From NCBI GenBank assembly GCA_965216875.1, contig OZ244207.1, positions 7,168,001 to 7,232,000 of the forward strand: 64,000 nucleotides of DNA, given 5' to 3'. Position numbers and translations under genes: made by a program. This document shows positions 1-64,000 of the stretch, piece by piece. Position 1 is the stretch's first letter. Every line of letters begins with the position of its first letter. The notes below the pieces were generated by a model. It worked only from the letters and a program-made list of their open reading frames with translations. It made no database searches and was not told where the DNA came from. This DNA comes from Rubripirellula sp. (lineage in GTDB: Bacteria; Planctomycetota; Planctomycetia; Pirellulales; Pirellulaceae).

Positions 1-2739
1 CTCAGTACCAACCAACCGGGTTAAGCGCGCCGCGACTTCGTCCATTTTCAGTTTGGCCGGACCGTTGACGTGCAACTGAATATCGACATCGTTCCAGGCG
101 GCATGACCACTCAAACTCGTCGCCAACCAATCAGTTGCAATGTGAAATTCGTCAGCTGAGACGCGCGCTGAGTGAGTTGGACTCGGACGGACTTGAGGGG
201 CGGACTGATGCTCTGTTGGTTGACTAGCGTCAAAGATCAGGTCGCCATCCAGCCGCAGGTTGGGCTCGTACCAGACGACGCGAGACGCACCCGTTGATCC
301 GCCCCGCGAGGCTGGGATGGGACCAGTTGTCGATGCCGATGCGCTGGGCGGTTGGACCACAGCGATGTTCTTGCCGGTGGTCGATGTTTCGATCGTCAAG
401 CGGTTGCCATTGCCCTTGAAGATGAGGTCGCCTTCGCAATCGCCCATCACCAGCCAATCGTTGGTTTGAACTTCGGCGCCGGGATGATAGCCAACTTGCC
501 GTACACCGTTGTCGGGGCGACCAGCGACTTGTTTGCGAACGCTTCCCTGCAGCCGCTCAAGTTTTGCTTTCCAGTTGGCATGCAGGTCGATGTTGCGACG
601 ATTCCAAGTTCCGCTTGCGGCCAGCGAGAAGGCTTCGCTGGCGACCGTCAGCGACCGTGAGGTCAGGTCAAGGTTGGGTAAGTCGAATTGGCCGTCAAAG
701 AAGACCTTCACTTCGGGTTGGCTGTAGTGCCGTCCGTCGTACGCAACTCTTGGTGAGGTGAGATGAAGGGTGGCCGACTCGATTCGGGCCGACGCTGATG
801 GAGCGGTTTGTGCTGTCGGTTTTGACGGCGATGCCCATAGCCCGCGCGCGTTGAGCTTGAATCCGCCTTCGGCGTCTTGAAGTTGGTTGGGAACCCAGGG
901 GGCAAATGTCTGGGCAAGGACCTCGATTCGTCCTTCACCGGCGACTTGCAGCGGCATTGCCGCGCCTGAGGTTGGGTCTTTGACTGGCGAGGTCAGATCC
1001 GCTCGGATGTCCAGCCCGGTGCTCATCAGGTGAACGTTCGCCTCGCTCAACTCATCGAGTGTCCGACCACCCCAACGGCCCACGGCTTCGATCGATCCAC
1101 GAAGCGATGGCTGCTGAAGCGATTGTCCCGAGGGCATCGTGATCAACAAGTTGGATGCCTTGCCGCTGCCGGAAAGTTTCCAAAGCCCGCCGTTGGATGC
1201 ATTCCAACGAACGTTGCCCGTTGCCGTCCCAGCGAGACTGGAGTCGGAGACTTCGATGATCGGCCGAAGCATATTGGAGAGGCGACCAAAGTCGATATCA
1301 AAGGTTGCCGCTCCGCTGCGCAAGTCACCGTGACCCGATGCATTCGCAAAGGTACTCGTGCATTCAAATTGCTCGGCAACGACTTGGCCATCGAGCGTCG
1401 AAACAATGGCGTTGATTTCGATCGGGTCGATCACGACGTTGCGGCCATGGCTGCGTGCCCGTAATTCGTCGCTGTGAAGGATGAGTTGGTTTCGTTTACC
1501 TGTGCCGTTTGTGGGCAGAGATTGGACCTGGGCGGTGGCGCGTCCCGAAATCAGTTCGGCTCCATGGCGAAGCGGAATCAGGCCGGGCATGGCTTGGTCC
1601 ATCGCCGCAAGGTCGATCTCGGCCGAGGCGTTGCCGGTGACGGTGTCGAGCCAATGAATTGGGTTGGTTGAGGAACTCGTCAACGACACCGAACGGGCCA
1701 TCGACCCGTCAAGCGTGCCCGAAGCAAAGTCGGTCTTGGCTTGCAGCCGACGTCCAACAATGCGGTCACCGAGCAATGCCAGGTCGCCATCAATAATGGC
1801 AAGCTGGTTCGACCACACTCGCCCCGTGGCGTCGATTGCCGAAAAGGCTCGAACCTGAAAACCGCTCAGCGACGCTTCGACTGAGCCATCGACGCCACCA
1901 ACCAGTTTGACCGATCCAGTTGCATCGCCACGAATGGCCGTTGGCATCGTCGACTGGCCTTCCGGTTGCGACGCAGCCAGTCGGCGGGTCATCAGCGAAA
2001 AGACCGAAAGGGGCAATGACTCGCATTGCAAGTCGACATGCCATGGTGAAGCTTCGTCAACGCCAAGTTCGATTTCACCTTGGATCGAACCACCACTTCC
2101 CGTGGGCTCGGTGACGACCCCAGCAAGGGTTGCTTGGATGGCATCGACGCTCATCATGACGTCGATATTGGATTGTGTCAGTTGCCATTGCTGGCCGGTC
2201 TCGGCTTCGGCGATGGTGATCGCGATCTCTTGCAGCTCAATCTTGCCTGTCGTCGTCGAATCGTCCGTGCTCGGTTGATCGAGCAATTTGGCGAGATCAC
2301 TTTCGAGGCTGCAGACGCCATCGCGCATGACGCAATGCACTTGAATGTCTCGGACGATTGCCGAGCCAAGCTGTGAGGTGGACTTGGACAAGAGGTCCGT
2401 GACGGTCAGATCCATGTCGAGCTGGCCGATGGAGACGTCGCTTTCCCCCGATTCGCCCTTGATGCGGAGCCCGGTGATACGAAGCGGTGTCAGCCAACCG
2501 ATGCGCACCGAGTCGACCGATGTGTCGAGTCCGTAGTCGCCCGCGGCTTGTGTCAGCAGTGATCGACCAATCGACGAGTGGCTGACCAAGCTCGGCGCAG
2601 CAAGGACCAGCATTGCCAAGATCATGGCGATGATGCAGACATAGACGCGTCGCCGTTTCAAACGGTCAAGTCGACGTCGCCGCGTTTTTTCTTGTTGCGA
2701 TCGTTCAACTTGTTCGCGCAGGAATTCGTCTGTTGGCAC
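1..2739 (-). CDS. Large AsmA/TamB-like membrane-anchored beta-rich periplasmic protein (C-terminus runs off the window)
   Basis: Absent from the ORF track because its stop lies outside the window. Hand translation of both ends in one frame: GTG at 2739 (AAGGA upstream) gives MPTDEFLREQ...RRRR-VYVCIIAMILAMLVLAAPSLVS (basic run plus TM anchor), then ...VDSVRIGWLTPLRITGL; the same frame reads ...ARLTRLVGTE at position 1. Internal codons were not all checked. AsmA-like call is inferred from architecture. Confidence 0.7.
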   Translation of the reverse strand, partial: MPTDEFLREQVERSQQEKTRRRRLDRLKRRRVYVCIIAMILAMLVLAAPSLVSHSSIGRSLLTQAAGDYGLDTSVDSVRIGWLTPLRITGLRIKGESGESDVSIGQLDMDLTVTDLLSKSTSQLGSAIVRDIQVHCVMRDGVCSLESDLAKLLDQPSTDDSTTTGKIELQEIAITIAEAETGQQWQLTQSNIDVMMSVDAIQATLAGVVTEPTGSGGSIQGEIELGVDEASPWHVDLQCESLPLSVFSLMTRRLAASQPEGQSTMPTAIRGDATGSVKLVGGVDGSVEASLSGFQVRAFSAIDATGRVWSNQLAIIDGDLALLGDRIVGRRLQAKTDFASGTLDGSMARSVSLTSSSTNPIHWLDTVTGNASAEIDLAAMDQAMPGLIPLRHGAELISGRATAQVQSLPTNGTGKRNQLILHSDELRARSHGRNVVIDPIEINAIVSTLDGQVVAEQFECTSTFANASGHGDLRSGAATFDIDFGRLSNMLRPIIEVSDSSLAGTATGNVRWNASNGGLWKLSGSGKASNLLITMPSGQSLQQPSLRGSIEAVGRWGGRTLDELSEANVHLMSTGLDIRADLTSPVKDPTSGAAMPLQVAGEGRIEVLAQTFAPWVPNQLQDAEGGFKLNARGLWASPSKPTAQTAPSASARIESATLHLTSPRVAYDGRHYSQPEVKVFFDGQFDLPNLDLTSRSLTVASEAFSLAASGTWNRRNIDLHANWKAKLERLQGSVRKQVAGRPDNGVRQVGYHPGAEVQTNDWLVMGDCEGDLIFKGNGNRLTIETSTTGKNIAVVQPPSASASTTGPIPASRGGSTGASRVVWYEPNLRLDGDLIFDASQPTEHQSAPQVRPSPTHSARVSADEFHIATDWLATSLSGHAAWNDVDIQLHVNGPAKLKMDEVAARLTRLVGTE

Positions 2740-3225
2740 GGTCCCATCCTTGTCGCCGTGTGATGTTTGCCTGAATCGACTTTGATGATCGCCAACGACG
2801 TCTTTCCGGACGCCGGTTTGGCTTCAGCCGAGCGAGTCCCGTGAGTCTAGCGGGCAACCGCAGGGCGGAGCGAGGTTGATTTTGGGGTTCTCCACCCGGT
2901 TGGGGCCCGGATTGGTAAGAATCTGAGAGTTTTTAATGGCGTTGGATCTTCCCTTGTGCGGCGATTTGGCATCCTGCGAGCCACGTTTTTGGGAAAATCT
3001 CCGTTCTGAACTGGTCGTTCCGGCACCGCACCTCCAAAAGGGCGGCGATTGACAACCCGAGTGCCCGCCGACAAATCTGTTGCCCCGCTGAGAGATCGGT
3101 GGTTCCCCTCTGAGGGATCGACGGGTTCGGGAACAGGCACTTTTGGACAGCTTCCAAGGTCTGTTTTCTGGGCAGCGTTCGTCGATGAATCCCCCAGGTT
3201 TTTGACTCAGTAACGAGTGAAGTGC

Positions 3226-3912
3226 ATGTCGAGGAATCGACTCGACTCAATCCGTGCCGCGGCGCCCGCCGTCCTGCCGAGTTTGCTGCTATGCGACTTC
3301 GGCGACCTGCGAAGCGAAATCGCTCGCCTGGAAGAAGCGGGGACGCACGTGTTGCATCTTGATGTGATGGACGGCCACTTTGTTCCGAACATGACCTATG
3401 GCATGCCCATCGTCGAAGGTCTGCGCCGCCATACCGAGATGCCCCTCGATGTGCATCTGATGATCAGCGACCCGATCACGTATGCCAAACCGATGGTCGA
3501 CGCCGGTGCAGATCTGCTGACCTTTCATGCTGAAGCGGTCGAAGATGTTGCGGCAACGGCACAGCAAATCCGGGATTTGGATGTCGGGGTTGGGATTGCT
3601 TTGAACCCAGGAACGCCGCTTGAAGCGATTGCATCCTGTGTTGAGATGGTCGACATGGTGCTGGTGATGAGTGTCGAGGCTGGTTTTGGCGGCCAGTCGT
3701 TCAATCCAGAGGTGCTTGAGAAGTTGCGGACGTTGCGTGAGCAGCGCCCTGACCTGTTGCTGCAGATCGATGGCGGCATCGATGCCAGCACGATCGGGCC
3801 AGCGCGTGAAGCGGGCTGTGACCTGTTCGTCGTTGGTTCGGCGATCTTCAAGAAAGAAGACTACAAGGTTGCGATCGACGATTTGAACTCAGCGATGGGG
3901 GCGTCGGCATGA
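3226..3912 (+). CDS. rpe: Ribulose-phosphate 3-epimerase
   Basis: Motifs HLDVMDGHFVPN, DVHLM, VMSVEAGFGGQ, IDGGI, VVGSAIF. Confidence 0.97.
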   Translation: MSRNRLDSIRAAAPAVLPSLLLCDFGDLRSEIARLEEAGTHVLHLDVMDGHFVPNMTYGMPIVEGLRRHTEMPLDVHLMISDPITYAKPMVDAGADLLTFHAEAVEDVAATAQQIRDLDVGVGIALNPGTPLEAIASCVEMVDMVLVMSVEAGFGGQSFNPEVLEKLRTLREQRPDLLLQIDGGIDASTIGPAREAGCDLFVVGSAIFKKEDYKVAIDDLNSAMGASA

Positions 3913-4493
3913 TCTTGAAGACCAAGACCGCCTCCCGCGTTTTGTTGGTTCGTCCCGGCGCGACCGAGTTTGATGACCAAGGGCGAATCAAGGGTTCGCT
4001 TGACATGCCGATGAGCGACCGTGGTCGCCAGCAGGTCGATTCGCTCGCCGAAGAGTTGTCGGACGTGCGGGTCAAAACGATCTACATTGGACCTTGTGAA
4101 TCAGCCCGCGAGACGGCAGACCGCCTGGCCAAGGGGCGTGACGTCCGCGTGAAAGTGGTCGAGGCGTTTCGCAACATCGACCACGGTTTGTGGCATGGCA
4201 AGCTGATCGACGAATTGCGCCGCAACCATCCACGCCTTTACCGACAAGGGCAAGAAAGCCCCGATGAGGTTTGCCCGCCAGGTGGTGAATCGATCCTGGA
4301 AGTCAAAGCCCGAGTGCTCAAAGCGGTTCGCAAGATTGCTCGAAAGAGCGGCGAGGAGCTTGTGGCGATCATTGTCCCTGATCCGATGGCCGCCGTCGTC
4401 GAGAGTCTGATATCGGGTGACGAGATCCCAGAGCTTTGGGATGTGGAAACGGACAACGGCCGCTGGCAGATCGTCGAATCGGTCATCCGCTAG
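3909..4493 (+). CDS. Histidine phosphatase (phosphoglycerate mutase-like) family protein with degenerate RPG in place of RHG
   Basis: LLVRPGATEFD...GSLDMPMSDRGRQQ...DHGLWHGK...PPGGES; 4-nt overlap with rpe. Confidence 0.85.
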   Translation: MILKTKTASRVLLVRPGATEFDDQGRIKGSLDMPMSDRGRQQVDSLAEELSDVRVKTIYIGPCESARETADRLAKGRDVRVKVVEAFRNIDHGLWHGKLIDELRRNHPRLYRQGQESPDEVCPPGGESILEVKARVLKAVRKIARKSGEELVAIIVPDPMAAVVESLISGDEIPELWDVETDNGRWQIVESVIR

Positions 4494-4504
4494 CAATGCG
4501 GTGC

Positions 4505-4555
4505 TGGCTATCGCCAGAAGGTGATGGTTTCGTAGCTACCTTCGCCAGAAGGTGG
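4505..4555. repeat. REP-like family A (GTAGCTACSYTCGCCAGARSGTGG), one full and one degenerate copy
   Basis: gtagctaccttcgccagaaggtgg at 4532-4555; family recurs about 13 times in the window. Confidence 0.85.
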
Positions 4556-5039
4556 AGTTCTCGTTTTTAGCCTGACCTTGGGCGCCGCCCGACGCCGAGA
4601 GGCCCGCAGCTTCCGGATACGGCTCGATACAAACGGGCGATGCAGGAGCCAAGAGTCGACTGCGCCTATGGAAAAAACGCGTGCGACCGGTTCCTGAGAA
4701 CCGATCGCCCCGCGACTGCTCGCCAAACGGCAAAAGTCGATTTCATCGCGACAATCGTGAATATCGGCGCCTTTACCCCAATCGGGGAGGTCGGGTTGCC
4801 GCGTTACGGATGCGGCCCCATTGCAGGGCGAATAGAATATCGGATTGAGTACATCAGTCCTGAAGCCCCGTTTTCTCTACAGATGCACGAGATTTTCCGC
4901 TCGACGGCGTCGGTTGAAGTGAGCTAAGAATCAGGCTGGGTCCAGCTTGAGTGCCGCCCGTTGCGACCGCAGAGCGATTGTGATCAGTCTTGCCGATCGT
5001 TCGGCGTCGACGCTTATACCACCGAGGATTCCCTCAATC

Positions 5040-6680
5040 ATGTCTCGACTATTTGTTTGTTTGTTCTGTTCTCTGTTCACTCTGGCGACAACTAGTGCTG
5101 AACCGAACATGCCTTCGCAAGTGACTTTGATTAATGAGTCGATCGAGCAAGGTTGGCGCGACTTCGAGATCCGTCCTGCGAAAGAGGTCGGCGACGCGGC
5201 TTGGTGCCGACGCACCTACTTGGATGTGATCGGTCGCATTCCAAGCCTCGAAGAATTGCAGGCGTTTGTCAGTGAACGCGGCGTGGACAAAAAGGCCAAG
5301 CTGGTCGACATGCTTTTGCACGACGACAAGTACACCGAGGAATACGCCAACCATTGGGCGACCGTTTGGACCAACATCTTGATCGGTCAAAGCGGAGGGA
5401 ACGATCGTCGCTCGATGACCAGCCGCAGTGGCTTGCAAAAGTACTTGCGAGACTCATTTGCGCGGAACAAGCCGTACAACAAGATGGTCTATGAGTTGGT
5501 GACCGCCGAAGGGGCGACCAAGCCAGGTGCCGAGAATTTCAACGGCGCTGTCAACTTCCTGGTCGACAAGGTGAACGAGGAAAAGGGAGTGCTGGCAACA
5601 AGCAGCACGTCGCGAATCTTCCTCGGTCAACAAGTGCAGTGCACTCAGTGTCACAACCACCCGTTCAATCAATGGAAGCAACAGAAGTTTTGGGAGTTCA
5701 ATTCGTTCTTCCGGCAAACGCGCGCCCTTCGCCGGTTTGTGGATGGAACACGAGACATCGATCACGCCGAGTTGGTTTCCGAAGACTTTGCTGGTGAAGG
5801 TGGTGACCCGAACGAAGCAATCGTGTTTTACGAATTGCGAAATGGTTTGGTCCGCACTGCCCTGCCCGTCTTCACCGACGGCACGGAGGTCGGCTCAAGT
5901 GGTTACGTCGAAGACATCAATCGCCGTCAAGAGCTCGGCCGCTTGATGATGGAAAGCGAGTACCTTGACCAAATGATCGTCAACCGAATGTGGTCATTGT
6001 TCTTGGGGCATGGCTTCACCAAGCCGATCGATGACCTTGGACCGCACAATCCTCAATCGCACAAACAGTTGCTCGAAGACCTTTCCAAAGAGTTTCGCAA
6101 GAGCAGCTATGACCTCAAGCAACTGATCACTTGGATCACCCTCAGTCGACCTTATTCGTTGGATGCCACTTTGGGTGCAAGCAACGAGATCGATGACCCA
6201 TCGATGGGCGAGATGCCAAAGTTCTCGCGATTCTATTTGCGTCAGATGACTGCCGAGCAGCTTTACCAATCGATGGTCACCGCGACCGACGCAAAGGGCT
6301 CGGGAAGCTATGAAGAACAAGAGGCCCAGCGTCGTCGATGGTTGTCCCAGTTTGTAACGGCCTTTGGAACGGACGAAGGCGACGAGTCGACCACGTTCAA
6401 CGGATCAATCCCACAGGCGTTGATGATGTTCAACGGTGAGCTGACCAAGAAAGCAACAAGCGACAAGGATGGCGGTTTCATCGACCGCATCGCCAGCAGC
6501 GGTGCTCGTGATGGTGGCGTCGCGAATTTGTTTATGACCGGGTTGGCACGTCGGCCGACCAAGAAAGAACTCTCCGTCGCCCGCTCGCTGATGCAGGCTC
6601 GTGATGGCGATCAGAAAGAAATGCTCAAGGACCTTTGGTGGGCGATTTTGAACAGTAACGAGTTCATCATGCAGCACTAG
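5040..6680 (+). CDS. DUF1549/DUF1553 (PSCyt2/PSD1) planctomycete CxxCH cytochrome-like secreted protein
   Basis: Signal peptide MSRLFVCLFCSLFTLATTSA; RRTYLDVIGRIP; QCTQCHNHP; VNRMWSLFLGHG; RQMTAEQL; PQALMMFNG; DLWWAILNSNEF. Confidence 0.9.
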   Translation: MSRLFVCLFCSLFTLATTSAEPNMPSQVTLINESIEQGWRDFEIRPAKEVGDAAWCRRTYLDVIGRIPSLEELQAFVSERGVDKKAKLVDMLLHDDKYTEEYANHWATVWTNILIGQSGGNDRRSMTSRSGLQKYLRDSFARNKPYNKMVYELVTAEGATKPGAENFNGAVNFLVDKVNEEKGVLATSSTSRIFLGQQVQCTQCHNHPFNQWKQQKFWEFNSFFRQTRALRRFVDGTRDIDHAELVSEDFAGEGGDPNEAIVFYELRNGLVRTALPVFTDGTEVGSSGYVEDINRRQELGRLMMESEYLDQMIVNRMWSLFLGHGFTKPIDDLGPHNPQSHKQLLEDLSKEFRKSSYDLKQLITWITLSRPYSLDATLGASNEIDDPSMGEMPKFSRFYLRQMTAEQLYQSMVTATDAKGSGSYEEQEAQRRRWLSQFVTAFGTDEGDESTTFNGSIPQALMMFNGELTKKATSDKDGGFIDRIASSGARDGGVANLFMTGLARRPTKKELSVARSLMQARDGDQKEMLKDLWWAILNSNEFIMQH

Positions 6681-6748
6681 GCGTTCTTAAACTGACAACC
6701 GAAAATAGACCGGATCACTTATCCAACAAATAAAACAAGGCTTCTCAG

Positions 6749-8020
6749 ATGACTCACTGGCAAACTCCGAAAGGCATGACCCGGCGGCACTTCATGAACC
6801 ACCTTGCTGGTTCAACGGCTGCCGTCAGTGCTGCGATGACCCTTGGGAATTCGATCACGGCACACGCGGACGAGATGCGAAAAAATCGCAAGTCAGCCAT
6901 CCTGCTTTGGATGGGCGGCGGGCCTGCCACGATCGATATCTGGGACCTCAAACCAGGTGCTCCGACCGGTGGACCGTTCCGGCCGATTTCGACCTCGGGC
7001 GACATGCAGATTTGCGAGCACATGCCGATGGTGGCTCAGCAGATGCACAACCTGTCGATCGTGCGAAGCATGTCGACGCGAGAAGCCGACCACGCTCGCG
7101 GTCGCTACTACATGCACACCGGCTATGTTCCTAACCCGAACATCGAACACCCAAGCTACGGCTCGGTCATCGCTCATGAAGTCATGGACCAACGTCCCGG
7201 GCTTGAGATCCCGCCGTTTGTTTCGGTGGGCGGTGGCAGTGCCGGACCTGGTTTCCTTGGCATGGCTTGGGCACCATTTTCGGTAACCAGCAACGGTCGT
7301 ATTCGCAACCTCGAGATGAACCTCGAGAACAGTCGCCTGCTGCAACGCATGTACGCACTGAACACGATTGAGACTGGTTTTGCAAATCGTACGCGCGACC
7401 TTCCTGCGGCAGAGCACGCGAAGGTGCTCAAGAAGACGTTCGACCTGATGACCAGCGAACAGATGGAAGCGTTCCGTGTCGAGAAAGAACCTGAGGAAGT
7501 GAAGGAACGCTACGGCACGGACAACTTCGGCCAAGGTTGCTTGCTCGCGCGACGCTTGGTCGAAGCGGGTGTCCCGTTCGTCGAGGTCGATCTTGGCGGT
7601 TGGGACAACCACAACGGCATTCACCCGCTGTTGAAAGACAACAAGTTGCCACAGCTTGACCGTGCGATGAGCGCGTTGGTCGAGGACTTGGAGCAGCGCG
7701 AATTGCTGCAGGATACTGTGGTGATTTGGATGGGTGAATTTGGACGTACACCGCGCATCAATGCAAACGCTGGTCGCGACCACTTTGCTCGCGCCTGGTC
7801 CTGTGTTGTGGGCGGGGGTGACCTCAAGGGTGGCGTTGCGGTTGGTGAAACCAGCAGCGATGGCCAAGCAGTCGAGACAGAACCCTTCAGCAGTGAAGAT
7901 CTGATGACAACCGTATGCAAGGGATTGGGTATTCCGACCGAAAAGACATTCACCAGTAAGAATGGCCGACCAATGAAGATTGCAGGCGGCGGAAAAATCA
8001 TTAGCGAATTGGTGGCTTGA
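6749..8020 (+). CDS. DUF1501 family protein with Tat signal
   Basis: TRRHF twin-arginine signal; LWMGGGP..DIWDLKP; ARRLVEAGV; WDNH; GEFGRTP; GRDH. Confidence 0.93.
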   Translation: MTHWQTPKGMTRRHFMNHLAGSTAAVSAAMTLGNSITAHADEMRKNRKSAILLWMGGGPATIDIWDLKPGAPTGGPFRPISTSGDMQICEHMPMVAQQMHNLSIVRSMSTREADHARGRYYMHTGYVPNPNIEHPSYGSVIAHEVMDQRPGLEIPPFVSVGGGSAGPGFLGMAWAPFSVTSNGRIRNLEMNLENSRLLQRMYALNTIETGFANRTRDLPAAEHAKVLKKTFDLMTSEQMEAFRVEKEPEEVKERYGTDNFGQGCLLARRLVEAGVPFVEVDLGGWDNHNGIHPLLKDNKLPQLDRAMSALVEDLEQRELLQDTVVIWMGEFGRTPRINANAGRDHFARAWSCVVGGGDLKGGVAVGETSSDGQAVETEPFSSEDLMTTVCKGLGIPTEKTFTSKNGRPMKIAGGGKIISELVA

Positions 8021-8613
8021 TCCACGTGGCTTCGCCGCAGGGATCAACGAGTCAATCTATCGAACCAACGGACGATTCGGAACTTTCGCCTGATCAGGAG
8101 AAGGCCGAATTGGGGCCGGCGGAGTTGATCGCGCGTCACCAAAACGGGGTTTGGAGATACCTGCGGATGCTTGGCTGCGATGCGGCAACCGCTGACGATT
8201 TGACGCAGGAGACGTTTTTACGAGTTCTGAGTCGAGAAAGTTTCATTCAACATAATGACGCTGCCACTTCGGGTTACTTGCGTCGCACGGCCTACAACCT
8301 GTTGGTCTCGCGGCACCGCAAGTTGGCGCGAGTGCAGACCGTCGCGGAGCCGGCCGTGTTGGATGTGATTTGGGAGCGCTGGGCCGGAAAGGATTTGTCA
8401 GGAGACCTTGCGATCGATGCGTTGAAGTCCTGTCTTCAAACGTTGACCGATCGCGCACAACAAGCATTACGAATGAGATTTGCCGAGAACGCCAGCCGAG
8501 TTGAAATCGGCGAATCACTCGGCATTTCCGATCACGGGGCTCGCAACTTAATGCAGCGTGCAAAGCAGCAACTGCGAATGTGCGTTGAAGAAAAATTGCG
8601 TCAAGCAAAATGA
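8017..8613 (+). CDS. ECF-type RNA polymerase sigma-70 factor
   Basis: Region 2 (VWRYL...ADDLTQETFLR) and region 4 (EIGESLGISDHGARNLMQRAK); 4-nt overlaps on both sides. Confidence 0.9.
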   Translation: MIHVASPQGSTSQSIEPTDDSELSPDQEKAELGPAELIARHQNGVWRYLRMLGCDAATADDLTQETFLRVLSRESFIQHNDAATSGYLRRTAYNLLVSRHRKLARVQTVAEPAVLDVIWERWAGKDLSGDLAIDALKSCLQTLTDRAQQALRMRFAENASRVEIGESLGISDHGARNLMQRAKQQLRMCVEEKLRQAK

Positions 8614-10559
8614 CAGACGACCAGCAAGACGACAAAATCGAGGAATTCGCACCAGGTGTAGAGCAAGCGCTCGACGTCCTGCTGAGCGAAGCGCACGGTG
8701 CTACTTCACCGCCCGATTTGTCAGACCGAATTCTCGATAAATTGCACGCGCTTGACGGTGCGCCCTACGGTGAATCGTTGTCCGACATCATCCTTGATGG
8801 CGGCGACCTTCATGGTGGGGCCGCGCTGTCAAAGAAAAAACGCCGTATCGCGATTGCAAGTGCCATCCTTGTTGCCATCGCCGCAGCCCTGTTGGTGATG
8901 TTCACTGGTGACGGGGATGTCGATCTTGATGGTGATCCTTCCACACAGGTTGCGGGTGCTGGCGATTCCGAATCGGATTCCGACGATACCTATGCCGATT
9001 CAACACCGCCAACCGATGGCGATGTGACCAGCGAGTCGGCGGAAGAGCAGCAAGATCGGTCACTCGCTCCAGCTGGACGCGGCATTCCGCTGGTGCTCAA
9101 CCATGGCGAAGATACCGAGTCCGAAACACAGCCGGGCAGTCTTGATTGGCTGATTCCCACCGTCCCCAAGTCGGAAGTCGCGATCACTTTGGTTTCGACC
9201 GATGTCGATTCGGACATGACCAACTACTGGCAGGCGATCGGCATCGATCCATCAGGTGATGCTCCCGCCGAAGAGGTTGCGGCCCGCTTGGCCGCAGTGG
9301 TGGGCATCGAATTGGATGCTGCCGCTGTCAAAGATTCGACGTTGATTCAAGAGGAAATCGCGCGTCCGGTGATTAGCAAAGTCATCGCACGACGATGGCT
9401 GACCGAGTTGACCGGCGGTGGAATCAACCGAGTTGAAAAGACAACGCGACAAGCTTTGATCAACGAGTTGAGCCAATGTTTCCGTTCGAAGCAAAGCTTT
9501 GACCGTACGCTCGCGAGCTGGATGAGTGGCAAGAGCGAACATTCGTCGGCCTTTTACACCGCCTTCGCAGGTGATGGGCGTCATCAAAGTGTTCGGCGAC
9601 TTGCATCGTTGACGGCGAACGTCGACCTTCGCTGCGTGCAGTGCCACGACTCGTACATCGAGGGCAATGTGGCGCAAAGCGACTACTGGTCGTTTGCCGC
9701 ATTCCTGAACAAGGGGCTGAGTCGTCAGCGCGATGACTGGAGTGTGGATGCCGAAAACCACACCGCGGCGCCGCTGTTCTATTCATTGCCAGATGGCCGA
9801 CAAAAAATCGCCGAGTCCGAGATCCCGCAGCGATGGGTTTCTGGACCGAAGCCCGAGAAGATTGTCGATTGGTCCGCATCGGTGGTCGGCTCCAAGCGAC
9901 TTGCGCGCGGCGTTGTGAATTCGCTTTGGAAACTGGTGCATGGGCAATCGCTTCGAGGGCACGTTTTCGACACGTCGAGTGCACCCCATGACAAGGCGCT
10001 CGATCGTCTTGAACAACGCTTGGCGAATGACTTTGTTGGATCGAACTTTGATGTTGGGCGACTGTTGGCGTTGATCGTCGCATCGCCCTCCGCGCGACGT
10101 AGCGTTCCCGAAGCGTTGCGGCCTGAGAACACGATTGCGTCCAGCGAGGAAGTTCATCAAGCGATGCAATCGGTCAACGCGTTTGCCGCTTCAATGCCAC
10201 CGCATCGGTCGTTGCCCATCCAACGTCGAATTGAGATTGCTCAATCACGCATTGGTGCAACGCTTGATGGCACCCAGCCCGTGCTGGCTCAGGGGACCGG
10301 TGAGTTGTCGAGTGAACCGCCTCGGGTCAATCCAAACCGTTCGAAAGCCGGAAGCGACTTCCCAAGTCGTGCTCACGGACTGCCGGTTCAATGGTTGTCT
10401 CGAATCGAAGATCCCCAGAATCAAGCCGCTCATCTCGGCTACCTGGCCGGAATGCACGAGTTTTCACCTGAGCTCCAGGCAGCGGCTAAGCAGCTTGAGG
10501 AGGCTGGAGAGGATCGCTCGCTGGCACTTCAGCGAATCTGGTGGCTGGTTCGCCCCTAG
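8610..10559 (+). CDS. Putative membrane-anchored anti-sigma factor with degenerate DUF1549/DUF1553-like CxxCH periplasmic domain
   Basis: Coupled to the ECF gene; short N-terminal helical domain; TM IAIASAILVAIAAALLVMF after KKKRR; RCVQCHD; VNSLWKLVHG. Confidence 0.7.
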   Translation: MTDDQQDDKIEEFAPGVEQALDVLLSEAHGATSPPDLSDRILDKLHALDGAPYGESLSDIILDGGDLHGGAALSKKKRRIAIASAILVAIAAALLVMFTGDGDVDLDGDPSTQVAGAGDSESDSDDTYADSTPPTDGDVTSESAEEQQDRSLAPAGRGIPLVLNHGEDTESETQPGSLDWLIPTVPKSEVAITLVSTDVDSDMTNYWQAIGIDPSGDAPAEEVAARLAAVVGIELDAAAVKDSTLIQEEIARPVISKVIARRWLTELTGGGINRVEKTTRQALINELSQCFRSKQSFDRTLASWMSGKSEHSSAFYTAFAGDGRHQSVRRLASLTANVDLRCVQCHDSYIEGNVAQSDYWSFAAFLNKGLSRQRDDWSVDAENHTAAPLFYSLPDGRQKIAESEIPQRWVSGPKPEKIVDWSASVVGSKRLARGVVNSLWKLVHGQSLRGHVFDTSSAPHDKALDRLEQRLANDFVGSNFDVGRLLALIVASPSARRSVPEALRPENTIASSEEVHQAMQSVNAFAASMPPHRSLPIQRRIEIAQSRIGATLDGTQPVLAQGTGELSSEPPRVNPNRSKAGSDFPSRAHGLPVQWLSRIEDPQNQAAHLGYLAGMHEFSPELQAAAKQLEEAGEDRSLALQRIWWLVRP

Positions 10560-10570
10560 GGAATTCTTTT

Positions 10571-10685
10571 GTGAGCCGCACGCGCTAGCGTCGGGCCTTT
10601 CACTCAACGTAGCTACGCTCGCCAGAGCGTGGTGAATTGGAAAGCGGTCTACCGGTGAAAACCACCTTCTGGCGAAGGTAGCTAC
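10571..10685. repeat. Composite REP cluster: family B (GTGAGCCG...GCTAGCGTCGGGCC) plus an inverted pair of family A
   Basis: B at 10571-10597; A at 10609-10632 and inverted at 10662-10685. Confidence 0.85.
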
Positions 10686-10812
10686 GGTCCGCGAGACGAC
10701 GCGGAGCTTGCGAGCGTAGCGACGAGGAATCTCATCCCTTGCGGCCGCTTGATGGAGTATGATGGGGGTTGCTTATTCTCCTCCTCCTCCTCCGGTCGTT
10801 TGCAGGAAGCTG

Positions 10813-11682
10813 ATGGGCATTCGGTTTGCATGCCATGTCTGCGAAAGACGTCTGAACATCAAAAAAGAGCTTGCCGGCAAACGGGGGATTTGCCCGGTCT
10901 GTGCGGCTCGCATTCGGATCCCGCTTGCGGACACCGACAAGTCGACTCCGGTTGATGAGGCCAAGCCGGTCGCTGCTGCAGCCGCGCCTGCGGCGGTTTC
11001 AACTGCCACTGCCTCACCGATCGCAGCGGCACCTCAACCCGTTGCCAGCCGAGCCTCGGTCGAGGTTGCATCACAGCCATCGACCCCAATGCCCGTCGAG
11101 CAGAAATACCGGACGCCGGCATCTGCCGTTTCTCAGCCGACCGCTGAAACGTTAAATGATGACTTGCTGGTCGAGCATTCACCGGTGCCCGAAAAGGGCT
11201 CCGAGACGTCGTCGCTTGACTTGTTGACCGAAGAGAACGAGGCGACTTGGTATGTCCGTCCGCCGAGCGGTGGCCAATACGGACCGGCCACGACGGAGGT
11301 GCTAAGGCATTGGATTCAAGAAGGACGAGTTGCGTCTAACGCGTTACTTTGGCGTGAGGGTTGGCCCCAATGGCGCGATGCGGCCGATGCACTGCCCGAG
11401 TTTGCCGGACGGCTTCCGAAGAGTCGCGGCGGGACGCCTCGCTTTTCGACATCCAATCCACCCGACGTTCCGGGAGCCTCGAGTTCCGACCAAACAGGAT
11501 CGGTTGGAACAGGATCCGTTGTCCAGGGCGAGCTGTCAGCCGGTGCGAATGTGGCTCACGCCGAAGAGCGGATGGAAGAGGCTTCGAGACGATCGAAGCC
11601 GAACCAGATGGTGACGATCATCGTGCTTGGCGTGATTGCCTTGACGCTGATACTCGTGTTGGCATTTGTGGCGGCACGATAG
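10813..11682 (+). CDS. Zinc-ribbon plus GYF_2 (DUF4339) domain protein with C-terminal TM helix
   Basis: MGIRFACHVC...CPVC; WYVRPPSGGQYGPA...WIQEGRV...LLWREGWPQW; hydrophobic C-terminus. Confidence 0.85.
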   Translation: MGIRFACHVCERRLNIKKELAGKRGICPVCAARIRIPLADTDKSTPVDEAKPVAAAAAPAAVSTATASPIAAAPQPVASRASVEVASQPSTPMPVEQKYRTPASAVSQPTAETLNDDLLVEHSPVPEKGSETSSLDLLTEENEATWYVRPPSGGQYGPATTEVLRHWIQEGRVASNALLWREGWPQWRDAADALPEFAGRLPKSRGGTPRFSTSNPPDVPGASSSDQTGSVGTGSVVQGELSAGANVAHAEERMEEASRRSKPNQMVTIIVLGVIALTLILVLAFVAAR

Positions 11683-11725
11683 TTCAATGGCCTACCGTTG
11701 GTAGCCTCTCGGTCGTCTCCGTTCG

Positions 11726-11830
11726 TAGTCCCGCCTTTAGGCGGAAAAGGGTGTGAAGATTCCGGCTAAAGCTCTGTACGACGAACCGGTTGCTCTCTCC
11801 GCCAGCCCACGCTCTGGCGAGCGTGGCTAC
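11726..11830. repeat. REP cluster: family D (GTAGTCCCGCCTTTAGGCGG...GAAGATTCCGGCTAAAGCTC) plus inverted family A
   Basis: Family D also at about 32135-32192; family A at 11807-11830; lies between convergent genes. Confidence 0.75.
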
Positions 11831-11842
11831 GAAGAAAAAAGC

Positions 11843-12922
11843 CTAGCGACGTTTCTTGGTCATCTTTTTGCTGCGAGCCGCGGCAGCTTGAGCTCGGCGC
11901 TTGGCGTACTCGACTTTTCGCGTCACGATCTGGTCGACCCGCGATGAGCGAACGACAAAGAACGCTGGGTCATCAATCACGAACGGTGTCGACCAAGTGC
12001 GCCCGTTGTTGTGGTTGCAGATGTTAAAGAAGAACGAGTTAAAACGTTCTGCCTGATACCCGTACGGGTATTGGCTCGAGAGGTGATCTTCGATCGTCAG
12101 GTCATCCGTGCCAGGTTTGCCGAAGTAGTGGATACGACCATCTGCCGAGACCGACATTCCGAACGTCCACCATCCGAATTGATCAATCGGAATCTCTTTC
12201 GCGGAGAAGTCACCACCACGACCGTTGCCGCGAATCTTGAGGTAGGCCGAATCGGCTTCAACGCCACGGCTCGTTTCGCTGCGGAAGTGAATCCAGATAC
12301 CTGGCCAATACGGTTCGTTGGTCATTGCCGATCCGACAGCGAACAGACCTTCACGCGGTTTGCGGATCGTTGTTCGGACGCCGACGCGAATGCCAAAGTG
12401 TGGACCCGATCGGTTTTCCCAAAGCGAGGCTTCGGGCAGATAAACGCGGACGGTGCAACTGGGCACATCTTCAACGCGAACCGGCGATCCCAGCCGCGCG
12501 GCGACATTCATGATCAGATCGTCTTGTTGCACGTCGTTGGTGTTGACGCCAGGAATGCCTGACCGCAACGTCGAGATTTGCAAGGCATGTTCGCTGCCCT
12601 CGAGTCCGCCCGGTGGCGTGGGAATCACCTTGACCACATCAGGTTGGCCACGCATTGGGCCCTCGGCCCAGCGACGGTTGACCGAGTAAGCCATGGGCGA
12701 ATACGTCCGCTCGTTCAGCTCGCTGGAACTCTTGGGATGGTTGTAGATGAACTTCCAAGCAGGATCTTCAAAGTCATCACCCAAGTAATCGATCTTTTTG
12801 CCGATGCCAGGAACGGGAACGCCCGTGACGTACCGAGTGGTCTGCCGCGATTGAGCCTGAGAGGTGCCGGATGTGGCAATCGCAATCAGCGAGGCAATGA
12901 CGATGGCGAGCGAGATTCGCAT
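11843..12922 (-). CDS. Secreted hypothetical protein (aromatic-rich, possible beta-sandwich)
   Basis: Signal peptide MRISLAIVIASLIAIATSGTSQA; 359-aa open frame; basic C-terminal tail. Confidence 0.75.
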   Translation of the reverse strand: MRISLAIVIASLIAIATSGTSQAQSRQTTRYVTGVPVPGIGKKIDYLGDDFEDPAWKFIYNHPKSSSELNERTYSPMAYSVNRRWAEGPMRGQPDVVKVIPTPPGGLEGSEHALQISTLRSGIPGVNTNDVQQDDLIMNVAARLGSPVRVEDVPSCTVRVYLPEASLWENRSGPHFGIRVGVRTTIRKPREGLFAVGSAMTNEPYWPGIWIHFRSETSRGVEADSAYLKIRGNGRGGDFSAKEIPIDQFGWWTFGMSVSADGRIHYFGKPGTDDLTIEDHLSSQYPYGYQAERFNSFFFNICNHNNGRTWSTPFVIDDPAFFVVRSSRVDQIVTRKVEYAKRRAQAAAARSKKMTKKRR

Positions 12923-13253
12923 GCGAAAGTCCCGTGGGTGAGCAGAGAACAGAAAGAAATCAGCTTCCACTGTTATCGGACGCACCGATCGGCATCCTCA
13001 GTTCACCGCCACAGCCGGGATAAGTGGCTTAATTGCTATGCATTAACACGAAAAGTCGAGTGCTTCCGGGGACGCAATTTGGCTGCGAAATTTGCCTAAC
13101 CCCACTCCCTTCGCAGGTTGCTGGTTGATCCATTAGAGTATCAGCGTTGGTCTTGTCGTCGCGATGTGACGGCGAGGCAGTGAGACTTTGCCAAATCAGC
13201 GGTCAGCTCGAAAGCAATACGAGCGGACCGATTCATCAACCGGAGTAGCTGTG

Positions 13254-13811
13254 ATGCGTGTTCAACTTGCACTGATCGGAATGCTGATGCTCGCGATTTC
13301 CGTTTCGCCAACACGAGCCGACGACGAAGCGGCCAAGCCCGAGTCGCTCAACGTGTTCGGTGCGACGATGGAAGTCCCCACCGATTTCGCGCGAGCCGAA
13401 AAGAAAAGTCGAATTATCGAGCATGAATTCGAAGCAAAGGTTGGCGAAGGCGAAGAGGCAAAGACAGCTCGAGTCACCTTCATGGCGGCCGGCGGCGATG
13501 TTGCTGCAAACATCTCACGCTGGAAAGGCCAATTTGCCGGTGGCAAAGCGGAAGACCAAAAAACGGAAGAGATGAAACTTGGCGAGTGGCAGGTGCACAT
13601 CGTTGACGTTTCTGGCTCGTACGCCGAACGTATGGGCGGCGGTCCGTTTGCGGGTGGCAAAGTGGTGCAACGAAAAGACTATGCGATGGCCGGTGCCATC
13701 CTCGTGCACCCAACCGGACGCAAGTACTTTGTGAAAATGATCGGACCGGCAGAGGTTGTCAAAGCCAACCGGAAGGCGTTCGTCGCAATGATCAAGACGA
13801 TCAATAACTAG
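13254..13811 (+). CDS. Secreted hypothetical protein (possible PsbP/Mog1-like fold)
   Basis: Signal peptide MRVQLALIGMLMLAISVSPTRA; GGDVAANISRWKGQF; YFVKMIGP; fold is inferred. Confidence 0.75.
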   Translation: MRVQLALIGMLMLAISVSPTRADDEAAKPESLNVFGATMEVPTDFARAEKKSRIIEHEFEAKVGEGEEAKTARVTFMAAGGDVAANISRWKGQFAGGKAEDQKTEEMKLGEWQVHIVDVSGSYAERMGGGPFAGGKVVQRKDYAMAGAILVHPTGRKYFVKMIGPAEVVKANRKAFVAMIKTINN

Positions 13812-13825
13812 GCAACACTGACCGA

Positions 13826-15322
13826 ATGAACATTCAAAGCTTGTTGGAGCATCACGGGATCTCGCGCAACCCGTTTGCAGAAGAGGATGCGCAGACGGAC
13901 CCCGTGTTCAAAGAGCATTGCATCAGCAGTGCCTATCACCCGGTTTGGGACAAAGTCTATGGAGACGCCAGCGAACCGTCGACGTCGATCATCTTTGGCC
14001 CCAAAGGTTCTGGAAAGACTGCGATTCGTTTGCAGGTGGACCAGCATCTGGCAAGCTACAACACGGAGAATCCTGACAAGCGAATCTTCGTGATTCGCTA
14101 TGACGACTTCAATCCATTTCTCGATCACTTTTGTGAACGGTTGAGTCGGCGGAATTCCAAACGGCCTGAAAAAGCGCTCGACGCTTGGCGGCTTTGGGAC
14201 CACATGGATGCGATCCTCTGTTTGGGCGTTACCGATTTGGTGGACCGTGTGCTCAAACCTGATACGGGGCGCGAAGCGGCCGTGCGCAGTGAAGCGATTT
14301 CGAAACTTGATCGGACCGATGCTCGGGACCTGTTGCTGCTGGCGGCGTGTTACGACCAATCGACTTCCGATTCGTTCACTGGACGCTGGTCATCGCTTCG
14401 CAAGGCGCTGCGGTTTGGCAATCTGCAGTCGTACGTCAAGCTTGTTGTGGCAATCGTTTGGGGATTGGCGTCCATTGGTTTTGTCACCTGGTTGCTTAGC
14501 CGGAGTGCTGGCGGCGAAGAAGGTGTGAACTTCAAGCTGTTGTGGCTGATTCCGATCTTGGTGCTCATTGGAGCGTTCCCCTATTTGCTTGACCTGATCA
14601 AGTGTCAGGCAGCGGCATTGGGAATCCGCCGACACATGCGCGTTGGAAAACGCGAAGTCGGATCGATGCGTCAGGTGCTGATGAAGATCCCGGGCAAGGA
14701 ATTGGCCAGTCAGCCGCTGCCGCGCTATGATCGCACGGACGATCGCTACGAACTGTTGAACAAGTTCCAGTCGATCCTTCAGCGTCTCGGATTCGCCGGT
14801 GTGATTGTCCTGATGGATCGCGTCGATGAGCCACACATGACCGGCGGCAAACCGGAATTGATGCGTCGCTTCGTTTGGCCGATGCTTGATAACAAATTGC
14901 TCAAGCACCCGGGGGTCGGGTTCAAGTTGATGCTGCCCCAAGAGCTGCATCGTGACATTGAACGCGAGACGCGAGAATTTCACGAACGGGCGCGGCTGGA
15001 CAAGCAGAACGTGATTCCGGCATTCCAGTGGACGGGTGAGTCGCTCTATGACCTCGCCCGGGCACGAATGATGGCCTGTGCGATCGACGGCCGTTCGCCT
15101 GAGCCCAAGGATTTGTTTGCCGACGAGATCAGCTACGAGCGGATGATTGCGGCGTTTCAGTCATTGCGCGTGCCTCGCCACCTGTTCCGGTTTCTCTATC
15201 GGGTGCTGGTCGAGCATTGCAATCGCTACACCGACGCCCAGCCGGTTTACCAGATCAAGGGTGAGACGTTCGAGGCGATGCTGGCCGTCTACAGCCGCGA
15301 AATGGACCCCAATTTGGGCTAA
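13826..15322 (+). CDS. P-loop NTPase with two internal TM helices
   Basis: Walker A GPKGSGKT; Walker B-like VIVLMDRVDE; two hydrophobic segments between them. Confidence 0.8.
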   Translation: MNIQSLLEHHGISRNPFAEEDAQTDPVFKEHCISSAYHPVWDKVYGDASEPSTSIIFGPKGSGKTAIRLQVDQHLASYNTENPDKRIFVIRYDDFNPFLDHFCERLSRRNSKRPEKALDAWRLWDHMDAILCLGVTDLVDRVLKPDTGREAAVRSEAISKLDRTDARDLLLLAACYDQSTSDSFTGRWSSLRKALRFGNLQSYVKLVVAIVWGLASIGFVTWLLSRSAGGEEGVNFKLLWLIPILVLIGAFPYLLDLIKCQAAALGIRRHMRVGKREVGSMRQVLMKIPGKELASQPLPRYDRTDDRYELLNKFQSILQRLGFAGVIVLMDRVDEPHMTGGKPELMRRFVWPMLDNKLLKHPGVGFKLMLPQELHRDIERETREFHERARLDKQNVIPAFQWTGESLYDLARARMMACAIDGRSPEPKDLFADEISYERMIAAFQSLRVPRHLFRFLYRVLVEHCNRYTDAQPVYQIKGETFEAMLAVYSREMDPNLG

Positions 15323-15558
15323 AGCCACCCGTTCGTCGTGCCGATCTTCGGGCGAATCGTGAGAAGATTCCGGCCAAAGCTCGGGACGACAAGCGACGCT
15401 GACCGCGTGGAGCGGGGGAACGGGGCGTTCCATTCCGTTTCGTCTTGTGGTGTGGGATGGTTCTGCTAGGCTATCTGCCCCCAAACGCTAAAAAATCAAC
15501 CATCCACCACCTCGACGCCATCCAGATGACCCTGTTTGGCAACCTTTTGGAGACACAA

Positions 15559-15648
15559 TTGGGTACCAAGAAGACAGGAAAAGGACGACGCAAAGTAGGA
15601 CGTAAGAAGCGACGTATGCGGGCAAAGATTCGTCACCGCAAGAAGTAA
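15559..15648 (+). CDS. 29-aa Lys/Arg-rich peptide, candidate small ribosomal protein (eL41/bS22-like)
   Basis: GGAG then TTG at 15559; MGTKKTGKGRRKVGRKKRRMRAKIRHRKK*; hairpin follows. Confidence 0.65.
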   Translation: MGTKKTGKGRRKVGRKKRRMRAKIRHRKK

Positions 15649-15665
15649 TTTCTAGATTCTCGGCC

Positions 15666-15689
15666 CGGCTCGTGGTTTGGAGCGAGCCG
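15666..15689. terminator. Hairpin between convergent genes, possible terminator
   Basis: cggctcg-N10-cgagccg stem; no clear U-tract. Confidence 0.4.
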
Positions 15690-15736
15690 TGTTGGTGAGG
15701 TGTTCCCACGGAAATGCCGTGGGAACGGGGACTCGA

Positions 15737-16792
15737 TCAAGAACCCGAGTCACTCAGGCCAAGTTTGGCCAGCCAACGCCGTGATGGGGCTCCCGACTCA
15801 GCTGTCTCAGCTTCGCGGCGTAGACGTTCCAGCTGTTCTTCGAGTTCGGAATTCTTCCGTGCCAGTTCCAGGCGTTCTCGAGAGAGTTTGGCGCGTTCGA
15901 GGGAGAGTTCGATTTCGCCTTGGCGGAACTTCTCTTCCCATTGTTCTTGCAGTGTCGACAGGCGTTCGCGTTCTTGCTGGACCAGTTCGTCCGAGTCAAC
16001 CATTTGGGCGATCGCTGCGGCACCGACGGCGACACCACCTTCGCGTGTGCCCGACTGTTGCTCGAGTAGGTGACGTAGTTCTTGGACTTCGTCGTCGCGA
16101 CGATTCAATTCGTCGCGCAATCGTTCCTGTTCGCTGTGCAGTTGGTCAAGGTAGCCCTCTGCATCAAGGGGTTGGCCATCGTCGCCGGCATCCTGTTGTA
16201 GATCAGAAACGAAGGATTCGGCGTCAAACGCGTCGTCTTCCATTTGTTCAAGGATTTGACGCTTGCGGTCCTCCCACGACAGCGCATCGTTGCTGCCGGA
16301 GTCGGCGCACGCGACCGTCTTGCGAACATTATCACTGGCAACGCGTGAGGCGAGCTCCTCGTTTTGCCGCTCCAGTTCGGTGATGCGGCCTTCGTATTCG
16401 TCGATTTGTTGCTGATAGTACGCGTCGTCTCCACCGTACGCAGCGTCACCGCTGGCGGCACCGTTTGCCGTGGCGCCGTCTTGGGTGGCCAGCGCGTCGC
16501 TCAAGTCGCCGACACGGTTCAGCAGCAGTTCCAGCAGCCGTCCGTTCGATTCGACTTGGTATTGCAGCGATTGGCTGTCAGTACACTCGTCGTGTGCTTG
16601 GGTTGGGTGGTCCAATTCGTTTTCCCCATGGGGTACGTCTGTCGTTAGGCCGCATTCCTCTGCTTCGTTCTCAAGCAGACAAATGGTTGCCACTTCTCCA
16701 TCAGGCTCGAAGCTAGTAACCTCGGTGTCTCGGCTGTCCGTTTCGGATCGATTCTTCGATGTCCGCCTGCGCGATCGGGTCTTCCTGGCCAT
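15737..16792 (-). CDS. Acidic coiled-coil hypothetical protein
   Basis: Long E/Q/R-rich heptad stretches; ATG at 16792 (MARKTRS). Confidence 0.8.
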   Translation of the reverse strand: MARKTRSRRRTSKNRSETDSRDTEVTSFEPDGEVATICLLENEAEECGLTTDVPHGENELDHPTQAHDECTDSQSLQYQVESNGRLLELLLNRVGDLSDALATQDGATANGAASGDAAYGGDDAYYQQQIDEYEGRITELERQNEELASRVASDNVRKTVACADSGSNDALSWEDRKRQILEQMEDDAFDAESFVSDLQQDAGDDGQPLDAEGYLDQLHSEQERLRDELNRRDDEVQELRHLLEQQSGTREGGVAVGAAAIAQMVDSDELVQQERERLSTLQEQWEEKFRQGEIELSLERAKLSRERLELARKNSELEEQLERLRREAETAESGAPSRRWLAKLGLSDSGS

Positions 16793-16931
16793 TTTTTGAG
16801 CTTGCTGGGGACAAGCTGATTGCAATCGGTAAAATCGGTAACTTCGACGTTGGTTGTGGGGATAGCGCACGTCGAAACAACGCTCTATCTATTCCTTAGG
16901 TCGCACTGTTCGGACTGTCAAAAGCGGAAGC

Positions 16932-17405
16932 ATGGCAAAGAAGAAGGCAGCCAAAAAAAAGACGGCAAACGCATCAAACGATGCCCACGCTCGGGGGTCC
17001 GATGGGGGTCTCCCCCCGCATGGCAGTGGCGACTGTGATGCCGGTGATCTGCAAGGTGATGGCAGCGACCTGCAAGGTGATGCCGGTGATATCAGTTTTG
17101 AGGACGCGTTGGCCGAGATCGAGCAAATCGTTCACCAATTGGAAAGTGGTGAACTAGATTTGACTGAGTCACTGAGCCGATACGAGCGCGGGGTGAAACA
17201 ACTCAAACGCTGCCATGCCCTTTTGGACGCCGCAGGACGTCGAGTCACTTTGCTCTCCGGTTTCGACGAAAATGGACAACCGGTGACCGAAACGTTTGAC
17301 CCCGCAGCCGAAACCCCCACAAACGGTCTTGAGGGCGGACGCAGCACCATTGCAGAGGCTGGTCAAGCCAGTGATTCAATGGACGATCCGCCGTCGCTCT
17401 TCTAG
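16932..17405 (+). CDS. xseB: Exodeoxyribonuclease VII small subunit with long terminal extensions
   Basis: SFEDALAEIEQIVHQLESGELDLTESLSRYERGV; canonical xseB-ispA-dxs order. Confidence 0.93.
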   Translation: MAKKKAAKKKTANASNDAHARGSDGGLPPHGSGDCDAGDLQGDGSDLQGDAGDISFEDALAEIEQIVHQLESGELDLTESLSRYERGVKQLKRCHALLDAAGRRVTLLSGFDENGQPVTETFDPAAETPTNGLEGGRSTIAEAGQASDSMDDPPSLF

Positions 17406-17546
17406 ACTTGGGAGGGCATTTTTACCCAGTTTATTGGGTGACCGATTTTGGCGGTGACACACGATCACCAACCTCACCCGAGTCCAAACCAGCGATCCCA
17501 GCCAGTTACCTGAAAAAGGGCCGGCAAGATCCAAGGCCCTTTATTT

Positions 17547-18506
17547 ATGCAACAAGCTGATGGAACCCTGCCGGCTGAGCACCTCAACGGGTTAGAGGGC
17601 CTTCTGCCACCAATCGAAGAGGCGCTCGAGCGGGCGTGTGAGTTTCGGTCGGGTTGCCCACAGGAGCTAGGCGATGCCATTCGCTATGCCCTGCTGGCTC
17701 CGGGAAAACGCCTTCGCCCCGCATTGACGCTGATGGCGGCCGAAGCGTGTGGCGGGGAATTGAGCGATGCCATGCCCGGTGCGGTTGCCGTGGAGATGAT
17801 CCACGCCTACTCGCTCATTCATGACGATTTGCCGGCGATGGACGACGATGACCTTCGTCGCGGTCGGCCCACCGTCCATATTAAGTTCGACGAAGCGACC
17901 GCGATCCTGGCCGGTGACGCATTGCAGGCCGAAGCGTTTGCCCATCTCAGCCACAACGTCCCCGCTCCGGCGGTTGCGATCGAAGCCGTACGCGTACTCT
18001 CCTTAGCGGCTGGTTCGGCACACCTGGTCGGTGGACAGGCCGATGACTTGGCCGCCGAAAAAGAGGCCAAACATACCGCTGATGGGGCGTCCGAAGCGTC
18101 TGAACCGACCAATGCACAGCCTCGTACACTGGAACACCTTGAGTCGATTCACCGTCGCAAGACCGGGGCTCTGTTTGCCGCGTCACTCGATTTGGGGGCC
18201 GTCTTGGTAAAAGCAGATTCCGACGCGCGCAAGGCTCTTGGTAACTACGCTAGTGACCTCGGTTTGGCGTTTCAGGTCGTGGACGATGTTTTGGACCACA
18301 CGGCGACATCCGAGAAATTAGGAAAACGCGCGGGGAAAGATGCGGATCGCGGCAAGCTGACCTACCCAGGTTTGCTTGGTCTCGATGCAGCCCGTGCCAA
18401 GGCGGAGCAATTGGTTAGTTCTGCAAAAGACCACCTTTCTGTTTTTTCAGAAGACGCTTGGCGGTTAACGTGGTTGGCCGACTATGTGTTGAAGCGAGAA
18501 CATTGA
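17547..18506 (+). CDS. ispA: Farnesyl/geranylgeranyl diphosphate synthase
   Basis: GKRLRP; HAYSLIHDDLPAMDDDDLRRG; FQVVDD; KTGAL. Confidence 0.93.
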   Translation: MQQADGTLPAEHLNGLEGLLPPIEEALERACEFRSGCPQELGDAIRYALLAPGKRLRPALTLMAAEACGGELSDAMPGAVAVEMIHAYSLIHDDLPAMDDDDLRRGRPTVHIKFDEATAILAGDALQAEAFAHLSHNVPAPAVAIEAVRVLSLAAGSAHLVGGQADDLAAEKEAKHTADGASEASEPTNAQPRTLEHLESIHRRKTGALFAASLDLGAVLVKADSDARKALGNYASDLGLAFQVVDDVLDHTATSEKLGKRAGKDADRGKLTYPGLLGLDAARAKAEQLVSSAKDHLSVFSEDAWRLTWLADYVLKREH

Positions 18507-18517
18507 CGAAGGCATCA

Positions 18518-20446
18518 ATGAGCGAATCCAACGATCAAAACGTGAGCCCAGCAAAACACCCGCTTCTGGCAAGTCTTGACAGTGCCCAACCACTGAAGGA
18601 CTTTTCACACGACCAATTGGTTGATGTGGCAAGCGAGATTCGTGATGTGTTGTGCAACCTGCTAGCAACACGAACCGCGCACTTTGCATCCAACCTTGGT
18701 GTGGTCGAGCTCTGTATCGCGCTGCACTGTGAGTTCGATTTCTTGCGCGACCGTTTGATCTGGGATACAGGCCATCAGGTCTACCCGCACAAGTTGGTCA
18801 CCGGGCGCTATGGCGAGTTTTCGAATATTCGTACGCGCGGCGGTTTGATGGGTTACCCCAATCCGCACGAAAGCGACTACGACTTGTTCATGACCGGTCA
18901 CGCTGGTTGTAGTGTGAGCACGGCGGTGGGTCTTCGCAGTGGCGACTTGATCCGCGGCGAAGAGGATCGCAAGACCGTGGCGGTGATCGGCGACGGAGCT
19001 TTCCCAAGCGGCATCGTTTTTGAGGCGATGAACAATGCGGGCGAGTTGGAAGACGACCTGACGATCGTTTTGAACGACAACAAGATGTCGATCTGTCCAC
19101 GCGTCGGCTCGGTGGCAAACTACTTGGATCGGTTGCGAAGCAATCCGTATTACACCGGCTTGAAGCACGAAGTCACCAAGTTGCTCGACCACGTGCCCAT
19201 GTTCGGCGATCCTGCCGAGCGTTTTCTTGCTCAGATGAAGGAAGGTGTCAAAGCCGGTTTCCTTGGCGGGATGTTGTTCGAAGAACTCAACATTCGCTAC
19301 GTCGGTCCCATCGACGGCCACGACATCGCTTTGGTGCGAAAGTACTTGAAGATGTGTCGCGAGATGAGCGGGCCGGTTTTGTTGCACGTCGTGACTGAAA
19401 AAGGGCATGGCTACAAACCGGCGGCCGAAGACCCCGTCTTCTTCCACACGCCACCCGCATTTGAAGATCGCGGTGGCAAACCCGTCACCAAGGGCAGCGA
19501 TGGAAATCCGCCCTACACGGTGTTTGCACGTGATGCGATTCGCCGGCAAATGGCCGAAGACCCTCGCGTCACGATCATCACGGCAGCGATGTGCCAAGGA
19601 AACAAGTTGGAACCGGTTCGAGAACAGTTCCCCGATCGGTTCTTTGACGTCGGCATCTGTGAATCTCACGCCGTCGCCTTTGCGGCCGGTCAATGCAAGA
19701 CTGGTTTGCGCCCAATCGTTGATATCTACAGCACGTTCCTGCAACGAAGTCACGACCAAATCTTCCAAGAGGTTGCTCTTCAGGATTTGCCGGTTGTCTT
19801 CATGATGGACCGCGCTGGATTGACCGGCCCCGATGGACCGACGCACCACGGTTTGTTCGACATCGGTTACCTGCGACCGTTCCCGAACCTGGCATTGATG
19901 GCGCCCGGCTATTCGGCAGAACTGGAGCTGATGCTTTCGGCCGCACTTTCGCACGATCATCCCTGTGGCATCCGCTACCCCAAGGCTTCGGCGTTGGATC
20001 TGGAAGGTCACACACCGGCACCGATCGAATTTGGCAAGTCAGAAGTGATTCGCGAAGGCAGCGATGGAACGATCGTCGCCTACGGTGCGATGCTCGAGCA
20101 AGCGATTGCGGCCGCCGAATCGCTGGCCGGTGACTTGGACGTTGGCGTCGTGAACGCACGATTCGTCAAACCGATCGACGTTGAAATGGTTCGCGAAACG
20201 CTTGGCGGTGGCCGGTTCGTGGTGACCGTCGAAGAGGGTGCCAAGATGAGTGGTTTCGGATCGGCATTCATCGAGTGTGCCGTGACGGAGCGGCTGGACA
20301 CCCGAAACATTCACGTGCTCGCACTTCCCGATGAATTCATCGAGCATGGTGACCGCAACGATCTGCTTGCCGAGCACGGCTTGAGCACCGAAGCGATCGC
20401 CCAAACCTGTCGGGATGCCTCCGGCGTCGAAAGCCTGATGATCTAA
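18518..20446 (+). CDS. dxs: 1-deoxy-D-xylulose-5-phosphate synthase
   Basis: SNLGVVEL; WDTGHQVYPHK; GDGA...LNDNKMSI; GPIDGH; DVGICESHAV; DGPTHHG. Confidence 0.97.
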   Translation: MSESNDQNVSPAKHPLLASLDSAQPLKDFSHDQLVDVASEIRDVLCNLLATRTAHFASNLGVVELCIALHCEFDFLRDRLIWDTGHQVYPHKLVTGRYGEFSNIRTRGGLMGYPNPHESDYDLFMTGHAGCSVSTAVGLRSGDLIRGEEDRKTVAVIGDGAFPSGIVFEAMNNAGELEDDLTIVLNDNKMSICPRVGSVANYLDRLRSNPYYTGLKHEVTKLLDHVPMFGDPAERFLAQMKEGVKAGFLGGMLFEELNIRYVGPIDGHDIALVRKYLKMCREMSGPVLLHVVTEKGHGYKPAAEDPVFFHTPPAFEDRGGKPVTKGSDGNPPYTVFARDAIRRQMAEDPRVTIITAAMCQGNKLEPVREQFPDRFFDVGICESHAVAFAAGQCKTGLRPIVDIYSTFLQRSHDQIFQEVALQDLPVVFMMDRAGLTGPDGPTHHGLFDIGYLRPFPNLALMAPGYSAELELMLSAALSHDHPCGIRYPKASALDLEGHTPAPIEFGKSEVIREGSDGTIVAYGAMLEQAIAAAESLAGDLDVGVVNARFVKPIDVEMVRETLGGGRFVVTVEEGAKMSGFGSAFIECAVTERLDTRNIHVLALPDEFIEHGDRNDLLAEHGLSTEAIAQTCRDASGVESLMI

Positions 20447-20475
20447 TCGGCCCTTCGCGACGCTCGCCGTGGCCC

Positions 20476-20633
20476 GTCGCTACGCTCGGCCAGAGCGTGG
20501 GGCCCGTAGCTACGCTCGCCAGAGCGTGGGGGTGTCAGCGAGCGTTCTCTAGCACATTCCACCTTCTGGCGAAGGTAGCTACGGCGATGTCGGAATGGGG
20601 TTGCTCCGTGGTGCGTGCAAGCACACACCCTAC
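20476..20633. repeat. REP cluster: three family A copies (two direct, one inverted) plus family E (GGTGCGTGCAAGCACACACCCTAC)
   Basis: A at about 20476-20500, 20506-20529 and inverted 20559-20582; E at 20610-20633, identical to 29895-29918. Confidence 0.85.
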
Positions 20634-20815
20634 TTGGCAAGTGCCTTCACTCCCTACAAACGCTCTTTTTGCTCAGCGAACCTCTGCGTCATCACGTGTG
20701 ACATTTCATTCGGGATTGACGTTTCTACGGCCTTCCCATCATCCTCTGTGCTGGACATCGCGCTTCTCGTATCTGCGCGATTCGGTTCACCACGAAAAAA
20801 GAATGAAGTGCCGCC

Positions 20816-23026
20816 ATGAGTACCGCTTCCGCAGCAAACGTCCGTATTCAACTGCCCGACGGGAACATTGTCGAACATCCTGGGCATGCGACGCCGATGG
20901 ACATTGCCACTGGAATCAGCGAAGGACTGGCTCGCAGCGTGATCGCTGCCGAGGTTTCCGGAAAAATTGTTGACGCCGACCGACCCTTTGGCGAATTAGC
21001 CGAGGGCGATGACCCGCTCGAACTCAAACTGCTGACCAGTCGAGATCAATCCGCCCTGGACGTGCTGCGTCACTCGGCTGCCCACGTCATGGCGCGCGCC
21101 GTGATGCGACTCTACAAAGGTGTCTCGCTCGCATTTGGTCCGACCACCGAGGGTGGTTTCTATTACGACTTTGATCTGCCCGAGAAGATCAGCGAAGAAG
21201 ACTTTCCAAAGATCGAAGCCGAGATCAAGAAGATCATCAAGGACAAAGAACCGTTCGAGCGGTTCATTCTCGATCGCGATGAAGCACGAAAACTTTGCGA
21301 TGACCTTGATCAAGACTTGAAGGTCGAACACATCGACACCGGTTTGGGTGATCAAGCGACGGTCAGCTTTTATCGACAAGGCGAGTTTGTCGACCTCTGT
21401 CGTGGCCCGCACATTCCTGATGCCGGCAAGATCAAAGCGATCAAGATGATGAGCGTTGCCGGTTCGCACTGGAAAGGGGACGTCAACGGTCGTCAGCTTC
21501 AACGGCTTTACGGAACCGCGTTCTTCGACAAGAAAGAGCTCAAGGCGTATCTGGAACAAATCGAAGAAGCCAAACGTCGCGACCACCGCGTGCTCGGCAA
21601 GCAGCATGGTCTCTTTGCGGTCAATCCCGAAGTCGGACCAGGTCTGCCGCTGTGGTTGCCCAAGGGGGCAAAGGTTCGTGTCACCCTGGAAGACTTCTTG
21701 CGAAAGGAACTTCTCGGTCGCGGGTACGATCCGGTTTACAGTCCCCACATTGGCCGCGTCGAGCTTTACGAAACCAGCGGGCACTTTCCCTACTATCGAG
21801 ACAGCCAATTCAATCCACTCTTCGGCACCGAAGTGGGCGGATTGCTCGATGCTTGGTCAGAGCGTTTGAAGGCGGGCACCATTGATTCGGACGGTGAAGC
21901 CAAGTTGATGGCCGCGGTCGAAGCGCTCGGCGTGACCCTGCCCGACTACAAGCCATCCTCGTCGGCAGACGACAAGTGCGATGTGTTGCACGCTTGGCAA
22001 AAGACCAACGAACGTTATTTGCTCAAGCCGATGAATTGCCCGCACCACTGTCAGATCTTTGCGGCCCAACCGCGAAGCTATCGTCAGTTGCCCTTGCGAT
22101 TGTTTGAGTTTGGAACCGTCTATCGACACGAGCAAACCGGCGAGCTGAACGGCATGTTGCGTGTTCGCGGTTTCACCCAAGATGACGCGCACATCTTCTG
22201 CACCGCCGATCAAGTTGAAGCTGAGTTTCAGGCGACGATTGAGCTGACCAGTTTTGTGCTCAAGTCGGTCGGACTCGATGACTACAACGTGCAACTGTCG
22301 CTACGTGATCCGAAGAGCGACAAGTATGTTGGAACCGAAGAGAACTGGGATCAAGCCGAACACGCACTGCGCGGCGTGTTGCAGAACTCGGGCCTCGACT
22401 TTAATGAAGAGGAAGGCGAAGCCGCTTTCTATGGTCCAAAGGCCGACTTCATGGTTCGCGACTGTATCGGACGGTCTTGGCAGCTGGGTACGGTGCAGTT
22501 GGACTACAACTTGCCCGAGCGGTTCAAACTTGAGTACGCCGGCAACGACAACAATTCGCATCGCCCGGTCATGATCCACCGCGCGCCCTTTGGATCGCTC
22601 GAGCGATTCACTGGCATGCTGATCGAGCATTTTGCCGGTGCGTTTCCGCTCTGGTTATCGCCCGAACAAGTTCGCGTGTTGCCCCTCAGTGACAAGTCGC
22701 TCGAGTATGCCGCCCAGGTGGCTCACCAGCTTGAGGATGCCGGCTTGAAAGTGACCGTCGATTCAAGTGGCGGAAAGGTGCAAGCCAAGATCCGCAACGC
22801 TCAACTAGAGCTGATCAATTACATGGCAGTCGTTGGTCCCAAGGAAGCCGAAGCGGGTCACGTTGCCCTACGAGACCGGATCGATGGCGACCTGGGATCG
22901 ATGCCGATTGCCGAGGCGATTGCTCGCTTGAAGGAAGAAATCGAGACTCGCCAAGTTCGCCAAGTTGTCAAAAGTGACTTCACGGCGGCAGCCGTTGATT
23001 CCGACGCCATTGGCAACGAATACTAA
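20816..23026 (+). CDS. thrS: Threonine--tRNA ligase
   Basis: TGS domain; [51 protein letters not shown]. Confidence 0.98.
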
Positions 23027-23132
23027 TCGTGACGAACACGCTCGGGGTTGTTGATTCAATGACCCCCGAGGCGTCAAATGATTCACCAGCGAGACGCCTT
23101 GCTTGGCATCGGGTGTCTCCCTCAAGCATGTT

Positions 23133-23156
23133 CCACGCTCTGGCGGGCGTAGCTAC
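23133..23156. repeat. REP-like family A (inverted copy)
   Basis: ccacgctctggcgggcgtagctac. Confidence 0.8.
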
Positions 23157-23227
23157 GGCGGTCGATCCTGTAGAATGGAATTGACCAATTCGCTCCTCAC
23201 ACTCGCCATGATGGCAAGCTAGGCAAC

Positions 23228-25645
23228 GTGACGTTTCTGAACGCAACTCTCGTTTTCGGAACCGCGGCAATCGCGATCCCGTTGTTGTTGCATTTGATTG
23301 CACGCCGCCAACCCAAGACGGTCATCTTTCCATCGGTCCGATTCTTGACGAAACGGTTCGAATCCAATCGCAGCCGGGTGCGGGTGCGGCGTTGGTGGTT
23401 GTTGGCATTGCGGATCGCGGCGGTCGCGGCATTTGCACTCGCGCTTGCTCGGCCAGCCATTGACCGATCGCTTTCGGTGACTTGGCTGACCATAGGATTG
23501 GTTGCCGTTGCTGGAGTCGCGTTGTTGGTCATGGCAACGATCGCCCTTTCGCGTGGCCAACCCAAGGCTTTGATCTATGGTTTGACTGCCGGTGCGCTCG
23601 TCGCATTGGTGATGTCGATTGGTTGGGGCGGATACACCTTTGCTGCAGGGCCCAAAGTTTCTACCGAACAAGCCGCGCCCGTGGCGTTGGCGATCGTGAT
23701 CGACAATGGGCCGACGACCGCCTGGAAATCGGCGAGCGACGATCGAACGGCGCGGATCGCGGACCTGGCGACTTGGATGGTCACGCGGTTACCGGTCACG
23801 AGCCGCATCGCGATCATTGACCGTTCAGCACAACCCGCTTCGTTTTCACTCGACTTGGCGAGCGCAGTTTCCAAGATCGAAGCCATCAAGCCGTTGCAGG
23901 TCACTCAGCCGATCGAAACTCGGATCGATGCGGCGATCCGACTCGTGAGAACGAGTGACTTGACCAGCCGCCAAGTGCTTGTCGTTTCGGATTTGTCGAC
24001 ATCGACTTGGGAAGCGGCCTTAGCGGAGAGTTCACTGTCCGCATTGTTGAGCGAGACTCCCGAAGTTGCGGTGACCCTTTTTGACCTTGGTGACTTTGAC
24101 AAACCGAACCGCACGCTCTCGAAACCGAAGTTGTCCGACACAACACCGCCCAAGGACGAGCCGGTGGCGATTTCAACGACGCTTCGTTGGGAGGGCGCCG
24201 AGCCTGGGGCGACGCTTTCGGTCGCCGCTGAACTGCAGCTCTATGACAACGATCCCGCACTTCCCGTGGTGCGCGACGGAAAGATCCGACGCCCGCGTCT
24301 TCGCAGCGTCGACCGCACCAGCGTTCAAATCGCAGCGGGTGGTTCGAGTCGGTTGTTGATGACCGTACCGCCCTTGAAATCAGGGACACACCATGGGCGG
24401 ATTCGTTTGGTGGGTGATGATCCGATGGCGCTTGATGACGTTCGCTACTTCAGTGTTCGCGTACTCGAGCCCGAACCGGTTTTGATCGTCTGTGATGACG
24501 CCGATGACGCGCGTGTGATGCAGTTGGCGATGTCGGAAGAGTTTGCGGTCGAGCGAATTGGTTTTGACGACCTGCCGGTTGTGCGATTGGCCGATTACCG
24601 TGCCGTCTTTGTGATGGACCCACCGGGCAGCGTGTTGTCAGACACCGCTCTGGAAGACTACCTCGTTGCTGGGGGCGGTCTGTTTGTCTGTCTGGGGCCA
24701 GCAGCCGGTGATGGCAAACTTGAATCGCCGTTCCTGCCGACACTTCGATTGCGTTGGCGAGTAACGAGTCCTGGGACGTTTTTGAAGCTTGCGGAAACAT
24801 CGCACCCGCTTCTGGAGCCGCTCGCCGAAGTGGATGGCGGTGTCCCATGGAGCAGCTATCGCGTTTTGCAGTATTGGACCGTCGAGCCGAATGCGACGGC
24901 CGAACGTGGCCGCAGCGACCGCGTGTTGGCAACCTTTGTTGGCGAAGACCATCCTGCTTTGATCGAACGATTGTTTATGCCCCAAGAAGACGATCAGGCG
25001 AACCAGCCGGGACGTTTGGTGCTGATGACGACGCCAATTCCTGCACTGGGCCAACGGACAAGGTCGTGGAATGAACTGTTCAGCAGCAGCGATGCGTGGC
25101 CGGCGTTCCTACTCACTCGTCAGTTTCCCGAATACTTGACCCGTCATAGTGCCGACCAATCGATGACGATGGTTGGTAGGCCACAGCTCGTTCGGATTGA
25201 GACGCCCAAGAGTGATGACGAGAACGCACCGAACCGCTTGCAACTCTTTCCGCCAGGTGATTCCGCGCCGGTACCGCTCGATCTTCCGCCCGGCGCGACG
25301 GAAGTGGCGATCGATGAAGTCGCCACAGCGGGCAACTATTGGTTGCGCGGGCGCGGCATACGTTCGGGTTTTGCGGCGAACCTCGACCCTGCTGCGATCA
25401 GCACGCAGCGCGTTGAGCAAGATCAGCTTGAAGTTTTCTTTGGTCCCGATCACTTCAACGTCGCAACCGATCGCGAGGGGATCGAGTTAGCAGAAAGTCA
25501 ATCGCAGGCCCGCGTTTCGTTGCAATCGCCCGTCATGCTGTTGGCCTTGATTGCGTTTCTGTTGGAACAGATTCTCGGTAATCGATTCTATGGCCGAGCC
25601 AGTCGGCAAACCTCTTCAGGTAGTGGAGCGGTTTCGCCGGCATGA
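23228..25645 (+). CDS. BatA N-terminal domain / vWA-like membrane protein
   Basis: IPLLLHLIARRQPKTVIFPSVRFL...LLALR...ALARP (BatA motif); degenerate vWA (IVIDNG, VVSD); C-terminal TM. Confidence 0.85.
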   Translation: MTFLNATLVFGTAAIAIPLLLHLIARRQPKTVIFPSVRFLTKRFESNRSRVRVRRWWLLALRIAAVAAFALALARPAIDRSLSVTWLTIGLVAVAGVALLVMATIALSRGQPKALIYGLTAGALVALVMSIGWGGYTFAAGPKVSTEQAAPVALAIVIDNGPTTAWKSASDDRTARIADLATWMVTRLPVTSRIAIIDRSAQPASFSLDLASAVSKIEAIKPLQVTQPIETRIDAAIRLVRTSDLTSRQVLVVSDLSTSTWEAALAESSLSALLSETPEVAVTLFDLGDFDKPNRTLSKPKLSDTTPPKDEPVAISTTLRWEGAEPGATLSVAAELQLYDNDPALPVVRDGKIRRPRLRSVDRTSVQIAAGGSSRLLMTVPPLKSGTHHGRIRLVGDDPMALDDVRYFSVRVLEPEPVLIVCDDADDARVMQLAMSEEFAVERIGFDDLPVVRLADYRAVFVMDPPGSVLSDTALEDYLVAGGGLFVCLGPAAGDGKLESPFLPTLRLRWRVTSPGTFLKLAETSHPLLEPLAEVDGGVPWSSYRVLQYWTVEPNATAERGRSDRVLATFVGEDHPALIERLFMPQEDDQANQPGRLVLMTTPIPALGQRTRSWNELFSSSDAWPAFLLTRQFPEYLTRHSADQSMTMVGRPQLVRIETPKSDDENAPNRLQLFPPGDSAPVPLDLPPGATEVAIDEVATAGNYWLRGRGIRSGFAANLDPAAISTQRVEQDQLEVFFGPDHFNVATDREGIELAESQSQARVSLQSPVMLLALIAFLLEQILGNRFYGRASRQTSSGSGAVSPA

Positions 25646-27906
25646 CTTCCTTTGCGATCGAACCGATCTATGGATCCATCTTGGTTGCTGGCCTCGTGGC
25701 TGCAGCGACCTTTGCGGTGATCGCGTGGGTCACGCCGCCGACCGAAGACGTGTCACAGCGACGTTGTTTGGTGGCCTTGCGCAGTCTGGCTGCACTCGCG
25801 TTATTGTTGGCCATTTTTCGCCCCGCGTTTCTAAGGACGGACAACCGGCCTGCTGATGCGTCGTTGATCGTTGCCGTCGATACTTCAAAAAGTATGACGC
25901 TTCCCGACGGCGATGGTAGCGATCGCTGGACGACTCAGGTTAACGCGTGGCAGGCCCTGGCAACGGGGCTTGAGCAACTTGATCAATCGTTGACAGTGAA
26001 GCTGCTTGCCTATGACGCCGATGCCCGCCCACTTCCAGGCGCCGAAGCGACGGCCTTGGACAATCAACAGCCATCGGGTGATTCAACCGATTTAGCGGCT
26101 GCGGCGCTCGCGATGATCAGCGCTGCCGAGGGCCAACCGATTGCGGGCGTTGTGCTAATGGGCGACGGAACGCAAACCGCCCCGATTCAAGGAACGGGCG
26201 CTCAACGGGTGGTCGAAACGCTGAACTCGCTGGGCGTTCCGTTTTGGGCCGTACCCATCGGGCCCGCCGCGGGGCAGTCGGCCTCGCGTGATGTTGCCAT
26301 CGAGGCCCTTCCGGAAAGTTTCAAGCTGTTTGCTGGAAACGAAATCGATGTCGACTTTCAGGTGCAAACCCGCGGATTGGCCGGCGTTGATGTTCCGATC
26401 AAGGTTTCCTGGGTCGATGAAGCGGGCGCTGTCAGTGAGGTCGCCGTCCGCCAGTTCCGATCCGGCAAGGCGAGCGATGTGGGATCGATGTCGATCCCCG
26501 TGACGGCGCCACAACCCGGAACGTATCAATTGCGCGTCGAAGCACCGCCGCAAGAGGGCGAGTTGGTGACGGTCAACAACACCCAAATCGCGTTCGTCGA
26601 TGTCCGCGACGGCGGTGGGCGAATCCTCTATCTCGAAGGACAGATTCGCGAAGAACAAACACGGCTGACTCGAACACTTCGCAGGTTCCAAGACCTCGAT
26701 TTGACCTACCGGTGGATACCGACCGACACTGCCAAGTCGTGGCCGTTGCAGCTCGACCAACTACTTCGTCCTGGCCGATTTGACGTTTACATCATTGGCG
26801 ACTTGGACGCCGGGGCGCTTGGCCAAGACCAGCTCGCCCAGCTTTCCGAAGCGGTCGCTGCCGGCGCTGGGTTGGTCACGCTTGGTGGTTACCAAGCCTA
26901 TGGTCCTGGTGGTTACGCGACGTCGCCTCTTGCCGATGTCTTGCCCGTCCAGCTTGATGGTTCGCGACGGCGTGATCCGACCAAACCGATTGACGACCGC
27001 ACCGGGCATCTCAAAGGCCCCGTTGTGATCGAGCTCGCTCGGAATCATCCCATCACCGACTTGGGCGGCGATGTTCAAGCGGCTTGGAGAAGCCTGCCAC
27101 CCCAACTGGGTGCCAATGCATTTGTGGGACCAAAGGCAGCTCCGGGCGTGCAGGTCTTACTTCAATCGCCGCAACAAGCACCGTTGATGGTGGTCGGTGA
27201 ATATGGAAAAGGTCGTACCGCATCGATCGCGTTCGATTCGACCTATCGCTGGCGACGCGGCGGACGCGGCGATGTTCATCGACGGTTTTGGCGACAGCTC
27301 ATCTTGTGGTTGTTGTCCCGAGAAGTTTCCGGTGGTGACAAGATTCGGATCGCCATCGATTCGCAACGATTCGACCTCAAGAAACCGCCAAACTTCACTG
27401 CGATGATTGACAGCCTTGATCAAGCAGCTGGACCGGTGGAATTGCTCGCCGAAATCCTCGCGCCCGACGATCGTGCCGTTAATGTGCCAACCAGTAGTGA
27501 TGGCGACGCGACCGCCGTTTCAATCAGCGGCGCCATTCCCGAGCTCTCACCGGGGATTTATCGACTGCGTGTTCGCGCCGCCGACCCCAACTCGAAGATA
27601 GAACCAGACGAAGTTGCATTCCAAGTCGTTGATCAAAGTCGCGAGTTGTCACGACCGATGGCAGACCCCGTCTACTTGCGACAACTGGCGGCGCTGACGA
27701 CGGAACATGGTGGCGCCGCGTATGATCCCGACCAGATCGCTGAATTGGTCGACGTGATTTCCAAACGCCGTCAACGCGCCGAGACGGCGATTGTCGAAAA
27801 GTTCCGACTCGGCGACGGGCCACTAAGCGGCTGGATTGTGTTTCTGTTGTTTGCGATCCCGCTGTGTGGCGAATGGTACTTGCGCCGGCGCTGGGGAATC
27901 GCTTGA
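25642..27906 (+). CDS. vWA plus class I glutamine amidotransferase-like membrane protein
   Basis: VDTSKSM (MIDAS-like), MGDG, GAGLVTLGG..YG.GGY..SPLADVLPV, YGKGR, EWYLRRRWG; 4-nt overlap. Confidence 0.85.
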   Translation: MTSFAIEPIYGSILVAGLVAAATFAVIAWVTPPTEDVSQRRCLVALRSLAALALLLAIFRPAFLRTDNRPADASLIVAVDTSKSMTLPDGDGSDRWTTQVNAWQALATGLEQLDQSLTVKLLAYDADARPLPGAEATALDNQQPSGDSTDLAAAALAMISAAEGQPIAGVVLMGDGTQTAPIQGTGAQRVVETLNSLGVPFWAVPIGPAAGQSASRDVAIEALPESFKLFAGNEIDVDFQVQTRGLAGVDVPIKVSWVDEAGAVSEVAVRQFRSGKASDVGSMSIPVTAPQPGTYQLRVEAPPQEGELVTVNNTQIAFVDVRDGGGRILYLEGQIREEQTRLTRTLRRFQDLDLTYRWIPTDTAKSWPLQLDQLLRPGRFDVYIIGDLDAGALGQDQLAQLSEAVAAGAGLVTLGGYQAYGPGGYATSPLADVLPVQLDGSRRRDPTKPIDDRTGHLKGPVVIELARNHPITDLGGDVQAAWRSLPPQLGANAFVGPKAAPGVQVLLQSPQQAPLMVVGEYGKGRTASIAFDSTYRWRRGGRGDVHRRFWRQLILWLLSREVSGGDKIRIAIDSQRFDLKKPPNFTAMIDSLDQAAGPVELLAEILAPDDRAVNVPTSSDGDATAVSISGAIPELSPGIYRLRVRAADPNSKIEPDEVAFQVVDQSRELSRPMADPVYLRQLAALTTEHGGAAYDPDQIAELVDVISKRRQRAETAIVEKFRLGDGPLSGWIVFLLFAIPLCGEWYLRRRWGIA

Positions 27907-27917
27907 GGTTTTGCGCG

Positions 27918-27957
27918 TAGGCCGGATCAAGGAGCGACAGCGGCGCTGATCCGGCAT
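27918..27957. repeat. REP-like family C (GTAGGCCGGATCAA...GATCCGGCA)
   Basis: Also at 29789-29828 and inverted at 49817-49856. Confidence 0.8.
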
Positions 27958-27967
27958 GATCAGCCAC

Positions 27968-28831
27968 CTACAGATCGGCCAACCAATCGGCGAGTGACAG
28001 ACGCAAGTCGTCGCGGCTCTTATTGATCGACTTGTTGAGTTTTGCGGCGAGCTTTTGGTTCTGCTCTTCGAGAAACTTGTCGCGGATCACATCCTCAAGC
28101 AGCTCGCCCCATTCTTCGGCGACGTCACCTCCGATCTTGCTGACGCGATCGACTTCGAAGTGCTCGAGCGTTAGATGGGCCGCTTCAATCGTGGGGTCAA
28201 GCACAAGTGCCGGCGGCACTTCGCTGTAGTCGGCAACGAAGGCGACGGTCGAAGTCGACGTCAGACGCAATCGCATTTCACCGCGGATCGTCATGCTGTA
28301 GAGCTTCACGCCGCGATTCCAACGTTGGACTTGAGCTGCGAACGTCATTGGCGCGATAACAATCGATTCGATGCGATACCCCTTTTGACCCGTTTGGGGA
28401 TCAACGACCTCGTGGACTTGACGTACGTCGGCGACCGCCCGGCGACGCGCCGAGGTTGGTGGCAACGTCACCTCGTAACGCATCCACCGTCCATGGTTCG
28501 CTTCGCGCCACCGGCGATGCGTCTTCGGGCGCAGACCATCAAACTTGACTTTGACACCTGCCCACAGTTTCTTTTGTTCGCCCCAATCTTTGTCGCCTCG
28601 GTAGGTGCGCGGCGCGTTGTCGACAAGCAAGTCGGCGAGCCATTGCACCGAGGCCTTCGCTTGCTCTTCAGTGACCGAAAGGGTCTGAGCAGGAACCGTC
28701 GCAGAGAGTGAAGGTGGCCGTGAAACGTTAAGCGGTGCCGTCAATGACCCAGGCGGCACAGTCTGCCCCGCTGGTTGCCTCTCGGCCAACGTCGTTTGAC
28801 CGAGACAAGCCGAACTGCTGTTTGATAGCAA
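27968..28831 (-). CDS. Hypothetical protein (start uncertain)
   Basis: Open frame with globular-looking core (DKDWG...NHGRWMRY...VQRWNRGVK); longer starts overlap the upstream CAP gene. Confidence 0.65.
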   Translation of the reverse strand: MLSNSSSACLGQTTLAERQPAGQTVPPGSLTAPLNVSRPPSLSATVPAQTLSVTEEQAKASVQWLADLLVDNAPRTYRGDKDWGEQKKLWAGVKVKFDGLRPKTHRRWREANHGRWMRYEVTLPPTSARRRAVADVRQVHEVVDPQTGQKGYRIESIVIAPMTFAAQVQRWNRGVKLYSMTIRGEMRLRLTSTSTVAFVADYSEVPPALVLDPTIEAAHLTLEHFEVDRVSKIGGDVAEEWGELLEDVIRDKFLEEQNQKLAAKLNKSINKSRDDLRLSLADWLADL

Positions 28832-28839
28832 CCAAAGAA

Positions 28840-29460
28840 CTAGCGGTAGACCACGGCAAAGTAGACACCATCGCGACCGGTTGCCATTGCGGCTCCTGCG
28901 TATCGCATTCGACTGTCGCTGGTGAAGCATGCCGAGACCTTTGACGGTGAGTATGAACTGGACCAACCCACTCCTTCGTATCGGCCAGGAGCGAACGATC
29001 CAGGAGGATGATTTTTCAATCCACCCGCAGCCATCTTGCGGGCACGCCGTTCGGCAACCGCTTGCAACTGAGGGTCAAACACCAAGGCCCCCAGTCCGCG
29101 CTGGGCTCGTTGAGCGTTCAAGTTGCTGAGCACATTGACGACTCCGCCCGATGCTTGCATCGCGCTGCTGGCGGCAACCGGAACGCTCTGAATGACCGAA
29201 CCACCTTGAGACGTCGAACCACCGTCGACGTAGGTCACAGGCGCGATCGTCGTCGGTGTGGAGGCGACGGGTGTGGAGGCGACGGGTGTGACGCTGGCTT
29301 GCGTGGTGACCGGAGCGGTGACGTTGCGGTAGTGGATTTTGCCACATTGGGCGCAAACGTAGCTTTCTCGAATCGTCGTGGTTGACGTTGTCTGAGCTTG
29401 GCTGGCGGTGCCAGCGACGACGGCAAAAAGGGTGGCAATCAACAATGCAAACGAACGCAT
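28840..29460 (-). CDS. Secreted CAP/SCP domain protein
   Basis: Signal peptide; LNAQRAQRGLGALVFDPQLQAVAERRARKMA...H...EGVGW; Thr/Pro linker with a 15-nt tandem repeat. Confidence 0.8.
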   Translation of the reverse strand: MRSFALLIATLFAVVAGTASQAQTTSTTTIRESYVCAQCGKIHYRNVTAPVTTQASVTPVASTPVASTPTTIAPVTYVDGGSTSQGGSVIQSVPVAASSAMQASGGVVNVLSNLNAQRAQRGLGALVFDPQLQAVAERRARKMAAGGLKNHPPGSFAPGRYEGVGWSSSYSPSKVSACFTSDSRMRYAGAAMATGRDGVYFAVVYR

Positions 29461-29788
29461 CGGTCTCTCCTGACGAACAGCGTGACGCGACAACAAACGA
29501 GCCCCAAAACGCCTCGCTCTCGTTGTCCGGTCGAAGCCGGTTTTGCACCTAGCCAGTCCGGAATTAGGCAAGAGCGAGTCATGATTGGCGGCAAAGGATT
29601 CCCGATCCGATGTTCGGGAGGAAGGGGGTGGACGCGTGCTTTGGGGAGATTGGAGAGGGTGGGGTCTCGCGAAAGGCGTCTTTTGCCGTTTCGATCGATC
29701 AGAAAAAAGTTTTGTGAGCTTTTGCGTGATCTGTATTCCGCAGAACGTTCCGCGGCGTTTGCAAACCGTTGAGTGGAACGCCCGGCTT

Positions 29789-29918
29789 GTAGGCCGGATC
29801 AAAGGCCGATAGCGATACAGATCCGGCACGATCCTTCGGCAACCACGCTCTGGCGAGCGTAGCTACGTTGAGTGGAAGGCTTACCAGCTGCCCTGGTGCG
29901 TGCAAGCACACACCCTAC
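29789..29918. repeat. Composite REP cluster (families C, A, E)
   Basis: C 29789-29828, A inverted 29843-29866, E 29895-29918, just downstream of hisH. Confidence 0.85.
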
Positions 29919-29926
29919 TAAGTGGC

Positions 29927-30556
29927 TTACGCGAGGGCTTCGCTGGCGCTGGGAAGGTTCGCGAAAGCGTTCAAGAGCTTCAGCCCATCGGCTTGGCTTT
30001 TTTCGGGGTGGAACTGGGTGGCGAACAAATTGTCTTTCCAGACCATCGCACAGAACGGCCCGCCATAGTCGCACTCAAGAGCGACCACATCGGGATCACT
30101 TGGACGCACGTAGTAGCTGTGGACGAAGTAAAAGTGGGTGCCATCGGCCAGTTCGCTCAGGAGAGGCGCGTCGCTTTTCTTCGTGACCGTGTTCCAGCCC
30201 ATGTGGGGAACCTTCATGGTGTCGGGCAATTCAAACCGCACGACATCGCCTTGAAGAATCCCCAGACCTTCGTGTTCGCCATGCTCCAGACCTCGTTCGA
30301 AGAGCAATTGCAATCCCAAACAAATGCCGAGGAAGGGGCGACCTGAGGCAACGAAATCAATGATCGGCTGAGCCAGATCACGACGACGGATTTCGGCCAT
30401 CGCATCGCCGAACGCGCCGACGCCTGGCAGGATCAGCTTTTCAGCTTCGGCGATTTCTTTGGGGTCGGAACTGATACGGGCCTGGCCGCCGATCTTCTCG
30501 ATTCCCTTTTGCACACTACGCAGATTTCCCATCTGGTAGTCGACGATCGTGATCAT
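29927..30556 (-). CDS. hisH: Imidazole glycerol phosphate synthase glutaminase subunit
   Basis: IVDYQMGNLRSV; LPGVGAF; GICLGLQ; KVPHMGWN; YFVHSYY; QFHPEKS. Confidence 0.97.
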   Translation of the reverse strand: MITIVDYQMGNLRSVQKGIEKIGGQARISSDPKEIAEAEKLILPGVGAFGDAMAEIRRRDLAQPIIDFVASGRPFLGICLGLQLLFERGLEHGEHEGLGILQGDVVRFELPDTMKVPHMGWNTVTKKSDAPLLSELADGTHFYFVHSYYVRPSDPDVVALECDYGGPFCAMVWKDNLFATQFHPEKSQADGLKLLNAFANLPSASEALA

Positions 30557-30772
30557 GGTTTTGGTCAATTCTGGTTCATCGGAACCGCCGGCGAGGGGCG
30601 GCGTGGAAGGGGCAATCAGTAGGTTAACTCAAAGGGGCAGAAACCGAATGGGGGCAACAGGTTCGGTTTGCGTTGGCAAAATGGGTTTGGCCGTCTAACA
30701 TCGTGCGATATCGCCCTGATAGAAGGCCTGATCGCCAGTTTGTTCCCTCGATTTGATCCATTTGGCAACCTG

Positions 30773-31120
30773 ATGAGCCACTCGCTCGACCCCATCGCTC
30801 GACTGATGCAGACCCTCGCCGAGCGAGCCGAAACCCGGCCTGAGGGGTCCTATACAACCAAGTTGCTTGATGGTGGCGTCGAAAAGATCGGTAGCAAGAT
30901 CCGCGAGGAAGCTGCCGAGATGATCGAGGCTGCCGCAGAACAGGGCGACGCGGGACGGGACCACTTTGTTTACGAAGCGGGGGACCTGATCTACCACACC
31001 CTCGTGCTGCTCGCTTGGCGTGGGGTCGACATTTCCGAGGTCGCAAATGAACTCGCGCGACGCGAGGGGACGAGCGGTCTCGTCGAAAAAGCCAGCCGAA
31101 ATCAACCCAACCCCGAATGA
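30773..31120 (+). CDS. hisE: Phosphoribosyl-ATP diphosphatase
   Basis: SYTTKLL...KIREEAAE...EAGDLIYH...ELARREG.SGL. Confidence 0.95.
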   Translation: MSHSLDPIARLMQTLAERAETRPEGSYTTKLLDGGVEKIGSKIREEAAEMIEAAAEQGDAGRDHFVYEAGDLIYHTLVLLAWRGVDISEVANELARREGTSGLVEKASRNQPNPE

Positions 31121-31161
31121 CCTGAAACGGTCCACGGACCAATCAAGCCGGAAACACACCG

Positions 31162-32022
31162 TTGAACTCAAAAGAAAACCTCCGCATTGGATTGCCAAGC
31201 AAAGGACGACTCAGCGAAGTCGCGGGCGATCTACTCAAGCAGGCTGGCCTGCGCTATAGCCGCCAAAGCCGTGGCTTATTTGCCAAAGTCAGTGGCCTGC
31301 CGATCGACCTGATCTTCCTACGCACCGACGACATCCCCACGCTTTGCGCCGAAGGTGCGATCGACATGGGAATCACCGGCAGCGACTTGGTCGCCGAATC
31401 GAACGGTGACGTCAACGTTCGCATGAACCTTGGGGTTGGCCGATGTCGCTTGGCCGTCTGCGTCCCCGATGATTCCGAGTACACATCGCCCTCGCAGCTT
31501 GACGGGAAGAGTTTGGCGACGAGCTTTCCCAACATCACCGAGACCTATTTGCAAAAGCACGGCGCCGCGGCACATCTGGTTTCGCTTTCGGGAAGCGTCG
31601 AGGTGATGATTCAACTTGGCGTTGCCGACGCGATCGTCGACTTGGTCGAAACGGGCAGCACGTTGGCCGCCAATCGCTTGCGAATTCTTGACGAGATCGG
31701 TTCCTACGAAACGGTGCTGATCCAAAACGAGCGTTGCCGCGACAGTGAAACGGCTGATCGCGTCGTCAGGCGGCTTGAGGGTGTTGTGATCGCGCGCGAT
31801 TACTCGCTGCTGGAGTACAACATTCCAAAAGCAAAGTTGTCCGACGCCGAAGCGATCACGCCAGGATTCAATTCGCCAACGGTCAACGCTCTGGAAGATC
31901 CAGATTGGTGTAGCGTGAGTGTGATGGTCAAACGCAAAGAAGTGATCGGCGTGATGGAGCAACTTGAGTCGCTCGGCGCATCGGCCATCTTCGAGATGAC
32001 CATCTCGAATTGCCGCCTGTAG
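31162..32022 (+). CDS. hisG: ATP phosphoribosyltransferase (long form)
   Basis: IGLPSKGRL; RTDDIP; GITGSD; GSVE; DAIVDLVETGSTL; C-terminal regulatory domain. Confidence 0.97.
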   Translation: MNSKENLRIGLPSKGRLSEVAGDLLKQAGLRYSRQSRGLFAKVSGLPIDLIFLRTDDIPTLCAEGAIDMGITGSDLVAESNGDVNVRMNLGVGRCRLAVCVPDDSEYTSPSQLDGKSLATSFPNITETYLQKHGAAAHLVSLSGSVEVMIQLGVADAIVDLVETGSTLAANRLRILDEIGSYETVLIQNERCRDSETADRVVRRLEGVVIARDYSLLEYNIPKAKLSDAEAITPGFNSPTVNALEDPDWCSVSVMVKRKEVIGVMEQLESLGASAIFEMTISNCRL

Positions 32023-32050
32023 GTCACGCGCGACAGGCCCGCCGCGACCA

Positions 32051-32228
32051 GTGAGCCGTACGCGCTAGCGTCGGGCCTTTCGAGATGCGCGAAAAGCCCG
32101 GCCGCTTACGCGATCGCGGCTCACAATCGGTTCGTCATCCCGCCTGGAGGCGGAATGGTTGAAGATTCCGGCTAAAGCTCGGTACTACGAACGGTGTGTA
32201 AGGCCCGACGCTAGCGAGTTCGGCTCAC
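32051..32228. repeat. Composite REP cluster: inverted family B copies flanking family D
   Basis: gtgagccgtacgcgctagcgtcgggcc ... ggcccgacgctagcgagttcggctcac, between convergent genes. Confidence 0.8.
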
Positions 32229-32242
32229 AAGAAAACAGGCCA

Positions 32243-33883
32243 CTAGGAACTGAACAGCGATGCGATCGTCTTCGCAACACGTTTGGGGTCGGCACCTTCG
32301 ACTTCTTCATCGATCTCGTTGAGCCAGTCGATGGCTTCTTTTCGATGTTCGTCAGTGGCTTTGGGTGCAAGCGCTTGGTAGGCCGCCTTGGCTGCTTCGG
32401 TTGCGGGCGCATCCATTGGCATCGCAAAGGCAGCCAGTTTGTTGGCCAGTGAAAAGGGGAACTCATCGAAGGTGTAGCTTCGGTTTTTGGCGTTGTAGCG
32501 AATGACCAGTTTGTCGTCCCCTTTTTCGACCACGATCACGCGGAAGGAATCGGTGACGGCAAAGTCGTTGCCAACCACAAGCGAATCAACACCGCGTTCG
32601 ATTCCACCGCGATAGTACGAAGCCAGTTCGGCCAGTTCGTAAAGCGCTTCAGCTCTCTCTTTTTGCGCTTTGTTCAGCGAGGATTCGGTTAGCTTCTCCG
32701 CTGCCGACTTCATCTCTTTCCAATTCGCTGTCCGAAGCAATTCTTCGACCTTTTGAATCGATTCATCTGCGGCGGCAACCATTTCGTCGGTCATTTCACC
32801 CGGTGGCGTGGGCGCGGGAGTCTCGACTTTTGGTGGTTGAGCGGGAGGGTTGTTGTCGGACGCACCGGTCATCTCGGCGATCATCGACGGCGATGGTGAC
32901 TGATTGTTGGTCTCCGTCATCTCCGGTTTGTCGAGCAAAGATCGACCGGGACGCGAGGGGCCTGCGTTGTCACCACCGGGCGGCGGAACGTTGTCGCCAG
33001 CCATCGTTCCCATCACGGGATCGAGCGGTCGAGGTTGAGCAACCGTTGGCTGCGCGCCATTGGTTTGATCGGCGTCCGGGGCAACGACCTCGGGCGCGTT
33101 CTGTCCTACGGAGATCGCCACACCATCGTTGGATTGAGTGACGGCAACGGTGCCACCACGAAGCAACACGAAAGCCATCACGCCAATCAGGCCCATCATG
33201 CAAACGGCGAAAAAGAAAAACATCAACACGCCAAGCGGAGACGTTCGTCGACGCGACGATTGACGTGTCGGTTGTTTGACCACGACCGAACTCATCGCTC
33301 CCGCTGGACCGGTTCCGGCAGGGCTGGCGACTTCGGTTGCAATGACGGGAGCCTCTTGTTGTGGCGTCCCAAAGACTCCTGGCGGCATCGCGGTTGGTGG
33401 TTCGGCGACGGCTGAAGGCGGTGCCCCCGTTGGGCTTTGCGCCGGTGCGTTTGACGCCAGCGGGTTTGACGGTGGCAACACCGCGGCAAGCGGATCGCTT
33501 GTCGGCAACACAGCGCTCAAGGGGTCTTTGCTAGGCGGTGCCGGTGGAGGCGGCGCGACGGGCCCAGCGGGTTCGGCTGGCGCGGTGGGGATGTCTACGA
33601 TTCCAAAGCGAGCATCAAGTTGCGACTTGAGCTTTGGATCGCTGAGTACTTGATTGGCTTGTTGGACCAACTTGGCGGCAAGTGCCCAGGTCTTGGAGTC
33701 CGTCGACGCCTTGGAGTCCTTGAGACGTTGGACGGTTTCCTTGACCGCTTGCTTGATCACTTCCGGATCGCTCTCGCCGACCTCAAGCCCAAACACTTGA
33801 TAGGCGTGAGGCTGTTTGGTCCCTTCGGGGATCGGCAGCAATTGGTGGATCGTCACTGTGTCAGCTTGCGTTTGTTGGGGCAA
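32243..33883 (-). CDS. Bitopic membrane protein with N-terminal J-domain-like region (no HPD) and Pro-rich linkers
   Basis: YQVFGL...IKQA...ANQVLSDPKLKSQLD; TM LGVLMFFFFAVCMMGLIGVMAFVLL. Confidence 0.75.
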   Translation of the reverse strand: MPQQTQADTVTIHQLLPIPEGTKQPHAYQVFGLEVGESDPEVIKQAVKETVQRLKDSKASTDSKTWALAAKLVQQANQVLSDPKLKSQLDARFGIVDIPTAPAEPAGPVAPPPPAPPSKDPLSAVLPTSDPLAAVLPPSNPLASNAPAQSPTGAPPSAVAEPPTAMPPGVFGTPQQEAPVIATEVASPAGTGPAGAMSSVVVKQPTRQSSRRRTSPLGVLMFFFFAVCMMGLIGVMAFVLLRGGTVAVTQSNDGVAISVGQNAPEVVAPDADQTNGAQPTVAQPRPLDPVMGTMAGDNVPPPGGDNAGPSRPGRSLLDKPEMTETNNQSPSPSMIAEMTGASDNNPPAQPPKVETPAPTPPGEMTDEMVAAADESIQKVEELLRTANWKEMKSAAEKLTESSLNKAQKERAEALYELAELASYYRGGIERGVDSLVVGNDFAVTDSFRVIVVEKGDDKLVIRYNAKNRSYTFDEFPFSLANKLAAFAMPMDAPATEAAKAAYQALAPKATDEHRKEAIDWLNEIDEEVEGADPKRVAKTIASLFSS

Positions 33884-34144
33884 TCATCCGTCGACCGAGA
33901 GCTGATATCGCTCTCTTGATAGACGAATCGATGGGGGCGCCGGTTTCCTCAAAAGGACCAAAATCCGTGATGGAGCGGAGCCACAATGGGGCGGATACTA
34001 AATTTTGGCTTGGAGCTGGCCGTTTTGTCACCTCTTTTCAAGCCAAAACCATAGGCTTCGTTACGTATAACGTCAGGCGCTAACGGCTATTAGGCTCATC
34101 GGCGTCAATCTTGCCAGATGGCCGAAATGCCGGCCAAATCCCGC

Positions 34145-34963
34145 TCAGAATCTTGCCAAATCGAGCAGCCCACGGCAAACCAGATTGTCGATTTGGTGGC
34201 ATTCTCGACGCAGCATGGGGGCGATCGAGCGACTGTCACCGCCAGTGACCACCCAGCGGACCGCACTGGAATCGAGGCCCGCGGCGTCGCAATAGGCGAC
34301 CGCGAGCCGCTCGATGCTCGCTGCACTGCCCATCATGACCCCCAGCCGAATCGCATCGACGGTGTTTTTCGCTGGTGCCACCAGCGGAGCATCGCTGTGG
34401 AAATCGATCTTCGGCAACGCATCGGTGCCAGAGGCGAGCGCCGCGACCTGCATCGTCAGACCGGGCAGGATTGCTCCGCCACCAAAGGCTCCCTCGGCGT
34501 CGACCCAATCGACGGTAATCGCCGAACCTGCATCGATCACGACGATGGGCCCACCGTATCGATTGGCTGCGGCGTAAGCGCCGACCAGCCGATCGATGCC
34601 GAGGCGATCTGGATGATCCACATGGACCTTCATGGGCACGTCGGTACGGGAGACCAACTGAACCTCTGTTTCGCGTCCAGCCGTTTCGACCACGGCCCGA
34701 AGTTCCTTTCCAGCGCGATCGTGAACCGAGGCGACGCGCCAAGAAACCTCGTTTTGCGTGCGCGAGTCGACCCAAGCGATGATCGAGCGGTGCCAATCTT
34801 CCTGTTCCAATCGGACCGACATCTCGTCCAACAAAGACGCCGGTTCGTCAGCCGCGCTGCTTGAAGCATCCGAAGCGTTCAGCTGACCCAAGTCGCTCGA
34901 CTGGGCAAGACAAACCTTCGCAGCCGAGTTGCCAACGTCCACCGCGACGACGTGCTCGCTCAC
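34145..34963 (-). CDS. coaX: Type III pantothenate kinase
   Basis: [34 protein letters not shown]. Confidence 0.95.
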
Positions 34964-36126
34964 GATTGGTCCTCGAGCTTCGAATCGTCAAAGTCTTTGG
35001 CTTGCATGTCATTTGAAAGCGACGCCGTGGGGCCTGCGAGATGGGGTGGGACTCGCCGTGGACGCTTGTTCGATTTGGCTTTGACGTCGGATTCGCGAAG
35101 CGGCGTTACTTCTTCGCCAGCATCGAGCATTGCTTCGCGACGCTCTTCAACACGTGCGGCGACTTCTTCGGTCAGTTCTTTCAAGCCATCGCCGGTCATC
35201 GCGCTAATCAGAAAAACGTCGCGCCCGGTCTGCTCGGCGAGTTGTTGTCGGACGTCGTCGGCACCGTCGAGTTCACTTTTGGTGACAACGATGATCTCTT
35301 CGCGCTCGGCAAGCGATTGATCGTATTCGGCAAGTTCGGTCCGAATCGCATTGTAGTTTTCGATCGGATCGGTTTCGTCGATCGGAGCCGGTTCAACGAG
35401 GTGCACCAAAAGTCCGGCGCGTTCAACGTGACGCAAAAACTCGTGGCCCAAGCCAACACCGTCACTTGCGCCTTCGATCAAACCAGGGATGTCGGCAAGC
35501 ACGAACGAACGTTCGGTGGTGACATCGACGATGCCAAGGTTGGGATGCTTGGTCGTGAAGGGATAATCAGCAATCTCGGGGCGAGCGCTGCTGATGCGGC
35601 TCAGCAGCGTACTCTTACCGGCGTTTGGTTTTCCGACCAAACCAACATCGGCAATCGACTTGAGTTCAAGAATCACCAAACGCATTTCGCCCGGTTCGCC
35701 GAGTGTTCGATTGCGCGGTGTCTGATTCGTACTGCTTTTGAAGTGGGCGTTTCCTTTGCCACCTTTGCCGCCCCGCGCAACAACGAACTCCTCGCCCGGC
35801 GTGGTCAGGTCCTTGATGACGAATCCTTGTTCGGCATCAATGACGGTGGTCCCAGGAGGCACCAGTAGACGTTCGTCTTTGCCTTTGCGGCCGTGTCGAA
35901 GCGAGCCCATTCCGGGCTGGCCTTTTTGGGCGCGATACATGCGCCGGTTGGCATAGGCGGCGAGACTGTTGACGCCGATGCGGGCTTCCAAAATGATGCT
36001 CGCGCCGTGTCCCCCATCCCCACCATCGGGACCGCCACGCGGCACGTACTTTTCACGCCGCATGCTCATGCAACCATCCCCGCCTTTACCTGCCTGCAGT
36101 TCGATTTGGACGCGGTCAACAAACAT
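34960..36126 (-). CDS. obgE: GTPase ObgE/CgtA
   Basis: [36 protein letters not shown]. Confidence 0.97.
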
Positions 36127-36168
36127 GATGCATTGAATGAGTTTGAAAGGTGTTGGGTTGGTTCGCCC

Positions 36169-36295
36169 CAAAACGTCCCGGCTCGCCGTCAAAACGTCCC
36201 GGCTCGCCGTCAAAACGTCCCAGCTCGCTGCCAAAAGGAACTCGGTTTGCCGTCAGTCGGACCCGGCTCGCCGTCAAATGGACCCCGTTTGACGC
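36169..36295. repeat. Tandem array of six ~21-bp units (CAAAACGTCCCGGCTCGCCGT) upstream of obgE
   Basis: Two perfect copies (36169-36210), one near-perfect (36211-36231), three degenerate. Confidence 0.85.
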
Positions 36296-36574
36296 TGGGT
36301 GGTTCCGGCGAATGGGCTCTCAGTATGCCGTCGAACGGGCACAGTCGGGTTGTGATGGGTCTGCCGCAACACAAGATGACGACCAATCAGAAGAATTGAG
36401 CGACAACCCCGCCGGGGCGGCCAACGCAAAGACGTCACGGTGTTCAACAAGCGACGCCTCGGCAAAGGAGAGACGCGGAAGCTTGAACGACAACCATTCC
36501 ACCCCACTGGCCAGTCGATCCCGAAGGGCAATCCTCTGCCCCCGATGTCATCTGCCGAGGCGGAACGCTGCAAC

Positions 36575-37561
36575 TTAGCGGAACAACCAGCGATAGTCGA
36601 GACGCTCGTCGACGCCGTATCGCTGGAGGATGTAGGCCTGCTGGCCCTGTTCTTCGTAGGCGGGAACGCCAAAGCGGATGCGGTCGCCGGTTTGCCGCAT
36701 CGTGTCACCGGGACGGAAGAAGTTCAGTTGCAGTGCCTTGCGGCGGTATGGGGCGTCGTCCCCTTCGCCATCTTGCTCGAAAGCGTTGGTCAGGCCATAG
36801 ACTTCGACCGAAAAGAAGTCGAGGTTCGGGTCGACGTCTTCCCAGGTCGCGACGCCCCAAACACCTGGCGACGCTGGGTCGCTGCTAAAGGGAATCGCTT
36901 GTTTCGAGATATCGACGGTATTGTGCAGCGGAGCGGTGATCTGCTCGCGAATCGCGATCTTCTCGGTCGCGGTTGGCAAGATTCGGTCGACGTATTGTTT
37001 GCCTGTCAGATGGTTGCTCAGCACAAACATTGGAAAGAAGCGTCGGGTGTCGTAGTGGATCTGCTCGACGCGTTTGTAGATGGGCACACCGGCCACTTGG
37101 TCGACGGCGGGACGCAGGTCGCCGCCGCGGTAGCGAACGCGATAGACCATGTACCAAATCAGCTTTCGCTGCATTCGCCCGTCGGGACGGGGAATGTCGA
37201 TGTACATCTGACGCATCGGTTTGAACGAGAACTCGAAGCAATAGATTTCGCGTCGCAAAATCACCTGCTTGGCCATTTCAACGAGCGTGCGGCTGCGTGG
37301 ATCGTAATGGGGTTCGCCGTCAGGATGGGTCTCGCCACCCCACTGAATTTCGGGATAGGCGTCCATCAGCGTTTGAAGGGTTTGCGGCCCATCAAAGGTC
37401 TCTCTGGGCTCTGCGGCCGGCGGGATCACCGTCACCACACCCGGGGCAAACTCGGTCTGTTCCGTCGTCGACGGATCCTTCTTCTTTTCGTCCTGTGCCG
37501 AAACAGTAGCAACGCAGGAAAACGCGAGCGTTAGGGCGACAAAGAATCGTGAAAAGAGCAT
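36575..37561 (-). CDS. Secreted hypothetical protein
   Basis: Signal peptide ending VSA-QD; aromatic-rich globular domain (IWYMVYRV, WGVATWEDVDP, GLTNA, FFRPGD). Confidence 0.8.
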   Translation of the reverse strand: MLFSRFFVALTLAFSCVATVSAQDEKKKDPSTTEQTEFAPGVVTVIPPAAEPRETFDGPQTLQTLMDAYPEIQWGGETHPDGEPHYDPRSRTLVEMAKQVILRREIYCFEFSFKPMRQMYIDIPRPDGRMQRKLIWYMVYRVRYRGGDLRPAVDQVAGVPIYKRVEQIHYDTRRFFPMFVLSNHLTGKQYVDRILPTATEKIAIREQITAPLHNTVDISKQAIPFSSDPASPGVWGVATWEDVDPNLDFFSVEVYGLTNAFEQDGEGDDAPYRRKALQLNFFRPGDTMRQTGDRIRFGVPAYEEQGQQAYILQRYGVDERLDYRWLFR

Positions 37562-37698
37562 GTTTGGATCCGTAATCGTTCAAAGCTGGATGTCAGCAAA
37601 TGGGGCCCGCAGGGCGAAACCGGAGCCTGATGGAGGCTGTATCGGGGGCGCAGAACGCGTCCGCATCAAATGAGGGCACCCGTAAATTGTAATTCGAT

Positions 37699-39180
37699 TT
37701 ATTCACTTGCGTTTTTTTCTTCCGCAGGATTCCGGCTGGCAGTCCGGGCCGCTGGCGTTGACGGTTCGGCCGACGAGACCGCGGTTTCGGACTCTGGCGA
37801 GGGGGTCGGAGCCGCGTCGAGACGCATCGAGCTGGCCAGTTGGATGTCGGAACCAGCAAATTGGCGGATGTTTTCGCCCTCCATCGTGAAGGTGGCCAAC
37901 AGGCGTCGACCGCTGTCATCGGAGAAATGCATCAACACCCACTGGATCGGTACCCCCAGGACGGAGCCCGCCGCGGTGATTCTCAGCACCCGCAGCCCGC
38001 TGTCGCTGACGCGTTGGTCCGCTTCGATCAGCTCGCTCAACTGCTCGCCGAGTGTCCGCTGCACATCTTCCTGGAACGCCTCGAGCGTCCACTGTTGACC
38101 AGGCGATAGGGCCGCCAGCGGACGAACGTCGCATTGGGCGATGCTGCGATCCGAATCGATCATCCGCATCATCGCCGAGCCGGGCACGTCCTTCATCATT
38201 CGCCACTGACGCGGCATCATCGCGTTGAATTGAAGCGACTTACTGCCCAGTTCCACGTACAGGCGATCGGCGGGAACGGGCTGGGTGAAATTGATCGGGG
38301 CCGGTTTGGGCGACAGGGCAATCGCATTGTCGAGGGGTCGCCGCAACAGTTTGACGGTCGCTTGGATGTCAAACCCGGGCTCGCTCTTGCTGATTTCGCG
38401 CGTCTCATGCAGACCCAAAGCGAACCAAGTGCATGTCCCCAGAGTTCGATCGAAGGTCAGTTTTCCGATCAGGCGAATGACCGTTGGCACGCCATCGACC
38501 GATGCATCGACTTTGCCTTTGAGTTCCATCGTTGCGGTCGCCTCACTGATCGACGTCACCGTGATGGAAACTTCGTTGGCATCCACCGCAGTCAGGTTCA
38601 AAACGGAACCGATCGCGTCACCGCTCGGTGAGTACACGCTTCCTTGGGAGACCGCTTCGGTTGGCAGAAGTTGGTCGACCGCCACGCTCGCTGCGGGAAC
38701 GCGAAGCAACTCGAGTTCGGGTTGCTTGAAGTAATCGTCCACCGAGTAGATCACTTCAGGCAGTGTTTCGCGGCGCACGACGACCTCGCGTGCCGCCGGA
38801 CGCAGTTGACTGCTAATCGCCCGTTGGTTCACCGTGCCAGCACTTTTGGCTTCGTGATAGTAACGCTCGGCAAACGTGATCGGCGAAGCTGGGTCGGCAT
38901 CCTTGGGAAGCCTCAGACGCTCCTCGTAGTCAAACACCGCTTTGCTTTCGAGCGGTAGTTTCATCCGGCTCTTTCGCGACACCAACGCGTTTTCGGGAAC
39001 GTTGATGTTGCCGGCAACCTCCATTTCGAGGCGAACACGAAACAGGTCGTTTTGCCCACTTGGTCGCAGCAGAACCGAGTCGCCGTCAGCGGCAGACGCT
39101 TTGCCCCCGACACCGCTGGCAGCAATCGCGGCGGAGGCAAGCAGGAACTGACGGCGCGTTGTGTTTAATTCTTGTCCCAT
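37699..39180 (-). CDS. Tat-exported hypothetical protein
   Basis: TRRQFLLASAAIAA twin-arginine signal; 493-aa frame. Confidence 0.8.
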   Translation of the reverse strand: MGQELNTTRRQFLLASAAIAASGVGGKASAADGDSVLLRPSGQNDLFRVRLEMEVAGNINVPENALVSRKSRMKLPLESKAVFDYEERLRLPKDADPASPITFAERYYHEAKSAGTVNQRAISSQLRPAAREVVVRRETLPEVIYSVDDYFKQPELELLRVPAASVAVDQLLPTEAVSQGSVYSPSGDAIGSVLNLTAVDANEVSITVTSISEATATMELKGKVDASVDGVPTVIRLIGKLTFDRTLGTCTWFALGLHETREISKSEPGFDIQATVKLLRRPLDNAIALSPKPAPINFTQPVPADRLYVELGSKSLQFNAMMPRQWRMMKDVPGSAMMRMIDSDRSIAQCDVRPLAALSPGQQWTLEAFQEDVQRTLGEQLSELIEADQRVSDSGLRVLRITAAGSVLGVPIQWVLMHFSDDSGRRLLATFTMEGENIRQFAGSDIQLASSMRLDAAPTPSPESETAVSSAEPSTPAARTASRNPAEEKNASE

Positions 39181-40087
39181 CACAAGTCACATCCATGTGG
39201 TTTGCAATTGATTCAGCGGTCAGCAACCGAACTGGCAGATTTCCAGCGGCTCCCTCCGCAAAGAGGCTCTTCCTCTCTAGATCGACTTCGGCGACAGGGG
39301 GATTCACTGGAATTCCCCATCCAACCCAAAGTGAAATTGAGGAAATGTCAGACTTTGCCGGCAGCCGCGTGACCTTTGGTGTCAGTGAAAGTGCCCATAT
39401 AGATCCTGGCGGGTCGGTTTCGGGTTTCTCCAAATCCCTGATCGGGTTGCCGCACACTTGGTCGGGGTGTCGTCATCCGTATCACGAGTCGTCTCAAAAT
39501 TAGACGCCTAGTCTTTCAAAAAGATGGAAAAAGTTACACATGAGCTGGACTATTGGGGTGGAGAGCGGAAAGTGATCCAATTCAACAAGATGCGGTCGGA
39601 CGCGGCGAAAACGGAGCTGGAGAGGGCATTTGTCGAACCAAAACGTTCGGAATCGCGCCGTTTGGCCCAAGATTTCCAGATAAGAACCGTTGACTGAGTA
39701 GGAAACTGCCAAATGGAAGGGCGCTTCCCCCCGCCCGTGCGGTCGGGATCGTCACGGTCAAGATTTGACAACAGTGGTAAAAAGAGTTCGACAGGCGAAC
39801 TTAGTGTCCAAAACAACAGTCTTTTTAAGGAAACAGCACAACTCGATTACGCGTAGTAATCATGTGGGTTGATGACAAGGAGTCGTCAGCCGTTGCCAAC
39901 GGAAGCCGTCAGCCGGTTAGTGGGTCGAACCTCCACGAAGGCTGATGCCAACCAGACGCAACACCAACCAACATCGCTCTACGGATAGAGGGATACCTGG
40001 GCAACTTTGATTTTTCGAGTGAGCGACCCGCCGGGGTCGCAGGGAAAGGATGGACACTCGAGCGATCGGCACTGGGAGATGACGTCG

Positions 40088-41761
40088 ATGCACCAAGACT
40101 ATCGCGACGCCAAAATCAAGGAACTTCGAGACCAACTGACTCGCTTTGCTCCAAAGGCAAAGAAGATCGAACAAGCTGCGCTTACAGAGGCGGTTTACGG
40201 CGAGATCGAATCGGACCGATCGTACGCCTTCGATTACCTCTGTTACCGAATCACCAAATACCGTCCCGAAACCCCCAGTCGCCACAGCATTGCTTCGGCC
40301 GACCTGAAGCACGATCTGCGTCTTCTGATTGAAGACCTAAGCGACTCTGCCGATATCACCGTCGGCGAAGTTTCAGAGCCAGTTCACACCGTCGATGAAC
40401 TGAGCAAGATGTTCAACGTTTCGACCAAGACAATCAGCCGCTGGCGTGATTCGGGGTTGGTCAGTCGTCGATTGTTGTTCGGCGGTCGTAAGCGAGTTGG
40501 CTTCTTGCACAGCTCGGTGGAACGCTTCGTCAACAACAACCGCGACAAGATTCGACGCGGCGAACGCTTCAGCCAACTGACTGATGACGAAAAGAGCGAG
40601 ATGATCGAACGCGCTCGCCAGTTGGTCGAAGGAGGCGCGAGTCTTTCGGAAGTGACTCGGCGACTTGCTGACCAAATGAAGCGAAGTCCCGAGACGATTC
40701 GCTACACGCTGAAGAACTTCGATGCCGACCACAAGTCGTTGGCAATCTTCCCGAATCATCGTGGCGCGCTCACCGAAGACGACAAGCGATCAATCTTCAA
40801 GCTGTATGTGCATGGCGCGACCATCGCTCAGCTTTGCAAACGTTTCAAGCGAACGCGAACCAGCATCCAACGCATCCTGCTTGACATGCGATTGGAGCAG
40901 GTCGCCGAGCTTCCGTTGGACTACATCTACAACGAAGACTTCGAGGTCACGTCGCGCGAAGGCGAATACGTTGGTGACATGCCCGAAGCGGCATCAGCAC
41001 CTCGTAAGGTTCGCGTGCCATCCGGTTTGCCAAGTTACCTTGCTGCGCTTTATGAAGTCCCGCTGTTGACGCGTGAGCAGGAGTATCATCTTTTCCGCAA
41101 GATGAACTACCTCAAGCACAAAGCCAACCGGTTGCGTGAGAGTCTTGCCAAAACCCAAGGTAGCAAGACGGCGATCATGGACGAGATTGACGAGCTTTAC
41201 GAACAAGCCGTCTTGGTCAAAAACCGAATCGTGCAAAGCAACCTGCGATTGGTCGTCTCGATTGCAAAGCGGCACGTTGCCAGCACCGATGATTTCTTCG
41301 CACTCGTCAGTGACGGAAACATGTCGCTGATTCGCGCCGTAGAAAAGTTTGATTACTCACGTGGCAACAAGTTCAGCACGTATGCTTCGTGGGCAATCAT
41401 GAAGAACTTCGCTCGTACGATCCCCAGCGAGTTCAAGCATCGCGATCGTTTTCGCACGACGACCGAAGAACTCTTTTTGGCTCGCCAGGACGATCGGCTC
41501 GATCCCTATGCTGCTGAATCGGTCCAACGGTCGCGGCAACGTGAACTCTCCAAAATCCTCAACCGTCTCGACGAACGCGAGCAAAAGATCATCACCGCTC
41601 GTTTCGGTCTTGGCCGCGGCAACGAGCCGTTGACGTTGAAGGAAGTGGGCGAGGAAATGGGCGTGACCAAAGAACGCATTCGCCAGCTCGAAGCACGCGC
41701 GTTGACCAAGCTTCGCGAAGCGGCTGATGAAGCGAAGATTGACGTCGAATTGGGCTCGTAG
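40088..41761 (+). CDS. Sigma-70 family factor with long N-terminal HTH-containing extension
   Basis: Region 1.2 SYLAALYEVPLLTREQE; region 2 NLRLVVSIAK...AVEKFDYSRGNKFSTYASW; region 4 LTLKEVGEEMGVTKERIRQLE; GGAG 9 nt before the ATG. Confidence 0.9.
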   Translation: MHQDYRDAKIKELRDQLTRFAPKAKKIEQAALTEAVYGEIESDRSYAFDYLCYRITKYRPETPSRHSIASADLKHDLRLLIEDLSDSADITVGEVSEPVHTVDELSKMFNVSTKTISRWRDSGLVSRRLLFGGRKRVGFLHSSVERFVNNNRDKIRRGERFSQLTDDEKSEMIERARQLVEGGASLSEVTRRLADQMKRSPETIRYTLKNFDADHKSLAIFPNHRGALTEDDKRSIFKLYVHGATIAQLCKRFKRTRTSIQRILLDMRLEQVAELPLDYIYNEDFEVTSREGEYVGDMPEAASAPRKVRVPSGLPSYLAALYEVPLLTREQEYHLFRKMNYLKHKANRLRESLAKTQGSKTAIMDEIDELYEQAVLVKNRIVQSNLRLVVSIAKRHVASTDDFFALVSDGNMSLIRAVEKFDYSRGNKFSTYASWAIMKNFARTIPSEFKHRDRFRTTTEELFLARQDDRLDPYAAESVQRSRQRELSKILNRLDEREQKIITARFGLGRGNEPLTLKEVGEEMGVTKERIRQLEARALTKLREAADEAKIDVELGS

Positions 41762-41774
41762 GCAAGGTTGTTTT

Positions 41775-41805
41775 GGCGTCCCTTGTTGGACGCCACGTCG
41801 TTTTT
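41775..41805 (+). terminator. Possible intrinsic terminator after the sigma gene
   Basis: ggcgtcc-cttgtt-ggacgcc, with ttttt a few bases later. Confidence 0.45.
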
Positions 41806-41886
41806 GGCCTAATGGTCAAAGGCAGCCCATCCGTTTAGGTTGTGTACGAGCTTTTTCAATTCGATCACTCGCTACATGCAACCAAA

Positions 41887-42840
41887 ATGGAAACGCGTCC
41901 TCTGGGTAACACGGGATTGGACCTCTCTGTCCTTTCCTTTGGGGCATCTTCAATCGGTGCCGAGTTCCGCCCCATCGATGTCCCCGAAGCACTTCGGTGC
42001 GTCCGCGTCGCACTCGATCGCGGCATGAACTACATCGACACTGCAGCCTACTATGGCCGTGGGATGAGCGAGTTGATGCTCGGTCGCGTGTTGCCGGAAA
42101 TCTCGCGCGACGACTACCTGCTAAGTACAAAGCTTGGTCGCTACGCACCCAAACACTTTGACTTTAGCGCAAAGCGAGTCTTGGAGTCGGTGGACATTTC
42201 GCTTGAGCGAATGGGTGTGGATCACATCGACATCATCTTCTGTCATGACATCGAGTTTGTCCCACTCGACCAAATCGTCGAAGAGACTCTGCCCGCGCTT
42301 CGCAAAGAAGTCGAGAAAGGAAAGATTCGGTTCATTGGTGTGTCGGGTTACCCAATGAAGATCTTTCATGAGATGCTCAATCGTGCGGATCTTGATGTCA
42401 TCCTTTCGTACAACCATTACACGTTGCAAAACGACATGGCGCTTAGCCTAGTCGAACCTTGTGCCGAAAAGGGCGTGGGGCTGATCAATGCCGCACCGTT
42501 TTCGGCGCGATTGCTGACCGATGCAACGTTGCCCGAGTGGCACAAGTCAACTCCACCCGTTCGCGAAGTGGCCGCCAAAGCCGCCGCTCATTGTCGTGAC
42601 AAAGGGACGGACATCGCCAAGCTTGCGCTGCAGTACTCGGTTGCGAACAAGTCCTTCGCAAGTTGCGTGACGGGTTCAGCGAATCCTGAACGTGTCTCTC
42701 AATGGTGCGATTGGTTGGAAGACCCGCTCGACGAAGAATTGGTCGCCGAAGTGAAAGAGATTCTCGCCCCGATTCACAACTGGGTTTACGCCGATGGTTT
42801 GGACGAGAACGAAGATCCCACCGCGGAACGTGTTGGGTAA
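41887..42840 (+). CDS. Aldo/keto reductase (L-galactose/L-fucose dehydrogenase-like)
   Basis: RPLGNTGL; IDTAAYYG; STKLGR; SLERMGVDHIDIIFCHD; GKIRFIGVSG. Confidence 0.9.
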   Translation: METRPLGNTGLDLSVLSFGASSIGAEFRPIDVPEALRCVRVALDRGMNYIDTAAYYGRGMSELMLGRVLPEISRDDYLLSTKLGRYAPKHFDFSAKRVLESVDISLERMGVDHIDIIFCHDIEFVPLDQIVEETLPALRKEVEKGKIRFIGVSGYPMKIFHEMLNRADLDVILSYNHYTLQNDMALSLVEPCAEKGVGLINAAPFSARLLTDATLPEWHKSTPPVREVAAKAAAHCRDKGTDIAKLALQYSVANKSFASCVTGSANPERVSQWCDWLEDPLDEELVAEVKEILAPIHNWVYADGLDENEDPTAERVG

Positions 42841-42885
42841 AGCTAACATCCTCCTTTCGTCGACAGTACATCTACGAGAATCAAA

Positions 42886-43704
42886 ATGAAATCATGTATC
42901 ACGATCAGCCTGGTTGAAGAGGCACGCGGCGGTCCCTTTGTTCTTTGGGACGGCCTCGAAAAGTCGATCGCCTTTGCCGGTGAACTTGGCTATGACGCAG
43001 TGGAGATTTTTGCTCCCGGTATGGAAGTGATCGAATCCGACAAGCTCGGCAACATGCTCGATGCTGCGGGGCTGAAGCTTGCCGCGCTCGGCACAGGGGC
43101 CGGTTGGGTGAAACACAAACTGCAACTTGCCGATCCTGACGAAGGCAACCGCAAGAAAGCACGTGACTTTGTCCGCTCGGTGATCGATTGTGCGGGTGCG
43201 TTTGGTGCCGGTGCAATCATCGGTTCGATGCAAGGACCCAGCGGCCATACCGGTGACCCCGAGACCGCGCGTGGTTACCTGTGCGAAGCTTTGGAAGAAG
43301 GGGGTGAGGCGGCCAGCAAGCATGGTGTGCCGCTGATCTACGAACCGCTCAACCGCTACGAGACCAAACAGTGCTGTACGGTCGCCGATGGCGTCGAGCT
43401 GCTCGAATCGTTGTCGACCGACAACGTTCGCCTGTTGTGCGATCTGTTCCACATGAACATCGAAGAGACCGACATCGCGGAAGCCTTGTTGACCGGTGGG
43501 AAGTGGGTTGGCCACATCCACTTTGTCGACAGCAATCGGCGTCCGGTCGGTTACGGCCACATGCCATTCACCCGAATCATCGAGGCGCTACGGGCAATCG
43601 ACTATCAGGGTTATCTGTGTGCCGAGGCATTCCCCTACCCCGATCCACACGAAGCCGCGCGTCAAACGATTCGAGCTTTCCGGTATTGGACTCAAACTGA
43701 CTGA
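42886..43704 (+). CDS. Sugar phosphate isomerase/epimerase (xylose isomerase-like TIM barrel)
   Basis: GYDAVEI; EPLNRYE; DLFHMNIEE; HIHFVDSNR; EAF. Confidence 0.9.
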   Translation: MKSCITISLVEEARGGPFVLWDGLEKSIAFAGELGYDAVEIFAPGMEVIESDKLGNMLDAAGLKLAALGTGAGWVKHKLQLADPDEGNRKKARDFVRSVIDCAGAFGAGAIIGSMQGPSGHTGDPETARGYLCEALEEGGEAASKHGVPLIYEPLNRYETKQCCTVADGVELLESLSTDNVRLLCDLFHMNIEETDIAEALLTGGKWVGHIHFVDSNRRPVGYGHMPFTRIIEALRAIDYQGYLCAEAFPYPDPHEAARQTIRAFRYWTQTD

Positions 43705-43718
43705 TCGCGTCTGCGGAC

Positions 43719-43748
43719 GCTACTTTCGCGGCGCGAAAGGCGACATTC
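43719..43748. repeat. REP-like family F (GCTACTTTCGCGGNGCGAAAGGCGACATTC)
   Basis: Near-identical to 54076-54105. Confidence 0.75.
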
Positions 43749-43797
43749 AGAAATCACAATCGAGTGTTTTCGCGGCACGCGGGTACTGCAGCTTGCA

Positions 43798-43911
43798 AAC
43801 ACTCTCCCTTGGGAGAGTCGGGCTCTAAGGCCCGGAGAGGGTCTGTATACACAGGGATCATTCCCTCCCCGGACTTTTGCGTCCGGCCCTCACGCAAGCG
43901 GGAGGGTGATT
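43798..43911. repeat. Palindromic element family G, copy 1
   Basis: 45 bp (43798-43842) identical to 45438-45482, plus shared distal CCCTC.CGCAAGCGGGAG.GTGATT. Confidence 0.85.
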
Positions 43912-43955
43912 GTTGGAACGCACGTTAACCTGGACAAACACCTCACCTGGAGAGC

Positions 43956-44219
43956 TTATTGAGCTCCGTCGTGAAGGATGTCTCGGATCCTGAGGCCAAA
44001 CTTGTCACCAATTTTGACCGTCTCTCCCGTCGCAATCGGTTGGCCTCCCACCTCAAGCATGAGCGGCTCGTCGCAGTGGGCGTCAAAGGTGAGCATTGAA
44101 CCGGGGACGAGATTGACGACCTCGTTGAGAGGTGCACGCTTTCGAGCCAGGGTCACGCAAACCGGAGTGCTGATCGACAACACGCCGCGAGCGTATTCAT
44201 TTTGATACTGGTCATCCAT
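43956..44219 (-). CDS. Stand-alone FliM/FliN C-terminal (SpoA) domain protein
   Basis: VCVTLARK...LNEVVNLVPGSML...IATGETVKIGDKFGLRIRDI. Confidence 0.85.
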   Translation of the reverse strand: MDDQYQNEYARGVLSISTPVCVTLARKRAPLNEVVNLVPGSMLTFDAHCDEPLMLEVGGQPIATGETVKIGDKFGLRIRDILHDGAQ

Positions 44220-44552
44220 CGTCGGTACTGCGCAAATGAGGGTCTTTTTGACGATTTATCGGCTCAGGACAGGCTTGAGATTCCCCAGATTTCCAACATT
44301 AGGGCGAATGAGAGGACAGAGGAGCCAAAAAGGCCACCAACGCTTGGGTTTTTTAGTGCTATCCCCCTGGCAGAGGGTGTGGAGAGAGGCAGCCCGTAGA
44401 TACATTGGGCACATCTCAGCCCGGCGGGCGAGGCGGCCGATCTTCGGAGCGGACGCAGGTTTCTGGGAGCGTTTTTCGCTCCAGGACAAGGCGGCTTGCC
44501 AGCTGGCGATAAACCAAGAAATCCACCGATCTTTGAAATAGAAAGCGACGCG

Positions 44553-45332
44553 ATGTGCTTATTGGCTGTTCAGTATCGCCTGGTCCCCGAAAGCCCCATT
44601 CTGGTAGCGGCCAACCGCGAGGAATACAAAGATCGGCCAAGTTTGCCCCCATCGATTCAATCCGGTAAGCCTCGTGTCCTGTGCGGCATCGATCAAAAGG
44701 CTGGCGGAACTTGGTTGGGCGTCAACCAAAACGGCCTGTTTGTCGGCATCAGCAACCGTGCGACACAAACACCTCTGTTCGGCCAACGCTCGCGAGGCCT
44801 CCTCGGTCTGGATCTGCTTCGCTGCACATCCGCTAGCAAAGCACTCGACAAGGCACATGCCGAGTTTGCAAAGACCCGCTACGAGGGCTGCAACATCATC
44901 ATCGCCGATGCCAAGAATGGTTACGCGATCCACGCCGACGAACGCCAAGAGGTGGTCGAACTGCAAGATGGTTTGAACATCATTGGTGCCCGCAACCTGA
45001 ACGATCCCGAAGACCAGCGAGTGCAAATGGCTCGCCGCTTGTTGACCCTTCAAACGCTCGACTCGCCCGTCAAGTTCCTGGCGGTCGCCAGCCGGGTCTT
45101 TGCTCGTGCACCGGTTGGTCCTGGACGCCCCAGTATGGTGGTGCGAAATGGAGACTACGGGACGGTCAGCAGCACGTTGATCGCTCTGGGCGTGAAGCCT
45201 CGCGACGCGATCTATCAGTTCAGCAACGGTGCTCCTGATCAATCGAAGTACGAGGATTTCTCGCCAATGCTTCGTGACATTCTCAGCCGCGGACTTCGCG
45301 AAGCCCGCACCAAAGCCAAGGTGCAAAGCTAG
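44553..45332 (+). CDS. NRDE/TANGO2 family protein
   Basis: MCLL; AANREE; D.KAGGTWLGVN; SRGLL; YGTVSST. Confidence 0.9.
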   Translation: MCLLAVQYRLVPESPILVAANREEYKDRPSLPPSIQSGKPRVLCGIDQKAGGTWLGVNQNGLFVGISNRATQTPLFGQRSRGLLGLDLLRCTSASKALDKAHAEFAKTRYEGCNIIIADAKNGYAIHADERQEVVELQDGLNIIGARNLNDPEDQRVQMARRLLTLQTLDSPVKFLAVASRVFARAPVGPGRPSMVVRNGDYGTVSSTLIALGVKPRDAIYQFSNGAPDQSKYEDFSPMLRDILSRGLREARTKAKVQS

Positions 45333-45348
45333 GCGACCGCATTGCCAA

Positions 45349-45529
45349 GTGAGCCGCAGGCGATCAGGCCTCGGGCCTTGTTTGCTACTAGACGTGATTT
45401 TGCCCGACGCTAACGCGTTCGGCTCACATTGAGCTTTAACACTCTCCCTTGGGAGAGTCGGGCTCTAAGGCCCGGAGAGGGTTCGTATAGGTTTTAACGC
45501 CCGACCCTCCCGCAAGCGGGAGCGTGATT
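45349..45529. repeat. Inverted family B pair plus family G copy 2
   Basis: gtgagccg...ggctcac at 45349-45427; G at 45438-45529. Confidence 0.8.
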
Positions 45530-45548
45530 CCTGGAGCGCACGGTAACC

Positions 45549-47279
45549 TCATCGCACCATTCCGCGTACCACGCACGCCATCACCAACAGGGCAACCGCG
45601 ATCAGATCCGCCGTCACGATTTTGTGGCTTGTCGCGGACCGACGCAGGTAATCGATCAACCGGCCCGTTGGGCATCCGAACCGACAGTAGCCCATCGGCA
45701 CTGCGGCGGACAGCGTGAGCGTGGACGCGGCAAGCGCGATCACGCCCCACCCCGCGATGCGAAACAGATAAGCATGAAAGGGTTCCCACGACGATAGGTC
45801 GAGCGAGGGAAGCAGGCAGAGGGCGATGTAGGCAGCGCAGAGTGTTGCGCCAGGAAGTCGCCTAAGCCACTTGGTGGCTCGTTTGCTGGGATGAAGTCGC
45901 CATTTCGCTTTGGCCGGCGGTTTGATCAGCTGTTGCAGCGCGCCGTGTGGGCAAAGATGGTTGCAGTAGGGATTGGCTTTGGTCAGCGGAGGAATCAGCA
46001 AGGCGACGCTTGCCATTGCCGCCAAGCCCGGTGCGAGTCGCCATGCGATGCCTTCGGCCGACCAGCCTGCCACCAACGCAAGGGAGACCAGATTGCCGGC
46101 CCACAAGCCGATCACAACAAAGACGCCAGCCAGCCAAACTTTGCGCACGAGTCGAATGCGAAACAGACGTGTCTGACTCAAGATGCCTGCGAGTAGCAAT
46201 ACGATGACGGTCGCAATATCGGTCGTGGTCCAGCGGACGGTCTCCCAAATTGGACGCCGTTTCTCGGCTTGTTCAGCAGCGAGGGCTGCCGCTCGTTGTT
46301 GATGCTCTTTTGCCGCCGCCACCAGTGTGTCGGCAACAGCAAGGCTTGTCATCGTCGCTCCGGAAACCCCTTCGATACGGGCTTGCTGTGGATCGAGTTT
46401 CGACAATTCGGCAAGGGATTGGCCTTCGAACAACGCCCAGTAGCCACGTTCGACTTTGACGTAGCGAACGTAAGGTTGATTGTCATAGGAATTGCGAAGT
46501 CGAATCGACTCGACGTCATCCCCTTCGGCAAGTTTCAGCAGCAGTTCGGTTGGTCCTTGATAGCCAACGACGTCATCACTGAGCGCGCCGGTTCGCATCA
46601 CTCGGCCAAGCAGCGCGCCGTCGTCGTCGAAGACTTGCCCGACGCCGCCCGACTCGGCAATCGTCTCTGCTTCGGGGAACCAGTCGAGAACTTCATTGAC
46701 CTTCAATGCATCGGGGAAAACAAGTGACGGCCGTTCGCCGCCGATCCGTTTTAGGATTCCCTCGGCCAGTGCCATGCTTGTCAGCGTCGCGCCCGAGACG
46801 GCATCGATGCGTGTTTTGGTCTCAGGGCCTCCCCAAGGCCAACCGACGAACTGTTCGAAGAAGGCTCGATCCGCAACGACCGCGTCGACGTGCTCGCCGG
46901 TGTCCGCACTGGAAAGGAGTCGCACGTTGGTCAATTCGAGTTTGTCATTGAAGACCAACATCGCTTCGGTCGGTCCGCGGTAGCCAACGATCGCTTCGGC
47001 ATCGGGCAGCGTTCGCGCGACCGAACCGATCGCATCGCCCGCCGCATCGCGAAGCGTCCACAAGCCTTCCCCGCTCGGCTCGGGATCGATTGCCTCTGCG
47101 TTTGGCGTGACGGCTTGGATCAAATCCAATGCCGGAGCTGCGCCGGGGTCGACGTTTGATTGGTGCGATGGCGAGGGAATGGCCAAAAGCAAAGCGGTAA
47201 TCAAACCGACTCGCAAAGCCTGCACCAGGCCAGCGAGTCGTGATTGCCGCTTACGTATTGGCGTTGGCGATTCGCCCAA
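45549..47279 (-). CDS. NosR/NirI-like membrane protein with two FMN-binding domains and Cys-cluster (4Fe-4S) membrane module
   Basis: GYRGP...DAVSGATLTS and GYQGP...EGVSGATMTS; YCNHLCPHGALQ; YCRFGCPTG; several TMs; start uncertain. Confidence 0.85.
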   Translation of the reverse strand: MGESPTPIRKRQSRLAGLVQALRVGLITALLLAIPSPSHQSNVDPGAAPALDLIQAVTPNAEAIDPEPSGEGLWTLRDAAGDAIGSVARTLPDAEAIVGYRGPTEAMLVFNDKLELTNVRLLSSADTGEHVDAVVADRAFFEQFVGWPWGGPETKTRIDAVSGATLTSMALAEGILKRIGGERPSLVFPDALKVNEVLDWFPEAETIAESGGVGQVFDDDGALLGRVMRTGALSDDVVGYQGPTELLLKLAEGDDVESIRLRNSYDNQPYVRYVKVERGYWALFEGQSLAELSKLDPQQARIEGVSGATMTSLAVADTLVAAAKEHQQRAAALAAEQAEKRRPIWETVRWTTTDIATVIVLLLAGILSQTRLFRIRLVRKVWLAGVFVVIGLWAGNLVSLALVAGWSAEGIAWRLAPGLAAMASVALLIPPLTKANPYCNHLCPHGALQQLIKPPAKAKWRLHPSKRATKWLRRLPGATLCAAYIALCLLPSLDLSSWEPFHAYLFRIAGWGVIALAASTLTLSAAVPMGYCRFGCPTGRLIDYLRRSATSHKIVTADLIAVALLVMACVVRGMVR

Positions 47280-47281
47280 GC

Positions 47282-49591
47282 TTATTGCACCTTGACCAGG
47301 CCAACAGCATCGACGTGAACCGTGCCACCAGCGTCGTCGCAACTGATGACAACATCGACCTGACCGCCTGTTGGCACCTCGATTTCGGTCACATCAATGA
47401 CATCGCCGGGCGATGGGGTTTGCTGGTCGACTCGGTGCTTGGTGGTCTTGTTACCAACGGTGATCGCAACCGGAGCCGACTTTGCACGGTTCTCATGCGC
47501 CTGGCTGTAGAGACGCACATTGTAGCGTCCGCCGTCGTTCACTTTGAACTTGAAGGTCGCGGTAGCGTCGCTGCCGGCAGAGGCGTAGCGATAGCCGTAG
47601 CCGACGTAGTTTTTCAAGCCGGTCCCGCCGCTCCAGGTGCCCGTCAGTTTGGCGCCGCGATCATCGATCACGATACCATCGAGGTCTTTCGGCCGCTTGC
47701 CGGTCATGGGGCCATGCGAACCGGCCAATTCCATCGCGTCATCTGGAATCACAATTTTGTCCGAAGGTGTTGTTCGGCGCGCCTTGCCGGGCAAGTGCAG
47801 AAGCTCGATCAACTCGTCGAGGTGGGCTTCGTAGATGTCACGGGGTTGGCAATCGTGAAGCGTGCAAAGCGAGGCGGCTTTGCCGACGACTTCGCCCATC
47901 ATGCCACACGTTTTCATGACGCGCACCGTGCCGAGGGCTTCGTGCGTGACGCTTGCACATCGACCCGCCATGAACAGGTTCTCGATGTTGCGGCTGTAGA
48001 AGCAACGGTACGGAACGGGATAGCCATACATCCGGTCCACGTTTCGATTGTGAATCGCAATCGAGATGAAAGGATTGTCGGGATACGAGTGCTTGTATTG
48101 CTCTTTGGGATAGTGCAAATCAATCGACCAGGTACTGGGCACACACCCGTCTGGGAAGTCACGTTTGTTGACAATGTCTTCTTCGGTAAGGACGACATCG
48201 CCCATCAGGCGTCGACTTTCACGCGGTCCACCCACGTAGGCGACCCAAGTCAATTCGGCCGTTTTATGATCGGCAGCGCCGTCACGATTCTTCATCGCAT
48301 TGAACGCGCCATAGACGGCTCGCAAGTTCCAGTCTCGAATGCCTTCGGCGTCGCCGAGCGCATCCTTGTCGTACCCGCTTTCCCAGAACCATTGACCGTG
48401 ATGATCACGTGGGTATGGGAAATCGGCCATTTTCAAATCGAGTGCCCAGGGGGTCTCGGGGAAGGCGACCGTTTCTTCGCCTTCGCCCCAGGCCCACATG
48501 TTGCTCATGCCCATTCGGCCCTTTGCCGTCATGTCCGAATCGGCGCCGGCCCAACTGCCGACCCAGGCGTGTCCGGTGCAATCGGCAAACAGGTTGCCTT
48601 GGATGCGAACCTCTTCCGCAGTCCGCGTGTTGAGCGCTTTGACGGCAGCGATCTTCGAGCCGTCCATCTCGACTGCGAATGCATGATGGTTGAGCATCAA
48701 GTCGATGTTGCCTTCGGCTCGCACGACCTGTTCTTTCAACGCATCGCCAAACTCTTCGTAGGTACCGGGCGATTTTGAGGCATGGTCACAAAACTCTTCA
48801 ATGATCTCGCCAATCCGCGGGTACTTGCCTCGACGGATGTTGCCCATCGCCCAAACGCGGACTTCACTCGAACCGTTGCCGCCAAGAACGCCACGGTCTT
48901 GGACGAGGGCCACGTTGCAACCCATGCGTGCTGCCGAGATCGCCGAGCCCATTCCGGCGTAGCCACCGCCGATCACAACAAGGTCGTAAGGTCCCTTGGT
49001 CACCGGCTCCGCAGGCAGGCCCAACTTGTCGCGCCGCCAACTCGACAGCACCTTGTCGGCTGGTGGTGGAGCCTGTTCGAGGTCGGAGGTGAAATAGATG
49101 CAGTCACAGCGACCGTCGAAGCCCGTTTCGTCGATCAGACGCAGCGTGTTCTCGCCCGATGCGAGTTCCACCACGCCGCCATCATGCCAGCTCCACTCGG
49201 CTCCCTTGGTGCCAAACGTTTCGTCGAGTGCCTTGCCGTTGACCGACAGTTTGAATCGACCCGGCGATGGCTTGGCATCCCAGCGAGCGACCCAGTCTTT
49301 GGTTCGAACCCAAACTCGGTACTTTCCTTGATTGCTGACCGAGAGGGTGGTCGAGGCATCGGCAACTGGCTTTCCTAGCCCGTGAGCCAGCAGATAGGGC
49401 GACCCCATTTGCTGAATGAATTGAGTATCGAGCTTCCAGCCGCCATGTTCGGCAAAGCTCTCGGCCTCGACCAATAGATCAGCACCCTCAGATGGAGGGG
49501 CCGGCAGAAACAGGGCAGCAATTAGAAGCAGCGGTAGAGTTCGACGCACAGGTTTGAGTCTCAAAACGGGGAGGGAAGGCAAATCAGACAA
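47282..49591 (-). CDS. Secreted FAD-dependent oxidoreductase (FAD_oxidored family) with terminal beta-sandwich/CBM-like domains
   Basis: DLVVIGGGYAG; LGGNGSSE; DCTG; RESRR; NLFMAGRC.S.TH.A.G..RVM; C-terminal IVIDD...GTW. Confidence 0.88.
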   Translation of the reverse strand: MSDLPSLPVLRLKPVRRTLPLLLIAALFLPAPPSEGADLLVEAESFAEHGGWKLDTQFIQQMGSPYLLAHGLGKPVADASTTLSVSNQGKYRVWVRTKDWVARWDAKPSPGRFKLSVNGKALDETFGTKGAEWSWHDGGVVELASGENTLRLIDETGFDGRCDCIYFTSDLEQAPPPADKVLSSWRRDKLGLPAEPVTKGPYDLVVIGGGYAGMGSAISAARMGCNVALVQDRGVLGGNGSSEVRVWAMGNIRRGKYPRIGEIIEEFCDHASKSPGTYEEFGDALKEQVVRAEGNIDLMLNHHAFAVEMDGSKIAAVKALNTRTAEEVRIQGNLFADCTGHAWVGSWAGADSDMTAKGRMGMSNMWAWGEGEETVAFPETPWALDLKMADFPYPRDHHGQWFWESGYDKDALGDAEGIRDWNLRAVYGAFNAMKNRDGAADHKTAELTWVAYVGGPRESRRLMGDVVLTEEDIVNKRDFPDGCVPSTWSIDLHYPKEQYKHSYPDNPFISIAIHNRNVDRMYGYPVPYRCFYSRNIENLFMAGRCASVTHEALGTVRVMKTCGMMGEVVGKAASLCTLHDCQPRDIYEAHLDELIELLHLPGKARRTTPSDKIVIPDDAMELAGSHGPMTGKRPKDLDGIVIDDRGAKLTGTWSGGTGLKNYVGYGYRYASAGSDATATFKFKVNDGGRYNVRLYSQAHENRAKSAPVAITVGNKTTKHRVDQQTPSPGDVIDVTEIEVPTGGQVDVVISCDDAGGTVHVDAVGLVKVQ

Positions 49592-49673
49592 GTTGCCAAC
49601 AGGTTAAGAGAAGTCGAAGCCCAAGTTGGACGTCCAATTTGAGGTTTTGCCCCTTTTTGCTCTCCCTAACAGC

Positions 49674-49909
49674 GTAGCTACGCTCGCCAGAGCGTGGTGA
49701 CCGTGGAGAGCGGTCCCAAGATGAAACCACCTACCCGTGAGCCGAACGCGCTAGCTAGCGTCGGGCCCTGCCAAACGTAGCTACGCTCGCCAGAGCGTGG
49801 TGACCGGAAAGGACCGTGCCGGATCTGCATCGCTGTCGCTCTTTGATCCGGCCTACAAGATCTTGCGACGCGGATCATCAGCCGAAACGCGATAGCGTGC
49901 GGTTCTCAC
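49674..49909. repeat. Composite REP cluster (A, B, A, C, B-like)
   Basis: A 49674-49697 and 49777-49800; B about 49737-49768; C inverted 49817-49856. Confidence 0.85.
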
Positions 49910-49921
49910 GATTGGACTGCT

Positions 49922-50521
49922 CTACCGCACTCCTCGGCGACCATGGTGACTGCGGATCGAATTGAGCAGCTGGAGTGCGGGCGGATAAGACTTCGCCAAC
50001 GCGACAATGCTCGAGGTGGAAACTCGCCATTGTTTGGCAACCAAGCTTGGCTGGCCGCCGGCGGCATGAAGGTCATTCAGCAGCAGTGCGAGCACAGCTG
50101 GCTTCGCCGGATTGGATTCCGCAAGCTTCAGCGGACCTCCGTCGAATTGATCTCGCCATCGAGCTTCCATCGGGTCGCAAGGCGATACTTCGACGCCGAT
50201 TGGTGACGGTGTTCGCAATTCGATCGCCAGTCGGTATCGCATCCGCTGAAACGCGATGGTTCGATTTTCGGCTTGGCTTCGACGCTCGGTTGCTTCGGCC
50301 ACAACGCCCGATGGCTCATGTGTCAGAAACACACCGGAACTCGTTTTGTTGCGGTGTTGTCCACCAGGGCCGCTTCGCTTTTGCGTCCTCAGGCTGCACG
50401 CTTCGTTTAAAGTTTCCGGATCGATCGTCGCGGGATGCGGTGCGTCGACCATGGCGACGGACATTCGCTCGGAAGGCTCAGGAACCTTGGCTGATTTGTC
50501 GCTCGAGTCTTCGTCGCTCAC
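49922..50521 (-). CDS. Short peptide chain release factor-like (GGQ) protein
   Basis: RSGPGGQHRNKTSSGV.LTH.PSG....ATERRSQAENR. Confidence 0.88.
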   Translation of the reverse strand: MSDEDSSDKSAKVPEPSERMSVAMVDAPHPATIDPETLNEACSLRTQKRSGPGGQHRNKTSSGVFLTHEPSGVVAEATERRSQAENRTIAFQRMRYRLAIELRTPSPIGVEVSPCDPMEARWRDQFDGGPLKLAESNPAKPAVLALLLNDLHAAGGQPSLVAKQWRVSTSSIVALAKSYPPALQLLNSIRSHHGRRGVR

Positions 50522-50534
50522 GGAACAAGCCTAC

Positions 50535-52178
50535 TTAGCGTCGTCCGGTTGCGTCTGGCTGGTCAGCAACCTTCGCTTCGGCATCGGGCGAACGACCAAG
50601 CAGGACCAATTTTGCATTTCGGACAAAACGATGCTTGGCCAATCTCGTGGCGCCGGCAAACCTCGCTCGTACTCGGTAGCGACCATCGATGGATTCGACA
50701 CCGAGCACTTCGCCGAGGATCGAAATAGGGGCACCATTGACGAAGTCGTCGACAACAAGCTTTGCCGCCCCGCTTTGCAATGTGGCCTTAGGTCGTTCCG
50801 TCGCTTCGATCCACGCGGTTGCCTCGATCACGTTTCGATCCGAAAGCACTGCGACGATCGTTCCCGCTTCCACACGCTGGCCAACTTGCACGACGATGTT
50901 CTCTACCGTGCCGCTGCTGGAGGCCGACACGGCAAGTTGATTCGCTTCGATTCGGCATGCTGTTAATTCTGCATCGCACAGCTCGACCTCGATTTGCCGC
51001 TCCGCCTGCTGTTGCTCTATAAGTTTCAACTCAATTTCGGCGAGCTGCAAACGGTGTTGTCTCTCCCGCCGCACATCCGAACGTAGCGGCGTTTGGCCAA
51101 TTTCATCCAACAGCCGGCGCGCTTCGTTAACTTCCAATTGAGCTTTTTGAAACTCAAGGGTCATGGGTTGACGTTGCTGTGCGAGTTTCAAACGCAAGCG
51201 TGCGGCTTCAAACTTTGCAGTTGTGGTTTCGTCATGAAGGGTGACGACGAGATCGCCGCGCTCAATCGTTGCGCCCTGCTGGCTGGCAATGGTATCGACC
51301 CAACCGGAAGCGGCCGTCCTGACCGCGATTTCCTTTGGCAAGTGTACGATGCAATCGGTCAGCACGAGTTCTTTGCGGTCCGCGGCAATGGCGGCTCCAA
51401 CCAAATGAGCAGTGCCGTTTTCGGGTATCGCTCGGTCGCTTCCCGAAATCCCACCTGATGGCAAACCGATGAAGTTCGGAGGGGAAGTTTCGGGAACGCC
51501 TTCGTTGGTGTGGTTGCCAAACAAAGCTTGAAAGGCGATCACCAGTCCAATCGCGGCTACCGCAACGATTGCTGGAACCAAACGCCGTAGTCGTTTTGGC
51601 GATGCGGGCGATTCGTGAAGCTGGGTCAGGGCTTGGTCGATCGATGAGGTGAGTACTTCGTCACGCTGTTCTTGATCGGTGGCAGACAAGTATTCACGGG
51701 CGTGTTTGCCGACTTGGCCAAGGAATCGCAAGTAGCCTTGCAGCGTGGCTTTGTTTGCGTCTTGGTCGATGGTGACTTGGATCAAATGCCGAGGCCCAAG
51801 GGGGGCAAGTGCAACGCGATCGCTTTGTCCGGCCAGATTGACGATCATCGGCGTGGCATCGTCGATCACTTGGGCAAACAAGGCTTGATGAGTGTCGTTG
51901 CAACTTGGGACGCTGCCATCAAGTGAACGTACGCCTGAAAAGGTTTGGTTGTGATCGAGCTGGAAGAGATCGACCGATTCCGATCCAAAGGCCTGCGCAA
52001 CCGTCGTTACGAGCCAGCCAAAGAACTGATCGGCCGACTGGTCGGTCTGAGCGATCGACTCGACCTTTCGCACGATGTCTGCGATTTCAGATTGAATCTG
52101 TTCGACAAGCGGATCGACGTCCGCTTGCGATGTTGCCAGCGGCGATGGCTCGGCTTGAGTCGGTTGCTGAGCGTCCAC
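50535..52178 (-). CDS. HlyD/membrane-fusion-like periplasmic adaptor with N-terminal GAF-like domain (start uncertain)
   Basis: Central TM; split lipoyl motifs (ASGWV...GATIERGD / SSSGTV...VGQRVEAG) around a coiled coil. Confidence 0.7.
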   Translation of the reverse strand: MDAQQPTQAEPSPLATSQADVDPLVEQIQSEIADIVRKVESIAQTDQSADQFFGWLVTTVAQAFGSESVDLFQLDHNQTFSGVRSLDGSVPSCNDTHQALFAQVIDDATPMIVNLAGQSDRVALAPLGPRHLIQVTIDQDANKATLQGYLRFLGQVGKHAREYLSATDQEQRDEVLTSSIDQALTQLHESPASPKRLRRLVPAIVAVAAIGLVIAFQALFGNHTNEGVPETSPPNFIGLPSGGISGSDRAIPENGTAHLVGAAIAADRKELVLTDCIVHLPKEIAVRTAASGWVDTIASQQGATIERGDLVVTLHDETTTAKFEAARLRLKLAQQRQPMTLEFQKAQLEVNEARRLLDEIGQTPLRSDVRRERQHRLQLAEIELKLIEQQQAERQIEVELCDAELTACRIEANQLAVSASSSGTVENIVVQVGQRVEAGTIVAVLSDRNVIEATAWIEATERPKATLQSGAAKLVVDDFVNGAPISILGEVLGVESIDGRYRVRARFAGATRLAKHRFVRNAKLVLLGRSPDAEAKVADQPDATGRR

Positions 52179-52545
52179 TGGTCGACGTCCGCAGGCAAAA
52201 AGGATCTCGAGAGGCCTTTCGAGTGGCGAGATCTCCACCACGCGAGGCCAGGAAAACGAGTTAGAGGTATCAAAACGACGGTTTTTTGCACAACCGAGGT
52301 TTCTTAAGGTGAATGCAAGCAACACGCTGGTTTTCCGGTCGGATCGACCCGGTTTGCGTGGCGCAAAAGACGTTCAATCGGGGCAAAATGCCAGCAATTC
52401 GGCCACAAGCGAATCTCCCGGTAGGTGAAATCTGCCTGATCGTGCACAATCATGAGCCAGGGAGCCCCGATCCTCCATCAAGAGCCAGATCAGCATCACG
52501 GATAACGATCGGTATCAGGGAAGAAACATCTGACGGTAACCAGAA

Positions 52546-53643
52546 ATGACCATGGTGAAAGAAGCGGAATCGACGACCCAACGCCACGGCCGCCAGACGG
52601 CCGCGCATCACAATCGGCATCGCGACGAGGTCGAGGCAACGCGTCAAGCCAAGGGTTGGAAAGGGGTCTTTCTGATCTATGGACTGATGGCGGTCGGTTT
52701 GATTCTCATCCTTTTCTTTGGTTGGTCGGATCGAGGCGGCACGGCCGGGGCAGACCTGAAGCCAGCCGTCGGCGCGATCCCAGCGAAGTATGATCCGGGC
52801 CGGGCGATGGATTATTTGATCAAGCTTTGCGACATCGGGCCTCGGCCTTCAGGTTCCCAAGCGATGGTGCGTCAGCAGGAGATGCTGAAAGAATTCTTCG
52901 TCGGGCGTGGTGCCGAAGTCACGATGCAAACGTTCGAAGTGCGTCACCCTGAAGACGGTTCCGCTGTGCCGATGGCAAACTTGATCGCATCCTGGCACCC
53001 TAATCGCCCGAAGCGCTTCCTGCTTTGTGCGCACTACGACACGCGACCCTTTCCCGATCGCGATCCGCTTCGCCCACGCGGTGTCTTTGTCGGCGCGAAC
53101 GACGGTGCCAGTGGCACCGCAGCATTGATGGAACTGTCACACAGTCTTTCCGATTTGCCGCCTGACGTCGGAGTCGACATCGTACTTTTTGATGGTGAAG
53201 AGTTTGTTTTCCAACAAGGACGCGACGACTACTTTTTGGGGTCGACCTTCTTCGCCAACAAGTACGTCGCCTCACCACCAGCTGTGCCCTATCGCGGCGG
53301 AATCCTGCTCGACATGATTGGTGATCGCGAGTTGAGGATTTACTACGAAAAAAACAGTTTGCGATTTGCGGGCAAGATGAATCGAAGCATCTGGAAAACC
53401 GCCGACCGTCTTGGCGTGAAAGCGTTTGTCAATCGCTCGAAATATGAGATTGATGATGACCACATTCCGCTAAACAAAGTCGGCCGCATTCCAACGATCG
53501 ACATCATCGACTTCGATTATCCACGTAGTGGCTTCGGCGCGCCCAACTATTGGCACACGGAAAAGGATGTGCCAGAGAATTGCAGTGGCGAGTCGATGGC
53601 AGCCGTCGTTTGGGTCGTTCACCAATGGCTCAAGGAGCAGTAG
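52546..53643 (+). CDS. M28 family metallopeptidase / glutaminyl cyclase-like protein
   Basis: AHYDTR; GANDGASG; FDGEE; LLDMIGD; DDHIP; WHT..D; N-terminal TM. Confidence 0.92.
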   Translation: MTMVKEAESTTQRHGRQTAAHHNRHRDEVEATRQAKGWKGVFLIYGLMAVGLILILFFGWSDRGGTAGADLKPAVGAIPAKYDPGRAMDYLIKLCDIGPRPSGSQAMVRQQEMLKEFFVGRGAEVTMQTFEVRHPEDGSAVPMANLIASWHPNRPKRFLLCAHYDTRPFPDRDPLRPRGVFVGANDGASGTAALMELSHSLSDLPPDVGVDIVLFDGEEFVFQQGRDDYFLGSTFFANKYVASPPAVPYRGGILLDMIGDRELRIYYEKNSLRFAGKMNRSIWKTADRLGVKAFVNRSKYEIDDDHIPLNKVGRIPTIDIIDFDYPRSGFGAPNYWHTEKDVPENCSGESMAAVVWVVHQWLKEQ

Positions 53644-53650
53644 GCCGGAG

Positions 53651-54019
53651 ATGGTAGCTTCGCACTTGATGCTTGGATTCGGATTGATCGCGCTGTCGTA
53701 TTGGCTTGATCGCAGCGTCAATAGCGGCTTTGAAGATCGCACCGATGGCAGTGAGATCGACCAGCAGTATTTTGCCTCGCGTCACCGCCGTCGCCGCCGT
53801 GTCAATTTCATCTTGGGACTTTGCGGCGTTTTGATTGTGATCGCCGGCGTCGGCGAACCACGCATCTTTATTGGCTGCTGGTTGCTTGTGACGATCGCAT
53901 TGATGGCTGTCGTTTTTCTCGCTGCGATCGATGTACTGCGAACGCAACGTTATCACGACCAGAAGCTGCCCGAGATCCGCCGTCGAATGCTCGAAGGCGA
54001 CAAACGTAAAGACGGCTGA
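53651..54019 (+). CDS. Small three-TM hypothetical membrane protein
   Basis: Three hydrophobic segments and an RHRRRRR loop; starts 7 nt after the M28 stop. Confidence 0.75.
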   Translation: MVASHLMLGFGLIALSYWLDRSVNSGFEDRTDGSEIDQQYFASRHRRRRRVNFILGLCGVLIVIAGVGEPRIFIGCWLLVTIALMAVVFLAAIDVLRTQRYHDQKLPEIRRRMLEGDKRKDG

Positions 54020-54037
54020 TGAAGCGGAGAGGAACAT

Positions 54038-54105
54038 AGTCGCCTTTTGCTCCGCAAAAGTTGCGTTTGCGTGCGCTACTTTCGCGGAGCGAAAGGCGAC
54101 ATTCC
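54038..54105. repeat. Inverted pair of REP-like family F
   Basis: gtcgccttttgctccgcaaaagttgc ... gctactttcgcggagcgaaaggcgac, between convergent genes. Confidence 0.8.
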
Positions 54106-54122
54106 CACGATCGCGTGCGCGA

Positions 54123-55031
54123 CTAAAAGAGCTCGACTTCGCCCGATTCTCGGAAGCACCTGCCGTCGTCACCCACATCGGCTTGAAGCTCCGAGAGTGA
54201 TCGGAAGTCAGGCGATTCGCCGCAAATGATGCGGTGCATTTGTTGCACGTCGTGCTGCATGCGAAGCAACCCTTGGCTAACGGGATCTTGGAAGGCCAAG
54301 TGCGATAGCGTTTGATTCGAACAATCGAGGATTTGGTTGTTCTTGGTTTCGACGTGGTCCAGAACGACCTTGAGCGAGTCGGTTAATTCATCCGTTTTGC
54401 TGCTGACGACTTCCATTTCCTCGTCGAACTGGTTCGACATCGTATCCATTTGCTCTTCAATCACCGCCGTCTGCTCATGCATGCGTGGCATGGCGTCAAG
54501 AAAGATGGCGACCGAGCCTTTGATTTTGTCTGCGGCTTCACTGACCGCATGCGAGAACGCCTGGACCTGTTGGCCGAGAGCGGTGAACCCGCTTCCCTTG
54601 TCACCCAGACGTGCCGCTTCAATGCGGAGGTTGATGGCGAGCACTTGGCTCGTTTTGGTCAATTCCGAAACTTCGCTGGCGGATTGTTGGATGGTTGCAC
54701 ACGCAACACTTGCTTGACTTGCAAGGTCGCGGTGTTGATGAAAGAACTCGCGTGTTTGGTCGATAAAACCAGTGACGATATCGAGTTGGCGATGAACCAA
54801 ATCGCTGATCGAATCGGAGTCTTCACCTTCATCGCCAGATTGACCAACCGCTTCGGCCAGCGAGGATTTGACCTCTTGGTTGCCCTCGGTTGCCGTGCGC
54901 ACGATTTGCGTCAGCAGTTCGCCAATTTTCAGCGCTGCCTCTTCAGTCGAATGCCGCATCTCGTCCATCTCTGACGTGATGCGTTCGGTCACTTCGCCGC
55001 TCAGTTCGATGTCTTGAGGTGTGTGTTCCAT
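54123..55031 (-). CDS. Soluble degenerate methyl-accepting chemotaxis-like protein
   Basis: Tip-like SQVLAINLRIEAARLGDKGSGFTALG; C-terminal LAFQDPVSQ and GEVELF; no TM or sensor domain. Confidence 0.8.
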   Translation of the reverse strand: MEHTPQDIELSGEVTERITSEMDEMRHSTEEAALKIGELLTQIVRTATEGNQEVKSSLAEAVGQSGDEGEDSDSISDLVHRQLDIVTGFIDQTREFFHQHRDLASQASVACATIQQSASEVSELTKTSQVLAINLRIEAARLGDKGSGFTALGQQVQAFSHAVSEAADKIKGSVAIFLDAMPRMHEQTAVIEEQMDTMSNQFDEEMEVVSSKTDELTDSLKVVLDHVETKNNQILDCSNQTLSHLAFQDPVSQGLLRMQHDVQQMHRIICGESPDFRSLSELQADVGDDGRCFRESGEVELF

Positions 55032-55242
55032 GATGTCGCGACCAGTGGTGTGATGATGTTTGTCTTTGATTCGCGCGTGCGATCAAATGATCACCAGCAT
55101 TTGATTGTTTGCTTTGTCTTGATCACTGCGCAGACCGCTGATGCGGCCGCGCGTTTTTTTCTTGATTGGAAGTGTCGCGTCTGGGCAACCGCTAGGGACA
55201 ACGTTCCTAGCTTGGCTGCCCAGCACGCGACCGACCAATGAA

Positions 55243-55611
55243 CTATGCGGCGGTCAATTTCTTGACGGCGCTCACCAGCATTGCTGCGTCAAATGGCTTG
55301 ACGATCCATCCGCTGGCTCCAGCCTTTTTGGCCTTCATGATCAACTCTTTCGCACCTTCGGTGGTCAGCATCACGATGGGCAGGCTCGAGAAACGCGAGT
55401 CGCTTTTGACTTCTTCGACCATTTCGATGCCATTCTTGTTGGGCATGTTCACGTCGCAGACGACGCAATCGATTCCGCCACCACTGATTTTGTTCTTGCC
55501 ATCCACGCCGTCACAGGCTTCGACGACAGTCAAGCCAGCTTGCGTCAATGCAGCGCCAACTTGTTGGCGAACGGTCGCGGAGTCATCAACAACCAGGACT
55601 GTAGCACTCAT
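55243..55611 (-). CDS. cheY: Single-domain response regulator, CheY-like
   Basis: VLVVDDS; CDVNMP; MLTTE; GASGWIVKPF. Confidence 0.88.
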   Translation of the reverse strand: MSATVLVVDDSATVRQQVGAALTQAGLTVVEACDGVDGKNKISGGGIDCVVCDVNMPNKNGIEMVEEVKSDSRFSSLPIVMLTTEGAKELIMKAKKAGASGWIVKPFDAAMLVSAVKKLTAA

Positions 55612-55699
55612 TATTCAATCTCCAGGAAGGAAGGGGTTTTTTGATTTTGGTTTTGATTCTGATAGATGGTGTTCGGTTTGATGTTTTGATGTGCGCTGC

Positions 55700-56203
55700 T
55701 TAGAACAGGCTGATGCTGCCTTCTTCGGCAACGGCAAGTTCCGGGTCACGCACCAAGTTCAAGCACTCGTCAACTTCAAGCTTCAAGACGGCTGTGACGT
55801 AGCAACCGGACCACTTCACGTACCAGTGGCCATCGGTTTCGCCGTCAACATGCAGGTCTTTTCCGCACATCGTGACGGGCAAGCCCATGTTCATCAGGAC
55901 GCCATATTCAGCGATCTTGTTCTTGAACCGTCCGACGAGTTGGTTGCCGAGTTCGCCAAGCCAATCCGAGACGTCATCTTCGTCGCCGGCACCAAGTTGT
56001 TTGGCTGTGGTCGACTCGGCGAGCAATACCGCCGAACCGCGAAAGTGCTGGTCGCCAAAACCAACCGAAGCCGCTTGAGCCGACTCGATGCCGGTCAGCA
56101 ACTCGGTGTGTAGTTCGGGTTGAACGCCCGAATAACATTCGATCAATTCACGCAGCGACGTCTTGAATTCTTCAATCAAGACTTCAGTAGGGTTATTCGT
56201 CAT
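55700..56203 (-). CDS. cheX: CheX-family phosphatase
   Basis: DWLGELGNQLVG (E-x-x-N motif), MGLP; adjacent to cheY. Confidence 0.85.
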   Translation of the reverse strand: MTNNPTEVLIEEFKTSLRELIECYSGVQPELHTELLTGIESAQAASVGFGDQHFRGSAVLLAESTTAKQLGAGDEDDVSDWLGELGNQLVGRFKNKIAEYGVLMNMGLPVTMCGKDLHVDGETDGHWYVKWSGCYVTAVLKLEVDECLNLVRDPELAVAEEGSISLF

Positions 56204-56290
56204 CACGTTGCCCTTTGTTTATGTGGCCAATGTGTTCAGTGGAATGTTGTTCGTTGGGTGGCAACCACCGGGGCTGCCGAGTTGACTCGC

Positions 56291-56322
56291 GGCGTCAGCA
56301 ACCGCAAATCGTTGCTGACGCC
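56291..56322. other. Perfect 12-bp hairpin between the kinase gene and cheX
   Basis: ggcgtcagcaac-cgcaaatc-gttgctgacgcc. Confidence 0.65.
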
Positions 56323-56343
56323 GGAGTCGATTTTTGTCATTGC

Positions 56344-58380
56344 CTAAGCAGGTTGAACCAGTTCGTGACCTGGGTCTTCGATGCCATGGTTGGCCAACAT
56401 TTGAGTGGTCTCGGGTGCCATCGAATCGAGTGGGAAGGAGAACTCGAAAGTCGTTCCTTTGCCCGCTTCGGTTTCGACGCCGATGTGTCCGCCCAATGCG
56501 TCACAGGCTTCCTTCACGGCTCCCATGCCAACACCGCGTCCGCTGGTGTCGGTCACCATTTCTGCGGTCGACAAGCCGTCCGAGAAGATTGCGTTGATCA
56601 GATCCTCTTGGCTGTCGCAAGCCACTCCATGCTTTTCGGCAGCGGCTTTGACCTTGTCCCAGTTGATTCCACGACCGTCGTCGGCGATCGAGATCACGTA
56701 CTGGCCATCGCGAATTGCCGTCGAGCAGGAAATGTTGCCCGCCTCGCTCTTGTTTTGGCTGGCGCGATCTTCCGGTGATTCCAACCCGTGGTCGACAGCG
56801 TTGCGGATCACGTGGATCAGCGACGACCAGAACTTGGACCAGATTCCCGCATCCGTTCTCAAGCCGTGGTGCAGCGTTTGAACCATCACTGTGCCTTTGC
56901 CAAGTCGTGCCGCGAGGCTGTTGGCTTGTTCGGCGATTCGGTCCAGACGATCGCTGGTCGGTTCAAGCTGCCAACTCGCAACTTGTCGAGCCAAAACATC
57001 GCTTGTGGCGTTGTTGAGGATCGAGGTCATCAGCTTTTGGAAGTCTTCTTCGGCAAGCACAACCTGGTCGGTATCTTCGGCGACCAAGCGATGCAGGTTG
57101 CCTCGAGTGCTGGCCCAAGCACCGAACATTTCGGTCCACTTTGGCCCCTCTGGAAGCTCTTCGTTTTCAGCGATGAAGTCTTCAATCACGTGGCAAGCGT
57201 CCGCAAGGCGTTGTAAGCCAAAGATCGAAGCGTTCCCCTTGAGCGTGTGGACTTGGCGTTTGATCCAAGACAGCTCTCGACCTTCGCGGTTGCGAAGTGC
57301 TTCGACGATGTCTTCGGCTTCTTGGAAGAACTCCATCAAGCCGTTTCGGTCGGATGTGATCCGTTCGATCATCGCGAGCATTTCGCGGTTTTCGATTTCC
57401 AGTTTTTCGCGTTCGACGTCGGCCGTGATATCGCTGACCACGACTGCCAAGGTCGAAAGCTCGGTTCCGTTGAACACAGGGCTGTATTCGATCGACATTG
57501 TGCGTGAACCGACGCCCACTCGCGATGGGAGTTGAGCGATCGTGACTTCTTCGGGCAAGATGCCGGCGAAGACGTCGTCCAAGCCAAGTTCCAACCAGTC
57601 GGCTGCCTTGGTGTCGTGTTGACGCAGGACATCGGCAAAGGTCGTTTGCGGCTCCACGGCACCGAGCAAGCGGTCGACGGCGGCCGAGCGTTCTTCGCTG
57701 ACCAAGCCTTCGATGCCCAAGGTGAAGAAGCCTTGCTTGACCGAATCGAGCAGCAATTGCATGTCGCGGTTACGACCAGCAAGTTCTTCCGTTCGAGCAG
57801 CAACGATCTTTTCCAGACCAATCACGTTGTCGAAGAAGCTGCGGGCGATAAAACACGCTGCAACCGATTCCAAGACGACGAATGCTGCGTGAACGGCGAC
57901 AACCCAAAACGGAGCTTCGTAGTTGAACACACTCGCAGGCAAAGCCAGCCAAAGGATCGCGTGGTGCAACGCTGCGGTAATCGCAGCGGCCACAATCACC
58001 ATCGGGTTCGCAAAAACCGCTAACAGTGCGAGCAACACAAAGAAGTAGAAGTGCATCTCGATTTGAACGGGACCTTGTCCAAAGTGAACAAGCAAACCGC
58101 CCATGAACATCGCCGTGATGCCCATCACTGTCGAAACCGCGCGACGCGATTTGAACATTCGGTGAGCCAACATTGGCCCCAGCAGCGTCGCCGCAGAAAG
58201 GACCAACGCCTGGATCGGTCCCGTATCGTTAAGGAACGCGATCAGGCTGAGCACCGGAACGTGGGCCACAAAGAACCACGTCGCGATGCGATTCATTCTC
58301 GTCAGGTACTCTTCCTCAAAATCCGAAGTGATTTTGGGGAGCACCAAGTAGTTAACGAGTGCTTTTACTTTCTGTAACAC
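56344..58380 (-). CDS. CheA-like histidine kinase: polytopic TM sensor, PAS-like domain, Hpt, HATPase; no CheW domain
   Basis: About 6 TMs; Hpt VHTLKGNA; N box HVIRNAVDHG; DDGRG; F box IFSDGLST; SGRGVGMG; stop about 25 aa after GKGTTFEF; GAGGTG RBS. Confidence 0.9.
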   Translation of the reverse strand: MLQKVKALVNYLVLPKITSDFEEEYLTRMNRIATWFFVAHVPVLSLIAFLNDTGPIQALVLSAATLLGPMLAHRMFKSRRAVSTVMGITAMFMGGLLVHFGQGPVQIEMHFYFFVLLALLAVFANPMVIVAAAITAALHHAILWLALPASVFNYEAPFWVVAVHAAFVVLESVAACFIARSFFDNVIGLEKIVAARTEELAGRNRDMQLLLDSVKQGFFTLGIEGLVSEERSAAVDRLLGAVEPQTTFADVLRQHDTKAADWLELGLDDVFAGILPEEVTIAQLPSRVGVGSRTMSIEYSPVFNGTELSTLAVVVSDITADVEREKLEIENREMLAMIERITSDRNGLMEFFQEAEDIVEALRNREGRELSWIKRQVHTLKGNASIFGLQRLADACHVIEDFIAENEELPEGPKWTEMFGAWASTRGNLHRLVAEDTDQVVLAEEDFQKLMTSILNNATSDVLARQVASWQLEPTSDRLDRIAEQANSLAARLGKGTVMVQTLHHGLRTDAGIWSKFWSSLIHVIRNAVDHGLESPEDRASQNKSEAGNISCSTAIRDGQYVISIADDGRGINWDKVKAAAEKHGVACDSQEDLINAIFSDGLSTAEMVTDTSGRGVGMGAVKEACDALGGHIGVETEAGKGTTFEFSFPLDSMAPETTQMLANHGIEDPGHELVQPA

Positions 58381-58388
58381 AACTCACC

Positions 58389-59015
58389 TCATTTGAGTCC
58401 AAAAGGATCGATGATTGCCTTCAGTTCTTTTGAGACAGCACACCCGTAGAGTGGAAGTTCTTCAAAAACTTCGCCCGCTACGGTCCGACGAATCAACGAA
58501 TCGTCTTGGATGTCCAAACCTTGTTTTCGTGATGTGTATCCGCCCGAGTAGCGGATCACGCCTTCAGCGTCGATGACCATCAGCAGAGGAGCTGATTCGA
58601 CGCCGTAGCGTTCTTTCAGTTGGGGAGCTGTGACGACGTCGACGTCATAGCCCTTTTCGTGCGCAACCTTCTCGAGTTCCGGATCGTGCCCAATGAGCAC
58701 GATGCGTTCGTGAGCGATGTCCAACGGATTTCGCTCGACGATCCTCTTCAAGACTCGCCGCGAACAGGGACAATCCCCATACAAGAAATGAAAGGCATGC
58801 CACGAACTGCCCGTGTTGGCGCTAACCAACTCAGTCGCGACGCCCTTCGATGGGTGCGGAAGCTCGACCCAATGTCCGACCATCAAGCTGGCGGTCACCA
58901 CCAACATTCCGGCCGCCCACAAGACAAGTGCGACTTTGCCCCCGCCTCGCATGACTGAAGATGATCGACTCACTGGTCGACCCTGTGCCGATTCGGCTGA
59001 TTCTTGACGAATCAT
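58389..59015 (-). CDS. Membrane-anchored thioredoxin-fold protein (CPCS motif, C-terminal YGC)
   Basis: TM VALVLWAAGMLVVTASLMV; HFLYGDCPCS; YGVESAP (cis-Pro loop-like); YSGGYT; LPLYGCAV; start could be 58952. Confidence 0.75.
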   Translation of the reverse strand: MIRQESAESAQGRPVSRSSSVMRGGGKVALVLWAAGMLVVTASLMVGHWVELPHPSKGVATELVSANTGSSWHAFHFLYGDCPCSRRVLKRIVERNPLDIAHERIVLIGHDPELEKVAHEKGYDVDVVTAPQLKERYGVESAPLLMVIDAEGVIRYSGGYTSRKQGLDIQDDSLIRRTVAGEVFEELPLYGCAVSKELKAIIDPFGLK

Positions 59016-59314
59016 CAGATTGCCCCCGTAATATTGCCCCGTCGCTGCTCGTTTTGCCCGTGAGGCAGCGAACATTGAAAAATGGATTACGGTTTCGGCG
59101 TCAGGTTAACTTTTCGCATGAAGTCGACTCACATTCGTGGCGAAAAGATGACGGTTGTTCGGGTCGCAAGGATCGGCCAGGGCGCTCCACCTGAGTGGGG
59201 AACCAAACAATCGCCGCTGGCTGCCCAAACAATTCCCAGCACGCCCCTGACAAATCGACGATGCACTTCCTAACATGTCGGGCCGTTTGACTCTCCCTTA
59301 CGGCATGGCGCAAC

Positions 59315-59926
59315 ATGCTCGAGATCCTTGAATTGCTCGCCGTCGTCTCTAGTGGTTGCTACGGCGTCCTGCTCGCACGCCGACACCAACTCGACTTCGT
59401 TGGTGTGTTTAGCCTCGCGCTTGTGGTCGCATTTGGCGGCGGCACCATGCGTGATCTGTTTCTCGACCGGCATCCACTTTTTTGGATTCGCGAACACCAC
59501 TATCCGGTCATCATCTTTGTGCTTTCACTGGCGACGTCGCTGATGCCGAAGATGCCTGAGGCAACCGAACGGATGCTTTATATCCCCGACGCGCTGGGAC
59601 TTGGTCTGTTCACGATCGTTGGAGCGACGGCCGCAATGGACGCGGGGACATCCTTGTTCATCGCTTCATTGATGGGAGTGATCACGGGAACCTTTGGTGG
59701 CGTGATCGGCGACATCGTTTGCAATCGCGTTCCCAGCTTGTTCCGCACCGCGCCGCTCTTTGCAACCTGTGCGTTCGCTGGATGCTGGTTGCTCTTTTCA
59801 CTCCAGGCTGTTCGCGTGCCCGAACCCTACGCGACAACAACTGCGACTGGATTTATCGTCATCTTCCGACTCGCATCGGTCCGGTGGAACTGGCAACTGC
59901 CACCGATGGATGTCGACCGGCCGTGA
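59315..59926 (+). CDS. Trimeric intracellular cation channel / UPF0126 family protein
   Basis: LDFVG...FGGGTMRD; DALGLGLF; GVITGTFGGVIGD. Confidence 0.92.
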   Translation: MLEILELLAVVSSGCYGVLLARRHQLDFVGVFSLALVVAFGGGTMRDLFLDRHPLFWIREHHYPVIIFVLSLATSLMPKMPEATERMLYIPDALGLGLFTIVGATAAMDAGTSLFIASLMGVITGTFGGVIGDIVCNRVPSLFRTAPLFATCAFAGCWLLFSLQAVRVPEPYATTTATGFIVIFRLASVRWNWQLPPMDVDRP

Positions 59927-60197
59927 TGCTCGCGCGGCCAGCGGCCTTGATCGTCAGGCGTGCAAGTCACAGTGGAGGTGGCGTGAAACTCGCATCCAAA
60001 CTTTTCCGCTTGCATTCTCTTCACGCCAGAGCCTACTCGATAATTGTCGTCTGAAGAGTTGAAGGGGCGGTTTTCGCAGGTATCGCTGAGGAAAGCTCCC
60101 GTGACAAGTCGATTCACAGGGTGTTCAGCACTCTAACCTCTTGGTGGTGCTCTCACCGAGTGAGCGAAAAACGACCGAACTATGAGCAAAAAGCAGC

Positions 60198-61145
60198 GTG
60201 TTTGAATCCATCCGTCTCTCAATAGTTGCCATCGTCCTTGGGCTTGCAATGATCAGTGCGCAAGCGGCGCCCGCAGTGGCTGGTGGACCACCGCCATGCG
60301 CCTGCGGTGAAGGTGCGTGCGATTGCACAATTGCTGTCGACTGTGAAACTCCCATTCAGTCCTATCGCAAGAGTTTCTATCAGGGATCGGAAGTCCTGGC
60401 GGGCCATTTGTTTGATACCGGCGACAAGCTGGGTGGGATGGACCAGACGTTCGAAGAGGTTCGAGCGAGCTTTGGTGTGCCTCTTGGAAGCATGGACAAC
60501 CTGCTTGGATTCCGCCCCTACTTTCGGGCGGACCACCTGCGGGGGCCCGTCGGGATCGACGCTCCCGGAACTCTTTATGACACCGGGGTGGCGATCTTCA
60601 ACCAGAAGACTTGGACCGACCGTTGGACCTCAACCATCGTGGTCACACCTTCGGTTCGCAGTGACATGACGACCAGTGAAAAGGCGTTCCGGCTCTTTGG
60701 TTTGGCGCTGGCCAATTGGAAGTGTCGCGATGATCTGACGCTTTCCTTCGGTGCGGTTTATTTTGACCGAGCCGACTTTCGCTTGCTTCCGGCGATCGGG
60801 CTTTCGTGGCAACCAACCCCTCAATGGAAGATCGATGCGACAATGCCGCGGCCACGGATTTCAAAACGACTTTGGAAAGACGGTGGCAACGCCGAGGGCT
60901 GGGCTTACATGGGGGGATCGATTGGCGGCAATACTTGGGCCGTCACTCGAGCCAATGGAGCGCGCGACGAATTGACCATCCGTGATTTGCGTCTGCTTTT
61001 CGGATACGAAGTCATCCGTCATGGGAACCGAGGTTGCTTTGTCGAGGGTGGCGCGGCTTTTGATCGCCGCATTGAATACGAGCGCCAGAATTTCGAACGC
61101 TCTCTCGATACCGGATTGTTCCTCAGTGCTGGGTTGAAGTTCTGA
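60198..61145 (+). CDS. Putative outer-membrane beta-barrel protein
   Basis: Signal peptide; amphipathic strands (LLPAIGLSWQP); C-terminal GLKF. Confidence 0.7.
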   Translation: MFESIRLSIVAIVLGLAMISAQAAPAVAGGPPPCACGEGACDCTIAVDCETPIQSYRKSFYQGSEVLAGHLFDTGDKLGGMDQTFEEVRASFGVPLGSMDNLLGFRPYFRADHLRGPVGIDAPGTLYDTGVAIFNQKTWTDRWTSTIVVTPSVRSDMTTSEKAFRLFGLALANWKCRDDLTLSFGAVYFDRADFRLLPAIGLSWQPTPQWKIDATMPRPRISKRLWKDGGNAEGWAYMGGSIGGNTWAVTRANGARDELTIRDLRLLFGYEVIRHGNRGCFVEGGAAFDRRIEYERQNFERSLDTGLFLSAGLKF

Positions 61146-61167
61146 TCGCGAGGCAAGTGCGACAGCC

Positions 61168-61282
61168 GTAGCTACCTTCGCTAGAAGGTGGTCTTCATCG
61201 CTGACGCGTTTTTTTGCATCACCACGCTCTGGCGAGCGTAGCTACGTTGAGTGCAAGGCCCGACGCAGCGCGTTCGACTCAC
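61168..61282. repeat. Inverted family A pair plus family B
   Basis: A at 61168-61191 and 61222-61245; B at 61257-61282. Confidence 0.85.
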
Positions 61283-61428
61283 GGAAAACCACAGCCTCTC
61301 CGCGATTACACGTTACAATCTGACCGCAGTTGATCGGCCGCCAGCGCAGGCAAATCGCCAACGTTGATTCAAGACGCGCCGAAACGAACAATGCTGTCCA
61401 GTGCTAGAGGGAAAGGCGAATCATCTCT

Positions 61429-62358
61429 GTGAATGCGCAAAGTCGAAGACTTCGAGTCATCGTGAATGGCAAAGCCGCAGCGGATCCGCTGTTGAGACCG
61501 GCTGTGAAAGAAATCCGAGACCGTGGGCACGACGTCGAAGTTCGCGTGACCTGGGAAGGTGGCGATGCGGCTCGGTATGCCAGCGAAGCCGTCGATGAAA
61601 AGGTTGACGTGGTGGTTGCCGCCGGTGGCGATGGCACGATCAACGAGGTTGCTGACGGAATGGTTTCCGGAGATTCGTCGTGCGAGTCGGCGCTCGCGGT
61701 GATCCCCTACGGAACGGCCAACGACTTTGCGACCGGGTCGGGCATTCTCAAGGGCGATCCACTCAGCGCACTTGAACTCGCGGCAACCGGTGATGCGACA
61801 GCGATCGACCTTGGCGAAGTCAACGGCCGCGTTTTCGTGAACGTGACCAGTGGCGGCTTTGGTGCTGAAGTCACTGCAAACACCCCAGCCGAACTCAAGA
61901 AAGCGATTGGCGGCGCCGCCTATTCCATCATGGGGGTCGTCACGGCAGCAAAGATGACGCCCTACGAGTGTCGGTTTACGACCCCCGAAGGCGAGACGCA
62001 TGAAGGTAAAGTCTTGATGATGGCCGTCGGCAATGGGCGGCAATGTGGTGGCGGCTATCAGGTCACCAGCCAAGCCTTACTCAATGATGGTTTACTCGAT
62101 GTCATCGTCGTTCAAGACGCCGAAATCCCTCAGCTCGGCGTCGTGATGAGCGAACTCATGGATGTGAACAATCAAGCCAACCGCTTTGTTTACTATCGCC
62201 AACTTCGCGAATTCAAGCTGCATTGCACTCGCCCGTTGCAAGTCAACTTGGATGGCGAACCCTATCGCGACACTGAATTCCACTTCAAAGCGATCCCGAA
62301 GGCGCTGCCTTGTATTCTGGGGCCCGACGCGCCTGTCATTCTGAAGAACCAAGCCTAG
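61429..62358 (+). CDS. yegS: Lipid kinase YegS (diacylglycerol kinase family)
   Basis: IVNGKA; VRVTWEGGDAARY; GGDGTINEV; GTANDFA; GNGRQCGGG; NLDGEP. Confidence 0.9.
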   Translation: MNAQSRRLRVIVNGKAAADPLLRPAVKEIRDRGHDVEVRVTWEGGDAARYASEAVDEKVDVVVAAGGDGTINEVADGMVSGDSSCESALAVIPYGTANDFATGSGILKGDPLSALELAATGDATAIDLGEVNGRVFVNVTSGGFGAEVTANTPAELKKAIGGAAYSIMGVVTAAKMTPYECRFTTPEGETHEGKVLMMAVGNGRQCGGGYQVTSQALLNDGLLDVIVVQDAEIPQLGVVMSELMDVNNQANRFVYYRQLREFKLHCTRPLQVNLDGEPYRDTEFHFKAIPKALPCILGPDAPVILKNQA

Positions 62359-62415
62359 GTTTTCTCTGCCACGCTTCGCGTTTCCTGCAAACACACGCCG
62401 GAGCAGGACCGCGAT

Positions 62416-63111
62416 TCAGTCGTCACTGCGCCGGTAGCGATCGCCAGGACGCGGCAACGCGCTCACCAACCAAGCGATGAGTACTGCGACATAGAACTGG
62501 CCCGTCACCGATTGAACCCAGGCAAGCGTACGGGTCAGTTGGTCTTGCGGGGTGATGTCGCCGTATCCCAATGTCGACATCGTCACAAAACTGAAGTAGA
62601 CAAAGTGTGAGAAATTTGGGGGCTCGTCGTTTTGCGCTGCGACGAAGTGATCGGGAAACGAATCGGGATAAAGGGTGTCGATCGCCCAATAGCTTAGCGC
62701 CCAAGCCAGTCCGAACAAAAGGTAGGCTGACATCGCAGCAAAGATGGTGTCGAGTGTGACTTCGAACGTGCGAATCACCAAGTAGACGATCACGATTCCG
62801 ACCAGCCAAAAAAAGCCGCTTCCGATCAAGCAGTGAATCGCGAAGAGCTGTGACGAGTCGACAAAGATGTTCGCCCAGCACGTTGGAAGCGCAACCACTA
62901 AGAGTGACAGTGAAAGCACTCGTGTCGTGCGATGCGTCACCGCAGCAGCAGCAGCCACCAATGCCAATGTTTGTCCGATCAACGAAAGTGTCCGACCGTC
63001 GTACCAACCTTCAAACGAGGGCAGCACCAGCAAACTGATAAGCAACGACGCAAACAACCAGCGGCTGACGGCGTGAAGCCGCTGCGAGGCTGCGAGTTCA
63101 TCTACTTGCAT
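62416..63111 (-). CDS. Potassium channel family protein (two-TM pore plus extra TMs)
   Basis: YFSFVTMSTLGYGDITP selectivity filter. Confidence 0.9.
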   Translation of the reverse strand: MQVDELAASQRLHAVSRWLFASLLISLLVLPSFEGWYDGRTLSLIGQTLALVAAAAAVTHRTTRVLSLSLLVVALPTCWANIFVDSSQLFAIHCLIGSGFFWLVGIVIVYLVIRTFEVTLDTIFAAMSAYLLFGLAWALSYWAIDTLYPDSFPDHFVAAQNDEPPNFSHFVYFSFVTMSTLGYGDITPQDQLTRTLAWVQSVTGQFYVAVLIAWLVSALPRPGDRYRRSDD

Positions 63112-63144
63112 TTCGGTATCCTAACCAGCCCAACCACGACCAAA

Positions 63145-64000
63145 TCAAACCGGTTGCGTTTCAACGATTTGCGTTTCAACCTTTGCACCGTCGTAGGCGA
63201 TCATCAGCACCTTGGTTCCCGCTTCGACGTCAACCAGGCCGGCAACGGGAACGCTTCCATCTGACAGGCTTCGTGTTCCTCGAATCGGGCGACCGTTCAG
63301 ATGAGTGAAACGCACATCGGCGTGAGCAAGCGTCGAGAGCTTTGGAAGTCTTGCCGTCGCATCGCGACCGGTTTGGGCGGCCGTTGTTTCAAGGGCACCC
63401 CCGCCCCGCGGTCGCTCGCTGGGGGCGTCGACCATGTTCCGCACACGCAAGCCAATTCGCGGATTTGATTTTGCCGGATCAAACTCCATTTCCAAGAAGT
63501 TCCAATAATACGGGTCGCCCTTGGCATGACCATTCAAGCGGGCGTCCGAGTACAGCTTGTGATAAAGCGAATGGATTTCCACGTCGCGTCCGTCAACGTC
63601 CTTCATCTCGGGACCAAAACCAGGAATCACACCGCGACCACCGCTTCGACCGATGGGGCCGAAACTGCATTCGATCACACGATGTTCACGGTTTTTCATG
63701 ATGCAGCCGTTGTGGACGTCGCCGTAGACGGTGACCACACCATCGCGAGAGCCTAGTAGCTCAAGCACGCGGTCGGCACCTGCTTTGACCCAGCCGGCAT
63801 AGTCCGCCGTGACGCGGTCACGCTGTGAGAACTTTTGCGGGTGTTCGCCACTTTCATGTTTGCCTCTTCCACCGGTCCAGATCGTGTGCATCCCGTTGAT
63901 TCCGGTCAGGCAAATGAGACGTGACGAATCGGTCGCCAACAACTCAGATAACCAAGCGAACTGTTCTTCACCGAGCAAGCTTCGGGTCGGATCGGTTCGA
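63145..64000 (-). CDS. PhoD-like metallophosphatase, C-terminal part (N-terminus outside the window)
   Basis: Frame open to the window edge; RSLLGEEQFAWL and GDVH motifs. Confidence 0.65.
   Translation of the reverse strand, partial: RTDPTRSLLGEEQFAWLSELLATDSSRLICLTGINGMHTIWTGGRGKHESGEHPQKFSQRDRVTADYAGWVKAGADRVLELLGSRDGVVTVYGDVHNGCIMKNREHRVIECSFGPIGRSGGRGVIPGFGPEMKDVDGRDVEIHSLYHKLYSDARLNGHAKGDPYYWNFLEMEFDPAKSNPRIGLRVRNMVDAPSERPRGGGALETTAAQTGRDATARLPKLSTLAHADVRFTHLNGRPIRGTRSLSDGSVPVAGLVDVEAGTKVLMIAYDGAKVETQIVETQPV

Follow-up and report, generated by a model that had tools for sequence, protein, structure and literature searches.

A CheW-less operon of Rubripirellula with a class III-like kinase core and a likely two-protein membrane input module

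Closest described systems and the kinase core

Class III histidine kinase (HKIII) systems are reported in Adebali 2017 to combine a kinase with a single-domain regulator and CheX, along with a soluble chemoreceptor of unorthodox type. The kinase is said to carry an N-terminal sensor, an Hpt domain and a CheA-type ATPase, without CheW or a canonical dimerisation domain; pilT is said to be present in the genome, and the title of that study reportedly terms the kinase domain "recently accessorized". A second related system is the Red system of M. xanthus, in which a class I HisKA kinase, RedC, signals to RedD/E/F. A 2009 paper on this system (PMC2755868) describes the RedC signal as unknown and its N-terminal domain as needed for signalling, and reports no detectable phenotype for a redB mutant. 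In the literature searched, outside which lie Adebali 2017, Wuichet 2010, Gumerov 2021, Higgs 2005 and supplements, the sensor domain considered here, the link between RedB and thioredoxin and the function of DUF6436 are undescribed.

The window, which is the whole stretch of 64,000 nucleotides of a Rubripirellula sp. contig that was analysed, contains five co-directional genes on the minus strand, all with unbroken reading frames, as had been proposed. These encode a thioredoxin-like (Trx-like) protein (58389-59015, 208 aa; a farther upstream ATG at 59075 is an alternative start, giving 228 aa), a kinase (56344-58380, 678 aa), CheX (55700-56206), CheY (55243-55611) and an MCP-like protein (54123-55031), separated in this order by gaps of 8, 137, 88 and 211 nt. 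A scan for promoters and terminators gave no more than shuffled sequences. The best explanation, at roughly even odds as a whole, is a class III (CheW-less, CheA-derived) system, the input of which is likely a two-protein membrane module, likely metal-binding, with copper as the lead.

The cytoplasmic part of the kinase (56344..57789, minus strand) comprises a probable PAS-like domain, an Hpt domain, a CheA-type HATPase and a tail of 26 aa, close to the approximately 25 aa given in the preliminary description. At E<=0.1, the only Pfam domains are Hpt (350-415) and HATPase_c (520-652), and the assignment of a CheA-type Hpt and ATPase agrees with both the Pfam scan and the CheA alignment: His378 lies within the HTLKG motif, the N, G1, F and G2 boxes are of the CheA type, and the ATPase domain aligns with that of E. 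coli CheA with an E value of 4e-33. The stretch between the transmembrane domain and Hpt is probably PAS-like, as judged from sequence, with weak PAS_4 matches in 2/35 aligned homologues. No H-kinase_dim or HisKA domain was found in the Pfam domain scan. The class II kinase CheA counts P5/CheW among its core domains (PMC10782961); the kinase described here shares with CheA the ATPase type and the Hpt motif, but it has its own membrane sensor and lacks P2, a detected P3 (its helical stretch 463-480 aligns to the end of CheA P3) and P5/CheW. The post-ATPase tail is similarly short, 3-49 aa, in 66 of 67 scored kinase homologues, the one outlier having 631 aa.

The absence of cheW, cheR and cheB from the window has also been confirmed. 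A search of all six frames of the whole window with the CheW profile gave nothing at E<=1, and in the genome every CheW, CheR and CheB match falls within the clusters at 3.87 and 6.59 Mb, away from the operon at 7.22 Mb, which rules out a hidden or frameshifted CheW domain after 56344.

The core, consisting of a sensor-Hpt-ATPase kinase, CheY, CheX and an odd soluble receptor, matches the class III systems, membership being judged by the features reportedly given in Adebali 2017 rather than by its domain model. Thus, a six-helix sensory domain precedes Hpt and the CheA-type ATPase, neither a canonical dimerisation domain nor CheW is present, a single-domain regulator, CheX and a soluble chemoreceptor-like protein are linked, and the genome has three PilT matches over the cut-off. 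Because of this match, the operon does not represent a new class, and its four-gene core has probably been described already. The class III-like architecture proposed earlier is therefore retained, but the view of such kinases as evolutionary intermediates fits poorly with the wording "recently accessorized" that the title is said to contain. The operon differs from those systems in its input: a six-helix His/Glu domain, so far without a name, is served by its own three-cysteine thioredoxin partner. What is added is a portable pair of thioredoxin and sensor, a thioredoxin having a CxC motif, a distal cysteine and linkage to SCO genes, and an MCP-like DxxxQ protein that is likely a phosphatase.

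Gene content is conserved among 80 kinase loci, but a fixed five-gene order is not, the genes being shuffled. A Trx gene is present in 72/80 loci, immediately upstream of the kinase in 64 of the 77 with enough flank, and this linkage is far above chance expectation. CheX (45/80) and the MCP-like gene (30/80) are optional, and Trx, CheX, CheY and the MCP-like gene occur together in 22/80 loci, or in 18 of the 49 having flanks of at least 3.5 kb. Plasmid searches gave zero matches with the transmembrane domain of the kinase and just weak generic MCP matches with the MCP-like protein.

Proposed phosphoryl transfer and the MCP-like protein

The response regulator CheY is a single-domain receiver with D9, D10, D53, T83 and K105 all intact. 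In CheX, the ExxN phosphatase motif (E85, N88) is intact and is followed by a conserved C-terminal EGxxxLF tail. It is proposed that His378 of the kinase becomes phosphorylated and that the phosphoryl group would then pass to Asp53 of CheY, from which CheX would remove it. The MCP-shaped protein would likewise dephosphorylate CheY by means of its CheZ-type DxxxQ motif, CheX and this protein each being tethered, presumably, by a similar G-x-x-x-L-F tail. The default guess for the output of phosphorylated CheY is control of motility, FliM and PilT both being present in the genome.

The MCP-like protein has the helical hairpin of a soluble MCP, without a transmembrane region, and to this extent its first description as a soluble MCP-like protein holds. 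A receptor role does not follow, as the tip is degenerate and the protein carries an LxFQDxxxQ motif (D249, Q253) and a GEVELF tail. DxxxQ and the tail are found in 31/31 MCP-like proteins and in 0/16 canonical MCPs, and, conversely, QTNLL and EVR of the tip occur in 0/31 MCP-like proteins but in 12/16 and 14/16 canonical MCPs, respectively. None of the MCP-like proteins (n=31) has a methylation-site consensus, and their DxxxQ is conserved better than most of the tip. Their C-terminal tail is common to CheX in the operons of this kinase family (41/45). Because of the degenerate tip, the invariant CheZ-type DxxxQ and the CheX-like tail, the protein is likely a CheY-P phosphatase rather than a receptor, as far as can be read from these motifs.

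In CheZ (PMC7750401), the catalytic motif is DxxxQ preceded by FQ, and a C-terminal peptide is conserved. The MCP-like protein resembles this arrangement in having FQ-DxxxQ on a helical hairpin, a linker and a conserved C-terminal peptide, but L-x-x-L-x-FQ replaces the AXXFQ of CheZ, and a CheZ profile match is absent. The CheZ family (PF04344) is not among the best 25 of the 71 families matched by the MCP-like family, solved CheZ structures are not among its 58 PDB matches, and the CheZ profile has no match at the MCP-like gene in a search of its own genome at E<=1. Homology to CheZ is thus not found by profile in the family, PDB or own-genome searches, and the ESM Atlas labels the protein MCPsignal.

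It is also possible, as a minority view of some weight, that the product of the fifth gene is a soluble receptor of unorthodox type, or a scaffold, and becomes part of the canonical chemoreceptor arrays of this genome, DxxxQ being structural and not catalytic. This would be consistent with the MCPsignal match of all 29 aligned MCP-like members, with CheZ being absent from the families listed, and with the presence in the genome of two CheA/CheW clusters and of an orphan paralogue of the MCP-like gene. It also agrees with the McpA-like receptors (PA0180, VCA1088), which are reported to associate with F6 arrays (PMC7184735). Like the MCP-like protein, McpA has an unclassifiable MCP domain and a conserved C-terminal peptide of non-CheR type with Val at position 2, the likeness to PA0180 resting on the tail description in that paper; McpA differs in having a predicted transmembrane region. 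Against a receptor or scaffold stand the loss of both tip motifs, the missing methylation sites, the higher conservation of DxxxQ than of most of the tip, and the tail shared with CheX, and the phosphatase reading is preferred. The operon offers a compact CheW-free setting for asking if DxxxQ proteins with the shape of an MCP act as CheY phosphatases, and a chemoreceptor-derived CheZ-like phosphatase, if true, would account for McpA-like proteins too.

The six-helix sensor and its thioredoxin-like partner

The sensor domain of the kinase (aa 1-197; 57790..58380, minus strand) has no Pfam or NCBIfam name. Its structure model (pLDDT 94.5) has a short N-terminal helix followed by six long helices, in agreement with the approximately six transmembrane helices predicted before. 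Five residues, H99, E108, H110, H140 and H164, are common to class III, MCP-fused and RedC-type homologues, being kept in 97-104/104, 15/15 and 12/12 sequences of these groups, respectively; the cluster is read off alignments and helix positions and not off model coordinates. These three-group counts are used because the peptide QIEMHFYF, although invariant at the 80 loci, had seeded the search, which makes its invariance partly circular. In the ESM Atlas, unnamed clusters rank first, with MASE11/6/2 at 0.90-0.91 as leads only. Foldseek gave nothing for the model at E<=0.001, and VIA-align gave the six-helix anchors of adenylyl cyclase and ImcA at Z 9.9-10.6, which falls short of what is trusted in the case of helical bundles.

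The Trx-like protein is a distant relative of RedB and DUF6436, with one transmembrane helix (24-50) and a Trx domain that, by the positive-inside rule, is predicted to face outward. The thioredoxin fold proposed upstream of the kinase is supported by the best structural match, 3u5r (Z 13.3, rmsd 3.3, 150 aligned), which reaches over the GC segment. The family invariants are H48, H76, C82-x-C84, E103, P143 and G191-C192. The earlier reading of a membrane-anchored protein with CPCS and YGC motifs 8 nt upstream of the kinase is correct as to gap, fold and anchor, but the CPCS motif is a CxC motif (C82, C84), with Ser85 at the position of the second cysteine of thioredoxin. This protein shares the fold of canonical thioredoxin but has CxC plus a distal cysteine instead of the CxxC active site. 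Across both Trx families, CxC occurs in 118/119 sequences and the distal GC in 119/119, whereas CxxC occurs in only 2/119.

The Trx gene and the six-helix domain behave as a portable pair that is not tied to one type of kinase. A second such pair in the same genome is on a class I kinase. For genes named RedB, a six-helix gene adjoins in 11 of the 13 loci examined, four of them in red-operon order, and 2/13 have no sensor neighbour. The Trx-like protein matches a RedB-named protein with an hhalign probability of 94 (E 1e-7), and the six-helix domain matches the kinase after RedB in red-order loci at an E value of about 1e-21. As in M. xanthus, with orthology to RedB/RedC judged by the names of database entries, by the order of the genes and by size (471 aa, His257 versus 470 aa, His253), a homologous Trx precedes a kinase with a homologous six-helix domain, and CxC, GC and the H/E/H/H/H set are common to both. 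Here, however, an Hpt/CheA-type core carries the module, accompanied by CheY, CheX and the MCP-like protein, and a four-component output of the Red kind, with a HisKA kinase, a dual receiver and a kinase-like phosphatase, was not found in the operon.

The pair also resembles DUF6436 (PF20029) genes, for which, above the cut-off and excluding the present family, 4/4 adjoin an MCP with the same six-helix sensor; it differs in its kinase output and in the score of the Trx-like protein, 21.7-22.1 bits, below the Pfam gathering score of 27.3. Such weak matches occur in 64/75 members of the Trx-like family, one member reaching 27.8 bits. One testable module would link three matters: what RedC senses and RedB does, the gammaproteobacterial six-helix MCPs that adjoin DUF6436 genes, and how a class III kinase family found in more than one phylum receives its input.

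Genes of the SCO copper chaperone (SCO1/SenC) adjoin the Trx gene at 8/80 kinase loci, one being fused to PCuAC. Six of these eight loci are one clade, and a quick tree puts the linkage at 3 changes, of which at least 2 are forced. A ninth SCO-Trx pair occurs in a Nitrospirota genome, apart from the kinase. On account of the SCO linkage, which arose in about three events, a metal or copper pocket is the lead, and copper is the first candidate ligand. No SCO gene was found in the other 72 loci, in the operon described here, at the 13 RedB loci or at 4 DUF6436 loci (short flanks). It is proposed that the His/Glu cluster likely binds the metal and that the three-cysteine partner, as predicted, loads this site or sets its redox state. 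Occupancy or oxidation of the site would then pass via the PAS-like segment to the ATPase.

The complex prediction for Trx and sensor gives weak support to complex formation: the score is 0.56 (best control 0.00), with runs agreeing in at least 79% of contacts and a partner pLDDT of at least 76. The mark for this score is reached by 116/157 solved and 2/215 mismatched pairs, but scores of at most 0.60 among those reaching it comprise only 18/157 solved pairs and both mismatches. The suggestion that a thiol protein gates the kinase is not borne out, in view of this score, of four loci that have 6 kb of flank on either side but no linked Trx, and of the redB mutant without a detectable phenotype (PMC2755868); the redox- or metal-sensing part of that proposal is supported in so far as the coupled pair is suited to such an input.

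An unlikely alternative is that Trx is a thiol-redox relay, in which oxidation of the envelope is signalled by a disulfide, C82-C192 (or C82-C84), that controls the sensor through contact or through electron transfer, copper having no special role. The thioredoxin/peroxiredoxin-like fold with its covered GC segment, P143 at the cis-Pro position, the partly conserved C176 in the last transmembrane helix (66/104, 10/15 and 11/12 in the three homologue groups) and a di-haem cytochrome c peroxidase gene directly upstream of the kinase in 2/8 Trx-less loci would agree with this. However, CxxC is absent, the cis-Pro is lost in the RedB branch, and the SCO/PCuAC linkage and the invariant His/Glu set are left unexplained. 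That the sensor acts alone, with a small ligand, a gas or haem bound in its His pocket and with Trx as an ancillary, non-gating maturation or protection factor, is quite improbable: the RedB and RedC phenotypes, the retention of the sensor in the eight of 80 loci without a linked Trx, and the weak fold likeness to receptor anchors speak for it. Against it speak the invariant H48 of the Trx anchor motif and the persistence of the pair with three types of output and in several phyla, from which a tight functional coupling is suggested.

In the metal-binding reading, H99, E108, H110, H140 and H164 of the sensor and C82, C84 and C192 of Trx are the residues singled out. The wider proposal, that this domain and the three-cysteine Trx are a widespread copper-cofactor receptor (with an SCO-to-Trx relay) on MCPs, class I kinases including RedC and class III kinases, the output in this operon being closed by a chemoreceptor-derived CheZ-like phosphatase, is doubtful.

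Architecture and conservation of the operon

The operon is real, conserved and well linked, and it is a class III histidine kinase (HKIII) system variant with an input module of the RedB/RedC type, named after a pair of the Myxococcus xanthus red operon. The five co-directional genes originally proposed are confirmed as uninterrupted ORFs, all on the minus strand: a thioredoxin-like (Trx) gene (58389–59015), the kinase (56344–58380), CheX (55700–56206), CheY (55243–55611) and an MCP-like gene (54123–55031), with successive gaps of 8, 137, 88 and 211 nt. The Pfam matches of the kinase are Hpt (350–415) and HATPase_c (520–652), none besides; the ATPase is CheA-type (E 4e-33 against E. coli CheA), and the chain ends 26 residues past it. 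The absence of a CheW domain is confirmed by the lack of a Pfam CheW match in the kinase, and a profile made from the CheW domains of this genome (GCA_965216875.1; 8.26 Mb) finds no match in the window. The CheW matches of the genome form two clusters, both away from the operon, one of which also holds CheR and CheB. FliM is encoded, and PilT has three matches above the cut-off. Divergent from the operon is a membrane protein of the glycine-transporter family (PF03458; 59315–59926), which is not a recurring neighbor cluster; a 596-residue HlyD-like protein with a soluble N-terminal region (50535–52325) showed no relation to the operon in the tests made.

HKIII proteins were reportedly described by Adebali in 2017 as sensor kinases without a dimerization domain that occur in genomes with pilT, together with CheX, a single-domain regulator and, in many cases, a soluble chemoreceptor of unorthodox type. 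Every feature of this set that could be tested is seen in the operon and its genome, in agreement with the preliminary assignment, and its core is therefore of a known kind. What sets this variant apart is the RedB/RedC-type input and a likely second phosphatase with the shape of a receptor.

The best 80 of 174 kinase relatives were kept for a survey of loci; the nearest are from Pirellulaceae and other planctomycetes, and the set covers Planctomycetota, Myxococcota, Nitrospirota, Acidobacteriota, Gemmatimonadota and Pseudomonadota. The expected conservation of the five-gene order holds for the linkage (Trx in 72 of these 80 loci, CheY in 58, CheX in 45, MCP-like in 30, all four in 22), but the order itself varies. 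In the 49 loci with flanks of 3.5 kb or more on each side, these counts are 45, 38, 29, 23 and 18, respectively. Trx is immediately upstream of the kinase in 64 of 77 loci, and CheW-like ORFs occur in 2 of the 80. No strong Trx match is found in 40 relatives of this genome (three matches are weak) and one well-supported kinase clade covers three phyla, so the unit has a patchy distribution, likely through lateral transfer. In single loci, the module adjoins canonical che genes (CheW, MCP and CheB-like; L013) or a canonical CheA (L070). Second Hpt-ATPase kinases without a CheW match, several bearing HAMP or CHASE8 sensors, adjoin the module in L014:8446–10533, L044:8365–10506, L025:1726–4209, L062:2351–4459 and L077:2133–4316, which suggests that several class III kinases use one CheY/CheX set. 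In one homologue (P0180), CheX is a C-terminal fusion to the class III kinase.

The thioredoxin-like protein and the six-helix sensor

The Trx model (pLDDT 89.7) has a fold of the thioredoxin/peroxiredoxin-like kind; its best match is 3u5r (Z 13.3, rmsd 3.3, 150 aligned), and 2cvb/2ywo match as well. The fold of the preliminary description is thereby retained, but not its CPCS reading: the motif is CxC, with Ser85 at the second thioredoxin cysteine, plus a distal GC (CxC in 118, GC in 119 and CxxC in 2 of 119 homologues). The protein has a single anchor helix, at whose outer end lies H48, invariant among homologues.

No Pfam name was found for the six-helix membrane domain of the kinase (residues 1–197). 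A word-free search gives 1673 relatives at E ≤ 0.001, and 29 scanned relatives include fusions to Hpt kinases, class I kinases and MCPs. Its residues H99, E108, H110, H140 and H164 are kept in 97, 104, 103, 103 and 100 of the 104 top matches, respectively, and in 15/15 MCP fusions and 12/12 RedC-type proteins. Model helix boundaries and an N-in topology would place them on the outer half of the membrane, where the Trx domain would sit, and they may bind a metal. Literature searches found no account of this domain or of its Trx partner.

The pair of Trx and six-helix sensor is portable between output types. A second, distant pair occurs on a class I kinase at 2.557 Mb of the same genome, and RedB (Corallococcus) is the name of 2 among 120 listed homologues of its Trx. 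The operon Trx family also aligns with a RedB-named protein (profile probability 94, E 1e-7). The second operon (L087:3710–7876; genome 2.553–2.558 Mb) is of RedB/RedC type, comprising a CxC Trx-like gene, a six-helix class I kinase, a hybrid REC-kinase-REC and a receiver whose C-terminal region is long, flanked by a divergent FixJ-like regulator. From an 81-genome sample of one myxobacterial family, 13 of 18 strong RedB matches were retrieved with their loci; a six-helix gene is adjacent in 11, RedB is an orphan in 2, and the order receiver, RedB, six-helix HisKA kinase, dual receiver, kinase-like gene is seen in 4. In L104, Pfam bears out this red-type order, with a single receiver following; its six-helix kinase (471 residues, His257) compares with M. 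xanthus RedC (470 residues, His253), whose signal was then unknown according to PMC2755868. Among 201 genomes of the class of a gammaproteobacterial MAG, DUF6436 (PF20029) has five matches above the cut-off, one being of the operon Trx family and 4/4 of the remainder adjoining an MCP with the same six-helix sensor; none of five sub-threshold matches lies beside such an MCP.

The contact of Trx with the sensor is weakly supported by co-prediction (score 0.56 against 0.00 for the best control), with at least 79% of contacts agreeing between runs and partner pLDDT of at least 76. The complex mark is reached by 116/157 solved and 2/215 mismatched pairs; scores up to 0.60 include just 18/157 solved pairs, yet both mismatches. 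Obligatory gating by Trx is disfavored, since redB mutants had no detectable phenotype (PMC2755868).

Copper and thiol redox as candidate signals

SCO1/SenC (SCO) proteins handle copper, and their genes adjoin the Trx gene in 8 of the best 80 (of 174) loci, one as a PCuAC fusion; copper is therefore a lead as the sensed signal, with thiol redox as a live rival. A rough background of 1–5 SCO genes per 8 Mb gives 0.1–0.6 expected in the 0.93 Mb examined. Six of the eight loci are one clade, and a quick tree has three changes, at least two forced. One Nitrospirota genome has no Trx at its kinase locus but carries a Trx gene elsewhere, directly behind an SCO gene; this pair is not clearly independent, because the kinase of that genome shares a larger clade with the six. 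SCO was not found at RedB loci, at DUF6436 loci or beside the window operon. Three of the best 80 (of 174) loci carry a cytochrome c peroxidase gene, in two of them immediately upstream of a Trx-less kinase; in the myxobacterial L062:4469–5518 and L077:4372–5907, a di-haem enzyme takes the usual Trx gene position.

CheY, CheX and the MCP-like protein

CheY keeps its full set of phosphorylation residues, and the ExxN of CheX is kept in 45/45. The soluble MCP-like label describes the shape of the last protein, but canonical tip motifs are absent from 31/31 homologues (>150 bits), in which D249 and Q253 of an LxFQDxxxQ block are invariant. FQ-DxxxQ belongs to the active-site region of CheZ, as stated in PMC7750401. 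The DxxxQ motif with a G-x-x-x-L-F tail is present in 31/31 MCP-like proteins versus 0/16 canonical MCPs bearing the same six-helix sensor, and the motif is in 0/7 canonical MCPs of this genome. Judged from sequence, the protein is likely a second, receptor-shaped phosphatase of the operon; as no CheZ profile or structure match was found, it would work like CheZ, not being a member. A similar C-terminal tail in 41/45 of the operon CheX family, from which the other CheX proteins of the genome differ, suggests that both tails may dock at a common site on CheY. The tail is likened, by description, to that of McpA-like receptors, given in PMC7184735 as conserved, non-CheR and of unclear role. An orphan MCP-like paralogue (L081:8131–9078; genome 1.498 Mb; 46% identity), with the same FQDxxxQ motif and a GEVDLF tail, neighbors sulfatase, ECF sigma and FecR-like genes.
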